Under the pieces are notes generated by a model. It saw only the letters and a list, made by a program, of their open reading frames with translations. It searched no databases and was not told the origin of the DNA. The translations under genes were made by a program, and so were the position numbers. 64,000 nucleotides of DNA, from IMG/VR virus record IMGVR_UViG_3300035670_000147, positions 1 through 64,000 of that record; one strand, 5' to 3'. The stretch's first letter is position 1, and each line of letters begins with the position of its first letter. Below are positions 1 to 64,000 of this stretch, piece by piece. The DNA comes from a virus.

Positions 1-189
1 CGCCAGCATTTACACGAAAACAACATGACCTATTGGCAGCATTTCTTTTTTGCTGCGAAACATGGCCTCGGGTGTTTACTGGCTGGTTTCTACCTGATTT
101 GTCACGCGATCTGCCCCGCGCTATTTTCGACGGCCGGCTCAGACTTATTACAGCGATTAGACCGGGTTTTCAGCCGCCACCCCAATTAA
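1..189 (+). CDS. partial small membrane protein, DUF6356-like (5' truncated)
   Basis: Frame 1 reads RQHLHENNMTYWQHFFFAAKHGLGCLLAGFYLICHAICPALFSTAGS...PN*; the H-x-x-E-x-x-M-T-Y-x-Q-H / HA-x-x-P-x-LF pattern resembles DUF6356 (from memory). Confidence 0.55.
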   Translation, partial: RQHLHENNMTYWQHFFFAAKHGLGCLLAGFYLICHAICPALFSTAGSDLLQRLDRVFSRHPN

Positions 190-205
190 CAAAGCGCACC
201 AGACC

Positions 206-2545
206 ATGCCGTTTAAGTCAGAAAAACAACGCCGCTACCTCTGGGCCGAACATCCCGAGATTGCCAAAGAATGGGCTGATAAATATCCCGAATCCAACAA
301 GAACCTGCCGATGTACGCGAACAAAAAGAAATCTCCCGGCGCGCATATCCCCGAGTCTCAAACCAAATCGGCTAGTATTAACATATCTAATCTTGTTAAC
401 AGATATGTGAATAATTGTAAACAACACGGTATTACAACGGCTAATACTACCATGAGCAAAACTGATAAGACTGCGGACTCCAAGCAGGAACGCGTCGATA
501 TTCCGCATAGTTCCCAGCCGGTTTATGCAGGGGAAGAGCGCGAAAAAGGAAAGATTGAGGGCGAAATTCCTACAGGCATGAACGTCGGCGAGTCCTGTGA
601 ACAAAAGCCAAAAAACGCCATAAATGAACTGTTAACAAAACTTTCTGTCGTGCTTTCGCCGCATATTGAACAAACGATGGAAAATCTGGAGGCTGAGCGG
701 GAGGGACGTGTGCCGCGCAGAATCGCCAAAAACCGCGGCGTCAAACAATACCCCTGTGGCGGTATTAACATCATGCCGCCGATGGGATTAGCGCAAAACC
801 CGCAGCAAAACCAGCAATCCCAGCCGAATAACCAGTATCCGTCGCGACCTGTAGGCGGCGGGTCTCATCCCCAGTTCAATCCGATTCAGGCGTTCGGGGC
901 GCTTTCGGTCAAGGGCGAGATCAATGGCAATGCAGCGTTCGGCGCCAAGAATAGCCCAGACAGTTCCAAGATTGCTGCGATAATCAAGCGCGCCAACCGC
1001 AGTGAGGCGCTCGGCAAAGTGCTTGATATTAATACCGTCGACCCGGATGATATCGAGTATTACGACGAAGAATATGTCGAGGAACTTAGCCAGCGAAAAG
1101 CCGCCAGCGAAAGCGAAGACGCGCTGGAACACGACCTGCCCCCAGAGAAAAAACCCGAGGTCCAATCGCCTTCTTTACTCACTGCGGGGCTCGTTGGCGC
1201 CGGCGCAGGACTGAGCGCGTTCGGCCTGAGCAAAGCCCTCGACGCCTACGGGATTTCGCCCAGCAAACTGATCCAACCCCATCTTCCCGACGCACCCGAC
1301 TGGCTCAAGAATCTGGGCGGCAAACAGGCCAGTTGGAACCTGTTATTTAAAAGCCTCCGCGGCGCCGGAGCGATGCGGCGGTTCGTGGCGCCGGCCGCCC
1401 AAGCCGCCGCCCGAGGAACCGCGACGGCTACCACGAGCACCCCGGCCGCCGTGCTGGGCCAATTGCTGACGCGCGGAGTAGACGGGCTGGCGCTGCGAAT
1501 GCACGGAAAAACCATGAGCGTGCCCAAAATTATGCAGCGCTACGGCGAGGCATTGGCGCGCGCGCAAGCCGGCAAAAAACTTACGCCCCGGCTGGAAAAA
1601 TACATGCAATTGGGCGACCGCCTGCGCGCGGGAAAGATTAAATTAAAGGGCTTGCCGTCCGGGTTTTTTGACGACGAGCCTGCGCTTTCTACAAACACAT
1701 ACATCCACCAAATGTTCACGGGGCGGCTGGCTAACGCGTTTCAGAACGCGCACAAAACGCCGCTCGCAAGGAAACCCGGGAAACTCATCGCAGGAACTCG
1801 CCCGCCATTTGCTGTCCCCACGCCCCCAGAGAGCCCCTACATGTCTACGCCGATGCCACCCAAAACCGCCCGGGCCGCCATTGAGAAATGGGCCCAAAAA
1901 GAAGACCACAAAGATAACAACGACACGCCCTGCTCATGTGGCTGCGGCGACACTGTGCGTACATGCAAATGCGCCCAGTCCTGCTCGTGCCGAAAGCCCG
2001 GAGGCTCGTGCTACAAGAGCGAAAAGAAAGTTGCCGTCATGGAAAAGTACAGCGCGGCATATGTCATGAAAATCGCCCGTTGCTGGGCCGGATACGAGCC
2101 AGTGCCGGGCAAAAAACCTTATAGCGAAGACTCGTGCCGGCCTGTTGGCTCGGGCAAAAAGAAGAAGAAGAATGACTCGGGCAAGAGCGAAAAGAAAGCC
2201 GGCAGTACCCCCGCGTGGCAGCGCAGCGAGGGAAAAAATAGCGAAGGCGGGCTTAATGCCAAGGGCCGCGCGAGTTACAATAAAGCGACGGGCGGTAACT
2301 TAAAAGCGCCCGTGACTGAGTCTAATCCCAAAGGGAAACGAGCCAAACGGCAGAACTCTTTTTGTGCAAGGATGTGTGGCATGAAGCGTGTGAATACAGG
2401 TGCCAAGACTAAGTCCGACCCCGATTCGCGCATTAACAAGTCCCTGCGCAAGTGGAACTGCAAGTGCTCCAGCGCGATGGAGTTCGGGGTGAAGTTAGCC
2501 GGCGGTGACGTACTCGGCCACTTCATGGGCACCGGAAATAGATAA
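206..2545 (+). CDS. modular putative virion (head-internal) protein/polyprotein
   Basis: 779 aa ORF. N-terminal MPFKSEKQRRYLWA module, Cys-rich module, CWxGYEPVPGKxPYSExSCRP module, C-terminal AWQRSEGKNSEGGLNAKGRASYN (DUF6321-like) module; modules are separated by K-x-A motifs. Confidence 0.7.
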   Translation: MPFKSEKQRRYLWAEHPEIAKEWADKYPESNKNLPMYANKKKSPGAHIPESQTKSASINISNLVNRYVNNCKQHGITTANTTMSKTDKTADSKQERVDIPHSSQPVYAGEEREKGKIEGEIPTGMNVGESCEQKPKNAINELLTKLSVVLSPHIEQTMENLEAEREGRVPRRIAKNRGVKQYPCGGINIMPPMGLAQNPQQNQQSQPNNQYPSRPVGGGSHPQFNPIQAFGALSVKGEINGNAAFGAKNSPDSSKIAAIIKRANRSEALGKVLDINTVDPDDIEYYDEEYVEELSQRKAASESEDALEHDLPPEKKPEVQSPSLLTAGLVGAGAGLSAFGLSKALDAYGISPSKLIQPHLPDAPDWLKNLGGKQASWNLLFKSLRGAGAMRRFVAPAAQAAARGTATATTSTPAAVLGQLLTRGVDGLALRMHGKTMSVPKIMQRYGEALARAQAGKKLTPRLEKYMQLGDRLRAGKIKLKGLPSGFFDDEPALSTNTYIHQMFTGRLANAFQNAHKTPLARKPGKLIAGTRPPFAVPTPPESPYMSTPMPPKTARAAIEKWAQKEDHKDNNDTPCSCGCGDTVRTCKCAQSCSCRKPGGSCYKSEKKVAVMEKYSAAYVMKIARCWAGYEPVPGKKPYSEDSCRPVGSGKKKKKNDSGKSEKKAGSTPAWQRSEGKNSEGGLNAKGRASYNKATGGNLKAPVTESNPKGKRAKRQNSFCARMCGMKRVNTGAKTKSDPDSRINKSLRKWNCKCSSAMEFGVKLAGGDVLGHFMGTGNR

Positions 2546-2625
2546 CAAATCACACCTGCCAATACGGCACAAAGCAAAGCCGCGTGCCAATTAGGCAGGG
2601 ACGTCAACTTCAAGGAGTTCAAGCA

Positions 2626-3066
2626 ATGGCTTTTGATAACAACAAAACCGCGGCACACATGTTCGGCGAGTATGTGGCCAACACTGTGAGTACGACTGAG
2701 AAACAGGCGAATCCGTTGGCCGCGGCGACGATCGGCGGCAAAGTCATCCCGTGGCTGGCGAAGGCTGTCGGCGCTACTGGCCGCGTGGCGCCAAAACTCA
2801 CGACCGGCGAGACCGCGCTGATGAAGGCTATGAACAGCGTCGGCCGCGGCTTTACGTTGTCGAAAGCCACTACTTCAACGCCCACATGGCTGCGGGCGGC
2901 CCGGGAAGCCGGAAACCAAGCCCTGTTGGCCGGCAAGGGCACGGTCGACGATCTGCAACGCATGCTCGGCGGGAGTTTTAAAGAACACGCCGCGCGCCAA
3001 AGTATTGCTGACCGCATGGCTGCCGGCACATACCCGATGCCCAAGATTCCCTTTTTGGGCAAGTAG
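2626..3066 (+). CDS. putative head-internal protein with FG leader and EKQA motif
   Basis: AAGGAG RBS at 2612; MAFDNNKTAAHMFGEYVAN...EKQA. Confidence 0.65.
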   Translation: MAFDNNKTAAHMFGEYVANTVSTTEKQANPLAAATIGGKVIPWLAKAVGATGRVAPKLTTGETALMKAMNSVGRGFTLSKATTSTPTWLRAAREAGNQALLAGKGTVDDLQRMLGGSFKEHAARQSIADRMAAGTYPMPKIPFLGK

Positions 3067-3080
3067 CCCGCGAGCGCACT

Positions 3081-3512
3081 ATGCCGCTTTCTGGTAGCAA
3101 AAAAAATGCGGCGCGGTTGTTTGGCGAAAAGGTCGCTGCGGACGTTGCGCCGCCGAAGCCGCTGACCATGGCCCGCGTGCAAGCAGACGACGCAGCAGCC
3201 AAGGCCAAGGGCTTTGGTGGTTCTGTGTCGAGCATGTTTGTGCACGACCCGAAAGACTGGCAAGTCACAACGCCGCGAGTGCTAACGCCCGGACCAGCGC
3301 GTCAAGCCAAGCCCTACACGCCGCCCACCGCAGAGCAAGCGCAGCAGCAGACAGCCGTAGCGCAACTTCAGCCGCAGTTCGGACAGGGTGACATTCAAGA
3401 TATCATGAGCCTGAACGCCCAAGGCCGCGGCGGTGATATGGCGAAGTTTATTCGAAACACCACCACGCACTACCGACAACATCCGCACCGGGCCGCGAAT
3501 TATGGGCGTTAA
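3081..3512 (+). CDS. putative head-internal protein
   Basis: N-terminal NAARLFGEKVAA leader. Confidence 0.65.
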   Translation: MPLSGSKKNAARLFGEKVAADVAPPKPLTMARVQADDAAAKAKGFGGSVSSMFVHDPKDWQVTTPRVLTPGPARQAKPYTPPTAEQAQQQTAVAQLQPQFGQGDIQDIMSLNAQGRGGDMAKFIRNTTTHYRQHPHRAANYGR

Positions 3513-3921
3513 CTCTCCAGAAAACGCCGCTTATCGCTTTGGCGAAAAGGTCGCGGCGAGCCTGCTCAACGAAAAGGTCGCGGCGCTGTCGCCGTTTGAC
3601 GTGCCGCGCATCTTGGCTGGGTTGTTCGATAATGCCGGAGCAGCCCGGTTGCCGGCGGACCAGAATGCGCTGCGCCAAGCCCTGATTGCCGCGAGCGTCG
3701 GCGGCACGATCGGCGGCGTTAAAGGTTATTTATTTCCCGGCTACGACGAGATATTAGACGACGACGGGCGTGTAATTTCCAAGAAAAAGATTAAACCGTG
3801 GCGGGGTGCATTACAGCAGGGAAGTATCGGCGCCGGCACGGGTGCGCTGGCGAACTATGCGGGCCAAGTGGTCTCGCGTTATAATCCAGAGATCGATAAG
3901 ATTCTCTTCGGCAAGAGTTAA
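3502..3921 (+). CDS. putative head-internal glycine-zipper protein
   Basis: NAAYRFGEKVAA leader; Gly-rich hydrophobic segments flanking PGYDE...KKK. Confidence 0.65.
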   Translation: MGVNSPENAAYRFGEKVAASLLNEKVAALSPFDVPRILAGLFDNAGAARLPADQNALRQALIAASVGGTIGGVKGYLFPGYDEILDDDGRVISKKKIKPWRGALQQGSIGAGTGALANYAGQVVSRYNPEIDKILFGKS

Positions 3922-3972
3922 AGATATCGCAACTCTGCCGCCTGTTTTGCAGCCATGGACGGCGCAATAAAT

Positions 3973-6303
3973 ATGAGCACACACCATAAGACTGCGAATA
4001 CGCCTGATGTCGCCGCGCACCGGGAACTTTCTCCCGACGAAGAGCGCGCCTTGGAAACCGGGAAGTCTCGCTGGCTGCCGCGTATCTTTCAGAGTTACGG
4101 CACGCCGATTCCTGAACTTATGGCGAGCCCCTTGAAGACCGGCCTGATCTTTGGCGTCCCCGCGGGCTTGATCGGCGCTGGGTTGGGCAGCGCGATTGGC
4201 GGAGCGGCGCACGGCGCGAACGGCAAAGGCTACTCGGGGATGGGCGCGCTGCTCGGGGGTTTAGGTGCCGGAGGCTTAGCCGCCTTGGCCGCCGGCATGG
4301 ACCGCGAAGCCAAGAACGAAGGCTTGGAAGAACTCATGCGGCGCATGCCCGAAGGCGCGGCGAAGCGAGATTTGCTCGCCGACCCGCAGTACCAAGCCGA
4401 CTTTCTGGGCTGGGATAATAACAAGATTGTCGCGACGGCTCGGGCTCGCTATTACAGGCCCACGGAGCGATTTAGCAAGCGAACGGAAGACATGCGAGAC
4501 GCCCGGGCTCGCTATAATGAACGCAACAAAACTTCTAGTGTTAACAAGGATGTTTCCATGAGTAAGAACGAGCCGCGTACGCATTTTGTCGCGACGCCTG
4601 CTGCCCAAGCGGCCCGCACGCTGTTAGAAAATAACAACCTGACGCTCTCGGAAAAGATGGCGCAGTACAAAGCCTTGCTCCAGAAGCAGGCGTACGACAG
4701 CCCGACGATGGGCGCGAGCATTCCGCCGATGGCTGGGCCGGCGATGAGCCCGCCGCCGGGCTTCGACCCGTCGAACATGAAGATGCCAGTCTCGCCGACG
4801 ACGGGCTTGCCGATCAATAATCCCGACGCGCCCGCACTGCCCAGTAAGCCGGCCGCTCCGAAGTACACTGGCTCGGCGGACATGGGCGACTACACCGGCG
4901 TCGGCAAGATCGTCGACTCCGAGTTTCTCAAGCATTTATTTGGCGTTGGCGACCGCCGCTCGACACTGTACGACAAGACGTTCGCGCCAATTGGCCGCGG
5001 AATTTCGTCGGGCTTGGGAGCCACGGGTGACTTTCTGGGCAGCATGGGCAGCGCCGGTTTAAACGCCGGCAAATCGTTCGGCAAGTGGCTGAAGCCGGAC
5101 GCGCCTCCGCCTCCGACGCTGTTAGAACAACTCAAGCCGTACGCACCGGCGGCCGCGATTGGCGCTGGCGGTCTGGGCGCGATCGCCTTGGCCGATTACT
5201 TATCCCGGCGCAACAAGAAGAAGAAGAAGCGCCCGCAACAAACTGAAGATGAAGACGCAGGAGAATATTCTATGCCCAAGGCTGCAAATGTTAATTGGTA
5301 CGCGCTGGCCCGACACCGCCAGAAGCAGGCGAACGCGCTAAGTTTGGCGCGCACCGGGACGGGTTTGATCCCATACAGCCGCGTGGGTGCCGGCCTGTCA
5401 CACCTGCGCAGCATGTTGCGAGGCGCCGCTCCGTACGTCGATCCGTTTAATAAAAAGTCGCTGCCGTTCTACGCGGGCAGCCTGTTCGGCGGTGTCAACG
5501 AAGCGACGGGTGGCTTCGGGGTTCGCCCTGCGATCGCCAGCATGTTCAAGGGCAAAGACCCGTCGATGCTCCAGCAGGTCATGAACTCGAAGTACACGCC
5601 CTATGCCGCGGCTGGTTTAGCCGGCGCGGGCTTACTGGGTGGCGCTGCGTACATGGGCAATCGCGCGGGCAAGAATGACGCCAAGAAAAAGAAGAAGCCT
5701 GAAGGAAAGAACGAAAAGCAGTCGAACTTAGGCGGCGCTGGTCTGGGCGCTGGTGCCGGCGCTGGTCTGGGCGGGTTAGCCGGCGGCCTGTACGGCGCGC
5801 TGGCTCCGGGCTACGAAGAAGACCCGATGACCGGGCGTCGTCGTCGGCGGTCCCGGCTGACCGCCGCGCTGCGCGGACTGGCGGGTGGCGCGGCCCTCGG
5901 CGGCCTCGGTGGCGGCGCGGCCGGCTACTTCGCCGGCGACAAAAATATCAAGTCGGTGCTGGAGAAGTTCTTGGCCAACAAGTCGCAGGACGCAGGCCCT
6001 GACGCCGCCGCTGGTATTCGCACAGACGCGACGATGCAGCCTGATCCGGTGGAAGTAGCGAAGCAGGAAGCCTCGCAACCGCCGCCGGCCAGCGCATCCC
6101 CCGCGATTCCGCAAGGGCCGCAAGACGCGAACGCCACGATGGGCGGACAACCAGCGGCGCCGATGGCTCCGCCGGCAATGAGCATGCCACCGCAATCGCC
6201 GGCGCCTCCGGCTGGCGTGCCGCAGTCGCCCGTGATTCCGCAGGGCCCGCAGACCGCGAGCGCCACGATGGGCGCGATGCCGCAGCAGCAGCCCATGATG
6301 TAA
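3973..6303 (+). CDS. large Gly-zipper/Pro-rich putative virion polyprotein
   Basis: Long ORF (upstream ATG at 3955); several GxxxG-rich hydrophobic segments followed by basic tracts; QKQA, EKQS and PKAA motifs. Confidence 0.7.
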   Translation: MSTHHKTANTPDVAAHRELSPDEERALETGKSRWLPRIFQSYGTPIPELMASPLKTGLIFGVPAGLIGAGLGSAIGGAAHGANGKGYSGMGALLGGLGAGGLAALAAGMDREAKNEGLEELMRRMPEGAAKRDLLADPQYQADFLGWDNNKIVATARARYYRPTERFSKRTEDMRDARARYNERNKTSSVNKDVSMSKNEPRTHFVATPAAQAARTLLENNNLTLSEKMAQYKALLQKQAYDSPTMGASIPPMAGPAMSPPPGFDPSNMKMPVSPTTGLPINNPDAPALPSKPAAPKYTGSADMGDYTGVGKIVDSEFLKHLFGVGDRRSTLYDKTFAPIGRGISSGLGATGDFLGSMGSAGLNAGKSFGKWLKPDAPPPPTLLEQLKPYAPAAAIGAGGLGAIALADYLSRRNKKKKKRPQQTEDEDAGEYSMPKAANVNWYALARHRQKQANALSLARTGTGLIPYSRVGAGLSHLRSMLRGAAPYVDPFNKKSLPFYAGSLFGGVNEATGGFGVRPAIASMFKGKDPSMLQQVMNSKYTPYAAAGLAGAGLLGGAAYMGNRAGKNDAKKKKKPEGKNEKQSNLGGAGLGAGAGAGLGGLAGGLYGALAPGYEEDPMTGRRRRRSRLTAALRGLAGGAALGGLGGGAAGYFAGDKNIKSVLEKFLANKSQDAGPDAAAGIRTDATMQPDPVEVAKQEASQPPPASASPAIPQGPQDANATMGGQPAAPMAPPAMSMPPQSPAPPAGVPQSPVIPQGPQTASATMGAMPQQQPMM

Positions 6304-6350
6304 CGACCGCACTTTAACAACACTAGTTATCCCGACAAGGAACTATAGCC

Positions 6351-7142
6351 ATGAGCGACGAGATGAAGAGCCACTGTCCGCCGGAAACCACCGCCCCGAA
6401 GATGCACGCGCACGAGGCGACGGAGAAGACAGAAGATATCAAGCCGAAGTTAATTTCGACGGCGCACAAGCGGCTCAGCCAAGATGAGTTTCAGCGCAAA
6501 GTTGCCATGGTGGCTCGTTTGCATGCAGGAGATAATGGTCTTGAAAAAGAAGCGTACGGCGCGCTTGCCCGCGGCCTGTGGGCACTCGGCGGCAAGTCCT
6601 TAGTAAGCAACGCCAACAAACTCTGGCAGGGCACCAAGGCTGTTGCGAGCACCGGGATTCTGCCCAGCGTCGCCAACACCGCGACGAAGACATGGAAGAA
6701 CCTGCCGGCGCGTATGCTCGTCGGCCAAAAGGGTGTTGGCTCATACTTGATGCACCCGGTCGGCATCGCCTCGACGCTCGCCGGCGCGGCGGCTCCGGCT
6801 GTGCCGTACGTCGGCGGCGCGTTGCAACGGCTGGGCGGCGCCCTCGGCGGCTCGGTTGGCGCTGGCCAGAATGCCCAAGGGTTCGGGGGCGCGGTCGGCG
6901 GTGGCTTGCTAGGCGCGGGGCTGGGTGCCGTGGGCGGCGCGTTGATGCCCGGCGAAGAAGAGTACGAAGACGAGAACGGCAACATCCGCAAGCGTCGGCG
7001 CGGCATGCTCTCGGGCGCGTTGCGCGGCGCCGGTATGGGCGGTATCGCTGGCGGTGTGGGCGGCGCGGCCATGGATTATTTCGGGAAACAGAGCGCGGCG
7101 CAGGAATTCGGCGCGGCGCTCGCCCGCCAATCCCGAGCCTAA
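6351..7142 (+). CDS. glycine-zipper putative virion protein
   Basis: AAGGA RBS; LEKEAY motif; Gly-rich segments around PGEEEYEDENG-RKRRR. Confidence 0.7.
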   Translation: MSDEMKSHCPPETTAPKMHAHEATEKTEDIKPKLISTAHKRLSQDEFQRKVAMVARLHAGDNGLEKEAYGALARGLWALGGKSLVSNANKLWQGTKAVASTGILPSVANTATKTWKNLPARMLVGQKGVGSYLMHPVGIASTLAGAAAPAVPYVGGALQRLGGALGGSVGAGQNAQGFGGAVGGGLLGAGLGAVGGALMPGEEEYEDENGNIRKRRRGMLSGALRGAGMGGIAGGVGGAAMDYFGKQSAAQEFGAALARQSRA

Positions 7143-7224
7143 CGTCGCAAAAGTTAACAGATCGCTGGTGTGCCGGAGTAAAATAAACGGCGGGACCCAT
7201 GGCTTTTACACATGGAGATGTCGC

Positions 7225-8091
7225 ATGTTTATTCGCGCACTATTGACAACGCTGTTGGTGTTGGTCTCGGCGGCTGATTCTTTGCGGGCCGGAACCCGCG
7301 ACCCGAACACCCCGGACCAGAAGTATCTAGAATTTGGCAAGCAGTTTCCGTGGGTGGCGCGCTTCCGGGCGGTCACCGAAATCACGGATAAAAAGACGGG
7401 CGAGAAGCGGCCGACCTTTCAATACGGGTCGGCCGTTATCATTAGGCCCAACTGGGCGCTCACGGCCGCGCATCTGGTCCACAACGCTACGGACCACACG
7501 ATTTTGCGCGACGACGGGACCGAACACGCGCTTCCGGCCGCGATCATTCCCAAAGAGTACGACAGCGAGAACATCGGGTATTACGACCTCGCGCTCTGCT
7601 ACTCGCCCACGGATTTTAAACTCAAATTTTACACGCCCCTGTACGCCGAGCAGGACGAAGTCGGCAAAGCGATTACGATTGCGGGCTACGGCATTACCGG
7701 CACATTTCACACCGGTTGCGCCCTGTCCGACGGCAAAAAACGGGCGGGCCACAACAAGATCGACAGCCACGAGCGGGCGGTGTTAATTTGCTCGCCGTCT
7801 TCGGGCATGACGCGCCTGCCGCTGGAGTTTATGATCGCACCCGGCGACTCTGGGGGCGGCATGTTTATCGGCAATGCGCTGGCCGGAATTAACTCATTTG
7901 TGATGGCCGCCGATAAAAATCCCGACAGCACTTACGGCGACGAAAGCGCATTTACCCGTATCAGTTTGTACATAAATTGGATAGAATCACAGATCGAGCA
8001 GTACGAGCGCGCCCTTGCGGCCCGGGCCACGATGAACGGCACGCTGGACTTCCAAATTCTGGCGGTCGACCTGCCGAGCGAGCACGAATAA
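7225..8091 (+). CDS. trypsin-like (S1) serine protease with signal peptide
   Basis: Catalytic motifs WALTAAH, YDLAL, GDSGGG; hydrophobic N-terminus; GGAG RBS. Confidence 0.9.
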   Translation: MFIRALLTTLLVLVSAADSLRAGTRDPNTPDQKYLEFGKQFPWVARFRAVTEITDKKTGEKRPTFQYGSAVIIRPNWALTAAHLVHNATDHTILRDDGTEHALPAAIIPKEYDSENIGYYDLALCYSPTDFKLKFYTPLYAEQDEVGKAITIAGYGITGTFHTGCALSDGKKRAGHNKIDSHERAVLICSPSSGMTRLPLEFMIAPGDSGGGMFIGNALAGINSFVMAADKNPDSTYGDESAFTRISLYINWIESQIEQYERALAARATMNGTLDFQILAVDLPSEHE

Positions 8092-8115
8092 CCAGCAGTA
8101 TCGTCGAGCCGCCCG

Positions 8116-8211
8116 ATGAAACATATCAACACGTTTTTATTCACCATGATCACGCTCGCAACCGTGCTGGCGACGGGGCTGGCATGGGCGCTGTTATATC
8201 TGCGAGGTTAG
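8116..8211 (+). CDS. 31-aa single-pass membrane peptide
   Basis: MKHINTFLFTMITLATVLATGLAWALLYLRG*, fills the gap between genes. Confidence 0.4.
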   Translation: MKHINTFLFTMITLATVLATGLAWALLYLRG

Positions 8212-8213
8212 TC

Positions 8214-8459
8214 ATGGAGAGTCTGGCGTTTCTAATTTTTTTATTGTGGTCGGCGGTGTTTCTGGGCGGGCCTGTGGCGTATCTGCTCGCGCTGTATAAG
8301 TGGAACATGCTGGCGCTCTTGGCCGCGTGCACGTCGATTTGGCTGGGCGTGTTCTGGTTTGCCACGATCTACACCGGCTGGAAATATCTGGGCCTGCTCT
8401 CGGCGCTGTTGGGGTTGCTGGCGCTGCTCAAAGTGACGGAAAACTTTTATGACAAGTAG
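8214..8459 (+). CDS. small multi-pass membrane protein
   Basis: About three hydrophobic helices; GAGG RBS. Confidence 0.6.
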   Translation: MESLAFLIFLLWSAVFLGGPVAYLLALYKWNMLALLAACTSIWLGVFWFATIYTGWKYLGLLSALLGLLALLKVTENFYDK

Positions 8460-10497
8460 GCGCCCCAGCAAATCGATTCTGGACGAGGACTATCTGCCGG
8501 CTGCTATCGTGAAGACCGCCGCGGAGAAGGTGCGGGCGCTCGACGAAGCCTTTGCCCCCGACTACACGCCGGAACAGTTAGAAAATCTCGGCGTGTACGA
8601 CGCGCTCTATCGGGGCCAAGGACCGCGCTTAGCCAGCCTCGGCGAATGGAAACCGGAGTGGGTGTCTGAGCACGACCCCAAGGGCTGGGCGCAGTGGTAC
8701 AAACGTTACACGGCCGGCCGCAGAATTCCCGACGAAGACGCCCGCCAGATCAAACGCTGGCTGAACTTTAAGTCACGCCACGGCGGGCCATTCAAAAAGA
8801 ACCCCACGGCTCGACGTGGCTGGGCGTTACGCAACTGGGCGATCGACCCGGCGAAACTCGTGACGCCCGAACAGGCCAACCGCGTCGCCGAGATGCTGGA
8901 CGAGTACAAGACCAAGGCGACGCAAAGATATCTTCAGGCGCGCGAGAAGCAGGCCGACCTGATTCCCGAACTCCGACTCCAAGAGCACCAGCAGCGCATT
9001 GCCGACCGCGCCTCGGAAGAAGACCCGCGGCTCTTGGTGTATCACGGCTTAGGCTCGGGAAAATCGCTCTCGGCTTTGGCTGCCGCAGAGGTTGCCAAGA
9101 AGAAACACGGCGATACCTATGGGATCGTGGTGCCGGCCAGCCTGCGCGGGAACTTTCAGAAAGAAGTGGCGAAATTTACCCGCAACTCAGACCCGGAGAT
9201 CATGAGTTATACGGGGCTGGGCATGGGGAAGAAATTTAAAACGCCGCCCGACACGTTGATCATGGACGAGGCTGCCCGCCTGCGCAATCCCCAAGCCGCC
9301 AGCACCCGGGCCGCCACCGAAGCCGCGCGCCAAGCCAAGCGCTTGCTCCTGCTCACCGGCACGCCGATCACAAACGAGCCGAGCGACTTAGCCAGCCTGT
9401 TGTCCATGCTGCACAACAAGCCGATTTCGCCCGACCAGTTCGACGAGAAATACGTGGGCTATAAAAAAGTCCGTCCGGGTTGGTTGGGCTGGCTCAAAGG
9501 CGTCAAGCCGGGTGAAAAGCCGCAGGTCAAAAACGAAGCCGAGTTGCGTGAGTTGCTCAAGGGCAAAGTCGACTATCAACCGAGCAAGACTCCAGAAGGC
9601 GTAAACGTCAATGAAGAAGTCGTGCGCGTTCCGTTGTCGCCGGCGCAGCAGAAAATTCAAAACGCCATCCGCACCAAAATTCCACCGGGCTTCTTGTGGA
9701 AACTCGATCAAGAGTTTCCGTTGTCGCGCGACGAACTGGCGAAACTTAATTCGTTCTTGACCGGGCTGCGCCAAGTGAGTTTAAGCACGCAGCCGTTTCG
9801 GAAAGATAAAGACGTGCTCAAGGCATTCGACCAGTCGAGCAAATTGCAGAAAGCCTATGCCGACCTGCAGCAAGTCTTACAGGAAGACCCGCGCAAGAAG
9901 GCGATTATCTATTCGAACTTCATTGATTCGGGCTTGAAACCGTATGCCGCCGCGCTGGAACGAGCCAAGGTGCCGTACGGTATTTTTCACGGCAGCATTC
10001 CGGTGAAAACCCGGCTGCAGGCGTTGAAAGATTACAACGAAGGGCGGCTGCGGGCGTTGTTATTGGGCCCCGCGGCGGCTGAGGGAATTAGCACGAAGGG
10101 CACGAGTTTAATTCAACTCTTGGACCCGCACTGGAACGAGTCGCGGTTGCAGCAAGCCCGGGGTCGCGGCCTGCGCTTTGACAGCCACGCCGGCCTGCCC
10201 GAAGACCTGAAAAACGTGCTCGTGCGCCGGTATCTCACGCAATCGGAAGAGCCGGGCCTTGTAGGAAAATATTTATTGGGCCGGCAACGGCAGCGCACCG
10301 GTGACGAAGTGCTGGAGCGCCTGACCGCCGAAAAAGAAGAGATTAACGAGGCATTTCGGCGCATTCTCCGCGAAGAGGGTGGTGCTCCCCCGCCCGAGGG
10401 CCCCAGCGTAAAGATATCAAGTATTCTGGACGACCCGCCGGAACCGCCGCTCAACCCTGCTGCAAAAGCATGGTTACAAGCGCAATTTGGTGCCTAA
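8449..10497 (+). CDS. SNF2/SF2 helicase fused to an N-terminal DPxGWxQWY domain
   Basis: HGLGSGKS (motif I), IMDEAA (II), LTGTP (III), AAEGIS, QARGRGLR (VI); N-domain HDPKGWAQWYKRYTAGRR..RQIKRW; EKQA at the junction. Confidence 0.85.
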   Translation: MTSRRPSKSILDEDYLPAAIVKTAAEKVRALDEAFAPDYTPEQLENLGVYDALYRGQGPRLASLGEWKPEWVSEHDPKGWAQWYKRYTAGRRIPDEDARQIKRWLNFKSRHGGPFKKNPTARRGWALRNWAIDPAKLVTPEQANRVAEMLDEYKTKATQRYLQAREKQADLIPELRLQEHQQRIADRASEEDPRLLVYHGLGSGKSLSALAAAEVAKKKHGDTYGIVVPASLRGNFQKEVAKFTRNSDPEIMSYTGLGMGKKFKTPPDTLIMDEAARLRNPQAASTRAATEAARQAKRLLLLTGTPITNEPSDLASLLSMLHNKPISPDQFDEKYVGYKKVRPGWLGWLKGVKPGEKPQVKNEAELRELLKGKVDYQPSKTPEGVNVNEEVVRVPLSPAQQKIQNAIRTKIPPGFLWKLDQEFPLSRDELAKLNSFLTGLRQVSLSTQPFRKDKDVLKAFDQSSKLQKAYADLQQVLQEDPRKKAIIYSNFIDSGLKPYAAALERAKVPYGIFHGSIPVKTRLQALKDYNEGRLRALLLGPAAAEGISTKGTSLIQLLDPHWNESRLQQARGRGLRFDSHAGLPEDLKNVLVRRYLTQSEEPGLVGKYLLGRQRQRTGDEVLERLTAEKEEINEAFRRILREEGGAPPPEGPSVKISSILDDPPEPPLNPAAKAWLQAQFGA

Positions 10498-10572
10498 AAA
10501 TAGCGTTCGTCGTGGCTTTCGCGGCCTGATACAATCGTCTCATTGGCAAGGATGCCTTCTGGAGACGTGAGC

Positions 10573-10920
10573 ATGGCGGCTCGATTTAAACAGTACCAGT
10601 CTCTCTTGCGGATGCTTAAGAAGGAGTTGCCGGCTGCGTTTCCGGTCAGCGTCCGCCGCGTAAAACTTGCCCGCGTGGAAGGCCGGTGCTGGAAGCACGG
10701 CAAAAAGTTCCACATTCAGGTCGACAGCACGATCGACGAGCACCGGGCGATGGACACGCTTCTGCACGAATGGGCGCACGCCCGCGCGTGGAACCACCGG
10801 CTCGACGCCGCGACCACGGACGACGAATTCAATAAGTTAGCCCATGACGCGGCGTGGGGCGTGGCATTTGCAGAAATTTATTCACTGTATGAGCAGCGAT
10901 TCACCACGGCCAGCATGTAA
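10573..10920 (+). CDS. small HExxH metallopeptidase-like protein
   Basis: DTLLHEWAH motif plus downstream H-D-x-x-W; GGAG RBS. Confidence 0.65.
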   Translation: MAARFKQYQSLLRMLKKELPAAFPVSVRRVKLARVEGRCWKHGKKFHIQVDSTIDEHRAMDTLLHEWAHARAWNHRLDAATTDDEFNKLAHDAAWGVAFAEIYSLYEQRFTTASM

Positions 10921-11167
10921 ACCCTTAGCGCGCGAGGTGTTGTTATCCGCGGGAAAATGTTGCGGCAACGGCTGTGTAAACTGTCCGTATTGGCCGCGCC
11001 ATCATCGAGGCAGCACGGAGTATGTTACAATGAAAACCTGCTGGGTATGTGGCGGCACACTGCTTGATATTCGCGGCAAATTGGTGTGCAATGCCTGTCG
11101 TACCGTGAACGAAACCTGCTGCGACGGCGGCCAGCAATGCCCCGCGACGCTAGAGAAAAAACAATGA
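10889..11167 (+). CDS. Cys-rich small metal-binding protein
   Basis: CCGNGCVNCPY (DUF5522-like) plus CxxC..CxxC zinc ribbon; a second start is possible at 11030. Confidence 0.5.
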   Translation: MSSDSPRPACKPLAREVLLSAGKCCGNGCVNCPYWPRHHRGSTEYVTMKTCWVCGGTLLDIRGKLVCNACRTVNETCCDGGQQCPATLEKKQ

Positions 11168-11832
11168 ACGCAAAACAATTTGGCCTGTTGTTGCGCCAAA
11201 AAATTGCCGCGGCCCCGCCGGACAACGTCGTGCCGCCGAATTCGCCGGCCACCCGCGATCCAGACTGGCAGGCTATCCGGACTAATTTGGCAAATGCCAA
11301 CCTACCGGCGGCGGCGTGGCAGCACGCCGGGTTACCGGCGATGACGGCAGAGCAATTGAACAATGCCAGCACGCGCGACATCTGGCACGTCAGCCAGCAA
11401 CTGGCGAAAGCCCCGCGGGCTACCTATCGGCGCGGCAGCGACCCGCGACAAGTTAACGCGTTTAACGCGCTCAGAGGCAAATCCATCGGTCTTGGCAAAC
11501 AATACAGCCCCGTGTTTGCGGGAGAGGGGAAGCCGGGCTACAAGCCGCCGCTGTCGTCTATCCCCGGCTTACCGCCACCCGCGGCAGCCGCGCCTCAACA
11601 GCGACAACCGCCAGCGCCCGCTCCTGTTCCGCCGCAGCCGCCTCGTGTTCCCGCGCCGCCGCCGCCTCCTCGCCGCCAGCCGCCGCAGCACGCCGTACCC
11701 GGCTTTCAGGTGGGACAGCCGGTTCCCGCTGGGCACGTACTGAACGACCAAAATATTTTAGTGCGAGACGTAACAAAGCAGCGGCCTCCGGCGCAAGCCG
11801 TGCCCCGGTTGCCCGCGCCGCCCCGCCAGTAA
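11164..11832 (+). CDS. Pro-rich putative head-internal protein
   Basis: MNAKQFGLLLRQKIAA leader; Pro-rich C-terminus. Confidence 0.6.
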   Translation: MNAKQFGLLLRQKIAAAPPDNVVPPNSPATRDPDWQAIRTNLANANLPAAAWQHAGLPAMTAEQLNNASTRDIWHVSQQLAKAPRATYRRGSDPRQVNAFNALRGKSIGLGKQYSPVFAGEGKPGYKPPLSSIPGLPPPAAAAPQQRQPPAPAPVPPQPPRVPAPPPPPRRQPPQHAVPGFQVGQPVPAGHVLNDQNILVRDVTKQRPPAQAVPRLPAPPRQ

Positions 11833-11841
11833 GAAAGGCTG

Positions 11842-13947
11842 ATGATGACACTTCCGCGCAACTTTCGTGCGACGCTGAACAAGTATGCGTTTAACGTGAA
11901 GACGCCGGCGGGCGGAAAACCGCCGGCAGCCTCGGCTCCTGCTGCGGCGCCCTCTTCCGTCCCGAAAGGACTGACGGAGCAGGCGCAGGACTTCTGGGCG
12001 AGCCCGGCCGCGAAAGGCGCAACCCCGAAACCGGCAAAACTCTTAGAGCCTGCCGGCCCGTCGATCGGTGCGGGCCCGAAGCCCGTCGGCAACAATGTTA
12101 TTTTTGCGAATCAAAACGCAGCCGCCCAGACCCCGCAACCAGCCGCCGCGGCACCCGCGGGTCGTGGCGGCGGCGCCGCATTACCGTCGCATCTGCGTAA
12201 TACGTCCCCGCGAAGCGCCCCGCCGCCGCAAGCAGCGCCGCGTGTGCCCGGCACTTATCGCGAAGGCGAGACGCCGGCCAGCCACACGGGTCTCGGCTCT
12301 TATGTTGACGTGTTAGATCGGTGGTACAACCCGTGGACGACGCAGACCGGCTCAGAGCGTGGCGAAGAAAGTTTGAAAGGCTGGGGCCAGACGGCCATGG
12401 GAGTCGCGGGTGGCGCAGCCGCTACGGCCGCGGCTGTTCCCGTGGCCGCCGCCGCGGGTATGACGGCAGCCGGTGGCGGGGCGATGACGGCCGGCGGAAC
12501 GGCGACTACGATCGGGTCGCAGGCTGTGCTCCCCGCAGCCATAGAAGGGGCGCGGCAATTAACGGAACCCACTACGCCGCCGGCACCCTCTCCTGAACAG
12601 GCCGCGCCGCAAACGCAACAAACGCAGCAAACGCAGCAAACGCAACCGGGCGCGCAGCCGGCGCCCGACGCAGCAACAGCGGCGAAGCCGGCAGCACCAA
12701 TGACGCCCGAGCAAAAGCAGCAGGCGAACACGGACGTCATGGCGAAGTTAAACAGCGACATGCCCGACGCCGAGAAGAAGCAACTGGCGCAGCAGCACGT
12801 GCAGCAGATGCTTGACAGCAATCCGGAAATGAAACAAGGCATGGCTGATTTGCACGCCGGCAAAGACACGCCGCAAGCCAAAGCGTTTCAGGCAGAAGTT
12901 GATAAAGCCGGAAACGCGTATATCCGGGAAGAGTTTGCCAAGTTACGGCAGCAGAATCCGGGTGCCGGGCCGCAAGAACAAGGCGGCATGTTAAACAGCG
13001 TGATGCAGGGTTGGCAAAACATGCCCGAGCCGATGAAGTGGATGATGGGCATTGGCTTGGGCGGCGGTCTTCTGGGCGTGCTTGGGAGCATGTTCGGTGG
13101 TGGCGGGGGCATGGGTATGTTGGGGCTGTTAGGTTTAGGCGCCGCGGGCTTAGCCGGCGCGGCCGGCGGCATGTTCGGTTCGGGCGCGCAAGACGCGTTG
13201 GGCGGCATGGTCGGCCAACTGGGGCAAGCAACCGGCATGATTCCAAAAGACATGGACTTGTCGGCATTGAAGGGGGAAGACGCTGTGCAGCGCGCGACAG
13301 CGGACGCTTCTGGCGGCGGTATTTGGGGCGGCATCAAAGCGTACTTCAACCCCGAAGGCGAGGCGAAGAACGTGCAAGGCAAACTCGATCAGGCCAACCA
13401 ATTGGAGCGCCTGATGATGGTGCCCGAAGGCATGCGCTCGGGCTTGATGCGGCAGATCAGCCCGAACTCGTCGCCGGAAGAAATTCAGCAAATGTTAAAT
13501 AACGCCAAACAAATGCATGGCGCAATGAACGATCCAAAACATCAACTCGGGCAGCAGATGCAGAAGGGGCGCGCGTTTGTGAGCGACCCGACGAAGTACG
13601 TGAACGACGCCGCGTCCGAATATTACAACCCGGCGAAGTGGGATGTGATGCCGTGGAATTGGGGCGGCAAGACAAGTGCCGACCGCGGCGCGCTCCTCGC
13701 GAAACATTGGGCGAAAGAAGCACGCTGCTGGAAGGGTTACGAGCCTGTACCGGGCAAGGCGCCATATAGCGAAAACTCGTGCCGCCCGATCGGCAGCAAG
13801 AAGAAGAAAAAGAAGACCGAGAAAGCCGAGAAGCGCGCGGAAGAAATTATTGACGAGTGGCTGAAAAAATATCGGGCTCGCGGCCAAAAGGGGCGCTGGG
13901 TTAACACCCGCCGCGGCAGCAAAACCGAACTTAAAATGGCGCACTAA
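11842..13947 (+). CDS. large low-complexity putative virion polyprotein
   Basis: 701 aa; NKYA, GKTSA and AKEAR motifs; Gly zippers; second copy of the CWxGYEPVPGK module. Confidence 0.7.
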   Translation: MMTLPRNFRATLNKYAFNVKTPAGGKPPAASAPAAAPSSVPKGLTEQAQDFWASPAAKGATPKPAKLLEPAGPSIGAGPKPVGNNVIFANQNAAAQTPQPAAAAPAGRGGGAALPSHLRNTSPRSAPPPQAAPRVPGTYREGETPASHTGLGSYVDVLDRWYNPWTTQTGSERGEESLKGWGQTAMGVAGGAAATAAAVPVAAAAGMTAAGGGAMTAGGTATTIGSQAVLPAAIEGARQLTEPTTPPAPSPEQAAPQTQQTQQTQQTQPGAQPAPDAATAAKPAAPMTPEQKQQANTDVMAKLNSDMPDAEKKQLAQQHVQQMLDSNPEMKQGMADLHAGKDTPQAKAFQAEVDKAGNAYIREEFAKLRQQNPGAGPQEQGGMLNSVMQGWQNMPEPMKWMMGIGLGGGLLGVLGSMFGGGGGMGMLGLLGLGAAGLAGAAGGMFGSGAQDALGGMVGQLGQATGMIPKDMDLSALKGEDAVQRATADASGGGIWGGIKAYFNPEGEAKNVQGKLDQANQLERLMMVPEGMRSGLMRQISPNSSPEEIQQMLNNAKQMHGAMNDPKHQLGQQMQKGRAFVSDPTKYVNDAASEYYNPAKWDVMPWNWGGKTSADRGALLAKHWAKEARCWKGYEPVPGKAPYSENSCRPIGSKKKKKKTEKAEKRAEEIIDEWLKKYRARGQKGRWVNTRRGSKTELKMAH

Positions 13948-14016
13948 CAGCGAAAATGCTGTTTACAGACCCGCGCAGACCCGCTACAGTACTAACTCCC
14001 TCGCAGGAGTTGTCCC

Positions 14017-14916
14017 TTGAAGCGGGTCTTGTTTTTTATTGAGAACAACTGGGTCTTCGGAAAGATATTCAATGAACTCTCCAAGCACATTTACCCACTC
14101 TACGATTGCGACATATTCGATTGGGGCAAGGTCCAAGAAAAAGAAAACACGGACCGGATGCAGCAAAAGTACGATTTATTCTTCTCCACACCCGTGGGAT
14201 GTTTTTTCCTGCACGACACCTACGGAATCCCGCTGGAACGATGCTATGGTCACGCCCACAGTGACTTTGACATCGTGGACGCCCGCAGACGATTTCCGCC
14301 CGAATACTTCGACCGACTGCGCGGCTATGGCGTAGTGTCGTCGCCCCTGCGTTATGTTTCTTTTTCGCACGGCGTTCGTCGCGTGCCCGCAGTGTTACCC
14401 GCCGGCGTAACGTGCGCAAACTATCAACGGACGCCGCCTGCAAAAATAGCGCGGCTGGGTTACTTCGGGCGGATGACGCGCAAAGACGGCAATTTTGATA
14501 TCAAACGCGGTTATCTCGCCCAGACTGTCGCAGAAAAAACACAACTTGAATTCTGGAACCGCGAGCACGTGCCGTTCTTCGTCGCCGACCGGCTGTATCA
14601 CGAAGTTGATCTAGTTATGTTTTGTTCGCTCGTTGAAGGCAATCCGTACGTGGCGATCGAAGCCTGTGCCGCCGGAATTCCGACGCTCGGAACCGCTGCG
14701 GGTATTTTTCCTGACATCGCCAATATGGGCGCCGGAATTTTACTTCCCATGGAAGAAGATGCTTTCGTTGCTAGCGCCGTAAAAACAATTTCGACTTTAC
14801 AAAACGAGCCGGCGCTGTACGCTCGTATGTGTGAAAACGCCGCAGAGGTCGGCAAGACGTTCGATTGGTCCGTCATTAAAAACACGTGGATCGCTGAGTT
14901 TCAGCGCGTGACATAA
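14017..14916 (+). CDS. glycosyltransferase family 4 (GT-B)
   Basis: GYFGR, K-R-G, SLVEGNPYVAIEACAAGIP (ExxxxxxxE) motif. Confidence 0.85.
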   Translation: MKRVLFFIENNWVFGKIFNELSKHIYPLYDCDIFDWGKVQEKENTDRMQQKYDLFFSTPVGCFFLHDTYGIPLERCYGHAHSDFDIVDARRRFPPEYFDRLRGYGVVSSPLRYVSFSHGVRRVPAVLPAGVTCANYQRTPPAKIARLGYFGRMTRKDGNFDIKRGYLAQTVAEKTQLEFWNREHVPFFVADRLYHEVDLVMFCSLVEGNPYVAIEACAAGIPTLGTAAGIFPDIANMGAGILLPMEEDAFVASAVKTISTLQNEPALYARMCENAAEVGKTFDWSVIKNTWIAEFQRVT

Positions 14917-14955
14917 ACGCCCCGCGCACGGATGCCCCAACGCGAAAGGATTCGC

Positions 14956-15591
14956 ATGGCCCAAAAACTAATAGAGATCGTCCCGACGAAACGCCAGATT
15001 CAACGCGCCCGCGACCGTGAAGAGGAAATGACCGCGCTGTTTACGGCACGCTACGGACGCAGCCACTTGAACAACTCGATTCTTGAAGGCGAAGGCATGT
15101 TCGCCGGCTTATTGGGTGAAGACCTGTTTCGCGATTATTACGGGTTTGTCCGGTCTTCTGGCGAAGCCATCTTTCATTACGACCTGCTAGACTCGGTGAT
15201 TCTCGGGAAGATCGAGGTCAAAACCAAACGTTGCACGTCGGCGCCCAAGGAGCATTACAACTGCTCGATCGCGGCGAGCAACGCCGAGCAGCAGTGCAAT
15301 TACTACGCTTTTGTTCGCGTGCTCAATGATTTCTCGCGCGCGTGGATTCTGGGTTTAATGCCCAAAGACGATTTTTTTGAAAAAGCGCTGTTCTTCAAGC
15401 GCGGCCAGACTGATCCGGCTGGTTTTGGTGGCTGGCGGTTTAAGTGGGACTGCTTCAACCTGCCGATTAAAGATTTATTGGCCCCGCCGCTAGTCACCCG
15501 CGGCTTTGACGATTATGATTATCGCCCGGCGCGGCATCCAGAGTTCACCCCCGAAATTGAAACTCGTAACCCCGAGGAGTTTGAAGCATGA
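14956..15591 (+). CDS. putative PD-(D/E)XK nuclease-like protein
   Basis: GE...YD...IEVKTK motif. Confidence 0.55.
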   Translation: MAQKLIEIVPTKRQIQRARDREEEMTALFTARYGRSHLNNSILEGEGMFAGLLGEDLFRDYYGFVRSSGEAIFHYDLLDSVILGKIEVKTKRCTSAPKEHYNCSIAASNAEQQCNYYAFVRVLNDFSRAWILGLMPKDDFFEKALFFKRGQTDPAGFGGWRFKWDCFNLPIKDLLAPPLVTRGFDDYDYRPARHPEFTPEIETRNPEEFEA

Positions 15592-16130
15592 CATTATCTG
15601 ATTCCGGCCCGAAAGGCCCGCTCGGCGAACCGGGCCTGACGCTGCAGTCGTTTCTGGAGTTCATGAACAATGACCTGCAGAACGAGTGGACGCATTTAAA
15701 GTTTTATTTGTACCACTCGGCGCTGATTGCGGGGCTGCACTCCGCCGAGTACCGCGAGTTCTTTACTGACGCGGCCAAGGGCGAAATGGAGCATGTGCAA
15801 GCGTTCATGGACCGGCTGCTGGGGCTGAACTACTCCAACCCGACGCAGACATCGGCCGCGTTTTCAACGTTCTCGCACCCCGCGGACGCGATTACGCACG
15901 CCATCGAGTTAGAAATGCATGTTGTTGAAAACTACATTCAGCGATTGAAGCAGTTGGAGCATCTTTCTGCGGCCCACCCGGTAACCGCCCGGTATTTAAC
16001 TGTGTTCTATGAAGATCAACTCAAGGACAGTTACGAGGACTGCGAGCGGATGCGCCGGATTATGTCGGACGACCTGCGGCAGATTTTGCGCAACACCCGG
16101 CACGACCCGCACAAGTTTTTAGCCAAGTAA
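15588..16130 (+). CDS. ferritin/bacterioferritin-like protein
   Basis: E..H.(Y)...E-x-x-H (GEMEH), AIELE, Y di-iron four-helix pattern. Confidence 0.8.
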   Translation: MTLSDSGPKGPLGEPGLTLQSFLEFMNNDLQNEWTHLKFYLYHSALIAGLHSAEYREFFTDAAKGEMEHVQAFMDRLLGLNYSNPTQTSAAFSTFSHPADAITHAIELEMHVVENYIQRLKQLEHLSAAHPVTARYLTVFYEDQLKDSYEDCERMRRIMSDDLRQILRNTRHDPHKFLAK

Positions 16131-16227
16131 TGTCATGACGGAGATACTGTGGTGTGTTGCGGTCGCATTGATGCTGCACTTGCTTACTCGCGCCGGCGGC
16201 AACACGACGGACACGGGGCCAAGGTGA

Positions 16228-16299
16228 TGCCCGGTAGCACAATGGTAGTGCACGGCACTGTTAATGCTGGGGTTGTAAGTTCGAGTCTTACCCGGGCAG
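16228..16299 (+). tRNA. tRNA-Asn(GTT)
   Basis: Acceptor TGCCCGG/CCGGGCA plus G discriminator; D-loop TGGTA; anticodon arm CGGCA-CTGTTAA-TGCTG; T-arm GTAAG-TTCGAGT-CTTAC; CCA not encoded. Confidence 0.92.
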
Positions 16300-16307
16300 T
16301 TTGAGCG

Positions 16308-16853
16308 ATGATTGTTGAGATCGGCACCTGCGACTTCGAAACCCAAGCCGGAGTTGCCGACGGATTGTTTATCGAACCGGTCAAGTATTATTTCGACCGG
16401 CTCCCGCCGTGCCGCAAAGAAAATGTGGCGGTATCCAACTACACCGGCGAAATTGATATCTATTACGTGGACCCCGACGAGATCGCCGCCCGGGGGCTCG
16501 ATACGTGGCTCCGCGGCTGCAACTCAGTGGTTCGGCCACACATGCAGCACGCCCGCCTGCCGCCGGAAATCGTACGAAAAGATACGGTGCCGGTTGTGCG
16601 GATCAAATCACTGCTCGATAAATACGAAATTACCGAGATTGACACATTAAAAATCGACACCGAGGGGCACGACGCGATAATTTTGAACGATTTTTTAAGT
16701 ACGACCAGCATCCGCCCGCGGGAAATTATGTTTGAAAATAACGGGCTTGTTCCGCGCGCAGACATTAAATTGCTGGCAACGCGCTTGCAAACTTTGGGTT
16801 ATGCTGTCACGATTACGGATGGCGCCGGGTACGCCCTGCGGCCTAGTACTTAA
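16308..16853 (+). CDS. FkbM-family methyltransferase
   Basis: VEIG, IEP, ENVAVS and IDTLKIDTEGHD motifs. Confidence 0.85.
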   Translation: MIVEIGTCDFETQAGVADGLFIEPVKYYFDRLPPCRKENVAVSNYTGEIDIYYVDPDEIAARGLDTWLRGCNSVVRPHMQHARLPPEIVRKDTVPVVRIKSLLDKYEITEIDTLKIDTEGHDAIILNDFLSTTSIRPREIMFENNGLVPRADIKLLATRLQTLGYAVTITDGAGYALRPST

Positions 16854-16868
16854 TACAGGAGACGCGCA

Positions 16869-17078
16869 ATGGATCGGTTTGAGTTAGAGCAGGCGATCGT
16901 GGCCTGCGGCAACGTGGCAGACGACCTCGATATGCTGCTGGAGACGATCTTAGAAGACAACATCGACCCCGACCGGATTGCGAACGCGCTGCTGGGCGCC
17001 CGCGAACTGCACGAGATGCGCTGCAAAAAAGCATTTGATATTTTTTCGCACATGATTCAGACGGGCCACATTTCGTAA
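16869..17078 (+). CDS. hypothetical phage protein
   Basis: AGGAG RBS, 69 aa helical ORF. Confidence 0.7.
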   Translation: MDRFELEQAIVACGNVADDLDMLLETILEDNIDPDRIANALLGARELHEMRCKKAFDIFSHMIQTGHIS

Positions 17079-17089
17079 AGTTGCGGCTT

Positions 17090-17350
17090 ATGGAAGAGTT
17101 TAGTTGGTACACCGCCGCGACCGTGTTCGTGGTGTACGTGTTCTTCGACATTCTGTACGCGCTGTATGTAATTTGCGTCAGCCGCCAACAGGCCCTTACA
17201 GCGAGCGGCATCAGCGCCGTGCTATACAGCCTCGGAGCGTACGGCGTGATGAACTACTTGCATAATCCGTGGTATTTAATTCCGCTCGCGATCGGTGCTT
17301 TTATCGGCACCTACATCGCCGTGAAGTACATGGGCAACTGGCACGCATGA
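17090..17350 (+). CDS. small membrane protein
   Basis: Three hydrophobic segments. Confidence 0.65.
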
Positions 17351-17757
17351 CGCCGTACCGGTATACGACGATCGCCATTGACTTCGACCGGACCTTTACC
17401 AGCGACGTCGAATTCTGGCGCTTTTTTATTCGCCACGCGGTCAAACGCGGGCATAAAGTTATTTGTGTCACCGGCCGGACGGAAACTCCTTTTTCGCGGA
17501 TGGAGTTGTTGCACACGTTTGGCGAGCAGACTTACAAACTGCTGGCGGACTGTATTTTTTGCAACCACTCCCCGAAACGTGACCGGACGCTCGCGCTGGG
17601 CTATAAAATCGACATCTGGATCGACGATATGCCCGAAGGAATAGGCGCGACAGATGCGGCGGTGTTTCGTAAGTTGGAAGATATGTTCCCGGTCTGCGAA
17701 ACGTTGCCGGTGTTTGTAAAAAAAGCCGTAGACCCCGTGAAAGTGTGGGCGCCATGA
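17347..17757 (+). CDS. HAD-superfamily hydrolase-like protein
   Basis: IAIDFDRT (motif I), VTGR (II), K, IWIDD (IV). Confidence 0.8.
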
Positions 17758-18023
17758 CACTCCCCTACGAACGAACGCGGGCTGTCATTCACGCCGTCGA
17801 TTTTTTGACGCGGCTTGTGAGTCCGTACAACGAGCGCGGCATCAAAAAGATACCGAAAGAGGTGCGGCAAGAAGCCCTGCGGGTGTTGCGGCACTTTCCC
17901 CGGCCCTACGACTTATACGAAGCCGCGAAAGCCGCCCCTGATGTGTTCGACTCTCAAGAATTATTACGCTATGACGAAGAGCAACAACAAAAATGGCTCG
18001 TTAAACAACCGCATGAAACGTAA
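17754..18023 (+). CDS. BPSL0761-like small phage protein
   Basis: [11 protein letters not shown]...LRHFP pattern. Confidence 0.65.
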
Positions 18024-18052
18024 GGTATACTTAAGTTTCACGCGGAGGAGTT

Positions 18053-18418
18053 ATGGATATTTATGACATCTTGGCTGTCGTTTTTGTCGTTGTATTTGGC
18101 GCTGGTTTTCTTGGCGGTTATCTTTGCGCACGCCTTGATTACCTCTATGTCCGTCTCCGGGAGTGGCACGAAGGCGCCAGTCAAATTCCGCAAGCGACGG
18201 GATTCTTCTCGGAGCGCGCCAGTTCGTCCTCGCGGCAAGCCAAAACCCAAGCCCGCGCGGTTGCAGAAAAAATCGACATCGACACGCGCACGGTCGTCAC
18301 GGAAATCAACACGGCGGGCATCCAAAAAGGCTCAGAAGTAGAAATGGGCAAAACGACCGCAGCGCAAGATACAATTAACGAGTCAGTTTCTCGGCTGGCG
18401 CAATTAAAAGGAAAATAG
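18053..18418 (+). CDS. N-terminally membrane-anchored protein (possible actin partner)
   Basis: GGAGGAG RBS; N-terminal TM helix; two genes upstream of the actin-like gene. Confidence 0.65.
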   Translation: MDIYDILAVVFVVVFGAGFLGGYLCARLDYLYVRLREWHEGASQIPQATGFFSERASSSSRQAKTQARAVAEKIDIDTRTVVTEINTAGIQKGSEVEMGKTTAAQDTINESVSRLAQLKGK

Positions 18419-18419
18419 A

Positions 18420-18563
18420 TTGAGTACGCCGCTGCTCGCCGCCGTTGGACTAGTGTATTTCTACGTCGCCTGCGAGCAGTGGTGGAAGGGCAATACGGCC
18501 GGCTTTGCGCTGTTCATGAATTACGGCTGTGCCAATATCGCATTAATCTGGTATATGAAATAG
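18420..18563 (+). CDS. 47-aa membrane protein
   Basis: TTG start; MSTPLLAAVGLVYFYVACEQWWKG...YMK*. Confidence 0.5.
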   Translation: MSTPLLAAVGLVYFYVACEQWWKGNTAGFALFMNYGCANIALIWYMK

Positions 18564-18572
18564 GAGAGCATC

Positions 18573-19607
18573 ATGGCTAAAGGACTCGACGTCGGAACTT
18601 CTTTTATCGTGCTGGCCTCGGACTCAGACGCCCCGATTAGTTACACCAGCGACGACAAGTTCGGGTACGTCAAATACACCGATTTCCGCGACGCCTTTTT
18701 CGTCATTAAGCCTACGACGCCAGTCGCCACGAAGATGATTGAAAAGGGCTTGCAGGGAAAAGTGTTCGTGAAAGACACGGACGGCTCATTTATCATTCTC
18801 GGTCAAGACGCGATCGAAAAAGCCATCGAGCGTAACGAGTCGGCCAAGCGCCCCATGTATCGCGGCGTTGTAAGCCCCAAAGAAAAAGAAGCGAAGCGCG
18901 TGCTGGCCTACATTCTCCAGCAGGTGTGCGGCCAAGCCAGCGAGCCGGACGAAAAGTTGGTGTTCTGTATTCCGGCCCAGCCCGTCGATCAAGAAGACGA
19001 CGAGTTTGATGTCGGATATCACGAAGATGTGGTCAAAACCGTGCTGCAGGGCCAAGGGTACAGCGCGCGGGCGATCAACGAGGCGGAAGCCCTGTGCTAC
19101 TCGGAGTTGGAGAACGACGATTACACTGGCGTGGCGCTGTCGTGGGGCGCCGGCATGGTGAACTGCTGCGTCATGCTCAACGGCGAGCCCACGGTGACGT
19201 TCTCGACCACGAAATCGGGCGACTGGATCGACCGCATGTCGGGCATTGCGACGGGCGAGCCGGATAGCGTCGTGCAGGCCGAGAAAGAAAATGGCGAGTT
19301 CGTAATTGGCGAACAGAATGACAATCCGGTTCTCGCCGCGGTCAGCGCCTACTATGAGCGGCTGATCGACTACACCACGAAGCAATTGGCAAATGCGCTC
19401 CGCGGGCACAAAGCCTTGCCCAAGTTCAAGAGTCCTTTGCTCGTCGCGTTAGCCGGCGGAACAACGCAGGCGCAGGGTTTTGTGGCGATGTTTGAAAAGA
19501 AACTGGCGGAGAATGAGTTTCCGTTGCCGGTCAAAGAAGTGCGCCACGCCGCAGACCCTTTACACGCAGTTGCCCGCGGTTGTTTGATTGCTGCCAAAGT
19601 GCTCTGA
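18573..19607 (+). CDS. actin-like ATPase (MreB/ParM/FtsA superfamily)
   Basis: Phosphate-1 GLDVGTS, connect NEAEA, phosphate-2 LSWGAG, adenosine LAGGT, C-terminal AVARG. Confidence 0.85.
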   Translation: MAKGLDVGTSFIVLASDSDAPISYTSDDKFGYVKYTDFRDAFFVIKPTTPVATKMIEKGLQGKVFVKDTDGSFIILGQDAIEKAIERNESAKRPMYRGVVSPKEKEAKRVLAYILQQVCGQASEPDEKLVFCIPAQPVDQEDDEFDVGYHEDVVKTVLQGQGYSARAINEAEALCYSELENDDYTGVALSWGAGMVNCCVMLNGEPTVTFSTTKSGDWIDRMSGIATGEPDSVVQAEKENGEFVIGEQNDNPVLAAVSAYYERLIDYTTKQLANALRGHKALPKFKSPLLVALAGGTTQAQGFVAMFEKKLAENEFPLPVKEVRHAADPLHAVARGCLIAAKVL

Positions 19608-19691
19608 TTTTTGCCACGCAGATAGACGCGCCCATCGACCCTTGGTACGATGGGCGCTTTCTTTTTTGAGGCGCGGAGCAAGGACGGCGTT

Positions 19692-20147
19692 ATGCGCAAG
19701 CAGGCTTTTGATGGAATTATTATTGCACACCTTGGCAACACAGATGGGCGGCAACCGGAGTTAGAAAACACGCTGCCGTATATTCAAAAAGCGTTAAAAG
19801 AAGGCTGGCACGTTTGCGTCGATGTCGTATTTAAATACGGGCAATTTCTGTTACCGCACGCCCGCGGCCACTATGCCGCCCCGCCGGCCCTGCTTTCTAA
19901 GCAGCGTGTTTGGAGCCGCGCCTTTGACGCCGACACCGTCGACGCGTTGTGCAACATTGGCGCCCATTGTTTTTTACATAGCGACAATTTTATGTCGTTA
20001 ACAAGCGCGCAGTTTATTTTTACATTGCCGCCACATGTGCTTTCACCCCGATCGATCGCTATGTTTCCGGAAACAACTAGCGACGACTGGTTAAAAAATT
20101 TTGAGCCAGCGGGGCTATGCAGCAACGAGCCGCGCCGGTATATCTAG
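19692..20147 (+). CDS. glycerophosphodiester phosphodiesterase-like protein
   Basis: IIAHLGN...ENT...ALKEGWHVCVDV pattern. Confidence 0.6.
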   Translation: MRKQAFDGIIIAHLGNTDGRQPELENTLPYIQKALKEGWHVCVDVVFKYGQFLLPHARGHYAAPPALLSKQRVWSRAFDADTVDALCNIGAHCFLHSDNFMSLTSAQFIFTLPPHVLSPRSIAMFPETTSDDWLKNFEPAGLCSNEPRRYI

Positions 20148-20208
20148 TCTCGTTCTTTGACAATTTGCCCGCACACGCTACCGGTCAAACCCCGGTAGTT
20201 TGTATAAT

Positions 20209-20442
20209 TGGTGTGTACCGTAAGTTGACCGTGGTGGTCGGTCGGTTAGGGTTGGAGCCAACGCAGGGATGCGGCAGCGACAACATGGTTTCGTGGTCAG
20301 GTTTAGTCGTGAACACGATCGGAGGCGCGGCGAATACCACACAGGGCGAAATTCCTTGCCCTCGAAAGTTGCCGTGAAGCCTTGATTTTTATCAAGGTCG
20401 GACCCGCGGAAAGGGGATCGCGGGGGCTTGCGGTACACACCA
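20209..20442 (+). ncRNA. candidate structured ncRNA (about 230 nt), family unknown
   Basis: 18-bp closing stem 20209-20226/20425-20442 with G-U pairs, many internal hairpins, TATAAT just upstream, T-run downstream. Confidence 0.6.
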
Positions 20443-20481
20443 TTTTTGACAAAAGAAACGACATTTACTGGTTTACGGTCT

Positions 20482-20847
20482 ATGCTCGATGATTTTATTG
20501 CATCTTTATCCGTGTTTGCGGCCTCGTTCGGCGTTTCGGCGTTCGCGGGGTTGGCGACCCTTTTGCGTTTCAGCCGCAAACTTTCTAAACTAGCGATTAC
20601 CAGCGCAATGCTGAATTCGGGGTTTATGGGCCTCGCCATTTCGTTGATTTGGTACCAAAACTACCGAGAAGCCGCGAACATTCATGGGTTAATTGGTATT
20701 TGTGTCCTTGCCGGCATGGGTGGTTCCACGCTGACCGACGTTTTAATTTCTGTGCTGTCGGGCGCCGGCATCAAAGTCGTCATTAATCACGAGAGGGACC
20801 GCGATGAACTCCACTGCCCCCACGACAGCGAGCGATCCAATGATTGA
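20482..20847 (+). CDS. putative holin (LydA-like)
   Basis: Three TM segments, GLAxLLR and LAGMGG patterns, charged C-terminus. Confidence 0.6.
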   Translation: MLDDFIASLSVFAASFGVSAFAGLATLLRFSRKLSKLAITSAMLNSGFMGLAISLIWYQNYREAANIHGLIGICVLAGMGGSTLTDVLISVLSGAGIKVVINHERDRDELHCPHDSERSND

Positions 20848-21007
20848 CCAACACGTGCGCAATCAGATGAGTTTAATGGCGTGGGTAATGACATTTTTGT
20901 GCGGGTGGGTTATGTTTCTTTCAGCGTACGTGTGTGTAGCATGCCACCGAGCCGAGGCTAACGATACCGCAACGACAAAAACGACCGCCGTGACAGCCCG
21001 GCACTAA
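20804..21007 (+). CDS. small single-pass membrane protein
   Basis: One TM segment; overlaps the end of the holin gene. Confidence 0.5.
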   Translation: MNSTAPTTASDPMIDQHVRNQMSLMAWVMTFLCGWVMFLSAYVCVACHRAEANDTATTKTTAVTARH

Positions 21008-21025
21008 AACTTTTGCGGGTTTGCC

Positions 21026-22948
21026 ATGGATGGCTTCTCTATTCTTGACGGCGTGTGGCGGAAACCGCTGACGAGCCAGCGCGAATACCACGTCGGCAAC
21101 GCGATTGGGTGGCTGGCGCGCACAGAAAAACAAGCCGCCACGCAACACGCCCTCGCCGGCCGGCTGTATGTGGCGAAAAGCGGCTGGCTACTCCTCTCGG
21201 TTCCGAACGCGCTGGTCCGGGGCGTCTACGACGCGATGACCGCCCCCGGCGCCGAACTTCCGCTGGCGGGCACTATGAATGTGCCCAACGTAGCCAGCGA
21301 TGTCTTGAACGCGCATATTTCGGTCATGACCGCCGAAGAAGTCAAAAAGATCGGCGCTGAAAATATCAATGAGCGCGGGCACATGGTCGGCTACTCGCTG
21401 GGCCACCTAAAAGAAATCACGCCGAGGAACGTTGCCGGCGTGAGCAAGGTCTGGGCGCTGCAGGTCTCGTCGCCCATGCTCTCGGCGATTCGTAAAAGTT
21501 ACGGGCTACAGCCGTTCGTAAATGGCCACCCGTTCCACATTACCGTTGCCGTGCGCCGGAAAAACGTGCTGCAGGCCAATAGCACGCGCAAAGCCGCGGC
21601 GGCCGCTAAAAGCCCGCAGCCCCGTGTGCGCGTCGTCGTGCCGTACAAAGACCAGTATTTGATGGAAACGCTCAATAACTCGAAGTGGCCTGAAAATATC
21701 GGCAAACGGCGATTTATCGGTGGCGGTATCGAAACGGGCGAAACACCAGAACAGGCCGCTGCGCGTGAGTTATTCGAAGAACTCGGCGTGAAGATCAAAC
21801 CGACCGCTTTTCGCGCTTTAGGTAACGATCCGCGCGAAGGATGGCAGCACGAGCATTATCTGGAACTGCCCAAGCACAAACTCAAGCCCGGAAATTTTAA
21901 CGCTACCGTTGGTTCTGACGCCGTGGTCACGCTTTCGCACGGGCTGCCCGAAGGCGACGATTATATGGGGCCAGACATCAAAAAACTGCTTGCTCCTGTT
22001 TTGAAGAAGGCAAATGACCTGCTTCACGGCGGCGCGGCAGACAATATGTCCGACAGTAAATTTCCCAAAGAAGAACTTGCCGAAGGAGCAGAGCATGAGC
22101 GCGAGCACACCGACAATGACCAAATCGCCAAAGAAATTGCCAAAGATCATCTGCAAGAAGACCCGGCCTACTACAAAAAAGTAGAGGCGATTGAAAAAGA
22201 CGCGGCTACAGCAGTGGTGCCGGTACCGCAGCCGCCGAAGCCGCCAGAAATGCGGGAAGATGTAACCGCCCCGCCTGAGATGCCCCCGCCCCCGACAGCC
22301 GACGTCGCGTTTGGTGTTGTCCCGCCGCCGGCTCTCCCGCCATCCGGGCAGCAACTCCAAAGCCCGCAGCAGACCCCAGAGCAAGAAGAGCAAGATAAAC
22401 AAGCAGAGTCTAAGGCGCTCTTGTTAGCCGAACTTCAAGCGGCAAAAGAGCACTCAGATAACAAGCGGTACGAACTAAAAACGCAAATTTTGCGGCGATT
22501 AATGCAACAATCGCCGCAAGACTGGCGTGTAGACGATCCAAAACCCTACCACAAAGGCATTACGCACGGGCCGACCAAGTTTAAGTTTCACGTCGAGCCG
22601 ACAGCGATTCCGGCGTCCGTAAAAGCCGCGGCCCGCCAGCCGCGCAGCGCGTACATGTCGGCGCTCTATAACTCGTACGGTCTGCATCGACCAATTACGT
22701 ACAACTACAACAAAACAGTTGCCGAAAACATTCAGGATCAAATGATGATGGTAAAGCAGCGCGGCGACTTCATGCGCAACGCTAAAATTAATCATCAGCG
22801 ATACATGGCCACGCTCGACCCCAAATACCGGTATGAGTTAGCAATGAAAGCCATGAATAACGAACTCGAAGAAGAGCCGATGGTCGACAAAATGATCGGG
22901 CGGTATGGCGATAGTTTTATGAACACGATTTTTGGGAGGCCGAAATGA
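21026..22948 (+). CDS. multidomain protein: 2H phosphoesterase + Nudix hydrolase + DUF5661-like + others
   Basis: HISV/HITV pair; Nudix box GGGIETGETPEQAAARELFEELG; GAEHEREHT...AKDHL.EDP.YY; domains separated by EKQA, RKAA, KKAN, EKDA, DKQA, VKAA. Confidence 0.8.
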   Translation: MDGFSILDGVWRKPLTSQREYHVGNAIGWLARTEKQAATQHALAGRLYVAKSGWLLLSVPNALVRGVYDAMTAPGAELPLAGTMNVPNVASDVLNAHISVMTAEEVKKIGAENINERGHMVGYSLGHLKEITPRNVAGVSKVWALQVSSPMLSAIRKSYGLQPFVNGHPFHITVAVRRKNVLQANSTRKAAAAAKSPQPRVRVVVPYKDQYLMETLNNSKWPENIGKRRFIGGGIETGETPEQAAARELFEELGVKIKPTAFRALGNDPREGWQHEHYLELPKHKLKPGNFNATVGSDAVVTLSHGLPEGDDYMGPDIKKLLAPVLKKANDLLHGGAADNMSDSKFPKEELAEGAEHEREHTDNDQIAKEIAKDHLQEDPAYYKKVEAIEKDAATAVVPVPQPPKPPEMREDVTAPPEMPPPPTADVAFGVVPPPALPPSGQQLQSPQQTPEQEEQDKQAESKALLLAELQAAKEHSDNKRYELKTQILRRLMQQSPQDWRVDDPKPYHKGITHGPTKFKFHVEPTAIPASVKAAARQPRSAYMSALYNSYGLHRPITYNYNKTVAENIQDQMMMVKQRGDFMRNAKINHQRYMATLDPKYRYELAMKAMNNELEEEPMVDKMIGRYGDSFMNTIFGRPK

Positions 22949-23190
22949 GTTGGCTACCCGACTGGCTCACCCGCCCAAAACCGTCGACACCCAACGTGCC
23001 GATAGATGAACCGGGCCGCACGCCGTGGTTGCGCGTGTGGCGGCTACTTCGCGACGTAAACTTAAAAGATTTGTGGCCGGTTGTTATTAGCGTACCAACG
23101 ATTGTTTTTTTTGCTATCAGCGGTTTTATCGCGTGGGTGTATCTTCTGCTGCGCGCCGTAGTGCTTTTTGTGCGCAAACTCTTTAGGTAA
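22945..23190 (+). CDS. small membrane protein
   Basis: C-terminal TM helix. Confidence 0.6.
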   Translation: MSWLPDWLTRPKPSTPNVPIDEPGRTPWLRVWRLLRDVNLKDLWPVVISVPTIVFFAISGFIAWVYLLLRAVVLFVRKLFR

Positions 23191-23213
23191 CGAAACAGCG
23201 GGGACACGGGATA

Positions 23214-24302
23214 ATGATTGATGTTTCTTTATGGCGGGCTGTTCCAGAGCGCGTTGCGGACTTATTGCCGCGCGCGATAGAAATTGGCCACGCCTACATT
23301 AAAGTTGCCGAACAAACCGGCGACCTCGCCGGCAGCACGGCGACGTGGCTCGTCGATGAAGACGTGCTTGTGTGCTACCGCCCGAACGCGAAACGCGCGG
23401 TCAAATTTGGGCATCTCGATAATGGGCGGTGTTTCCGCATCCGCGATATTAACGACAAACCGGATGTCGAAAAAGAAATTCTGATTAAGAAAGCCGCGCT
23501 GCCCGGCGTCAGCCATGTTTGGGATTTTGCGAACAAAGCCCTGCTCGGCCCAACGCCCCTGTCGAACGCGATTGTGTCCGGTTTAATGCTCGGCGGTTTG
23601 GGTTACGGCGCCGGCACGCTCGCTGAAAACTTGTTTCCGGAAAGATATTTAGAGCGGGGCAAGTTTCGCCGAACGCTTGGGCTGCTCGGCGCTGGCGCGG
23701 GTTTGGGCCTTGGCGCAATGAATGCGCACGCGAACGGCCGCCGTACCGGAAAAGGTTTTTGGTCCGGCCTGATTACGCGCAACGATTCAGATGTGTCGCA
23801 GTACACGCCTGAATCTCGGATTGCAGCCCGCGGCCTAAACGCGCGCGAGCGCCTTGGAATTGCCAAACAGCCGGCCGTAAAAACAAGCGCCGCAGAAACG
23901 GTGAAAGAAAGTTTTCAGCAGTTCCCGTCGCAGTTGCGGCAGCCCGGGCTGTTTGCGCCGATCGTTAACGTGCCGCAATTTAATCAGGCCGCGTGGGGCG
24001 ACGTGCAACGCGGTATGCACACTAATAATTTTCAAAATTACACGCCGCCGCAGTTCGCCGCGGCGACGACCGGTTTAATGACGGGAATTAGCGCGGCACA
24101 ACGGTCGCCGATTATTCGGCCGGTTGACGTCATTCGCGGCATTGCGTCGGCGGGCGTTGGGCTCGCCACGGCGAATCTTGCTGGCCGCACGTTATCGGCG
24201 CTGGCGGGTTTAACACCGGCGGGACAAGAAAAATTACAGGATATGGGGCTGTGGGGTGGTATGATGCATGCTGTCGTACCCGCAATGTTTGGCAATCGTT
24301 AA
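23214..24302 (+). CDS. Gly-zipper putative virion protein
   Basis: IKKAA and VKTSA motifs; Gly-rich hydrophobic segments. Confidence 0.65.
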   Translation: MIDVSLWRAVPERVADLLPRAIEIGHAYIKVAEQTGDLAGSTATWLVDEDVLVCYRPNAKRAVKFGHLDNGRCFRIRDINDKPDVEKEILIKKAALPGVSHVWDFANKALLGPTPLSNAIVSGLMLGGLGYGAGTLAENLFPERYLERGKFRRTLGLLGAGAGLGLGAMNAHANGRRTGKGFWSGLITRNDSDVSQYTPESRIAARGLNARERLGIAKQPAVKTSAAETVKESFQQFPSQLRQPGLFAPIVNVPQFNQAAWGDVQRGMHTNNFQNYTPPQFAAATTGLMTGISAAQRSPIIRPVDVIRGIASAGVGLATANLAGRTLSALAGLTPAGQEKLQDMGLWGGMMHAVVPAMFGNR

Positions 24303-24312
24303 AGGAGCCGTT

Positions 24313-24687
24313 ATGACTACGTCAAAGAAAAGTGTGGCAACTAAAGTAGAAGAATTGCGCTCATTCGGCGAAGCCGCCGAAGGCACCGCGCTCGAAGGGC
24401 TTGATAAGTGGCTCACGCCAGAGTTTTGGACAATGGCGCTCACCGCGGCTTCTAACATTATTGCCGTACTGGCGCTCGTTGGCTGGCTCGACCACTCTCA
24501 AGTTGAAACTGTAACCAAAGCCGTCACGGCCTTAATTGGCGCCGTTGAGGTTATTTTGATCAACGGGTTGCTGGTCTGGAAGTACCTGTCCGGCCGACAG
24601 GAGATCGCGAAGCAAATTATGGCGTCGCGGTTGCGGATTCGCGAAGAAGTTGAGTACGCAAAATTGCAAGCGTTAAAATCTAGGTGA
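24313..24687 (+). CDS. two-TM membrane protein (holin-like)
   Basis: AAGGAG RBS; two TM helices. Confidence 0.6.
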   Translation: MTTSKKSVATKVEELRSFGEAAEGTALEGLDKWLTPEFWTMALTAASNIIAVLALVGWLDHSQVETVTKAVTALIGAVEVILINGLLVWKYLSGRQEIAKQIMASRLRIREEVEYAKLQALKSR

Positions 24688-24690
24688 TTT

Positions 24691-25104
24691 ATGGACGAGG
24701 GCGCTCTTGCAGACCGGATCAAAGCATCTCCGGCGTTGTCAGCGTTACACGACGACATTGCCAGAGAATTAGCCTTTCATTCGGAACACAGTGTGCAATT
24801 TGATCCGATTACGATCATCATGATTATTTCAATCGTGGTGCAAGTAATCATTCACTGCCGCAACAAGCGCAGTGACGAGCAAATTGCGCAAGATATTCGC
24901 GACATTAGAACGCTTCCGCCGCGCCAATTAATGCGGCTCCGACGGCGTTTAAACAGATTGTGGCGAGACCGTTGCGGGGGTTACGACGCGAGCCCGAACG
25001 CAACGAATCCGCTAATCACTGCGTTGTACGAAGTAAGCGAGCGCGCAGACGACGAAACTATTAGTGAACTTTTACTGCTGGCGCGTCAGAATGAAAATGG
25101 GTAA
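24691..25104 (+). CDS. membrane-associated hypothetical protein
   Basis: FDPITIIMIISIVVQVIIHC hydrophobic segment. Confidence 0.65.
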   Translation: MDEGALADRIKASPALSALHDDIARELAFHSEHSVQFDPITIIMIISIVVQVIIHCRNKRSDEQIAQDIRDIRTLPPRQLMRLRRRLNRLWRDRCGGYDASPNATNPLITALYEVSERADDETISELLLLARQNENG

Positions 25105-25109
25105 GAAAT

Positions 25110-25937
25110 ATGGCACGGAAGCCGAAACAGACAACTGAAAGCAAAAACGTCATTCCAACGAGTCAGGCGTTAAAGTATTTGTTCAACCTTGGATATTTCG
25201 GAAAAGACCCGTGGTCGAAGGTTCGGTCAATACGCGGCAAGGAACTGGAAAAGGCCATTGCTGCGTATCAAGAGTTTAACGGGATTGAGCCGTGCGGGTG
25301 TGTAAACGACGTGACGGCCCACCGATTCAATCGGCGGCGGTGCGGGCTGCCGGACTTCGGGCTCACAGACCCGAACGGCGAGCCGTGCAAGTGGCCGATG
25401 AAAAACATTACGTACTATCACGAAATTAAAATGCCGGGATTGAGCGACGAGCAGGTTCGTGAGGCGTATGACGTCGCGTTCAGTCAGTGGGCCGAGGTTT
25501 GCAACATTGAACCGACCCGCGTTGACAGCCCGGCTCGTGCCAACATTTATGCGCGTTCCGGGACCGGCCGAAAAAATCATCTCGATAATCGCGGCGGCAC
25601 ATTAGCGTGGAGTGAGTTACCGTGCGGCGTTCATGAAACTATTCAGTTAGACCAGATGTACGACGAGGCTGAGCCGTGGTCGTTTAACATGGCTATCGCA
25701 GTGATGTGTCACGAACTCGGACACGCGCTTGGCCTGCCGCATTTAAACGATGGTAATTTAATGGCCCCGTACTACGACCCGAATGTGACGGCGCCGCAGA
25801 AAGATGATATTAAAGAAATCGTAAAGTTATACGGGAAACGCGCGCAAAAGTACCCCATTACGAAAGACGCGTCGCTAAAAATTGGCGGCACAATCGTAAT
25901 TAACGGTCGCCCGTATGTACTCGTGCCAAAAACCTGA
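25110..25937 (+). CDS. matrixin-family (M10) metalloprotease with PG-binding-like prodomain
   Basis: AIAAYQEFNGI..G (PGBD-like), cysteine switch RRCGLPD, HELGHALGLPH, Met-turn LMAPYY. Confidence 0.9.
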   Translation: MARKPKQTTESKNVIPTSQALKYLFNLGYFGKDPWSKVRSIRGKELEKAIAAYQEFNGIEPCGCVNDVTAHRFNRRRCGLPDFGLTDPNGEPCKWPMKNITYYHEIKMPGLSDEQVREAYDVAFSQWAEVCNIEPTRVDSPARANIYARSGTGRKNHLDNRGGTLAWSELPCGVHETIQLDQMYDEAEPWSFNMAIAVMCHELGHALGLPHLNDGNLMAPYYDPNVTAPQKDDIKEIVKLYGKRAQKYPITKDASLKIGGTIVINGRPYVLVPKT

Positions 25938-25969
25938 TAGAATCATACGCGTCTTGCAAGGAGATAATT

Positions 25970-26251
25970 ATGACCCAGTTTCAAATGCTTGCACTTGGTT
26001 TATTTCTCGGCGTCACGGCTGTCGCCTACCGTAAAGAACTTGTTTCTTTGGCGAAAGCCCTGCTGAAGCGCGGCGGCGTTGAAACCCCCGCTGTACAGCA
26101 GTCGATCGCCGTGACGATCGTCGACGATCTTGTGTCTGTAACCGAACTCCGCGACAAATTGGCCGCAGAGGATTGCCCGCAGGGTGTTGAGGCGTGCACA
26201 AATTTACTGCGCGTAATCGTCGAACACATCCCGCCGGCAAAAACCGTCTGA
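25970..26251 (+). CDS. N-anchored small protein
   Basis: GGAG RBS; N-terminal TM. Confidence 0.65.
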   Translation: MTQFQMLALGLFLGVTAVAYRKELVSLAKALLKRGGVETPAVQQSIAVTIVDDLVSVTELRDKLAAEDCPQGVEACTNLLRVIVEHIPPAKTV

Positions 26252-26275
26252 TAACCCCGATCGGGAGTAATTTCA

Positions 26276-26725
26276 ATGAAAAAGTTAGTTTGGGTCGCCG
26301 GTTTGTTGCTTATTGTGGCGCTCTTATACCCGAACGGGATTTCTCTGCCGACGCCGTCTCCGGAGCCCGTACCCGTTCCGGCGCCGGACGACGTTGTTGA
26401 CACGAATCCCGAAATTGTTTCTCTCCTCGCCAACGCGACAGCGGAAGATAAGCAACGCATCGCCGGCACGTACGAGGGTATGCTTCGGGTTTTTACGCGC
26501 GACAAAGGCACCCGCGTGAAGACGACCGAGCAGTGGGCCGATTTTCAGGCAAACACATTGCAGTTAGCGATTGATACGCCCGGTAAATATCCGGGACTAG
26601 ACGTTGCGATTGAAAATGTGTTTAAGACACAACTTGGCACAGACGATGTGCTGCCGACAAATCCTGAAACGCAACAGCAGATTAACAAGGCTTGCCGAAT
26701 TATTATCGCTTCGGCGCGTAAATGA
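26276..26725 (+). CDS. exported/membrane-anchored protein with Pro linker
   Basis: Signal/TM segment followed by PTPSPEPVPVPAP. Confidence 0.7.
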   Translation: MKKLVWVAGLLLIVALLYPNGISLPTPSPEPVPVPAPDDVVDTNPEIVSLLANATAEDKQRIAGTYEGMLRVFTRDKGTRVKTTEQWADFQANTLQLAIDTPGKYPGLDVAIENVFKTQLGTDDVLPTNPETQQQINKACRIIIASARK

Positions 26726-26895
26726 TTTGGTGGCACACATTTGCGATAGGTGGTTCCATGACTGGGATCGATCCCTTTCTGGCAGCATTTGTTATTTTGT
26801 GGTGCCTGTTTCTTTTTTTTGTTATCATAGGCAGTGTGTTGCCGCAGCGTCCTCTAACGCCGCGGTTGTCTGTTTTTGAGCAAAGGAGAGAGTCT

Positions 26896-27276
26896 ATGGC
26901 TGACGTTTTAACTTACGCTGTTTCTGCCGCACCGGTCGCTGAAGGCGACGTTGTGACCCGCGAACTCAGCGTGGTTATCAACGGAGTGGAACAACCTGTT
27001 GTTTCTTTTCCGGGTTACGCGGTCGATCTCGGCACCGTGGAGGCGCCGCAGGATTCTGAAGTAGTATTACGGCTTGTCGACGTCGATGACGCCGGCAACC
27101 GATCCGAACCGGCTGAAGTAACGTTCGTCGCTGTCGATACGCTGCCGCCGTCCGTTCCGGGCGCGCTCGGCGTGGCGCTGGTCGGCGAAAAGACAGTCGC
27201 TGACGAGGTCGTCGATGAAGTTGTCGACGAAGTCGTGGACGGCGAAGAGTCGAACGAAGACGTTACGGGTGCGTGA
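26896..27276 (+). CDS. Fn3/Ig-like acidic protein
   Basis: AAGGAG RBS; VDDAGNRS...DTLPPSVPG motif; an in-frame upstream extension with a TM segment starts at 26722. Confidence 0.6.
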   Translation: MADVLTYAVSAAPVAEGDVVTRELSVVINGVEQPVVSFPGYAVDLGTVEAPQDSEVVLRLVDVDDAGNRSEPAEVTFVAVDTLPPSVPGALGVALVGEKTVADEVVDEVVDEVVDGEESNEDVTGA

Positions 27277-27294
27277 CGATTAAAATCGGTTAAC

Positions 27295-27322
27295 GCCCCT
27301 GCCGCCGAAAGGCGGCGGGGGC
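27295..27322 (+). terminator. strong GC hairpin with GAAA loop (terminator or stabiliser)
   Basis: GCCCCTGCCGCC-GAAA-GGCGGCGGGGGC; weak U-tract. Confidence 0.45.
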
Positions 27323-27345
27323 TTAACCCCAACCACAATCTACTT

Positions 27346-28371
27346 ATGGCTGACGAAGAACTGTTTTTTGAAAACGTATACGACGTTGTCGAGGCGTACG
27401 AAAAAGGGTTTATCGGCGCCTACAACGACCCCGAAGCCGACGCCCAATTGTGGGCAGAAGTCCGGGCCGCCGGCGGCATCCCAGACGGCGCGATGGCTTG
27501 CCAAGCCTACGGGCTCGAAAATAGCGGCAAAGGCAAACTCAGTTTGCCGGTACTAGAAATTGAAGCGCTGTACCCCAGTTGTTTGCCCGGCGGCGCACAA
27601 GGCCGCGGCGACTGCGTCAGTTGGTCGACGCGGAATGCCTGTCTCGGCACAATGTGCTGCGAGATTACAAGCGGCAAGCCGGACGAAGTTAGCGGCCGGC
27701 TGGAGGGCGCTCCGGAAGTCAGCGACGTCGCGCGCTTAAACGGCGTTTTATCGACGGAAGCGTTTTACAATTGGCGCCGGCACGGCGGCGACGGCTGGAC
27801 ATGTTCGGCCGCGGCCCGAGTGGCGTTAAAAGAGTCTGGCTTGTGGCTGCGCAAGAAGTACGAATCTATTAACGTCGATATGACGCAGTATTCGTCGCGC
27901 AACGCCGGCATTTACGGCCGGACTACGCCGCCCGAGTCGTGGCTTGAGATCGGCAAAGACCATTTGGTGCGCACCGCGACGGACGTCGAAGACTTTGAAC
28001 AACTCCGCGATTTGTTAGCCAATGGTTACTGTGTAAGTTCGTGCGGCTCGGAAGGATTTTCCAGTCAACGCAATGAGCATGGCGTCAGTTCGCGTAAGGG
28101 GTCTTGGGCGCACGCGATGGCCTATCTGGGCGTAGATGATCGCGACGCTATTAAAGCCATTTACAACGAGCCGCTCGTGTTAGTCCAGAATTCATGGGGC
28201 CAGTGGAATGACGGGCCTCGGCGAATTTTGGGTACGAATATCGACATTCCCGTTGGTTCGTTCTGGGCTCGCTGGTCAGATATTAAGAATCGGTCGATGA
28301 TCGCGTTCTCTGGCGTAAATGGCTGGCCGCCCAAGAAACTGAAGTCATATGGTGCGTTAGGTAACATTTAG
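27346..28371 (+). CDS. papain-like (C1) cysteine protease
   Basis: QGRGDCVSW (Gln/Cys), WAHAM (His), QNSWG (Asn). Confidence 0.85.
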   Translation: MADEELFFENVYDVVEAYEKGFIGAYNDPEADAQLWAEVRAAGGIPDGAMACQAYGLENSGKGKLSLPVLEIEALYPSCLPGGAQGRGDCVSWSTRNACLGTMCCEITSGKPDEVSGRLEGAPEVSDVARLNGVLSTEAFYNWRRHGGDGWTCSAAARVALKESGLWLRKKYESINVDMTQYSSRNAGIYGRTTPPESWLEIGKDHLVRTATDVEDFEQLRDLLANGYCVSSCGSEGFSSQRNEHGVSSRKGSWAHAMAYLGVDDRDAIKAIYNEPLVLVQNSWGQWNDGPRRILGTNIDIPVGSFWARWSDIKNRSMIAFSGVNGWPPKKLKSYGALGNI

Positions 28372-28461
28372 CGACATATCAGTTTTGATTTGTCGCGCGG
28401 AACGACATAAAAAACTTGTGTCATTCCGCGCAGACGTTCAAATACTTTAGAGGTTTGTGCC

Positions 28462-28737
28462 ATGCTTAACTGGTTATTAGCATTTTTTACCTCGCTTTTT
28501 TCTTGGGGTGGCGTGCAGCAAGCCGAGCCGCCGCAGAAAGATTATGTCGGGTATGTGGCGGCTGAGGCGGCATATTCGGCGCTAATTCCCGTAGCAGAGC
28601 CCACCAAGCCGAAAGTGCCCACAAAAGATTGCACGACCTGTAGGGGCACTGGCCGCGTCCGCACAGGCGACGATCAGGGCTGGACAAAATGCCCGGATTG
28701 CGAGGGTTTGCCGCCGAGTGACGCTATTTCGCAATAA
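28462..28737 (+). CDS. exported protein with CxxCxGxG zinc finger
   Basis: Signal peptide; CTTCRGTG...CPDC. Confidence 0.7.
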   Translation: MLNWLLAFFTSLFSWGGVQQAEPPQKDYVGYVAAEAAYSALIPVAEPTKPKVPTKDCTTCRGTGRVRTGDDQGWTKCPDCEGLPPSDAISQ

Positions 28738-28850
28738 TTGCTCGTCAGCCAATAATTGCGAAATAGAATACCGTTGCCGAAATTCGTAATGTTCGATATA
28801 CAAAACATTACGGAGGCTGACGTTCGATATATGCTACGTAAGGTGCAAGG

Positions 28851-29351
28851 ATGCCCGATCTGAAAAAAGTCACAGGGAAGTGCTATACGTTCCGCGGCCT
28901 CAAGTTTTATGCTGAAAACGGCTTTATCTGCCTGCACGACGAGGATACGGGCGAATTTTACGTCCTGACGCGCAAAGAATTCTTGCTGCGCGCTCAGGCG
29001 CTCTCCGAAGAAGCCGCCCGTCTTCGTCACGTTGCCGCCGCGAACCCCGATAAAGCGTCGTGGCTCTCCGCTGACCGCTCTGAGTTAATTCGCGCGATCG
29101 AGGAGATGATTGCCTGTACTAATGAGGCAAAAGAGCAGGGCGACCGTACAGACCCCGCCGTCGATGCTTGGTTTATGAAGCACCGACCCTCTCGCAAAAG
29201 CAGAATTTCGTTGGTAAGTGCTGCAGATTTTAAGACTGCAATGCCCGGCGCCCTTCCTTTAGGCCGAGATACTGGAAAACATGTCGCTCCAGACTTTACA
29301 ATGGGGGCTAAGCCAAATACCCCTAAAAAGTTAATTCTGCCGGGAGAGTGA
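28851..29351 (+). CDS. hypothetical phage protein
   Basis: 166 aa ORF in operon context. Confidence 0.7.
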   Translation: MPDLKKVTGKCYTFRGLKFYAENGFICLHDEDTGEFYVLTRKEFLLRAQALSEEAARLRHVAAANPDKASWLSADRSELIRAIEEMIACTNEAKEQGDRTDPAVDAWFMKHRPSRKSRISLVSAADFKTAMPGALPLGRDTGKHVAPDFTMGAKPNTPKKLILPGE

Positions 29352-29352
29352 C

Positions 29353-29871
29353 ATGGATTTAGATAGCATTGACGAAAAGACGGCGTTTAAGTTGGGTTTT
29401 GCCACGCGCTGCTTTGAAATGGGCCTCGAACCCGCGCAGGTCAAAGAAGCATTCGAAAAAAGCGCACTTCTTCCTACATTTCTCGGCGGTACCGGCACTG
29501 GAATATTAAGCCGCTTGGCGCCCGGATTAGCCGCCCGCCTCGCCCCGATTGCCGCGCGCACCGGACCTTGGGGTAAATGGATGGCTGGCGGCGCTGCTGC
29601 GGCCGGACTTCCCGCTGCTGGCTTTTTCGCAAGCGGCGCGCCGCTGCAGGCCATAAAAGACATGGGTCTGCTTGGCATCGGCCTCGGGGGCGGCGCGGGC
29701 TTACTGGGCGGCGCAGCGCTCGGCTACGGCAAGGCCAAGTTAGACGAGGAGCCGGTCGATGAGGACGAAATCAAGTCCAAGGAACTCTCAGATACTTATA
29801 AGGCGTACACGGCCCGATTGAAGTCTCAGCGGGCCTATCAGCAGTACCGCAAAGCGCGCGAAAGCGCCTAA
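29353..29871 (+). CDS. Gly-zipper putative virion protein
   Basis: AFKLGF leader, FEKSA motif, Gly-rich TM-like segments. Confidence 0.65.
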   Translation: MDLDSIDEKTAFKLGFATRCFEMGLEPAQVKEAFEKSALLPTFLGGTGTGILSRLAPGLAARLAPIAARTGPWGKWMAGGAAAAGLPAAGFFASGAPLQAIKDMGLLGIGLGGGAGLLGGAALGYGKAKLDEEPVDEDEIKSKELSDTYKAYTARLKSQRAYQQYRKARESA

Positions 29872-29886
29872 CCACGGAAGGGTCTT

Positions 29887-30234
29887 GTGAGTACACGGAA
29901 GTATTTTCAAGAGATAGCAGGCCAGCAGCACGGAAACCATCGCCTTTACTGGCCCGGCACGCCAGAAGGTTTTCCTGTAATCGCGCCGCCGGGAACCGCT
30001 CCAAACCTCAAACAAGAGGAAATGGAGAACATCGACTTCCGGCTCGATTTCAAGTCCAAAATGTTTGAATTGTGGGATACGGCGCAAAAAGCCGAATTTG
30101 ACGACATCAATGATAAAATAGTCAACGGTTGGTACATGCTGCAAAAGCGGTCTGACCACTGGGACGACGAGCACAAACACTTTCGAATCTGGCTGGAGTG
30201 GTGCCAAGTTTACGGCATGATTCCGCCCAAATAA
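29887..30234 (+). CDS. hypothetical phage protein
   Basis: 115 aa ORF, GTG start. Confidence 0.7.
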   Translation: MSTRKYFQEIAGQQHGNHRLYWPGTPEGFPVIAPPGTAPNLKQEEMENIDFRLDFKSKMFELWDTAQKAEFDDINDKIVNGWYMLQKRSDHWDDEHKHFRIWLEWCQVYGMIPPK

Positions 30235-30246
30235 CGGCAGGCGATT

Positions 30247-31263
30247 ATGGGCTACGCAGAAGACGGCAAAGAAATCATAAATAACATTGTGTTGGGCACC
30301 GGAGTCGGGGCCTCGGCGACGGGGCTGTATTATCTGGCCAAGAAACTGCGGAAGCGGTTTGAAGAGCAGTTGGCTAAGAATGCGCCCAATACGCCGGACT
30401 ATCACGACGTAGCCCTCGACGTGCCGAAACTCGAATCGCCTGCCCAGCCGAAGTTAGCATTTGACGCTTACAGTGTCGCGACACCTCTGGCTACTGGCGG
30501 TGCGAGCGCAATTCTGGCGGCGGCCCTGTCGAACAAAAAAAATAAACTTCGTAACGCCGCTATTGCAGGCGCGCTGGGTGCCGGCGCCGGCGCTGGTTTG
30601 AACACCAAGCCCGTGCACGAGTTTGTCGGTAAAAATATCCCCAGTTCTATCTTCCCGTTTCTCGAACCAGTTATGGGCGGCTCGTGGTTTGACCGCGGCT
30701 CTGGTTACAACGCTTGGAACGCCGCTTTGAATGTAGGTGGCGCCGGCCTTGGACTCGCAGGCGGAAAAGCCCTATACGACATGTCGGTCGCTCCGCAACT
30801 TGAGGTCGAGAAAAAGAAGGAGCACTACAACAGCGTAAACGACGCCCGTAAAAAATACTTTGACGCACTGCTGCGTGACGAAGACGACGACAAGAAGAGC
30901 GACAAGAAAGCCTCGGTAAACGACGCGCTCGAAGCCGCGTACACAGCCTACGCCGAAAAGAAAGCCGACTGGAAGGACTACATCAATCCGCTCAAACTGC
31001 CGCTATTAAAGCAGGTCTTTTACGACTTGCCCAACATGTACGCGGCGGCTGGCGTGGGCGCGACATTAGGTGGCGGCCTAATCGGCGGCAAATACATGTA
31101 CGACAAGACGATGGCGGCGTCAAAAGCCAAGAACTTGGCGAAAGCCCTCGCCGCCAAGGAGCGAATGAAAGATGCGCTGCCAGTGTGGGTCGACCCGCAA
31201 GAACTGGCGCAAATTAAAGACGTAGCCGCCGAGAAGGGCCTAGCCGCTGATCAAGGGGTGTGA
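30247..31263 (+). CDS. Gly-zipper putative virion protein
   Basis: PKLA, DKKAS and EKKAD motifs; repeated Gly-rich helices. Confidence 0.65.
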   Translation: MGYAEDGKEIINNIVLGTGVGASATGLYYLAKKLRKRFEEQLAKNAPNTPDYHDVALDVPKLESPAQPKLAFDAYSVATPLATGGASAILAAALSNKKNKLRNAAIAGALGAGAGAGLNTKPVHEFVGKNIPSSIFPFLEPVMGGSWFDRGSGYNAWNAALNVGGAGLGLAGGKALYDMSVAPQLEVEKKKEHYNSVNDARKKYFDALLRDEDDDKKSDKKASVNDALEAAYTAYAEKKADWKDYINPLKLPLLKQVFYDLPNMYAAAGVGATLGGGLIGGKYMYDKTMAASKAKNLAKALAAKERMKDALPVWVDPQELAQIKDVAAEKGLAADQGV

Positions 31264-31265
31264 CC

Positions 31266-34200
31266 ATGTCAGACCCGCTGCCCCCGCTGCGCGCCCCCGC
31301 TCCGTTTCCTCCCGCTCCAGCGCTCCCGCAGCCGACACCGCCACAAACGCGCGCATTCGGTGATGTTGGGGCTCTGCGCGACAGCATTTTTAACGAGGCG
31401 CTCCGCTCGGCGTCAGGGATCGAGCCGATTCAGAACGACCTGTATACGTTAAAGTTAACCAACGTCGCGTATACGGGTCCGGAACGCTACTCCCGTAAAG
31501 ACCAAAAGAAAGCGGTGTTAACTCGCGGCTCGTTGGCGCGAAAGTTAACAGGAACGTGGACTTTAATAGAAAATGGCTCGGAAAAGCCTGTCGCTACGCG
31601 ACAGGCTACTATAGCAAACGTGCCATATCTGACCGACTCGGGTACGTTTGTAAACAAAGGTGTCGAATACACGCTGGCACACCAACTCCGACTTCGGCCG
31701 GGCGTGTTCACGCGCGAAAAAGATAACGGCGAACTGGAGTCGCACGTTAACACGCTGCCGGGCAAGGGCCGCTCGCACCGGTATTACATGGACCCCAAAA
31801 CCGGCGAGTTTCAAATCCAAATCGGGCAGGCCAAGATTCCGCTGATGCCGCTGCTGAAGACGCTCGGCGTGCAGGAAAAGCAGATACGGGAAGCGTGGGG
31901 CAACGAGATCGCCTCTGTAAACATGCAGAAGGGCGATGCGGGCACGCTGGATAAACTTTACAGCCGCCTCGTGTTCAAGCCAGACCCCGCCGCAGATCAG
32001 TTAGCCAAGATCAAGGCTATCGCCGCGGAGTTCGCAAAAACAGAGTTAGACGAAGAGGTCACGAAACGAACGCTGGGCAAGCCGTACAAAAATCTCACGC
32101 CGGAAGCGATTCTCGACATCACCAAAAAACTCATCGCTGTTAATCGAAAAGAAGCCGACAGTGATGACCGAGACAGCATGACGTTTCAGCAAGTCTTTGG
32201 GCCGGAGGATTTGATATCAGAACGGTTTGTGAAAGATAAGACCGCGTTGCGTCAATTGTTGTGGAAAGCGACCGCAAAGAAGTCGCTCGACCATATTCCC
32301 AGCGGCGTATTTAACAAAGCCATTACCGCTGCGCTAATTGGCTCTGGGCTGGGTTCATCGCTCGAAGAAATTAATCCGGCAGAAATCTTTGACCATCAAA
32401 CGCGGGTCACCCGCCTTGGTGAGGGCGGCATTGGTTCGATGGACGCCGTACCGGCGGAATCGCGCAGCGTCCAGCCCAGCCATTTCGGGTTTATCGACTA
32501 CCTGCGCACGCCCGAGTCTGGCAAGGTGGGCGTCGACATGCGCTTCGCGTCGGGCGCCCGCAAGTTAGGTAATAACTTGCACACGTTTGTCGTGCCCGTC
32601 AAGAACGCTAACACTGGCGAGACAGAATATAAAACCCCGCAAGAACTGTCGGACATGCCGCTCATGTTTCCGGGCGAAGAGAAGTCCGACCTGCCGATGG
32701 TTGCGGCGCTTGTTAACGGCAAGATCAAATACGTGCCACGCAAGGACGCGCAGTACACCGTGCCGAACATGGACAACACTTTTTCGTCGCTGACAAACAT
32801 GGTGCCGATGAAAAGCATGGTAAAAGGCCAGCGCGTCATCATGGGCAGCCGCATGTTTACGCAGGCGCTTCCGCTTGAAAATGCTGAAGCCCCGTTTGTG
32901 CAGTCCGCTAAGTTTGATAGCGACGGGTCTATATCGCACGAAGACGAAATGGGCGAAAAGTTAGGCGCGATTAAAGCCCAAGTTGGCGGGCAGGTTCTGT
33001 CTGTCACGCCAGACGACATGGTTATTCGCGACAAGGACGGGCAAAAACACACGATAGACCTGTACAACGACATGCCGTTCAACCGAAAGACGTTTTGGAC
33101 GCAGACGCCGACAGTCAAGCCCGGCGATACGGTGCAGCCCGGCCAACTTATTGCCACAAGCAACTTTACTGACAAAAGCGGCTCGGCCGCGCTGGGGCTG
33201 AACTTGCGCGTAGGCTACACGCCGTTTCGTGGTCGGAACTATGAAGACGCGGTTGTGATATCTGAATCGGCGGCCAAGAAACTTACTAGCCAGCACATGT
33301 ATCAGCACGAAGCCGAGTGGGACGACAACACGCACGTCGGAAAAAAGTCTTTTTTGAGTTTGTTTCCCGCCGAATATGACAAGAAGGTGCTAGAAAACTT
33401 TGACGACAACGGCGCAATTAAAAAGGGTTCAATCGTAAACTTCGGTGATCCGCTTGTGCTCGTCGCCAAGAAGCGCGATCAGGTGTACGGCAAAGTACAC
33501 CGCGGCCGAGCGGGTGCTTTTGCAAATGAAACAATTACGTGGGAACATCATTCTCCGGGCGTTGTGACTGACGTTGAGCACACAAAAAAGGGCGTATCGG
33601 TCGTCGTGAAGTCGCAGGCGCAGATGGAGGTTGGCGATAAAATTACGGGTCGTTTCGGCGATAAGGGCGTTGTGTCTGAAATTGTGCCGGACGACCAGAT
33701 GCCGCAGGACGCGAAGGGTCGCCCGCTTGAAATTCTGGTCAGTCCGCTCGGCCTTATAAACCGCGTAAACCCGGCGCAAATTATTGAAGCGGCTCTCGGA
33801 AAAGTTGCCGAAAAAACTGGCAAGCCGTTCAAAATCAAAGACTTCGACAACGACAATGATTTGATCGAAATGGCGATGGCTGAGTTGACTAAAAACGGTC
33901 TGACAGACACCGAAGACCTGATAGACCCCGAGACTGGGCGCAAGATTCGCGGCGTGCTGACTGGCAATCGTTTCTTTATGAAACTGCACCATACGGCAGA
34001 GTCGAAGGGGCAGGGGCGGTCTATTGGTGGTTACACGGCAGAAGGCACGCCGGCAAAAGGCGGCAGCGAAGGCGCCAAGCGTGTCGGCATGTTGGAACTG
34101 GGTGCGCTTCTTTCGCACGGTGCCGGCAAAGTAGTCCGCGACGCCAAAATGGTGCGCGGACAGGCTAACCCTGAGTATTGGACGCAGTTCATGGCCGGTT

Positions 34201-35696
34201 ACGACCCGCCGCTGCCCAAGGTGCCGCACGTCTACGAAAAGTTTGTGAATCAATTGCGAGGCGCCGGCGTTAACGCAGTTCGGACCGGTACGAAAACGCA
34301 CATCATGGCGCTGACCGACAAGAACATCGACGAGTTAGCGGGCGACCGTGAAATCCAGAACGCCGAAACCGTGGATTGGAAGGGCAACCTTAAGCCCGTA
34401 AAGGGCGGGTTGTTTGACGAAACACTCACCGGCGGGCATAACGGCAATCGCTGGTCAAAAATAACATTGCACGAACCGATGCCGAATCCAATCATGGAAG
34501 AACCAATTCGGCGTACGCTTGGGCTGACAGAAAAGAAATTTCGCGCGATACTCGCCGGGCAAGAAAAACTGGGCGACAAAACTGGCCCGACAGCAATTCA
34601 CGAAGCGTTGAAAGCCGTTAACCTGCCGCGCGCAATCGAACAAGCGCGTGCTGATATTAAGTCTGGTCGCCGCACACTGCGCGACGCGGCGGTGCGTCGC
34701 TTGGCGTTTTTGAAGGGCGCCGAAGCAACGGGCGTGCACCCCAAAGACTGGATGCAAACAAAGGTAGGCGTCTTGCCGCCGGCATTTCGCCCCGTGTCGA
34801 CGATGGGCGCAAAAAGAATGCAACTTATCGACGACGCAAACTATTTGTACAAAGAACTGCTTGATTCAAATAACGTGCTGAAAGAAGCGTCTGGATTACT
34901 GTCGGATGTGGGCAACGAGCGGCTGTCGCTGTACGACTCGATGAAAGCCGTCTCAGGTTTAGGCGACCCGCAGCACCCGAAAAACGTCGAGCGAAATGTC
35001 CGCGGATTTTTGTCAAAGATATTTGGTGATAGCCCCAAGTTCGGCACGATGCAGCGCAAGTTGTTGTCGAGCACCGTCGATCTTGTAGGTCGTGCGGTAA
35101 TTTCGCCCAACCCAGACCTCGACATGGACGAGGTAGCGCTGCCCGAAGACAAGGCGTGGGAGATTTACAAGCCGTTCGTGGTTCGCGGCCTTATTCGGCG
35201 CGGAATGCCGCGCATGAACGCGCTGCGCGCCGTTGAAGAACGCAACAAAGAAGCGTTTGCTGAGTTAAATACGCAGATGGGGTCGAAACCAATTGTTATT
35301 AACCGCGCTCCGGTGCTGCATCGATACGGCGTAATGGCGTTTTACCCGCGTCTTACCAAGAACAAAGTCATGGAAGTCAACCCGGTTATTACCAAGGGGT
35401 TCGGGGCCGATTTCGACGGCGACGCGATGCAATATCACGTCCCCAGCACCGACGATGCCGCGAAAGAAGCCATAGAAAAAATGCTGCCTAGCCGCAATTT
35501 GTTTGCGGCGTCCAACTTTAAAGCGCATTACGTGCCCAACAAAGATTACCAAACTGGTGTATACTTAGCGTCCAGCAAGATTAATAGCAAATCAAAACCG
35601 CGCGTATATCGCACCAAAAAAGACGCTCTCGCGGCCTACCGCCGCGGTGACATCGATGTAGACACGCCGGTACATATTGTGGAAGATAAAGCCTGA
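31266..35696 (+). CDS. rpoB: DNA-directed RNA polymerase beta fused to the N-terminal half of beta'
   Basis: Beta motifs TPESGKVG, MGSRMFTQA, NYEDAVVIS, GDKITGRFGDKGV, RVGMLELGAL; then beta' motifs GGLFD, VLPPAFRP, VDLVGRAVI, NRAPVLHR and catalytic GADFDGD. Confidence 0.95.
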   Translation: MSDPLPPLRAPAPFPPAPALPQPTPPQTRAFGDVGALRDSIFNEALRSASGIEPIQNDLYTLKLTNVAYTGPERYSRKDQKKAVLTRGSLARKLTGTWTLIENGSEKPVATRQATIANVPYLTDSGTFVNKGVEYTLAHQLRLRPGVFTREKDNGELESHVNTLPGKGRSHRYYMDPKTGEFQIQIGQAKIPLMPLLKTLGVQEKQIREAWGNEIASVNMQKGDAGTLDKLYSRLVFKPDPAADQLAKIKAIAAEFAKTELDEEVTKRTLGKPYKNLTPEAILDITKKLIAVNRKEADSDDRDSMTFQQVFGPEDLISERFVKDKTALRQLLWKATAKKSLDHIPSGVFNKAITAALIGSGLGSSLEEINPAEIFDHQTRVTRLGEGGIGSMDAVPAESRSVQPSHFGFIDYLRTPESGKVGVDMRFASGARKLGNNLHTFVVPVKNANTGETEYKTPQELSDMPLMFPGEEKSDLPMVAALVNGKIKYVPRKDAQYTVPNMDNTFSSLTNMVPMKSMVKGQRVIMGSRMFTQALPLENAEAPFVQSAKFDSDGSISHEDEMGEKLGAIKAQVGGQVLSVTPDDMVIRDKDGQKHTIDLYNDMPFNRKTFWTQTPTVKPGDTVQPGQLIATSNFTDKSGSAALGLNLRVGYTPFRGRNYEDAVVISESAAKKLTSQHMYQHEAEWDDNTHVGKKSFLSLFPAEYDKKVLENFDDNGAIKKGSIVNFGDPLVLVAKKRDQVYGKVHRGRAGAFANETITWEHHSPGVVTDVEHTKKGVSVVVKSQAQMEVGDKITGRFGDKGVVSEIVPDDQMPQDAKGRPLEILVSPLGLINRVNPAQIIEAALGKVAEKTGKPFKIKDFDNDNDLIEMAMAELTKNGLTDTEDLIDPETGRKIRGVLTGNRFFMKLHHTAESKGQGRSIGGYTAEGTPAKGGSEGAKRVGMLELGALLSHGAGKVVRDAKMVRGQANPEYWTQFMAGYDPPLPKVPHVYEKFVNQLRGAGVNAVRTGTKTHIMALTDKNIDELAGDREIQNAETVDWKGNLKPVKGGLFDETLTGGHNGNRWSKITLHEPMPNPIMEEPIRRTLGLTEKKFRAILAGQEKLGDKTGPTAIHEALKAVNLPRAIEQARADIKSGRRTLRDAAVRRLAFLKGAEATGVHPKDWMQTKVGVLPPAFRPVSTMGAKRMQLIDDANYLYKELLDSNNVLKEASGLLSDVGNERLSLYDSMKAVSGLGDPQHPKNVERNVRGFLSKIFGDSPKFGTMQRKLLSSTVDLVGRAVISPNPDLDMDEVALPEDKAWEIYKPFVVRGLIRRGMPRMNALRAVEERNKEAFAELNTQMGSKPIVINRAPVLHRYGVMAFYPRLTKNKVMEVNPVITKGFGADFDGDAMQYHVPSTDDAAKEAIEKMLPSRNLFAASNFKAHYVPNKDYQTGVYLASSKINSKSKPRVYRTKKDALAAYRRGDIDVDTPVHIVEDKA

Positions 35697-35716
35697 TTGT
35701 TCACACGGAGGTAAAC

Positions 35717-36448
35717 ATGGATTACACGGTAAATCCGGAACTGCTCGCGCTTGCGAACCGGCGCGTATTCGAAAAATCGGCGGTAGTGCCTCCGCAGGGC
35801 GGCATGGGTGTCGACCAGTCGCAGCAACTCGGTATGGCGCCCCCGACCCCGGACGCAATGGGCGCGCAACAGCCGGTTGACCCGGCACAGGCCGCCGCCG
35901 CTGCTGGCGGCGCGCCCCCAGCCGCTCCTCCCGGCATGATGGACCCGGCTATGTTGGGCGCGTTGCCACCCGCCACTCCGACCGCGCCGGCTCCCGGCGC
36001 CGCAGGGCAAAAATTGAAGCCCGAGCAGATGATGCAAATGCTCGATTATCGGCTGTACAACATGCAGCAGCAACTCACGGCGATTATGAACGCTATGGGC
36101 GTGCAAGTCGCGCCGGAGTCGCTTGTGTTGCCTCCCGGCACTACTGGCGCGCCGCCCGCAGAAACTGCGCTTCCGGGCGGCCCCATGGCCCCGCCGCCGG
36201 CACCAGAAGGCGCGGCCGGCCCGCAACCCCCCGGCGGGCCCATGCCTCCCGGAGGTCCGCTGCCTCCGGGCGCACCGCCTGCAGACCCGGCAGCCGGTAA
36301 GCAAGCGAACTGGTGGGAGCGCGTCGAGGCGCACGCCGTTAGCCGCGTAGGCCGCCCCGTAAGCCCCGACATTGTGACCATTGATCTGCAAGCGAAAGTC
36401 GGCGCCGCGAAGGCGTTGCACCGGAGTTTAGCGGACGATGCTCGTTAA
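35717..36448 (+). CDS. Pro/Gly-rich putative virion protein
   Basis: GGAGG RBS; FEKSA and GKQA motifs. Confidence 0.7.
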   Translation: MDYTVNPELLALANRRVFEKSAVVPPQGGMGVDQSQQLGMAPPTPDAMGAQQPVDPAQAAAAAGGAPPAAPPGMMDPAMLGALPPATPTAPAPGAAGQKLKPEQMMQMLDYRLYNMQQQLTAIMNAMGVQVAPESLVLPPGTTGAPPAETALPGGPMAPPPAPEGAAGPQPPGGPMPPGGPLPPGAPPADPAAGKQANWWERVEAHAVSRVGRPVSPDIVTIDLQAKVGAAKALHRSLADDAR

Positions 36449-36653
36449 AACTCAGCACAACTTAATGCCGGCGGAGCAGAAAGCCCACAGCGTTGTCGTT
36501 GAAGACGATTTAGGTAATCCTATTTTTGTCGCAACGCATTTGGTGGACGGCATTCTGTACTCAGCCGTCGGGGATAAAGATTTTAAGGCTGTGCTCAACA
36601 TGGTCGGGCTGACGAATGCGCCCGAAGTTAAAGAATTACCGCCGCCGAAGTGA
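36438..36653 (+). CDS. hypothetical phage protein
   Basis: 71 aa ORF between the RNAP genes. Confidence 0.65.
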   Translation: MLVKTQHNLMPAEQKAHSVVVEDDLGNPIFVATHLVDGILYSAVGDKDFKAVLNMVGLTNAPEVKELPPPK

Positions 36654-36659
36654 TATATC

Positions 36660-38612
36660 GTGCTAAAAACCACCCTCGGCCAGTTAATGATTAACGAAGC
36701 GCTTCCTGAAGACATGCGCGATTACGAGCGCGTGTTGGACAAGAAGACTATGGGCGCGCTGGCGACTGATCTGGCAAAACGATATCCGGATCGTTATCGC
36801 GAGGTGATGAAAAAAATTCACGACGTCTCTCGCGACGTGGCATACACGACGGGCGGTCTTTCGATGGGCTTGAAGGACATTCGCCCCACGTTTGCCAGCC
36901 AACACGCGCAAATTAAAGTGCGCAAAGAACTGCGGCAGATTCTGGCAGACACGAGTTTGTCAGACAAAGAACGCGAGTTGCGAATCCTCAAACTCGCCGC
37001 CGAGACGCAGCAGAAACTTGTCGAAGACGTATTTAACGAAGCCCGCGACGCGAATAACCCGCTTGCCCATCAAGTGCTGGCCGGCGCGACTGGTAACAAA
37101 TTCATGTTAAATTCGCTACTGGGCGCCGACCTGCAATACGTAGACCACCGCGACCAGCCGATTCCGCTGCCCGTAATGCGGAGTTACAGTCGGGGCTTAA
37201 CTCCTGCAGAGTACTTCGCGGCGTCTTTCGGCACGCGTAAGGGTGTTATTGACGTAAAGACTGCCACAGCAGACGCCGGATTTTACGGCAAGCAACTAAC
37301 GCAGATGGCGCACCGTTTACTCGTTACAGCCGACGATGACGACGACGAAGACAGGCTTAGAACTGCGCACAATCGCGGCCTGCCGTCCGACGTCGACGAT
37401 CCGGACAACGAAGGCGCTTTTTTAGCGCGACCTGTGGGGCCATACAAGCGAAACACTGTACTGACGCCCAAAATTCTCAAAGATATCAAAGCGATGGGCG
37501 TAAAAGATATTTTAGTGAGAAGCCCGCTCGTCGGTGGGCCAGAAGATGGCGGCGTGTACGCCAAAGACGTCGGATACCGCGAAAAAAGTCGGGTGCCGCC
37601 GGTCGGCGATTATGTCGGCATTGCCGCTGCGCAAGCGCTGTCTGAGCCAGTCTCGCAATCGCAACTATCGTCTAAGCACTCGGGCGGTGTTGGCGGCGCA
37701 AAGTCTATTTCTGGCTTCAAGGCTATCAACGCGCTAGTACAAGTGCCGCGCAAATATCCTGACGGCGCGACGCACGCTCAGCGCGAGGGTCGCGTGCAGG
37801 AAATACGCCCGGCGGCGCAGGGCGGATTTTATGTCACGGTAGACGGCGAAGATCATTACGTCCCGGCCGACCGGCAGGTCTCCGTAAAAAAAGGCGACGT
37901 GCTGGAGGCCGGCGACGTGCTGTCCGACGGCATGCCAAACCCGGCCGAAATTGTTAAGCACAAAGGCGTCGGCGAGGGCCGTAAATACTTTGTGCAGGCA
38001 ATGCGCCAAGTTTTAGGCAACTCAGGTATCACCGCTCAGCGCCGAAACATTGAACTCGTGGCGCGGGGTTTGATTAATCACGTTCGGCTGACCGACGAAT
38101 ATGGCGATTACGCTCCGGACGACATTATTCCGTATTCCATGCTTGAGCGCTCGTGGCGCCCGCGCTCCGGAGCCGTGGCGTCAGCGCCCAGCGCGCTTGT
38201 AAATCATTATTTGGAAGAACCCGTACTGCACTACTCGGTCGGCACAAAAATAACAAAAAGCGTCGCTGACAATTTAAAGAAGTACGGTATTGCAACAGTG
38301 CAGGCTCACAAGCAGCCGCCGCCGTTCGAGTCAGAGATGGTGCGCGGCATGGCGAATATATCGAACGACCCCGACTGGATGACCCGCATGCTGGGTTCTT
38401 ATCAGGAGCGCGGGTTTTTAAACAGTGTTCACCGCGGACTGGCCAGCGACACGGCCGGCAGCAGTTACGTTCCGGCGCTGGCACGAGGCGAAGAATTTGG
38501 CAATTCTGGCCCCACAAGCGGCTGGAAACCTGCGCCGCCCTCCGGTAGCATATTGCAGCCCGTCCCCAAGCCCCCGACAAGTCCGCTAGGCTCTGAGCCA
38601 AAAACACTGTAA
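36660..38612 (+). CDS. rpoC: RNA polymerase beta' C-terminal subunit
   Basis: TTLGQL..N, GLTPAEYF..GTRKG..TADAG (bridge helix), VGIAAAQALSEP.SQ.QL..KHSGG (trigger loop). Confidence 0.92.
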   Translation: MLKTTLGQLMINEALPEDMRDYERVLDKKTMGALATDLAKRYPDRYREVMKKIHDVSRDVAYTTGGLSMGLKDIRPTFASQHAQIKVRKELRQILADTSLSDKERELRILKLAAETQQKLVEDVFNEARDANNPLAHQVLAGATGNKFMLNSLLGADLQYVDHRDQPIPLPVMRSYSRGLTPAEYFAASFGTRKGVIDVKTATADAGFYGKQLTQMAHRLLVTADDDDDEDRLRTAHNRGLPSDVDDPDNEGAFLARPVGPYKRNTVLTPKILKDIKAMGVKDILVRSPLVGGPEDGGVYAKDVGYREKSRVPPVGDYVGIAAAQALSEPVSQSQLSSKHSGGVGGAKSISGFKAINALVQVPRKYPDGATHAQREGRVQEIRPAAQGGFYVTVDGEDHYVPADRQVSVKKGDVLEAGDVLSDGMPNPAEIVKHKGVGEGRKYFVQAMRQVLGNSGITAQRRNIELVARGLINHVRLTDEYGDYAPDDIIPYSMLERSWRPRSGAVASAPSALVNHYLEEPVLHYSVGTKITKSVADNLKKYGIATVQAHKQPPPFESEMVRGMANISNDPDWMTRMLGSYQERGFLNSVHRGLASDTAGSSYVPALARGEEFGNSGPTSGWKPAPPSGSILQPVPKPPTSPLGSEPKTL

Positions 38613-38658
38613 ATTATTAGAGTTGCGAGTTTATATTTGCCGCATGGAGGTGGCGCAC

Positions 38659-41061
38659 GTGTATAACAAAAAGCAAAAAGAAGCGTCGGGAAAGCACTGG
38701 TTAAACGTTGTCCGGTCATATGACCGCACCCGCACCAAATCTGCCGAACTCGGCGGCCGCGGAGACGACGTAGCGTTTGAACAGGCTTTTTCGAACCTTG
38801 CGCACGCCTATCTCCGCGACGGCGCGCCGAAGTTGATGGACCACGAAATCGGTTTCCAACTTCTCGACCGCAACCGAGAAAACACAAAAGCCGTCGGCGT
38901 TTTTGCGTTTAAAGTCGGTTCCATGTGGTTGTACGCCCCGGTGTTCTTTTTGAACGGCGACCTCAAGGGCCACGAACTCCTGTACATCAAGAATCAGGAC
39001 ATGTTCGTGCCGCTTAAGGAAAATTGGGTGAATTACCTTGTGAACCGCAAACCCAGCATTTTGGGGAGCGGCATCGACAAGAATTTAACGCAATTTGGGC
39101 AGCGGCAGCCGGACTTCACGCAACTCTCGCGGAGCCCGGCCAAGTTCGGGTCCGCCCAGCCAACGCTGAAAGAGATGATGACCGCCGTGATGCCGACACT
39201 GGCCAAGACCGCCACGATGAACACCAAGTTGGCATTTGAAGAACTTGGTCACAAATTGAATCTCAAAGAGTTTTTGAAGCAGGCGGGGCTGGAAACAATT
39301 TCGGCGCTGGTGAAGACCTGCCAGTACGCGCCGCATCTCGCCGAGGCAATCGATGAATTTCACGGTTTAGATATTATTAGCGAAGCGATTAGCGCCGCGA
39401 ACGCCCGCACCGCCGCCGCTAATCAAAAAGTTGCCAGCGTTTTGTCCGAGGCGCCCGATACGCCCAAGGCCATGGCGACATTAAAAGTCATTACGTACGA
39501 CGCAACAATGCAGACGGCGCTTCCTCCCGGGTATAGCGAGGAAGATCAAGAAAAATTATTGCGCGACGGAATTCTGATCAAGGACATCCGCGATCGCGAT
39601 AACGTTTCTGTGCCGTACAACATTCAGGTCGAAAAGAAGTTGTTCAACCCGACCGACAGCGGCCTCTACATGGTGCTAGTCAAGCCGGGCGACGTCGAAA
39701 AATGCTACATCGCCGTACACCCGATGGGGTCGTGCAAGCGGAGCGACTTTGTCACCGTCGTGCGCACCGAAGGCACGCCCGAGTGGATCAACATTCGAGC
39801 CGACCGCGTGTTCTGTTTAAGCCGGGTCGAGGGCGACGAGTTCGATTCTTGGTACAACGGGCTCCCCGACGCCGACAGCGTATCAAAGAGCGGGCGCTAT
39901 ATGGCAATTCACAAATGCGGCGACACCACAGTGCCGTTCCGCGTTTTGCGCGAATACGGCGACACAGAGTTTGGCGGCAACGCTTACGAAGTCCACATGG
40001 AAGATCGCTCTGATTTCCCGCCCAAAGGCCACATTAGCGGCTGCGGCTACACCGACGCATTAAACTACGACAAGTATCGCGACGGGGTGCGTGTCCACTT
40101 AAAAGGCAAGGGCGGCTCTAAACTTCGCGTCAGCATGGGCGACGTCTTTGTGCCGGAAGGCTATAAGTTACTGAAATGCGCCCCCGGCGAAGACGATCAG
40201 ACAAGCGCTGACGGCCAAGAGGCGTGCGGCTGTGGCGAGAGCAAAAACCCGCCGCTGATGCCGGGCAACCTCGCGGACGCGCAGTTGTCGCTCATGCAAA
40301 AATTAGGCAGTGTCACGATTTATCACAACGGCACGGCCGTAGAAATTCATAGCCCCAAAAAGCAACTCGTTGAAAAAGAACTGTCGGAGAAGCAGGCGTT
40401 GGCGTCTCTGGTCGAGCGCCACGGGTTACGCGAAGAAGCCGCCCGAACGTTGCTCGACAACGCAAAAGCCCGCCGTAAGTTTTCTTGTCACATCAAGTAC
40501 GCCAATCCGTACGGCAGCCCGATGATGATTCAAAACGCCCCAACAGCCCCGGCCGACCCCGGCCCGGTTATGGGCGGCGAAACTATCATGGGAACCAGCG
40601 TGCCGACACAACTTGGCATCGATGTCGGCGTGCCGGTGCCGGGGATGTCCGCCAGCCAAACAGATCGCAGCGTGTATAACCCGAATACAGAGTTAGATCA
40701 AAACTCCGTGAAACAGGTTCTTGACGCGGCGCAAACCGGTCAGCGCGAAGTATTTGATACTGCGATGATCGGTACGATGCTGCGCGCCGTGCGGGACGAC
40801 GGCCTTGTTGACCGTTATATGGGCGAGTTGACGAAGGGCCTCGATAAGTTGGGCCGCATTTTGTTTATGTTTTACTGGCACGGCGACCGGTTTGCCGATC
40901 GCTACGGCAAGGCTGACATGCCGGAATTAGAGGATTCGTTGCGCAACGCGTTTGAAATGTTGGGCGACGTAATTTTGTTCCTCAAGCAAAAGACGATCGA
41001 ACCGTACCCTGAAGAAGAGTCGCAAGACGTCGATCTCGGCGCCGCGGCTGGCGCATCGTAA
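38659..41061 (+). CDS. large putative head/core structural protein
   Basis: GGAGG RBS with GTG start; TKSA, LKQA, QKVA and IKYA motifs; lies upstream of the head module. Confidence 0.6.
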   Translation: MYNKKQKEASGKHWLNVVRSYDRTRTKSAELGGRGDDVAFEQAFSNLAHAYLRDGAPKLMDHEIGFQLLDRNRENTKAVGVFAFKVGSMWLYAPVFFLNGDLKGHELLYIKNQDMFVPLKENWVNYLVNRKPSILGSGIDKNLTQFGQRQPDFTQLSRSPAKFGSAQPTLKEMMTAVMPTLAKTATMNTKLAFEELGHKLNLKEFLKQAGLETISALVKTCQYAPHLAEAIDEFHGLDIISEAISAANARTAAANQKVASVLSEAPDTPKAMATLKVITYDATMQTALPPGYSEEDQEKLLRDGILIKDIRDRDNVSVPYNIQVEKKLFNPTDSGLYMVLVKPGDVEKCYIAVHPMGSCKRSDFVTVVRTEGTPEWINIRADRVFCLSRVEGDEFDSWYNGLPDADSVSKSGRYMAIHKCGDTTVPFRVLREYGDTEFGGNAYEVHMEDRSDFPPKGHISGCGYTDALNYDKYRDGVRVHLKGKGGSKLRVSMGDVFVPEGYKLLKCAPGEDDQTSADGQEACGCGESKNPPLMPGNLADAQLSLMQKLGSVTIYHNGTAVEIHSPKKQLVEKELSEKQALASLVERHGLREEAARTLLDNAKARRKFSCHIKYANPYGSPMMIQNAPTAPADPGPVMGGETIMGTSVPTQLGIDVGVPVPGMSASQTDRSVYNPNTELDQNSVKQVLDAAQTGQREVFDTAMIGTMLRAVRDDGLVDRYMGELTKGLDKLGRILFMFYWHGDRFADRYGKADMPELEDSLRNAFEMLGDVILFLKQKTIEPYPEEESQDVDLGAAAGAS

Positions 41062-41071
41062 TAGGTGAAAA

Positions 41072-41470
41072 ATGGCAAATACAGTCTGGTCCGGTAAAAA
41101 AGAATTTACAGCAGTTAGCGGCGCCGAGACGGTAGTTTCCGTGCCGGCGCCTGCCCGCGGAGAACTGCGCGGCTACACGCTTGTGCAGTTAGACGGTGCG
41201 GCCGCGGGTATTACGGCGTCGCTGTATACCAGCACAAAATCCCCTGAAGAGATTTATCATTTAGTTAATCTCAGCACGGCGGCTACTGTAACTTCTGATT
41301 CTGATGTCGTGGCTATCTTAGAAAACAATAGCCTCTCTATTGCTTATCAAAATCGTGACGGAACGCCGTCGCTGCATCAGCGGTATTTGTACCTCAAAAT
41401 TACACCCGCGGGCACCGGCACAAAGTCTTTTGTGCTGTCGATTACGGTGGAAGATTCGCGGGTTAAGTAA
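41072..41470 (+). CDS. beta-rich putative structural protein
   Basis: 132 aa, Thr/Ser/Val-rich. Confidence 0.6.
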   Translation: MANTVWSGKKEFTAVSGAETVVSVPAPARGELRGYTLVQLDGAAAGITASLYTSTKSPEEIYHLVNLSTAATVTSDSDVVAILENNSLSIAYQNRDGTPSLHQRYLYLKITPAGTGTKSFVLSITVEDSRVK

Positions 41471-41491
41471 TACTGGCTTGGCAACAGCGCT

Positions 41492-42439
41492 ATGTCGGCG
41501 TCGCACATTTTAAACCCCTCGTTTCGCGACAATCCGTGCCGCGCCCCGCACTGGAAGTGGCTTCGCGTACAAGAAATTGACGCCGGCGGTCAGCGGGCGA
41601 CCCGCGCCATCGACGGCCCCGACGGATTTACGTGGATTCGGCGGGCCGTGCGAATGAAGCGGCGTTACGAGCGCGCGGGTAATCGCCGAGACGCGATGCA
41701 CGCGCTCATTCTGCGCGATAAAGAGTTATTCTGGGCGCACTCGATCTGGCTGGCCGAAAAGAATCCCGTGCGCTGGGGTATCGAGGCGCGCGTACTGGCC
41801 GGCGAAACAAACGAAGAAATTGCCAAAAAGGTTGGGACGGACCCGGGCGTAATTGACGCTTACATAAGCGTGTTTTTCGACGTCCGGGACCGGCTGCAGA
41901 ATCTTGATTATGTGCAAAACGTGATTATGGCGGATGCCGTGACGCGGGGGCTTCAGGAGCGGCACTACGACCTACTTTGGAAACTGCTCGGGTTTAAGGG
42001 CGGGCAGCATGTACTTGACGCCGTTATTAACCGCGGCACAGACGTCGCCAAGCCAACTTCGTCAGACGGCGTAGGTACGTTTTTCCAAGACTTTGCAATT
42101 AGTTCTATGAAGTACAAAGCAGCCTTGGCGAGCCTGACGGTACAGGTCAACACTCACACGCAACTGCCGCTTATTGAGTCGTTTGTGAAGTACGTTGAAA
42201 TCGAGAAAAACAGCGATAACGCAATGAAAGCCCAGTCGTCAATCGTCGATAACATCGGCGTAATGTTGACGTCTTTGCCGTTCAAAATTGGCACAAAACT
42301 GGATTCCGAGGGTGCAAAAATGTTACCCTTTGATAACGGCGCAGCAGAATTGCGCGGCGACGAAATGCTGGTTATTTCTGCCGGCGGGCAACTTGAGAAT
42401 ACCGCCGATATCCAAAAATTAAGTTTCCCGGGAGATTAA
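41492..42439 (+). CDS. hypothetical phage protein
   Basis: 315 aa ORF in the morphogenesis operon. Confidence 0.7.
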   Translation: MSASHILNPSFRDNPCRAPHWKWLRVQEIDAGGQRATRAIDGPDGFTWIRRAVRMKRRYERAGNRRDAMHALILRDKELFWAHSIWLAEKNPVRWGIEARVLAGETNEEIAKKVGTDPGVIDAYISVFFDVRDRLQNLDYVQNVIMADAVTRGLQERHYDLLWKLLGFKGGQHVLDAVINRGTDVAKPTSSDGVGTFFQDFAISSMKYKAALASLTVQVNTHTQLPLIESFVKYVEIEKNSDNAMKAQSSIVDNIGVMLTSLPFKIGTKLDSEGAKMLPFDNGAAELRGDEMLVISAGGQLENTADIQKLSFPGD

Positions 42440-42440
42440 C

Positions 42441-44375
42441 ATGCGTTCACTCAGCAAGGAAGCCGAGCAAAAATTAATTGGCGCGATCGAAAAGGCCGCC
42501 ACGCTCGTTAACGAAGGCGCGACCCCGACAGACGCAATTATCAAAAGCGCGCGCGAACACGATATTCCGTCGGGCCACATTAACCTTATGGTGCACGCTT
42601 ACAACACCGGGCGCACCACGACGCAACGAGAAAAAGGAGAAAGCACGCTGGAAAAAGCGGCGGAATTTCCGTTGGCAGACGTTAAAGACGTGTTAAACGC
42701 CCTGTATCCCGAAACGGTAAAGTCCTCGTCTGAGATTAAGCGCGCAGAGGCGGTCTCCACGGAGTATGCGCTGCCAGTCGCTGGCATGCTGGCCCGCCGG
42801 CGCGGAGAGATGCAAAAGGCCGCTGCGGCTCAAGTCGCGCTGCCAGAAAAGACTTGGACGCCGCCACCGCGCGACGCCCACGCGGCTGTCATGCGCGCGC
42901 AAAGCGAAAAAGTTGCGGCGCAGCGGGCGGAAGAAGAAAAACGGCGGCAAGCGTCAGCGGCGTACAGCAAGGCCGCCGCCGCCATGGATGAAATAAATAT
43001 TTATTTCAGGACGCCCGGCAACATGCTATTCGGCGACGCTGTCCGAGAAGTTGGCTTACGGTTCGGCGACCCGGGTGTTTCAGTGCTGCAAAAAGTTGCG
43101 GCCGTATACCCGCACTTTACGAAACAGGCAGATAGCAAGAAAGCGCACTTTGGCGCAGACCCTGTTTACGAGTTGGTGCAAAATGTTCTGGACGCGGTAG
43201 GTGCGTATAACAGCGCGCAAGGAGCCGTAGTCACAAAAAAATCTGAAGCGGTCAGTAAGAAAACCGCACCAGAATTTCTTACAGGCTCGATCCTGACAGC
43301 GATTCAAGAAGCGCCGCTGACATTAAAAGCCGCCGAAAGAAAAGGCGGCCCGGGAACGAACCCGCTCGGCGACCGAGCCAAGAACACGAACAAGCAGCCG
43401 CCAAAAGACAAGACGCCCCATATACCCTCGTTAAAGTCTACTCCCAAGCGTGAAGAGCCAGAGCCCGCCCCCGGCCCGGCACCGTCAGCGAATATTGACC
43501 CTCGCACAGCCGTTGACGGCCCGGATGACTGGGACGTGGGACCGACCCCCGAATTAGACGCGGCACTCGAAGAAATATCTTTTGGAGAGCAGTTAGACCG
43601 GAATAGGGCCGACGCAGCCGCGCGCAACCAAGAATACGCGCGGCAAAAAATGCTTGACGAAGCCAGCGAATACGAACGCGCCGAAAAAGAAAAACTGCAA
43701 GACGCTTTATTTAACGAAAGCGAAACAAAGCGTGTGCAGCAAGAGCGGGACGAGGCGTATGCCAGAAAACTTCGGGACGAAGACTTGGCCGACGACGCCG
43801 CGGCCGCAGAACAACTGAAAGCCGAGCAAGCACAAGCCGCCGAAACAAAGAAACAACGGCAAGAAACTTGGAGCAAAGGTAAAGACATCGGCAAAAACTT
43901 TGGCGAAGGTGTTAGCAAAACCATTAAAGACACGGTCGGCGAGCCGCTGACCGGGCCGGCAAAATTTATTGGACAACTGCTCGGGGCGAAGGACCTGAGC
44001 GCCCTATCACCCATTAAAGATAAAGACCCGAAAAGCATGCTGCGCGAGCAGTATCAACAACTCACTGATCCAAGCCACGAAAATGCTCTCAAGACAATTC
44101 GCGCAAAAAGCATTGTCCACGACATGGTGCTAAACGACCCAGTTATCTCGGGTTACGACCCGCAAGACGTCGCGATGGCATTTAACGAGATTGCGGAGTT
44201 GGCTCCGAGCCTCATTGACGCCCCGGGCATGATCCGCCCGCTGCTGCGTAAGCGCTTAGAGTCGGGACAGTTGGCCGACTTTGACGTTAAGCAAATTTTG
44301 GAGATGGACAAACTCCGGGCCGACCGCGATAAGACTTTGATGGACGTCAAAGACAAAACTCTCAACCTGCTGTAG
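42441..44375 (+). CDS. putative head/core protein rich in K-x-A motifs
   Basis: IEKAA, IKSA, LEKAA, QKAA, QKVA, TKQA, LKAA; coiled-coil middle region. Confidence 0.6.
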   Translation: MRSLSKEAEQKLIGAIEKAATLVNEGATPTDAIIKSAREHDIPSGHINLMVHAYNTGRTTTQREKGESTLEKAAEFPLADVKDVLNALYPETVKSSSEIKRAEAVSTEYALPVAGMLARRRGEMQKAAAAQVALPEKTWTPPPRDAHAAVMRAQSEKVAAQRAEEEKRRQASAAYSKAAAAMDEINIYFRTPGNMLFGDAVREVGLRFGDPGVSVLQKVAAVYPHFTKQADSKKAHFGADPVYELVQNVLDAVGAYNSAQGAVVTKKSEAVSKKTAPEFLTGSILTAIQEAPLTLKAAERKGGPGTNPLGDRAKNTNKQPPKDKTPHIPSLKSTPKREEPEPAPGPAPSANIDPRTAVDGPDDWDVGPTPELDAALEEISFGEQLDRNRADAAARNQEYARQKMLDEASEYERAEKEKLQDALFNESETKRVQQERDEAYARKLRDEDLADDAAAAEQLKAEQAQAAETKKQRQETWSKGKDIGKNFGEGVSKTIKDTVGEPLTGPAKFIGQLLGAKDLSALSPIKDKDPKSMLREQYQQLTDPSHENALKTIRAKSIVHDMVLNDPVISGYDPQDVAMAFNEIAELAPSLIDAPGMIRPLLRKRLESGQLADFDVKQILEMDKLRADRDKTLMDVKDKTLNLL

Positions 44376-44383
44376 GGCTAACT

Positions 44384-45841
44384 ATGAGCATGATTAAAGT
44401 CATTCAGCCGCACTCGCAAGAGTTTAGCGAGCCGGTCGCCGCGCTGATTAAAGTTTCAAGTCGGGGCATTATTGGCCACGACAAGCAAGCGTTTGTAAAG
44501 CGCGCCGGGGCAGAGTTCGTCGAAAAAGTATCGCACATTAAATTCGCAAAAGATGAAGTTCCTGTGCACCTGATCGCTATCGGCGCCACTGAAGATTACG
44601 GGCCCAACCGCAACGGCGACGGGTTTAGCCGAGACACTTGCAAAAAAGATCATCATACGTTTGAGAAGTTAGCGCGGTTTTATCGTGACCACGCCAACAA
44701 AAACCCGGCTAAAAGTTTCGGGATTGTAAAGGCGTCGTACTACAACGAGCCAATGAAGCGCATCGAATTGATCTGCGCGCTAAACGGGTCAAAAGAGGCC
44801 GCCGATCGAAACGGCGGACTTCTTGCCGACAAAGAGATGGAAAAACTCTCGTCAGGCAAGGACATCCCCGTGTCCATGGCTTGCAAAATTCCTTTTGATA
44901 TTTGCTCGGCCTGCGGCAATAAAGCCCGGACGCGCGCCGAATACTGCGACTCGATTGAAAACGGCGGACACTGTAAGGCGGGCGGGTTAAAACACAATAT
45001 GGGTCGTGTGCTGGAAGACGGCCACATCCTTCACGCCGACAACATTAAATGCGCTTTTTTCGACATCTCTCACGTTTTCAGGCCCGCCGACCGGATCGCG
45101 TATGTATCAGGCCGGCTGGAAAAGGCGGCCTCAGCAGGGATCATTTCCGGCGCAGAACTTGCCGAGCAAATGGGGGTCACGATGCCGTTTGGGCTCGACT
45201 CTGCCGCGGCGTCGAAACAGGCAGCGAGGCAATTTAACGCGCTGCAGCAACTGGCCCAAGCCGAGCAAGAAGGCGTTAACAACTCGGCCGGCTGGACGCA
45301 GGCTGCGCTTGCCAGTCACCCAGCCGTGCAACCCCCGCTCGATGTAAATTCGTGCCCGTTTGCTAAAATGGCCGAAGTGCTGCGAGGACTTGCCGACGCT
45401 GGCGTGATCTTGTCAGTGCGGGATTTCTTGGCACTTACGGTAAAATCTGCTAATGTAAAACTTGTTGATGCAGTGACTTATGCGCTGCCCAACATTTTTT
45501 CCAAACTTGCGGCAGAAGAAGATATCGGTTCATTACTCGAAAACAACAAGTTCTATCCGGCAGAAGGGGCGTCAGAGTCCGTACGACTTTGGGCCGAAAA
45601 GGTCGCGACCACACACAGCGCGCTAACCCCTAATGTCGAAAAACGAGCGTATTTGGCCGCAATTCGCAACGTTAAACCTGTAAAACCAGAAATAGAAAAG
45701 CGGGCGAGCACCAACGCAGAAATTGCACTTGCGAAGCATTACGCTTTGTATAAGATTGCTGCATTCGCTGCCGCCGGCGAAAAATATCAGAATAACTTGT
45801 TGACAGCAAACCACTGTGTAATGCAAAATTATGTCACGTGA
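44384..45841 (+). CDS. prohead maturation protease (HK97/assemblin-like fold)
   Basis: N.NGDGF, FYRDH (His), PVSMAC (Ser), FFDISHVFRPAD motifs; directly upstream of the scaffold and capsid genes. Confidence 0.75.
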   Translation: MSMIKVIQPHSQEFSEPVAALIKVSSRGIIGHDKQAFVKRAGAEFVEKVSHIKFAKDEVPVHLIAIGATEDYGPNRNGDGFSRDTCKKDHHTFEKLARFYRDHANKNPAKSFGIVKASYYNEPMKRIELICALNGSKEAADRNGGLLADKEMEKLSSGKDIPVSMACKIPFDICSACGNKARTRAEYCDSIENGGHCKAGGLKHNMGRVLEDGHILHADNIKCAFFDISHVFRPADRIAYVSGRLEKAASAGIISGAELAEQMGVTMPFGLDSAAASKQAARQFNALQQLAQAEQEGVNNSAGWTQAALASHPAVQPPLDVNSCPFAKMAEVLRGLADAGVILSVRDFLALTVKSANVKLVDAVTYALPNIFSKLAAEEDIGSLLENNKFYPAEGASESVRLWAEKVATTHSALTPNVEKRAYLAAIRNVKPVKPEIEKRASTNAEIALAKHYALYKIAAFAAAGEKYQNNLLTANHCVMQNYVT

Positions 45842-45888
45842 ACAAGACGCTAACTGCTAATAACAGTTAGGCCTTAAAGGAGATAAAC

Positions 45889-47187
45889 ATGGCACGGATG
45901 CAACGTTCCCTCTTCGCTCAACTTAACGCTCTCGCGGAAGAAATTTCGCAGAGTTCGGTAAAGGCCGCCGCCGAAAAGAAGGCTGGTCCTGTTCCTTCTG
46001 ACCCGGGCGGGTATCAAGGCGCTTCGACGCATCCGTCTGTCAGCGTAGGGAACGACGTGCAGGATGCCCCCTCCGGCGATCGTGCTCGCGAGTACGAAGC
46101 CGACATCAAAAAGCAGCAGGGCGCGGTTTCCGTAGACAGCGCCCCCGAGATGTCGCAAGAGGGCCGGCAGGACGATGTCCAGTTGAACATCGGCACAAAC
46201 GCCGCGGCCACCGGAGAAGACCCGGCTGCTGAAAAAGATTACAAGGGCACCAAAGACGACCCGGGCACCTCTTCGCCCGTTAAAGCCGACGACGGCGAAA
46301 AGTATTCGTCGGTAACGTTTAAGCAGGCGCGCGACGCCTGCAGCACCCTTGGCAACGATATCTTGGCGAACCTGATTAATTTCGGCACGTCGAATCTCAA
46401 GCAGGCCGAAATGCCGGCAGGTTTGGCGAAGGCGCTGCACGAAAAGAAAGAATCGCCCGCCGAAGAAAAAAGCGAACACAAGGGCGAGTTAAAGGGCGAC
46501 CAGCATAAACTTGACGTCGACGACGACGGCAAGATCGAGGGCTCTGACCTCGCCGCCCTTCGCGCCGGCAAGGAAGCCGCTTACGAAGCCGGTTACGAAC
46601 TGGCCGCGGCGCTGGGTGTCGAAAAAGACGCCGCCGAAGCCGCAGTGCGCGAGGTTTGTGCCAGCACAATCCGAGAAGCCGACGAGATGGCTGACTTGTT
46701 AATCGGTTTTTTAACGGCTAAGCAGGCCGGAGCCGATGTTATGGACGAGGCAGCCGCGGGTGAAGATCATGGCGTGCCGGCCGATGCCGCCTCCGGCGCT
46801 AACGACGCGCCCCCGACGGGTGGCGGGCTTGAAGAAATGATGGCCGCTGGACCGGAAGGTGAGGCGGGCGGCGAGATGGGCGGCGAGATGGGCGGCGAGC
46901 CGAGCGACGAGGAAGCCGTGCAAGAACTGGCCATGGCGCTCGAAGAACTTGGAATCCCGCCGGAAGCGCTGCTGCAGGCCGTAGCCGAAGGCGGTGGCGG
47001 CGAAATGGGTGGCGGCGAAGCCGAGGCACCCAAAATGGCCGCCGCGGCCGATCTTAACGCGATCGGGCGTGCTGTTGTGAATTTTAAGCGTGCCGGAAAG
47101 TTTCAGGTCAAGGAAGCGCGCACCAAGCGTTCGCGCCAACTCCGCGACGTCATGAAGCAGCACGTGCTGGAACTCGTTAACCGATAA
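45889..47187 (+). CDS. putative scaffolding/core protein
   Basis: Acidic, low-complexity, many K-x-A motifs, between protease and MCP; AAGGAG RBS. Confidence 0.6.
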   Translation: MARMQRSLFAQLNALAEEISQSSVKAAAEKKAGPVPSDPGGYQGASTHPSVSVGNDVQDAPSGDRAREYEADIKKQQGAVSVDSAPEMSQEGRQDDVQLNIGTNAAATGEDPAAEKDYKGTKDDPGTSSPVKADDGEKYSSVTFKQARDACSTLGNDILANLINFGTSNLKQAEMPAGLAKALHEKKESPAEEKSEHKGELKGDQHKLDVDDDGKIEGSDLAALRAGKEAAYEAGYELAAALGVEKDAAEAAVREVCASTIREADEMADLLIGFLTAKQAGADVMDEAAAGEDHGVPADAASGANDAPPTGGGLEEMMAAGPEGEAGGEMGGEMGGEPSDEEAVQELAMALEELGIPPEALLQAVAEGGGGEMGGGEAEAPKMAAAADLNAIGRAVVNFKRAGKFQVKEARTKRSRQLRDVMKQHVLELVNR

Positions 47188-47204
47188 GTCACGGAGGTTT
47201 ACTA

Positions 47205-47630
47205 ATGTCCGATACGAACACGCTTGTACAGAAAGTCATCGACTACATCGGTTATTCCGATGCCGCGCTGACCAAGGCTGCTGCGGCGATCAAGGCGCAG
47301 GAAGAGCAGGCCGAAAAGTTGGCCGCGCTTATTCCGGCCGCGGTCGAAGCCTGCGTTGAACACGAACGTATTGAAGCCCACCAGAAAGAGGCGCTTGAGA
47401 AGGCGCTTCACGATCCGGTGCGCACAATGGAACTTGTCGTCAAACTCGCCGGCCACAAGAACGCCGCCGAGATGGCGCGACTCGGCACACCTGTGGGTCA
47501 GCAGAAGTCCGCTTCTTACGACCCCGATAAAAGTTTGACGAGCGGGTATGTGGGTGCCCGCGATGGTCGCCTCAAGGCCAGCGACATTAAGTTGTTTACT
47601 GGTCTTGGTCTCAATCCGCCCACTACCTGA
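47205..47630 (+). CDS. head-associated helical protein
   Basis: GGAGG RBS; TKAA, EKLA and QKSAS motifs. Confidence 0.6.
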   Translation: MSDTNTLVQKVIDYIGYSDAALTKAAAAIKAQEEQAEKLAALIPAAVEACVEHERIEAHQKEALEKALHDPVRTMELVVKLAGHKNAAEMARLGTPVGQQKSASYDPDKSLTSGYVGARDGRLKASDIKLFTGLGLNPPTT

Positions 47631-47666
47631 TAGATACAATAACTTTTTAGACATGGAGGTCTAACA

Positions 47667-48260
47667 ATGCCTGCTCCTGAGCAAATGTTTACTCACGGCC
47701 TTGACGTAAAGAAGGGCTGGTTCGACATGGCTTCGCTGGATTACGCAGCGAAGTTGTCGCCCGACGTAGAATTCGTTGTAAAGCGCGGTCGCGTTGTGCA
47801 CGTCGATACGAACGGCGATTTTGTCCCCGGCGTGCACCAAACGAACGTCGCCATCTTCCTGCTCAACGGCAGCGAAGACGCTGACGTCAGCAACCCGGGT
47901 TGGGGTCAGGGTCAGGGTGCCGGCGGCTCGAACGCCACCCAGACCGCTGCTAACTTCATGCACATTGCCGTCGCCCCGACTGGCAAGATGTCTGGCCTCG
48001 TGGCTACCGGCGGTTACGAAATCTCGTCGACCGAATTCGTCGAGACCGGAACTGCTTACGTGCCGGGCCAACTTTTGACTGCGACGACAACGGCTACGCC
48101 GGCTGCTGGTGACGGCCGCCTGACGAACGCCTCTGTCACGCAGTTTGAAACGCCGGTTGTCGGTGTGGTGTCCAGCGGTGTTGCTACGAACCACAATGGA
48201 ATTGCGGCCCTCTCGTTCTGGTGTGTCTGGCTCCCGGGCAGCACCGAATGGGCGGCTTGA
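47667..48260 (+). CDS. putative head decoration/cement protein
   Basis: Beta-rich, immediately upstream of the MCP; GGAGG RBS. Confidence 0.6.
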   Translation: MPAPEQMFTHGLDVKKGWFDMASLDYAAKLSPDVEFVVKRGRVVHVDTNGDFVPGVHQTNVAIFLLNGSEDADVSNPGWGQGQGAGGSNATQTAANFMHIAVAPTGKMSGLVATGGYEISSTEFVETGTAYVPGQLLTATTTATPAAGDGRLTNASVTQFETPVVGVVSSGVATNHNGIAALSFWCVWLPGSTEWAA

Positions 48261-48298
48261 ACTAATCAACCCTAATAGAAGACATGGAGGTCTTTAAA

Positions 48299-49225
48299 AT
48301 GCCCACTCAGCAAGAAGTTCAACTGCTCAACGAGACGCTTTTTGAGCAACTTGACACCCCCGGCATGCAGAAGCAGGCCATTGACGCGGTTAACGACTTC
48401 ACGCGCACCAAAATGCGTGAAGACGGGTTCTACCGGCGGATTATGCCGCCGCTGACCATCACCAACGACGAACTGGACCGTCAGGTTGACACTGACAAGC
48501 CGGTCAAGGTGGTGGACAAGGAGCCCGATTCCCCGGCGGCTGTGTCGCTCCCGTTTGCGACACTCCCGATCAACTTCTACATCCGTGGCCCGCGCTACCG
48601 CGTCATGTTTGACCGGATCGTGTCGCCCCGCGCTGTGAAGGACGTCGACGAACTCCGGACGTATGTCATCGACATCCGTCAGGTGCTCAGCGACAACATG
48701 ATCAAGGACATGCTCGCCGAGGAGGACTCCAAGTTCATCAACGCGATGGACGCCGCGGTTGGCGCCGCGGACACGAACAACGCGTTGTCTGGCGTTCCGC
48801 AGAACGTCACGATCTCGGGCGGAATCACCCGCGAGACGATCGTTGACGCGCTGAAGGTCATGCCGTCGACTCCCAGCCACTTCGAGGTGGAGACTTGCTT
48901 GGTGAACAACATCACCATCAAGGAACTGCTGAAGTTCGGCCGCGACGAGATGGGCGGTGACTTCTCGCAGGACATCATCAAGAACGGTTGGGCGGAGACC
49001 AACTTCCTCAACTGCCGCTGGATTGTCACGATCAAGCGGAATCTTGTGCCGAACGATGTACTGTACATGTTCGCCTCGCCGAAGTTTATCGGCAAGAACT
49101 ACGAGTTGGAGCCCACCACGATGTACATCCGTCGCGAGGCTTACATGCTTGAGTACTTTGCGTACAACACGCAGGGCGGCTCGTTCGGTCACACGAACGG
49201 TCTGGCCAAGGTAACGTTTGTCTGA
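48299..49225 (+). CDS. major capsid protein (HK97 fold)
   Basis: About 308 aa; REDGFYRRIMPP and DMLAEEDSKF backbone-helix pattern; strong codon bias; position after protease, scaffold and decoration genes. Confidence 0.75.
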   Translation: MPTQQEVQLLNETLFEQLDTPGMQKQAIDAVNDFTRTKMREDGFYRRIMPPLTITNDELDRQVDTDKPVKVVDKEPDSPAAVSLPFATLPINFYIRGPRYRVMFDRIVSPRAVKDVDELRTYVIDIRQVLSDNMIKDMLAEEDSKFINAMDAAVGAADTNNALSGVPQNVTISGGITRETIVDALKVMPSTPSHFEVETCLVNNITIKELLKFGRDEMGGDFSQDIIKNGWAETNFLNCRWIVTIKRNLVPNDVLYMFASPKFIGKNYELEPTTMYIRREAYMLEYFAYNTQGGSFGHTNGLAKVTFV

Positions 49226-49256
49226 GCCGTATAAATAACAAAGGAGCACCATCACC

Positions 49257-49649
49257 ATGTCCGAGAACATTAAGGAAGCGGCAGAGCAGGCTTACGCCAC
49301 AGTTGTGACGCAACTTGCTGCGCCATATTTCTTCGAAAAACTCGCCGCGCACGGCATTACGCCGGGCTCGGAGGGTGAAGCCGCAGAAATGTGGACTGCC
49401 GCGCAGAAATTGCACGTGCTCTATACGGCGGAACAGGAAAAAACCGCTGCGGCAAGGCACAGTGGTCTGGCTGCTGTAAATCAGCAACTGGATGCGGTGC
49501 TTGCGGCGGCGACGGGCACCGACGGCGGCGACGAGAAGCAGGCTGCGTTTTATGACGTAGCCGCTCTCGCCGCAGGCCGGCCCGAAATTGCCGATGCTGT
49601 ATTAACCCTGCAAGCCGCCGCTGCTGCGGCCATGCAATCCGCAGAGTAA
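49257..49649 (+). CDS. Ala-rich head-associated protein
   Basis: AAGGAG RBS; FEKLA, EKTAA and EKQAA motifs. Confidence 0.65.
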   Translation: MSENIKEAAEQAYATVVTQLAAPYFFEKLAAHGITPGSEGEAAEMWTAAQKLHVLYTAEQEKTAAARHSGLAAVNQQLDAVLAAATGTDGGDEKQAAFYDVAALAAGRPEIADAVLTLQAAAAAAMQSAE

Positions 49650-49660
49650 CGGAGTCAAAA

Positions 49661-50047
49661 ATGTCCATCACTTCTTCTGATCTTTATACTGTTGTAAAGA
49701 ACGTTTCGGGCAAGACCCTGACGTTCGGTTTTCTGGGGGCGCACGGCAAGACGCTGGAAAGCAACGCTACGTTCACCGTCCCCGGCGACCTTGTAACGAA
49801 ACTGGGCGCGCAACGCAGCCAGCGGAAGTTCAAGGCGCTGGAGCGCGCGCTGACAGAAAATTTGTTGGAAATTGTCAGGTCTCCGTCGGTCTACTTGCTC
49901 AGCGAGTCTGGCAACGTAACCCGCGAACTGGCGATGGCGTCGACGAAAGAACTCGGCACAACTGCCCCGTCTTACAAGGGTGGCGGCGACTTTGTCGAGG
50001 GCGATCTTGACGCCAACGAACCCGAGCCTGTGCCCGAAGGCGCCTGA
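49661..50047 (+). CDS. putative structural protein
   Basis: 128 aa; last gene before a terminator. Confidence 0.65.
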   Translation: MSITSSDLYTVVKNVSGKTLTFGFLGAHGKTLESNATFTVPGDLVTKLGAQRSQRKFKALERALTENLLEIVRSPSVYLLSESGNVTRELAMASTKELGTTAPSYKGGGDFVEGDLDANEPEPVPEGA

Positions 50048-50072
50048 TAACAAAAACAGTCGCAATAAAATG

Positions 50073-50103
50073 AGGCTGACCGATTCGTCGGTCAGCCTTT
50101 TTT
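50073..50103 (+). terminator. Rho-independent terminator
   Basis: AGGCTGACCGA-TTCG-TCGGTCAGCCT followed by a T tract. Confidence 0.9.
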
Positions 50104-50138
50104 ATTTGTATACTAAGACGTAAATACAGGAGCAATTT

Positions 50139-51128
50139 ATGGCCGTCATTGCCACGCCTACGTCTCACGCGCTCGAACAATGCTGTGACAACCGCAATAC
50201 GGCGCCCGTTTTGACGCCTGTTTCGTGCGCGGGGCAAAGCATAGTTAGCGCCCCGATCTCTGAGCAAAACGGCCAGCCCGTCCTGACGCGAATGCGGGCT
50301 ATTTCGATTACACAAGGCCAGTGCGCCACAATTACGTGGCAAATGCACGATAAAGACGGCTTGCCGGTCGACATGTCGGCGTGCAACGAACTGCCGCTAA
50401 AAGTCGTATTGCGCCTGCGCGAACAAATTGCGCTCAGCCACACGTCGCCAACAGTGCAGGTCGACGCGACAGTAACGGACGCAGCGACAGGCAAGATCGA
50501 AGTACAACTAACTAAAAATATGGTCGGAATACCGGGAATCTTTTATGGCGAAATGGCGTTAATCAACATTCCGGCCGAAGAAGCCGGGCTGCCATGCGTC
50601 GTATTCTCGAACACTTTTTACGTAATTATTAACCGCAGCGCTTTTGATGCGCGCGGCGGGCTGAATAGCGGGCCACCGAGTGTTGCCGAGATCAGGCTGC
50701 ATTTACGAGATTCAGCGCCGAATGAAAGTTATCTGTTAGAACATTTAATGTTTGATGACGCGGAAATCGCGCTCGCCATCGGCCGCCCAGTTATGTACTG
50801 GAACGAGACGCCGCCTCCGCTGCGCACATTCAGCACACAAAACTTTCCGTTCAGATATCATTGGCTTGAAGGCATTTGCGCCAATTTATTCATGATGGTA
50901 GCCGAGCAGTTTCGGCGTAATCAGTTGACTTACTCTGCCGGCGGAATTCAAGTAGACGACCAAAACAAAGAATCGTCGTACGAACGCGCGGGTCAGGCGC
51001 GCTGGCAGGCTTACCGCGAATGGGTCAGAGCCACGAAAGCCAGCATCAACCTCGAAAGTTGCTATGGTGAGGTGTCGTCGAACTACAAATACAGCGCCTA
51101 CACCGACGCGATCAGGATTCGGTACTAG
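50139..51128 (+). CDS. putative head-tail adaptor/neck protein
   Basis: N-terminal Ig-like part plus EIRLHLRD..FDDAEI helical adaptor-like part; follows the MCP. Confidence 0.55.
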   Translation: MAVIATPTSHALEQCCDNRNTAPVLTPVSCAGQSIVSAPISEQNGQPVLTRMRAISITQGQCATITWQMHDKDGLPVDMSACNELPLKVVLRLREQIALSHTSPTVQVDATVTDAATGKIEVQLTKNMVGIPGIFYGEMALINIPAEEAGLPCVVFSNTFYVIINRSAFDARGGLNSGPPSVAEIRLHLRDSAPNESYLLEHLMFDDAEIALAIGRPVMYWNETPPPLRTFSTQNFPFRYHWLEGICANLFMMVAEQFRRNQLTYSAGGIQVDDQNKESSYERAGQARWQAYREWVRATKASINLESCYGEVSSNYKYSAYTDAIRIRY

Positions 51129-51154
51129 TATCGCATTCTAGAATTTGGAATATT

Positions 51155-51238
51155 CGCCGTAAGTCGTTTATTTTCAAACACTTACGACGTCAGGGTATTG
51201 CTTGCGCGCCGTAAGTCGTTTATTTTCAAACACTTACG
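51155..51238. repeat. two identical 32-bp direct repeats, each with inverted ends CGTAAGT...ACTTACG
   Basis: CGCCGTAAGTCGTTTATTTTCAAACACTTACG at 51155-51186 and 51207-51238. Confidence 0.9.
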
Positions 51239-51415
51239 CAATTCGCGAATAGCGAACGTGTTACGGAACGTAGGTCGAAATTTTTTTTGACCGAGGTTTT
51301 GTAACACCTAAATATCCGGCAAAAACGCGGCATATTTGGTAGTGCACGTTTTTTATTGCCGGTCGAACGCGCATTCTCCGGCAATTTCCTTCCACTGCGC
51401 GGTGGAGAATACCAA

Positions 51416-51949
51416 ATGAAGAGCGTGAGTTTAGCCACTCAGGACGTTTTGGCTCAGTTTCGCAAAAAGGCGGCTGATTTGCCGTACGAGTCCCACCCTT
51501 ACGCGAACGCCGCACGCGGTCGCGACAATCTCGGTCTTTCCGAGTGGACCGAGGAGCACCGCCACGACGCCACGATGGCGATGGCTATGTGGGTGACCAT
51601 GATCGTCGGCCAGTCGATTGCGTCGACGCTGAACGAAATGGTGGCGCTCATGAAAATCGCCTGCGAAACGGGCGACGAAGAGCATAAGAAGGCCGCCGAC
51701 GAACTCGCGGGGTCTATGACGTTTGTTGAGAACGTTTTTAAGACTTTTATGTGCTCTATCGATTTTGAGCACGTCGCTGAGCAATTGTTTGCGGACGGCG
51801 AAAAGATGGAGAAAGAGCGTCGCGAAGAATTCGCGGCGGCGGAGGCGGCGAAGGCAAAGGTTGCGAAGTCAAATATCGACAACCCAACCCCGAGCCCGGC
51901 GCCCCTGAGCGGCACCGTTCACCGGCGCTGGGAGCCGAGCCAGAACTAA
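51416..51949 (+). CDS. hypothetical protein
   Basis: GGAG RBS; helical 177 aa. Confidence 0.7.
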   Translation: MKSVSLATQDVLAQFRKKAADLPYESHPYANAARGRDNLGLSEWTEEHRHDATMAMAMWVTMIVGQSIASTLNEMVALMKIACETGDEEHKKAADELAGSMTFVENVFKTFMCSIDFEHVAEQLFADGEKMEKERREEFAAAEAAKAKVAKSNIDNPTPSPAPLSGTVHRRWEPSQN

Positions 51950-51971
51950 CGCAACAGCGTTAGCGGCCGAG

Positions 51972-52018
51972 AAAGAGCCACCCCAGAATGCAGTCTCTGG
52001 GGTGGCTCTTTTATTTTT
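51972..52018 (+). terminator. Rho-independent terminator
   Basis: AAAGAGCCACCCCAGA...TCTGGGGTGGCTCTTT followed by T-rich sequence. Confidence 0.8.
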
Positions 52019-52036
52019 GACTGCGCAGGAGCAAAC

Positions 52037-52867
52037 ATGTCCGCTTCCGTTGAAACGCTGCTGCCCGGCTATCACGCGCGGCGGCGTGAAAGTTTGGCCG
52101 CCAAGTTGTTGGCGCTCGTCACCGACACGGTTCGTGCCGCACTCCTTGTCGGGGCTCCCGGTACCGGAAAGACTTTCTTTGCCGAGTGCTTTGCGCGCGG
52201 CAGGAAGGCTAAACACTACTTCATTCCGTGCCATCCTTGGTTGACCAACGAAGAGGTTAATCAGGGCGTGGATATCGGCAAGGTGGCGGTCGGCGTCGCG
52301 CACGCAGATGAGGCGTATCTTGACGGCCAGTTGCTGCGCGCGGTCAAAGCAACGGCACATCACGACGTCGTCATCACGCTCGACGAGGTGGAGAAGGCCG
52401 GCAGTCGGTTCTACCCGCTTATTCTGGACTTTCTCCAGCACGGGCGGGTGCCAGACGCGCGACACCACATGCACCAAGCCGACCTGAAACGACTCTTTAT
52501 CGTGCTTACCGCGAACGAAGAGACGGACTTGCCCGAAGCCGTGAAGCGTCGATGTTTTCGCGTGATCATGGAATTCCTTCCTGAGCACATCGAGGTCGAC
52601 GTCTTACGGAAATCGACCGGCGCGCCGGGAGGGGCTTGTCGGCTGGCGGTGCGCATGGCGAACGCCATTCGCACCCGCGGCGAATCCAAGCCGAGCCTTC
52701 AGGAGTTGCGTGAACTTCTGCGGTCTCGTGTTTTGGTGGAATCCGCGGCGGACACAGACGCGCTGATTGACGGGTTTCTCGTAAAGGACCCGAAGGACCG
52801 CGCCGCAATCGAACGTGAAATTCGTTCGCCCGGCGCAGTCTTGTTCGGCGAGTTCGGGAGGAAGTAG
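52037..52867 (+). CDS. MoxR-like AAA+ ATPase
   Basis: Walker A GAPGTGKT, Walker B TLDEVEK, sensor LTAN, L-x-x-A-x-x-RR. Confidence 0.88.
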   Translation: MSASVETLLPGYHARRRESLAAKLLALVTDTVRAALLVGAPGTGKTFFAECFARGRKAKHYFIPCHPWLTNEEVNQGVDIGKVAVGVAHADEAYLDGQLLRAVKATAHHDVVITLDEVEKAGSRFYPLILDFLQHGRVPDARHHMHQADLKRLFIVLTANEETDLPEAVKRRCFRVIMEFLPEHIEVDVLRKSTGAPGGACRLAVRMANAIRTRGESKPSLQELRELLRSRVLVESAADTDALIDGFLVKDPKDRAAIEREIRSPGAVLFGEFGRK

Positions 52868-52937
52868 TCAACGGGGCGCGACTCTGTGGCGGGAGTCGCG
52901 CCCCGTACACCCACGCCACGAAAGGAGGTTGCAAATC

Positions 52938-54389
52938 ATGGCTATAACACTTCGTGAAATGCAGAAGTTTTTGAGCCTGTCGCGGCGCGACGGGGTGGTG
53001 GATTCTGCGCTATACCCGTGGCGCAAAACCGTAGCGCGATTTGCCAATTTCGTGGCGGGGCATAAGCGCTTTCGTAGAGTAGTACTTGACCGCGGATTAA
53101 TTGTAAACACGTGCACTTGCAACGAATGCGTGTTTGCCGGGCGGACAACCAACCCGCAGTCGCTTGTCGACTCGTTAACGCGACGCTACGGTCCTTATGC
53201 CGATCTTGATGACGTTTTGAACGATCTGGAGCGAGCGGCCGCCGAAAAGCAGCCGCAGCAACCCCAGCAAAACGAGCAAAGTCAGCACGAGCAGCCGGCG
53301 CAGGAGCAGGAGCCGCAAAACCAGCAATCGCAGGGCGGTCAGGGTTCGGACAGCGATCAGGACGGCGATCCCGACCCCGACGGGGCGGGAGAACCTGACG
53401 CGCAGTCTCAGCCCCAGCCGGGACAATCTCGCGCGCAGCCAACCGGTTCTGCGCCTGAGTCGTCTCAGCAGCCGCACCCGCAGCAGGTGTTGCAGCAGAT
53501 GAAAGAGGCTTTTCGCGAGGCAGTTCGGACGGCGCAACGGCAGCCCAACTGCCCCGTTGCCGCGAATAACCTCCGGCAGGCAAAGAAGTTGTTGCGAGAA
53601 ACTCGTAAGCGGGTATCGGTTAAACCGAGACCTGTGCGCGAGGGTCCTTCGCTCTCCGCTCGGAAACACCTGACAACTTCCCACGGGAGGTTGCGGCGTG
53701 TGCCGCAAAATTTGCGGAGTCAGATGGCCGAACTGATTAATCGGCTAGTCTTACAGGCCGGGACATCAGGTTCCCAACTGGGTCCTATTCCTGTATTGAG
53801 CCCGCGTAAACTTGTAAATAGGATGCTTGTCCAGCGTCCGTTACAAAACGCACTCAAGGAAGACAGCGTCAGCGGACGTCCGGTTACGCTGTTTCTTCCA
53901 GACATTTCGCCGAGTTGCGAGGCGCAGGCTCAGATCGCCTGCGACCTTGCAAACGCGGCAGGGTACGCCGGAATCTCAGGTTCCGACGTGTTGGTTTTTC
54001 CGCACTGCAACGGCGAAGTGTCCGCGCACGAGGACTACTTTCCGTGGCTTAACGGGAAGCCAGTTACCGACGCCGTCCGCGAGATTCCCAAACTCTACGA
54101 GGACGTTTGCACCGGTCACAGTCGTTTTAAGGTTCGTGTTGTCGTCTTACTAGGCGACCACGACGCGGTTCATCATTACGAGAAAATCGCGGCACTCAAG
54201 ACGGTGCTCCGAGTCGTCTGGCTGCATAACTACCGGTCCTCGTCGGACCGGCGTGACGCGGCGCTGGAGGAATCCAGTTCTTTCCTCGCCCCGGGCTGGT
54301 CTACCGAGGTGATGGAAAAGTTGTCGTTGGTGTCTGGCTGCACCACGACGACAACAATGCTTCGCGGCTTTGGTTTGGCCGTGAAGTAA
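52938..54389 (+). CDS. VWA-like (MIDAS) partner protein with Gln/Pro-rich linker
   Basis: AAGGAGG RBS; LFLPDISPS (DxSxS) and VVLLGD; follows the MoxR ATPase. Confidence 0.7.
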   Translation: MAITLREMQKFLSLSRRDGVVDSALYPWRKTVARFANFVAGHKRFRRVVLDRGLIVNTCTCNECVFAGRTTNPQSLVDSLTRRYGPYADLDDVLNDLERAAAEKQPQQPQQNEQSQHEQPAQEQEPQNQQSQGGQGSDSDQDGDPDPDGAGEPDAQSQPQPGQSRAQPTGSAPESSQQPHPQQVLQQMKEAFREAVRTAQRQPNCPVAANNLRQAKKLLRETRKRVSVKPRPVREGPSLSARKHLTTSHGRLRRVPQNLRSQMAELINRLVLQAGTSGSQLGPIPVLSPRKLVNRMLVQRPLQNALKEDSVSGRPVTLFLPDISPSCEAQAQIACDLANAAGYAGISGSDVLVFPHCNGEVSAHEDYFPWLNGKPVTDAVREIPKLYEDVCTGHSRFKVRVVVLLGDHDAVHHYEKIAALKTVLRVVWLHNYRSSSDRRDAALEESSSFLAPGWSTEVMEKLSLVSGCTTTTTMLRGFGLAVK

Positions 54390-54424
54390 ACGCAGCAACC
54401 GCAGCGCAGAAGGGAGGTAATAAG

Positions 54425-54986
54425 GTGTTTACGTAAATACGGCCCGCGGAGTTAACAACTCGCGCGGGCAATCTATTTTGCGCATTTTAGTTCGTTGGCG
54501 CAGAGTAGACGTAGGACGAAACTAACGAGCACAGGCGAGCGAAAAGTCGCCCGGGGACAAAAGTCGCGACCTCGTCGGTTGCGATACTTTTCGGGGTGGT
54601 TGGTCCTGCACCCATAGAGATACCAGAGAGATAGCCGGGACGTCGCGCAAGCGAAACGCCGGCGACTCGTCTCTGTAAGGCACAGTACCCCGGATTTGTA
54701 GTGGGGCGCGCAAAATGGATAGGCAGGCGCGTTTTATGTAAAATCCGGAGCGCCTGCGGGCGCTTATACGCCACGTCTGAAGGGCCTAGTCCCCGCAGAC
54801 ATGTTTCCTCGTTGTACCTTTCGGCCGCGATAATAATAACTAACGCGCGCCGGTTGTTGCCGCCATGGCCGGTGAACAACGAGCCAGTTAACGCGCGAGC
54901 CCGCGTAAGCGGGTCGTTAACGGGGGACGCCGGGTGGGAGAGTTGCTAGCCTCTCCCACCCGGCGCACATCGCACTTCTTTTTTTT
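54425..54986 (+). ncRNA. candidate large structured ncRNA (about 550 nt), family unknown
   Basis: Dense hairpins, long-range helix, predicted pseudoknot, terminal 16-bp hairpin and T-run; no credible ORF. Confidence 0.55.
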
Positions 54987-55004
54987 AGATATCAGACGCC
55001 GGGG

Positions 55005-55010
55005 TATAAT
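55005..55010 (+). promoter_or_regulatory. -10 box (TATAAT), probably driving a leaderless mRNA
   Basis: TATAAT ends 6 nt before ATG 55017; no SD sequence. Confidence 0.5.
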
Positions 55011-55016
55011 TACGCT

Positions 55017-56306
55017 ATGAGCCAACCACGCATTTTTCCGTTCCGCCGCGTATCTGTCGACCACATGACCCGCGGCGTTTCGCGTGTCTGGTGGCAATTA
55101 GACCGCCTTTTTCGCGACGAGGGTCCGTACTCTTTTCAATTGCAGTACGGCCGCACGGGCGTCCGCGACGCCGCTGACTGGACAAATATCGGGGCGCCCG
55201 TCGTTAATTCATACTTCGCGCTCGACCCAGAGTGGCGCGAAAGCGGCTACGATATAACCTCGCATTATCGTGTCGTTTTAACTACTCCGAACGGTCGCTA
55301 TGTTTCTCAGGCAGCCAGTTGCTTTGGCGAGTTAACCGAAAAAGACTGGTTACTTGCCCGAGAGATTATTCGCAAGGAGCAGTTGCGCAACCGGCTCGTA
55401 TCAATTCCCGGTTATTTGATTAAGCCACTGCGGTACGGTACACCCTGCAAACGGTGCCGCGACCAGTTAACTGACGAAATCTCAGACGCTGATTGCCCGC
55501 TCTGTAGCGGCACCGGTTTCGAGACTGGATACCATACCCCCGTCCCGCTGCAGTGTTGGGATTTGTCGCCGCAAGTTATTCAAGAACAAATCGATAATAA
55601 CATCAAAGGCAATACGCGAGAAAACCCATACGTTAATGCACGCGTAATCGGCTTCCCGGCGTTAAACAAGTACGATATCTGGGCCAACGGCTCGTCCGAC
55701 GAGCGCTGGATGATCGATACAATACAGGTAACAGCCGCCTTGCGGGGCGTGCCGATTATCTATCAAGTGCGCATGGGATTATTACCGTTTAGTAACGCCG
55801 TATACGCAATCGAGATTGGCGGAGAACCAGCCGCTCGCCGCGGGCCCACCCTGCCGATAGAAGGTTGCGGCGACGTTATTGTAGACCACGATTACACGGG
55901 TATTGATGCTTTAATTTATACAACGGCTGCCGGCTGCCCTGTAGAAGGTGCTGATGTTTACTTGTTTACAAAAGAGTCCTTTGACGCGCACGGATTAAAT
56001 ATTGACCGAAGTTTGGCGGCTGGTAAAACAAAAACACGGGTTAACGGGCGCTGGTTACAGTCGCTAAAACTCGACGCGGGCGATTATGTTATCTTGTACG
56101 AGAAGGTCGGCGAGTACGGACCGGACACGCAAGAAATAACCGTCGCGCCTCCCGAGGCCCCGCTGCCAATGTCATATCCGCCGGTTATGGGTTCTCACGA
56201 ACCGCCGCCGGCGCACCAATTACCGGTCGGACGGAAAATACGTACTGTTGTGCCCGGCCGCCCGTCGCCGCCCGATCAGACCGAAAAAGGTTTCTGGGAT
56301 ATATGA
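55017..56306 (+). CDS. putative neck/head-closure protein
   Basis: CxxC...CPLCSGTGF.GY motif; lies between the head and tail genes. Confidence 0.55.
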   Translation: MSQPRIFPFRRVSVDHMTRGVSRVWWQLDRLFRDEGPYSFQLQYGRTGVRDAADWTNIGAPVVNSYFALDPEWRESGYDITSHYRVVLTTPNGRYVSQAASCFGELTEKDWLLAREIIRKEQLRNRLVSIPGYLIKPLRYGTPCKRCRDQLTDEISDADCPLCSGTGFETGYHTPVPLQCWDLSPQVIQEQIDNNIKGNTRENPYVNARVIGFPALNKYDIWANGSSDERWMIDTIQVTAALRGVPIIYQVRMGLLPFSNAVYAIEIGGEPAARRGPTLPIEGCGDVIVDHDYTGIDALIYTTAAGCPVEGADVYLFTKESFDAHGLNIDRSLAAGKTKTRVNGRWLQSLKLDAGDYVILYEKVGEYGPDTQEITVAPPEAPLPMSYPPVMGSHEPPPAHQLPVGRKIRTVVPGRPSPPDQTEKGFWDI

Positions 56307-56470
56307 AAGACCAGCAATTATCGCCGGACAAAGTGAAACTGTTCGAAAAGCCGATTAAACTGTTCTCGAAAATCAGCCTGTTTGGCGACGATAAAGAAGT
56401 CAAAATACTCCCGAAAATAGATTTGCGGCGGGAAAAGGAACAAGAAAATGACCGACTGCCCGAATCCTGA
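56303..56470 (+). CDS. 55-aa hypothetical protein
   Basis: ATGA-coupled ORF MKDQQLSPDK...LPES*. Confidence 0.4.
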   Translation: MKDQQLSPDKVKLFEKPIKLFSKISLFGDDKEVKILPKIDLRREKEQENDRLPES

Positions 56471-57164
56471 GCAAGACAACACCCCGTTTGAAGACCAGTT
56501 TCCGCCCGGGAGTGGTCCGGAAAACAAGGTAGCAAAGGTCAGCGCGCTGTGTTCGTATGGAATGCGGCCGCACGTAATGACCGGATTTCTGCGGCAACTA
56601 TTAATCGGCCACTTCTCTGACCCCGAAAACATTGAAGAGCCGCGTATACGCCGCCACATTCAAGAAATCGGAACATGGCAACCGTCGCAAAACGGTTTGA
56701 ACTCGGGCGGGATTTTGATAGAAAGTATTACTAGATGGGCGCCAAATACCGCCGATAAACGTCCGGCCATACTAATTAAAAGAAATGGCTGGCAGTGGTC
56801 TTCGCGAGTAATTGGTGACAGGTCCGTTGAAAATCTTTATACTGGAGAGACAGGTTACGTAGGTTTCTGGGAAGGCAGCCATACACTATTCTGCCTCGCC
56901 CAAAACGGTGCCGAAGCCGAGTTTTTATCCACGGAGGTGTTCAAGTTTTTAATACTTTTCTCGCCAATGATTAGGGAACAAATGGATTTGTTTAAATTCA
57001 TGCCCACCCAAGTCGGCGGTGTTGGGGAAGTACAAGAGGTGATGCAGGGGTATGCCGTCCCGATCACTGTGACGTATGTGGCCGAGGAAGCGTGGTCGCT
57101 CCAGCCGTACGTCCCGCGGCTTAAGCGGATTGTCTTTAAGGCATCAGATTTGTTGTCAGGTTAA
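56448..57164 (+). CDS. putative tail terminator/completion protein
   Basis: RPAILIKR motif; directly upstream of the sheath gene. Confidence 0.55.
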   Translation: MTDCPNPEQDNTPFEDQFPPGSGPENKVAKVSALCSYGMRPHVMTGFLRQLLIGHFSDPENIEEPRIRRHIQEIGTWQPSQNGLNSGGILIESITRWAPNTADKRPAILIKRNGWQWSSRVIGDRSVENLYTGETGYVGFWEGSHTLFCLAQNGAEAEFLSTEVFKFLILFSPMIREQMDLFKFMPTQVGGVGEVQEVMQGYAVPITVTYVAEEAWSLQPYVPRLKRIVFKASDLLSG

Positions 57165-57263
57165 ATTTTGTCGCGAGGTGTTTTTTTCAAGCATGAGTGG
57201 TTGTGTATACTACTCGCTAAGCACTTGACCGCACACAAATAACTGAGGCACGGAGGCCTTCGC

Positions 57264-60200
57264 ATGTCGAGTTATATCAAGCCACAAGTATTAGTCTTCC
57301 AAGAGTTCCGGATCGTCCCGACGGAGATCACGGAACCGCTGCGCGCCCACATCGCCGGCCCGCACGCCATCCTTCACCGCTACAGCGATCTTGACGAGAA
57401 GAAGACCATTCTTCTTGGGCAATATGATCGGCTGAACGACATTTGCTATCTGTGGCCGTCGCGTCGGCCCGGTTCGATCGTCGACCTGCCGTACACGAAG
57501 GTGTATATGGACGACGCGCTGCTGAAGTATTTCGACCACGTACTTCAGAGCACGTACACCACGATCACCGCGGTAGACGGCAAGTTCAACTGGATTCAAT
57601 CGGACGATCTTTCGTTTAAGTCCAACACGTCGGCTTATCCGCGCAGCAGCGACTTCCTCGACCGCGACGTGGCGGTTGGCGACGTCGCTTACCTGCGCAC
57701 GGTGTATGACCGCGACGACGAGTGCCGCGAAATCGAACTGTGGACTGAAGTTGTTGGCTTTGCTAGCGACCTCGTCGACTCTTTGATCAAGCCCGCCGAA
57801 AACGACGAAGACAATCAGCCCAACACGCTGGCTTACTGCGGTATCCCGAACCCGGCCGTGGGCGACGATGGGCAGCCCGATGCTGACAACAACTATTTGC
57901 AAGTTGCCGGCAAAGAAAACTGCGTCAAACTCGTCGAACTTGACGGCGCTGCTTACAACGGCCTCGCCAGCGGCGATGTCGAAGAAGAGTACACTATTCA
58001 AGTTATTAAGAGCACCGTGTCGGGGTGCAACGCCGCGCGTCTGCGCGTGCGCAGCGCCAGCGGCCGCGACGATCAAGAAGAAGTTGTGCCGAACGACATG
58101 GGCCAGTGGACCGAAATCGGCACCCGCGGCTTGAAGGTCAAGTTTAACGTGCTTGACACCGAAGCCTGCATCGACGCCTCGGTGGCGAACGACGTTGTTT
58201 ATGATAACTTTGTCACCGGCCAGAAGTGGGTCGTGGCCGTGGCGCAAGAGTTTTACGCCGCAGACGCCGACTCGGCTGCTGACGGGCAGTTCACGGTGCA
58301 GTTGGACGGCGACATTGCCGGCGCTTACAACGGCGCTAAGAACGACGTTTACATTGTTGAGGTCACGAAGGGCGGCGCGTTGGACGCCGTGGTCGCCGAT
58401 ACGCTCGGCTTCCCGGAAATCACCGTACGCACCGTCAAAGGTCTCGACATGTCGGGCCCCACGGAGGTTGTGGAAAACGGCGGCGAAATCGGCATCGGTA
58501 CCAATGGCGTAAAGGTCATCCTGTCCGTCCCCGGTCCGGTGTCCGCGCTTGAGTTGCAAAACGGCGGCAGCACGTACACCACGGCTCCCACCGTGACGAT
58601 CGTCCCGCAGCCCGGCGAGCCGGGACAGGGCGCGACGGCTACGTGCACTATTAATGACGACGGCGTCGTCGACAGCATCACCCTGACAAACGCGGGCAGC
58701 GGTTACTTGAATCCGCCGCAAGTCGTGTTTACTGGCGGCGGCGGGACGGGCGCTTCGGCGCAGGCCTCGCTGAACGTCGGACTCCGGAAGGGTGACAAGT
58801 TCTACGTCGCGGTCGTTTCCAGCAAGGCTGGTCCGGTGCGCAAACTCATCCTTCGCGACGACCTGCCCAGCGAAATGCGCGACACCTACGTGCGCGCTTC
58901 GACTGTTAAGCAGTCGGTCAAGGTGGTTGCCGACGCGAACATCACGTTGGAAGGCCTGCAGACAATCGACGAAGTCGAACTGGAAGCCGGAGAACGCGTG
59001 CTCGTAGTCGACCAAGATGACGCGACCGAAAACGGGGTTTACGTTGTTAGCGCCGAGGCGTGGACTCGCGCCACCGATTTCGACGAAACATCCGAAATCT
59101 CGAAAAACGTTTACGTTCCGGTACTGTCCGGCGACACTTATGCCGGTTCGGGCTGGGTCGTGACGAACAGCGGCACGGTCGCCGTTGGTGAATCTGTTAT
59201 TAACTTTGTGCGCGACGACGAGGCGAACACAGATCGCCCCGTGCCGCTCGACCTGAAGTTGTTCATTAAGGACGACATCCAGATTTCGCGCGTCCGTCCG
59301 GAGACTTATGCTCTGACGAACTACTGGTTCGAAGACACGCAAATCTGCATTCAGGAAGGCATCACTGCCTATCATCCTGACTGGACGGCGACGGGCGTCG
59401 AGCAGCCGCTTCCCGTTGAAGCGGGCAAGGTGTACGTCGAGTACCGCGAATGGCTGGCCGAGTTCGCTGACGAAGTAAATTCGATCAGCGACGTCGCCGA
59501 TCTTGACGATCTTGCCGGGCAACTTCACCCGGATAACCCGCTGAAGTGGGGCGTGTACAAGGCGCTCTCCAACAGCAACGGTACGGTTGTGAAGTACACC
59601 GCGGTTGCCCACCCTGAAGAGTTCGATGAGACCGGGAAAATCCTCGGCCCCGACCTCGACAGTTGGGTACAGGTGCTTGAGCGCATCAAGGGTCGCGACG
59701 ATATGTACAACCTCGTACCGATGACGTTTGACCGCAGGGTGCAAAACCTGTGGGCTGCGCACATCGGCGCCGAGTCGAACGAGATCGCCAACAACTGGAA
59801 GGCCGGCTTCTTCTCCCTTAAGGCCGAGCCGAAGCAACTGGTTGTCGGCGAGGGCGCCCTTATCAAGGGCGTGCTTGGCGAAGTTATGGAGCCGATGCTT
59901 GCTACGCTGAAGGACGACCCGAACGCTACGGGCCAGCAGTACACGTTGCTGCAGGTTCCGCAGGGTACGACTTTCGCTAAGGGCTACTTCATCACCAATG
60001 AGGTGCAGCCGGGCGACATCGTGCGCTACAACTTCTCGGTCGACCAATACGGCGAGGAGCAGTACGAAGAGTATGTTGTCGATCAGGTTCTGTCGGAAAA
60101 CTCGCTGCGGCTGTTCACCGGCGCTGACGCGCCCGTGACGCAGGAACAGCGGTTTGAAATCTGGCACAACCGGAACCGCAACGAGATCGCGGAGGACATT

Positions 60201-60821
60201 GCGCAGCAAGCCGGTTCGCTTTCGAACCGCCGTATCTGCGCCGTGTGGCCCGATCAGGTAGGCGAGGCTGGCACGAGCCAGCCCGGCTACTACCTCGCCG
60301 CTGCGCTCGCTGGTCTCGTCTCCGGCGTGGTGCCTCACCAGCCGCTGACGAACGTTGAGGTCGCCGGTTTCGACGACTTCACGCGGTCCTACAAGTATTT
60401 CAATGAAACGCAACTGAACCGCATGGCGGAAGCCGGCGTGTGGATCGTCACGGAAGACCGCGACGGCACCCCGCACACCCGGCACGCTCTGACGACGGAC
60501 AACCTCGACCTGAATCGTCGGGAAGAGATGATCCGCCGCAATGTGGACTCGATGTCGTACCTGTTCCTGCGTCGGCTGCGTCCGTTCATCGGCCGCACCA
60601 ACGTGCAGCCCGGCATGTTGCGTCGTCTGAAGTTCGAGGTCGAAACAATCATCAACTTCCTGTCTAACAACGGCAACACGGAAGAACTGGGCTCGCAGTT
60701 AATCTCCGGCGAAATCCGGAAACTGCAAGTGCATCCGCTGCTGAAGGACCGGATTGAGATTGTGCTGGACCTCGTTGTTCCGGCGCCGCTCAACAACATC
60801 GAACTGCACTTGGTCGTCTGA
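57264..60821 (+). CDS. contractile tail sheath protein with inserted domains
   Basis: N-terminal YIKPQVLVFQEF; C-terminal AAALAGL..PHQPLTN, EEMIRRNVD..FIGR, VPAPLNNIELHL; 1185 aa. Confidence 0.85.
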   Translation: MSSYIKPQVLVFQEFRIVPTEITEPLRAHIAGPHAILHRYSDLDEKKTILLGQYDRLNDICYLWPSRRPGSIVDLPYTKVYMDDALLKYFDHVLQSTYTTITAVDGKFNWIQSDDLSFKSNTSAYPRSSDFLDRDVAVGDVAYLRTVYDRDDECREIELWTEVVGFASDLVDSLIKPAENDEDNQPNTLAYCGIPNPAVGDDGQPDADNNYLQVAGKENCVKLVELDGAAYNGLASGDVEEEYTIQVIKSTVSGCNAARLRVRSASGRDDQEEVVPNDMGQWTEIGTRGLKVKFNVLDTEACIDASVANDVVYDNFVTGQKWVVAVAQEFYAADADSAADGQFTVQLDGDIAGAYNGAKNDVYIVEVTKGGALDAVVADTLGFPEITVRTVKGLDMSGPTEVVENGGEIGIGTNGVKVILSVPGPVSALELQNGGSTYTTAPTVTIVPQPGEPGQGATATCTINDDGVVDSITLTNAGSGYLNPPQVVFTGGGGTGASAQASLNVGLRKGDKFYVAVVSSKAGPVRKLILRDDLPSEMRDTYVRASTVKQSVKVVADANITLEGLQTIDEVELEAGERVLVVDQDDATENGVYVVSAEAWTRATDFDETSEISKNVYVPVLSGDTYAGSGWVVTNSGTVAVGESVINFVRDDEANTDRPVPLDLKLFIKDDIQISRVRPETYALTNYWFEDTQICIQEGITAYHPDWTATGVEQPLPVEAGKVYVEYREWLAEFADEVNSISDVADLDDLAGQLHPDNPLKWGVYKALSNSNGTVVKYTAVAHPEEFDETGKILGPDLDSWVQVLERIKGRDDMYNLVPMTFDRRVQNLWAAHIGAESNEIANNWKAGFFSLKAEPKQLVVGEGALIKGVLGEVMEPMLATLKDDPNATGQQYTLLQVPQGTTFAKGYFITNEVQPGDIVRYNFSVDQYGEEQYEEYVVDQVLSENSLRLFTGADAPVTQEQRFEIWHNRNRNEIAEDIAQQAGSLSNRRICAVWPDQVGEAGTSQPGYYLAAALAGLVSGVVPHQPLTNVEVAGFDDFTRSYKYFNETQLNRMAEAGVWIVTEDRDGTPHTRHALTTDNLDLNRREEMIRRNVDSMSYLFLRRLRPFIGRTNVQPGMLRRLKFEVETIINFLSNNGNTEELGSQLISGEIRKLQVHPLLKDRIEIVLDLVVPAPLNNIELHLVV

Positions 60822-60855
60822 CAAACAAATTAGAGTTCAAAGGAGTTAACAAACT

Positions 60856-61317
60856 ATGCCATCGGTCTTTCAAGGTACAAGTCAGGCGCTCAACGGCGTC
60901 ATCCGGGCTGAGGACGTTAAACTCACGTTCCCGGGTGCCGCCGGCGGGGCCGACGGGGCTCTTGTTCAGCAGGCGCAAATCACCTGCGAGCGCACCGTCA
61001 ACATGATTTATGAAATCGGCTCGTCGAAAGTTTATTACGTCGGCGACCGTCGTCGTGGCACTGCGCAGTTCAGCCGAGTTGTCGGCGGTTCGGCGTCGTT
61101 CAAGGCGATGATTGCTCAGTTCGGCGACATCTGCAAAGCGCCCGACAACCACATCGACATGGAAGTTGGGTCGAGTTCTTGCGGCGGTACCAACGGCACC
61201 ATGAACTACAAGATGATGTCGGCGACGTTAAACTCGCTGGGGGCGTCTGTGACGGCCCAAGACATCGTCGTAACGGAGAGCATGGGCTTCATGTTCGTCG
61301 ACCTCGAATACGTCTGA
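60856..61317 (+). CDS. tail tube protein
   Basis: Follows the sheath gene; AAGGAG RBS; IYEIGS motif; beta-rich 153 aa. Confidence 0.75.
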   Translation: MPSVFQGTSQALNGVIRAEDVKLTFPGAAGGADGALVQQAQITCERTVNMIYEIGSSKVYYVGDRRRGTAQFSRVVGGSASFKAMIAQFGDICKAPDNHIDMEVGSSSCGGTNGTMNYKMMSATLNSLGASVTAQDIVVTESMGFMFVDLEYV

Positions 61318-61343
61318 TTCGTTTAATATTGGCTTATACCGAA

Positions 61344-61376
61344 AAACGGCGGTTGCGGTTTCCGCAGCCGCCGTTT
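61344..61376 (+). terminator. terminator-like hairpin after the tube gene
   Basis: AAACGGCGGTTGCGG-TTT-CCGCAGCCGCCGTTT. Confidence 0.7.
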
Positions 61377-61440
61377 AAGGTATATGGGCTTCGGCCCGGG
61401 GTCTTTTTGACCCGTAACCGCACCTTAACTGGTGGATAAA

Positions 61441-64000
61441 ATGGCAGAAAATGGCGATAATTCCGCCGGGCAATCCGGCGGCAAAACTTCTTTTGGCGTC
61501 GACGTTCCGTCCGCCATGAACGCGGCCGCAAACATCGCCAACGCGATGATTGGCGGCGGAAAAACCACCAACGCGGTCGGGGGCATTGCTTTAGGCGGGA
61601 TAGCCGCGGTGGCGAACGCGGCGACTGGCGGCGCGATGAGCCAGACGCATAAGGGCACAGGCGTCGGTTCCAGCCCCACAACTCAGACACAGTATTTTCA
61701 CGACCCGTCAGCGGCCGCGCGCAGTGTATTGAGACAAATCGTAGGCCGCGGCGTTCTCGGCGACTACGGCTCCAATCTAGCCTCAGTAGCCGACCCATTT
61801 CTTAACATGGTCGGGTACAAAACGGGCTTTCAGGACACCGGCCGAATCTTAACGGGGATTATTCACGACGGGACGCCGATCGCGAATAACTATATTGTGC
61901 ACCCCGACCACGGGCACAATCCCGTCATCGCCGTAGCCATGACGCACACAAGTTCCGCTGCGTTCGGAGTGACGGAATTAAACACGTATATTCCCGGCAC
62001 CCGCGTCATTGTCATGATTCAAGACAAGGACTATCGGGGCGTCATTCTCGGAGCAATTCCGCACACCTTGGAGTGCGGCAAACGCGCCTTTCAAGATTAC
62101 TACTCGCAAGCCAGCCGAAATCGCGTAGATGACTGCCAGAAAAAGCACATCAAGCAAGAAAAAAGTTCGAACATGGCTGACTACGCCAATTGGCGGCCAT
62201 ATGACGCGACATTAGCCGGCGAGTGGGGCGCGATTTCATCGACAGGCGCGAGAATTACTCTGGACGATTTTATGTTCCAGACCGCCGTGAATGAGTTTTG
62301 CGGCGTGTACGGCTTTTATCACGACAGCCTGCTCCGGATTGCCGGTTACAACATGCAGGTTTGGACCGCCGGCAGCGAACGCGACGCCTACATGGATCAG
62401 GCTGAGTGCAACGACTCGCAGGGTTACACGCCGTATCCGTGGGAAGGTATGGGTGTACTCATTCCGGGTCCGCCTATTATCGAGGAGTATGAGCCGGGCT
62501 GTTATCACTGTTTTGAGCAAAAGCCGTACTACTCACGCTGGGAAAATAAACACGAATTTGCGCAGCCTTATCACCGCTCGCAAATTTTCTACGGTTATCT
62601 CGGGCAGGGGATGCGGCAACTTGTACACGCCCCGCCGCCCGGAAAAGAGCGCTGGACGTACAAGGGCGTTCCGGGCCCAACCGGCGATACGCCGTTTGAT
62701 TCCAAGGTCGAGCCCCGGCGTAACGGCGGTACGCTTAGTTACAACTGCGAAGGCGGCCCCGATAAAGATAAAGACCACCAAGAAGAGCCAGTATACGGCC
62801 TGAGCGAAGAAAACAAAGCGCTCGATGGTCGGTTGTTTCTGGCGTCGGCTAAGGGTGTGCATATCTCGAAGCGCATTTTGTTGCCGTTTCCGCAGCGCAT
62901 CAAGCGACCAGAAGATTACAAAAACGGCGACGAAGCAGAGAAAAACTACAAGGCTGCTAGCAAGTACGGTTCCGGGCCTGAGCACGACATAACTGGCACT
63001 ATTAAGACCACAGACGATCAGTATCCAAATTTTCAGCGTGCGGCCGCGCTACTGGACCTGCACGGTTACCTGTACAACTACGCCGGATTACACGCGTTCT
63101 ACTGGCATGAAAAAGACTATAAGACGTGGGAACAGCAAGACCTGCCGTACGCCAAAACTAATCAAAAAATCCCGAAGTTCAATCGGCTGCTGGGCAAGAT
63201 GTATCTGAAAGAAGAAATCCCAGTCAACTTTAAAATCGACCACCGTTACGACAAAAAAGGCGAGCAAAAATTCTACGAGACTGAGTCTTTTGTGTCCCTG
63301 CTCGAAGACGGCGGCATAGTTATCGGCGACGGGTACGGCGGCGAAATTCGGATGACCGGTGGCTGTGTTTTTATCTCGGCTCCGGGTGACATTTGGCTGA
63401 AGGGCGGGCGAGACGTACAGACGTGGGCCGGCAACGACGTTATTGCGCGAGCAAACAAAACTGTCGATATATCGGCTACGGAGAAAAATGTCCGCATCAA
63501 AGCCGAGCGCAACGTGTTGGTGCTCGCGGGCAACGAGACGTCGGATCGCGAGGGCGGCATTCTGCTTGAGAGCCGCAGTAAAACGACAATTTACGACTTT
63601 GAAAAGTGCGGCGACGAGATTTTATTCGGGGGCGTGGTTATGCGCGCGCCAAAGTCGAATGTCGTGGCGCTGGCCAAAGATATCTATTTGCGGACTGGAG
63701 GCGGCGAGGTCGAAAAGGGCGACATTTACATCGACGCGTCAGTGGGCGAAAAAGACATTATCACCAAGTCTAATGACATACATCATTTCGTAAAAGAAGA
63801 AGGGCGTATTTACCAGTACTTTGGCGGGCAAGAAGTTGGCGGGGCAACGAAAGCCAACATGTTTTCAAAAAATATCAACCTGCTGTGCGACGACACAAGC
63901 ATCGGCGGCAATGCTTTTATCAACGGATTTGTGCTCTGCAACCGCGATATCTTTGTGCATGACGGGCATATCTTCACCAAAGACGCCGAGCAAACGCCAA
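61441..64000 (+). CDS. baseplate hub/central spike protein (gp5/VgrG-like), 3' truncated
   Basis: Reads open from ATG 61441 to the window end in the stretches translated (absent from the ORF track, consistent with no stop); OB-like YIPGTRVIV..GVILGAIP and repetitive beta-strand spike region (IVIGDGYGGEIRM..VFISAPGDIWLK). Confidence 0.65.
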   Translation, partial: MAENGDNSAGQSGGKTSFGVDVPSAMNAAANIANAMIGGGKTTNAVGGIALGGIAAVANAATGGAMSQTHKGTGVGSSPTTQTQYFHDPSAAARSVLRQIVGRGVLGDYGSNLASVADPFLNMVGYKTGFQDTGRILTGIIHDGTPIANNYIVHPDHGHNPVIAVAMTHTSSAAFGVTELNTYIPGTRVIVMIQDKDYRGVILGAIPHTLECGKRAFQDYYSQASRNRVDDCQKKHIKQEKSSNMADYANWRPYDATLAGEWGAISSTGARITLDDFMFQTAVNEFCGVYGFYHDSLLRIAGYNMQVWTAGSERDAYMDQAECNDSQGYTPYPWEGMGVLIPGPPIIEEYEPGCYHCFEQKPYYSRWENKHEFAQPYHRSQIFYGYLGQGMRQLVHAPPPGKERWTYKGVPGPTGDTPFDSKVEPRRNGGTLSYNCEGGPDKDKDHQEEPVYGLSEENKALDGRLFLASAKGVHISKRILLPFPQRIKRPEDYKNGDEAEKNYKAASKYGSGPEHDITGTIKTTDDQYPNFQRAAALLDLHGYLYNYAGLHAFYWHEKDYKTWEQQDLPYAKTNQKIPKFNRLLGKMYLKEEIPVNFKIDHRYDKKGEQKFYETESFVSLLEDGGIVIGDGYGGEIRMTGGCVFISAPGDIWLKGGRDVQTWAGNDVIARANKTVDISATEKNVRIKAERNVLVLAGNETSDREGGILLESRSKTTIYDFEKCGDEILFGGVVMRAPKSNVVALAKDIYLRTGGGEVEKGDIYIDASVGEKDIITKSNDIHHFVKEEGRIYQYFGGQEVGGATKANMFSKNINLLCDDTSIGGNAFINGFVLCNRDIFVHDGHIFTKDAEQTP

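Follow-up and report, generated by a model that had tools for sequence, protein, structure and literature searches.

A Conserved Structured RNA behind an ATPase/VWA Gene Pair in Uncultured Jumbo Phages

The Locus and Its Genes

The window, that is, the whole stretch of DNA analysed here, comprises the opening 64 kb of an IMG/VR virus record that is 73 kb long and estimated to be 36% complete. All its large open reading frames (ORFs) lie on the + strand. Between a 524-aa ORF (52815-54389) and a 429-aa ORF (55017-56306), with a tail-sheath-like gene further downstream of the latter, there is a gap of 627 nt (54390-55016) that contains a structured RNA, also on the + strand. At E ≤ 0.001, 221 proteins are related to the 429-aa protein, many of them encoded on contigs of ~200 kb, and the phage therefore belongs to an uncultured clade of jumbo phages. 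A collection of isolated phages gave no DNA or protein match. Of the six sequencing runs in which the sequence was located, none is recorded as RNA. Among the reads of four DNA runs only near-identical contigs were found, with G>A at 54853 and an inserted A after 54605 (X4).

The RNA closes an accessory cassette of 3.9 kb, which consists of a 197-aa gene, an AAA_5 ATPase, a VWA/MIDAS protein, a mini-ORF, and the RNA itself. The features of the locus are the following.

51356-51949, + strand: 197-aa gene, first of the cassette
51971-52012, + strand: terminator-like 17-bp hairpin and T-run, upstream of the ATPase gene
52037-52867, + strand: AAA_5 (MoxR/NorQ-type) ATPase, 276 aa (Pfam E = 1.4e-12)
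52938-54389, + strand: VWA/MIDAS-type partner gene, with the conserved start at 52938 (start of the listed ORF, 52815)
54410-54436, + strand: Shine-Dalgarno sequence (54410-17) and mini-ORF of 3 codons (GTG 54425 to TAA 54436)
54441-54965, + strand: structured RNA proper, with putative ends (homology in 9 sequences, covariation)
54979-55016, + strand: T-run (54979-86), promoter-like element (54984-95), and -10-like element (55005-10) for the next gene

The 429-aa protein heads the tail module and has no assigned family. It is 55-92% identical among the 120 relatives listed of the 221, and it carries four invariant cysteines in a CxxC...CxxC pattern.

Homologues of the Gap

The comparison comprises ten distinct homologous sequences, the window and nine other loci. 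When IMG/VR was scanned with an alignment of the 429-aa protein, 38 loci were found. In 11 of these (seven distinct sequences) there is a gap of 580-1150 nt before the 429-aa gene that aligns with the gap of the window. A profile of the gap has no full-length match in the remaining 27, most of which have another gene directly adjoining the 429-aa gene and a few of which contain gaps of an unrelated kind. A metagenome scan with an alignment of the upstream VWA protein, in which three of 80 candidate stretches were confirmed, added L116, a distant form (L117), and L115, the last of which reads, by eye, identical to L029 across the part that it covers. Scans with short motifs led no further: the five matches to a 20-base motif in genome contigs are all confined to the motif, and two motif scans of IMG/VR (73 and 21 matches) recovered only class-A records that were already known (the gene order of this class is given below).

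The RNA is homologous over its full length in nine other distinct sequences; of L117, only the 3′ domain aligns. The closest relative, L004, is 82% identical to the window, and the mean column identity among the first eight sequences is 46%. Near-invariant islands alternate with stretches that are completely different. The alignment was handled in several ways. The 5′ part was aligned with a covariance model (R1) that covers 54529-54684 and helices P3-P6, and the alignment of this domain, being fitted to the structure of R1, is biased towards that structure. The counts for P10/P10a/P10b, P7, and P9 come from plain MAFFT alignments. MAFFT misaligned L027, L029, and L034 in P7-P9, and the P7 and P9 counts use alignments of seven sequences, in which the misaligned L027 was scored as unpaired in P7. 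P1, the pseudoknot PK1, and P11 were assessed by script in each sequence.

R1 finds nine of the ten sequences and nothing else in the 182 kb of DNA searched; the one that it misses (at E ≤ 1) is L117.

Architecture and Covariation of the RNA

The conserved RNA encoded by the + strand of the gap measures ~530-560 nt. It folds into roughly a dozen helices, arranged as a chain of arms (P1 to P12), and includes a single pseudoknot and a single three-way junction.

54471-54530, + strand: P1 hairpin (54471-83/54498-509) with pseudoknot PK1 (loop 54490-97 with 54523-30)
54532-54663, + strand: domain A (P3-P6), covered by covariance model R1
54534-38/54547-51, + strand: P3
54555-63, + strand: conserved single strand in domain A
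54563-71/54577-85, + strand: P4
54593-98/54609-14, + strand: P5
54634-46/54651-63, + strand: P6, with a GCAA loop (54647-50)
54690-54748, + strand: P7, made up of an outer helix (54690-97/54741-48) and an inner helix (54701-11/54727-37) with a conserved internal loop between them
54749-54800, + strand: P8 hairpin (54749-54/54759-64), conserved single strand, and P9 (54775-79/54796-800)
54808-54883, + strand: three-way junction of P10 (54808-15/54876-83), P10a (54822-53), and P10b (54857-62/54870-75)
54884-54923, + strand: P11, a long hairpin with a GTAA tip (54905-08)
54928-54965, + strand: P12, a 15-bp hairpin whose loop holds a 6-nt palindrome (54945-50)

The + strand folds with a minimum free energy (MFE) of -275.2 kcal/mol, against -233.2 ± 6.7 for shuffled sequences (z = -6.3; none of the shuffles, which numbered only 20, was as good). 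The - strand gives z = -4.35. Among the helices, G-U and U-G pairs number 61 and A-C and C-A mismatches 13, and this excess favours the + strand as the RNA strand.

A preliminary description of the window had proposed a large structured noncoding RNA of ~550 nt at this place, and the strong covariation across homologues bears this out. The helices vary by compensating changes, and several junctions and loops are nearly invariant. Over four counts (domain A, the three-way junction, P7, and P9), 40 of the 73 modelled base pairs are changed on both sides, and 86-91% of cells are paired, against 20-50% in slid controls. In all four counts neither the percentage of paired cells nor the covariation score was reached by any of 500 shuffles. 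The number of pairs with changes on both sides was reached by 0/500 shuffles in two counts, and by 7/500 and 214/500 in the other two. Domain A contributes 33 pairs (90.9% paired versus 35-43% when slid), of which 20 have changes on both sides (0/500 shuffles). The corresponding values are 16 pairs, 89.2% versus 32-46%, and six both-side changes for the three-way junction; 19 pairs, 86.3% versus 33-50%, and 11 for P7; and five pairs, 88.6% versus 20-43%, and three for P9.

At the 5′ end, the local pairing that had been proposed between 54472-83 and 54498-509 forms all 12 of its pairs and is the conserved hairpin P1. In nine of nine sequences P1 is accompanied by a loop-to-tail pairing of 6-9 bp, PK1, with letters that differ in each of them. 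The tail segment is the 8 nt immediately 5′ of P3. The fractions obtained with shuffled tails are 0.000-0.038 in eight sequences and 0.204 in L029, where the pseudoknot is weakest. The RNA thus does have a pseudoknot, as had been claimed, but not the one put forward, which placed AAATCCGG inside a hairpin loop. All the complementary segments quoted in the preliminary description lie in the window where they had been located, and CCGGATTT and AAATCCGG (54690-97 and 54741-48) do form 8/8 pairs; these are the conserved, nested closing helix of P7 and not a loop interaction. P7 itself, with its outer helix, internal loop, and inner helix, is alike in eight of eight separate MFE folds.

Two pairings of the preliminary description did not survive the comparison. 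The long-range alternative for the 5′ strand of P1 (54471-83 with 54708-20) has 13/13 pairs in the window and 8/13 in L004, falling to 2-6/13 in the remaining eight. For the GCAGGCGC/GCGCCTGC hairpin (54723-30 with 54750-57), the corresponding counts are 8/8, 3/8, and 0-3/8. In both cases the counts beyond L004 depend on a global MAFFT alignment, which cannot be relied on where the sequences vary. At the site of this hairpin, L004 keeps the small local hairpin P8 instead. Judged by the aligned sequences, the proposed pseudoknot and the long-range alternative pairing are coincidences specific to the window. All six pairs of P8 form in the window and L004, four of them with changes on both sides; elsewhere the count is 0-3/6.

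The helix CTCGTTGT (54808-15) / ACAACGAG (54876-83) had also been noticed and is P10, the base of the three-way junction. Five of its eight pairs are changed on both sides, and in L034 it is shifted and entirely different. Of the two arms that it carries, P10a is variable and the P10b hairpin highly conserved. P11, a hairpin of 29-49 nt, follows P10 directly in nine of the ten sequences, with stem letters that differ in each. The GNRA-capped stems that had been described correspond to the GCAA loop of P6 and the GTAA loop of P11. The terminal hairpin, P12, is present as reported, except that it has 15 bp and not 16.

The loop of P12 holds a 6-nt Watson-Crick palindrome in six of the ten sequences, in three spellings. 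Among the 127 other hairpin loops in the MFE folds of the ten sequences, only two contain one. The palindrome is absent from four sequences, and four of its six carriers share one spelling, which may reflect a single inherited event. Palindromic loops on long stems dimerise some RNAs, as does the DIS of HIV-1.

A scan for shared 5-bp stems returned only the known helices, G+C-rich palindromes, and purine/pyrimidine tracts. A conserved pyrimidine tract (54804-10) lies just before P10 and can pair with the ribosome-binding site (54410-17) or with the 5′ arm of P12 (54932-42); one or the other pairing is possible in most sequences.

Known Families and Coding Potential

When the whole window was compared with the covariance models of Rfam 15, the only match at gathering thresholds was a tRNA at 16228-16299, which agrees with the earlier impression that the RNA matches no known family. 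The models include those of GOLLD, ROOL, OLE, HEARO, raiA, group I/II introns, and RNase P, as well as tmRNA, 6S, Y RNA, riboswitches, and self-cleaving ribozymes. With the threshold relaxed to E ≤ 10, the region 54200-55200 gave two noise matches to microRNA models, both on the P12 hairpin (21.2 bits where 168 are needed, and 16.3 bits where 107 are needed). ARAGORN finds in the window only the tRNA-Asn (GTT) gene of the phage, at 16228-16299, and no tRNA or tmRNA in the gap. No description of the RNA was found in the literature searched; the supplementary candidate lists of PMC10690425 could contain short pieces of it.

The gap holds ORFs of 130 aa (- strand) and 82 aa (+ strand), and smaller ones. 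None has a family match, and not even L004, at 82% identity, preserves their reading frames. BLASTP of the 130-aa ORF against the ORFs at the same place in L004 and L029 gave nothing, and the tblastn similarity to L004 switches frame for every ORF of the gap that was compared. This switching of frame, together with the lack of family matches, indicates that the gap is not coding, in line with the preliminary description, which had seen no convincing ORF. The substitution pattern tracks the helices. The RNA very probably represents a new family of conserved structured RNAs.

The Accessory Cassette

The ATPase scores 48.3 bits against Pfam AAA_5 (cut-off 22) and is 69-96% identical in the class-A relatives. 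Its gene adjoins the VWA/MIDAS gene, and the two make up a MoxR-type AAA+/VWA pair. In the VWA protein the start is conserved, as is the C-terminal domain, whose D-x-S-x-S motif is invariant in the seven aligned proteins; the protein also has a linker of low complexity. The AF2 model shows no ring; it consists of a small domain at the N-terminus, a linker predicted to be disordered, helices, and a VWA-like domain. By VIA-align, the best match of the modelled C-terminal domain is the VWA domain of Ro60 from Thermus phage phiLo (Z = 8.8 over 140 residues), and the Rea1 MIDAS domain gives Z = 6.8. The top Foldseek matches are the NorD VWA and MDN1 MIDAS domains, at a weak E of ~0.01. The assignment as a VWA protein, based on the motif and on middling structural scores, is thus a putative one. 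The 524-aa protein has no VWA, TROVE, or other Pfam match at E ≤ 0.01 and does not reach an NCBIfam threshold; a PDB sequence profile search matched low-complexity regions only. No known structure was matched by the N-terminal domain (Foldseek E > 1; best Z 3.2), which was modelled with a pLDDT of 86.8. The family of this protein comprises 104 clusters in a large protein collection, unnamed but for one stray source label. As for the 197-aa protein, it has no match in Pfam, PHROG, or NCBIfam, and the protein atlas returned nothing usable.

The order of genes is constant in the class-A records with enough flank (7/7): a 329-aa gene, the 197-aa gene (whose homologue is at the same place in six of the seven), the ATPase, the VWA gene, the RNA, and the 429-aa gene. 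In all ten distinct loci that bear the VWA gene, the RNA is directly behind it. The gene on the 3′ side varies, being a different one in L116 and preceded by an inserted ORF in L006, and the VWA gene is therefore the constant neighbour of the RNA. Class-B genomes have a spacer of 61 nt between their counterparts of the 329-aa gene (64% identical) and of the 429-aa gene. Neither the VWA gene nor the RNA (searched with R1, i.e., its 5′ domain) was found in five class-B sister genomes that are 94-100% complete, and R1 matches each of four class-A records once, at full length. The cassette thus sits between two core genes in some phages of this uncultured clade (~200 kb) and is absent in others.

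In L006, the RNA and the promoter of the 429-aa gene are separated by an insertion of ~450 nt (2480-2935), which holds a 129-aa ORF of no known family.

Signals Around the RNA

A strong Shine-Dalgarno sequence followed by an ORF of 3-5 codons is found ~20-35 nt past the stop of the VWA gene in nine of the ten sequences; L117 is, by eye, without it. Four copies of the mini-ORF encode M-P-F-P and differ at third codon positions only.

We infer the transcription, ends, and processing of the RNA from signals in the DNA. The hairpin at 51971-52012 probably marks the start of an ATPase-VWA-RNA transcription unit. No promoter motif was seen immediately before the RNA; the ATPase gene has a terminator-like hairpin ahead of it, and downstream of the RNA there is a hairpin with a T-run. 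For these reasons the RNA is likely to be co-transcribed with the ATPase/VWA operon.

At the 3′ edge, the end of P12 in the window (54965) is 13 nt from the T-run (54979-86), and a terminator scan omits this hairpin. Since the U-run would have to start within 0-2 nt, P12 is no canonical terminator in the window. A U-run directly follows the last hairpin in L005, L017, L027, L029, L034, and L117, and in L006 and L116 there is a second hairpin that is directly followed by a U-run. The promoter-like element of the next gene is conserved across relatives, and its motif occurs three times in the window, against 0.44 expected.

What the RNA May Do

Several readings of this locus were weighed. That the gap is an overlooked protein gene or a functionless spacer is barely credible. 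Two of its ORFs, of 130 and 82 aa, are open in the window, but they have no family matches, the 130-aa ORF finds no counterpart by BLASTP in L004 or L029, the tblastn similarity jumps between frames, and substitutions follow the helices. A ribozyme or the remnant of a mobile RNA (a group I/II intron or a self-cleaving motif) is very improbable. In its favour are the GNRA loops, the pseudoknot, and the high conservation of nucleotides in single strands and junctions, and also that, compared with the sister phages, the cassette as a whole is an insertion. Yet no intron or ribozyme family scores at E ≤ 10, no gene is interrupted, since phages that lack the RNA start the downstream gene at the same residue, and none of the ten surrounding proteins scanned matches a reverse transcriptase or a homing endonuclease.

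The RNA could also be a cis-acting part of the operon mRNA, either a stabilising 3′ UTR or a switch acting on translation or on read-through into the late genes. It has the same orientation as the operon, with no promoter of its own that we could see, and termination may be leaky in the window given the 13 nt between P12 and the T-run. The elements of a switch would be the pyrimidine tract (54804-10) and its two possible partners in most sequences, the ribosome-binding site and the purine-rich arm of P12. However, the pairing of the tract with the ribosome-binding site is not distinctive, as it is equalled by 7 to 61 of the ~110-140 windows of the same RNA; an RNA of more than 500 nt whose junctions are invariant and which contains a pseudoknot goes far beyond what stability or attenuation needs; and the next gene has a separate, conserved promoter-like element. 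We regard a cis-acting role as distinctly unlikely. A stronger case, if still a doubtful one, can be made for an assembly of RNA only, in the manner of ROOL and GOLLD, which would self-oligomerise and act without the neighbouring proteins, the operon being a convenient slot for transcription. The size, the ornate multi-arm fold, and the phage setting resemble those of ROOL and GOLLD, the P12 loop is palindromic in six of the ten sequences, and family and structure searches detected no RNA-binding domain in the proteins of the cassette. On the other side, there is no match in sequence or structure to ROOL or GOLLD, and such an assembly has no need of strict adjacency to the VWA gene (10/10) with a varying 3′ neighbour. 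ROOL and GOLLD typically adjoin tRNA genes, and there is none beside this RNA.

The explanation that we favour as a whole, and hold to be somewhat probable, is that of a conserved RNA that closes the cassette, is co-transcribed with the ATPase/VWA operon, and then acts as an RNA in its own right. The particular step that makes it a ribonucleoprotein (RNP) partner of the VWA protein and the ATPase, possibly in dimeric form, is put forward by analogy and more tentatively. The RNA would be a scaffold or a client of the VWA/MIDAS protein and the ATPase, on the model of Ro60 (VWA) with Y RNA, of OLE RNA with its co-encoded proteins, or of Rea1/midasin acting on RNA-protein particles. Two copies might be joined through the palindromic loop of P12, an idea that comes from the frequency of palindromes in this loop (6/10, versus 2/127 in other loops). 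The ribosome-binding site and mini-ORF at the 5′ edge might recruit ribosomes, or keep the untranslated tail covered during synthesis. The notion of an RNP is suggested by the position of the RNA behind the VWA gene in ten of ten loci, by the lack of both in the five class-B genomes, and by the nearest solved VWA fold being that of a phage Ro60. This linkage shows co-inheritance rather than interaction, and it may reflect the shared descent of one inserted cassette in one clade. It also counts against an RNP that no recognisable RNA-binding domain was found in the VWA protein with Pfam TROVE or with the structure search of its N-terminal domain. A bolder version, again by analogy and in our opinion unlikely, would make this a new class of large phage RNA and the RNA subunit of a hitherto undescribed particle with the MoxR ATPase and the MIDAS/VWA protein, dimerised by kissing loops, contacting host ribosomes through the ribosome-binding site and mini-ORF, and redirecting or protecting translation or RNA turnover. 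Ro60-Y RNA, or the RNPs remodelled by midasin, would then have a viral counterpart in this particle.

Comparison with Known Systems

Very few large complex RNAs (>500 nt) of bacteria and phages are known to us: rRNA, RNase P, group I/II introns, tmRNA, OLE, GOLLD, ROOL, HEARO, and raiA. Every new large RNA has opened new biochemistry or structural biology. OLE RNA is a structured RNA of ~600 nt that forms an RNP with proteins encoded beside it (Oap). The gap RNA does not match its model, the partner proteins differ, and OLE is found in Bacillota, whereas the gap RNA is found in a phage clade. With ROOL (RF03087) and GOLLD (RF01998) it shares a length of several hundred nucleotides, a multi-armed form, carriage by phages or prophages, and the lack of an assigned function. 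According to PMC12286853, these two form homo-oligomers, and the gap RNA may likewise self-associate, via its palindromic loop. In contrast with them, to which it has no detectable similarity, it lies in a protein operon, behind an ATPase/VWA pair and with a ribosome-binding site and mini-ORF before it, and it is much rarer, as ten distinct sequences were reached.

Ro60, a protein with TROVE and VWA domains, occurs with adjacent Y RNA genes, and phage versions, including that of Thermus phage phiLo, are described in PMC12135203. The cassette likewise has a gene for a putative VWA protein beside a noncoding RNA gene in a phage, and the VWA domain of phiLo Ro60 is the structurally closest one (Z = 8.8). 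The protein of the cassette differs in lacking the TROVE/HEAT ring (Pfam, AF2 model), and the RNA differs in having no match to Y RNA and in being roughly four times larger; moreover, Ro60 systems lack a MoxR-type ATPase partner. The layout of AAA_5 ATPase and VWA protein, the latter with a low-complexity linker and a C-terminal MIDAS-type domain, is the same as in the MoxR/NorQ/CbbQ ATPases and their partners NorD, CbbO, and ViaA, and in the MIDAS of Rea1/midasin. MoxR/VWA pairs are known in other jumbo phages, according to PMC2147016, and the literature searched yielded no described pair with a dedicated structured RNA. It is the context that sets the gap RNA apart: a compact cassette with a remodelling ATPase, a MIDAS protein, a mini-ORF, and a candidate dimerisation loop. 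If the RNA works with the MoxR/VWA pair, it would be an RNA client for a widespread and poorly understood class of chaperones. Its partner, assembly state, and contact with ribosomes are directly testable from a cloned fragment of 3.9 kb.

Other Elements of the Locus

Between the stop of the ATPase gene and the start of the VWA gene (52871-52906), there is a G+C-rich hairpin of 15 bp without a T-run (z = -2.8). It precedes a ribosome-binding site with the same spelling as that of the mini-ORF, and no anti-RBS loop was observed in it.

The promoter-like element before the 429-aa gene ends 6 nt before its ATG (55017), with no ribosome-binding site between them, and this gene may therefore have a leaderless mRNA. 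The motif recurs in relatives, twice in L116, where near-identical copies, each with a leader of ~100 nt, stand before two different small genes (~1672-1790 and 2308-2420).
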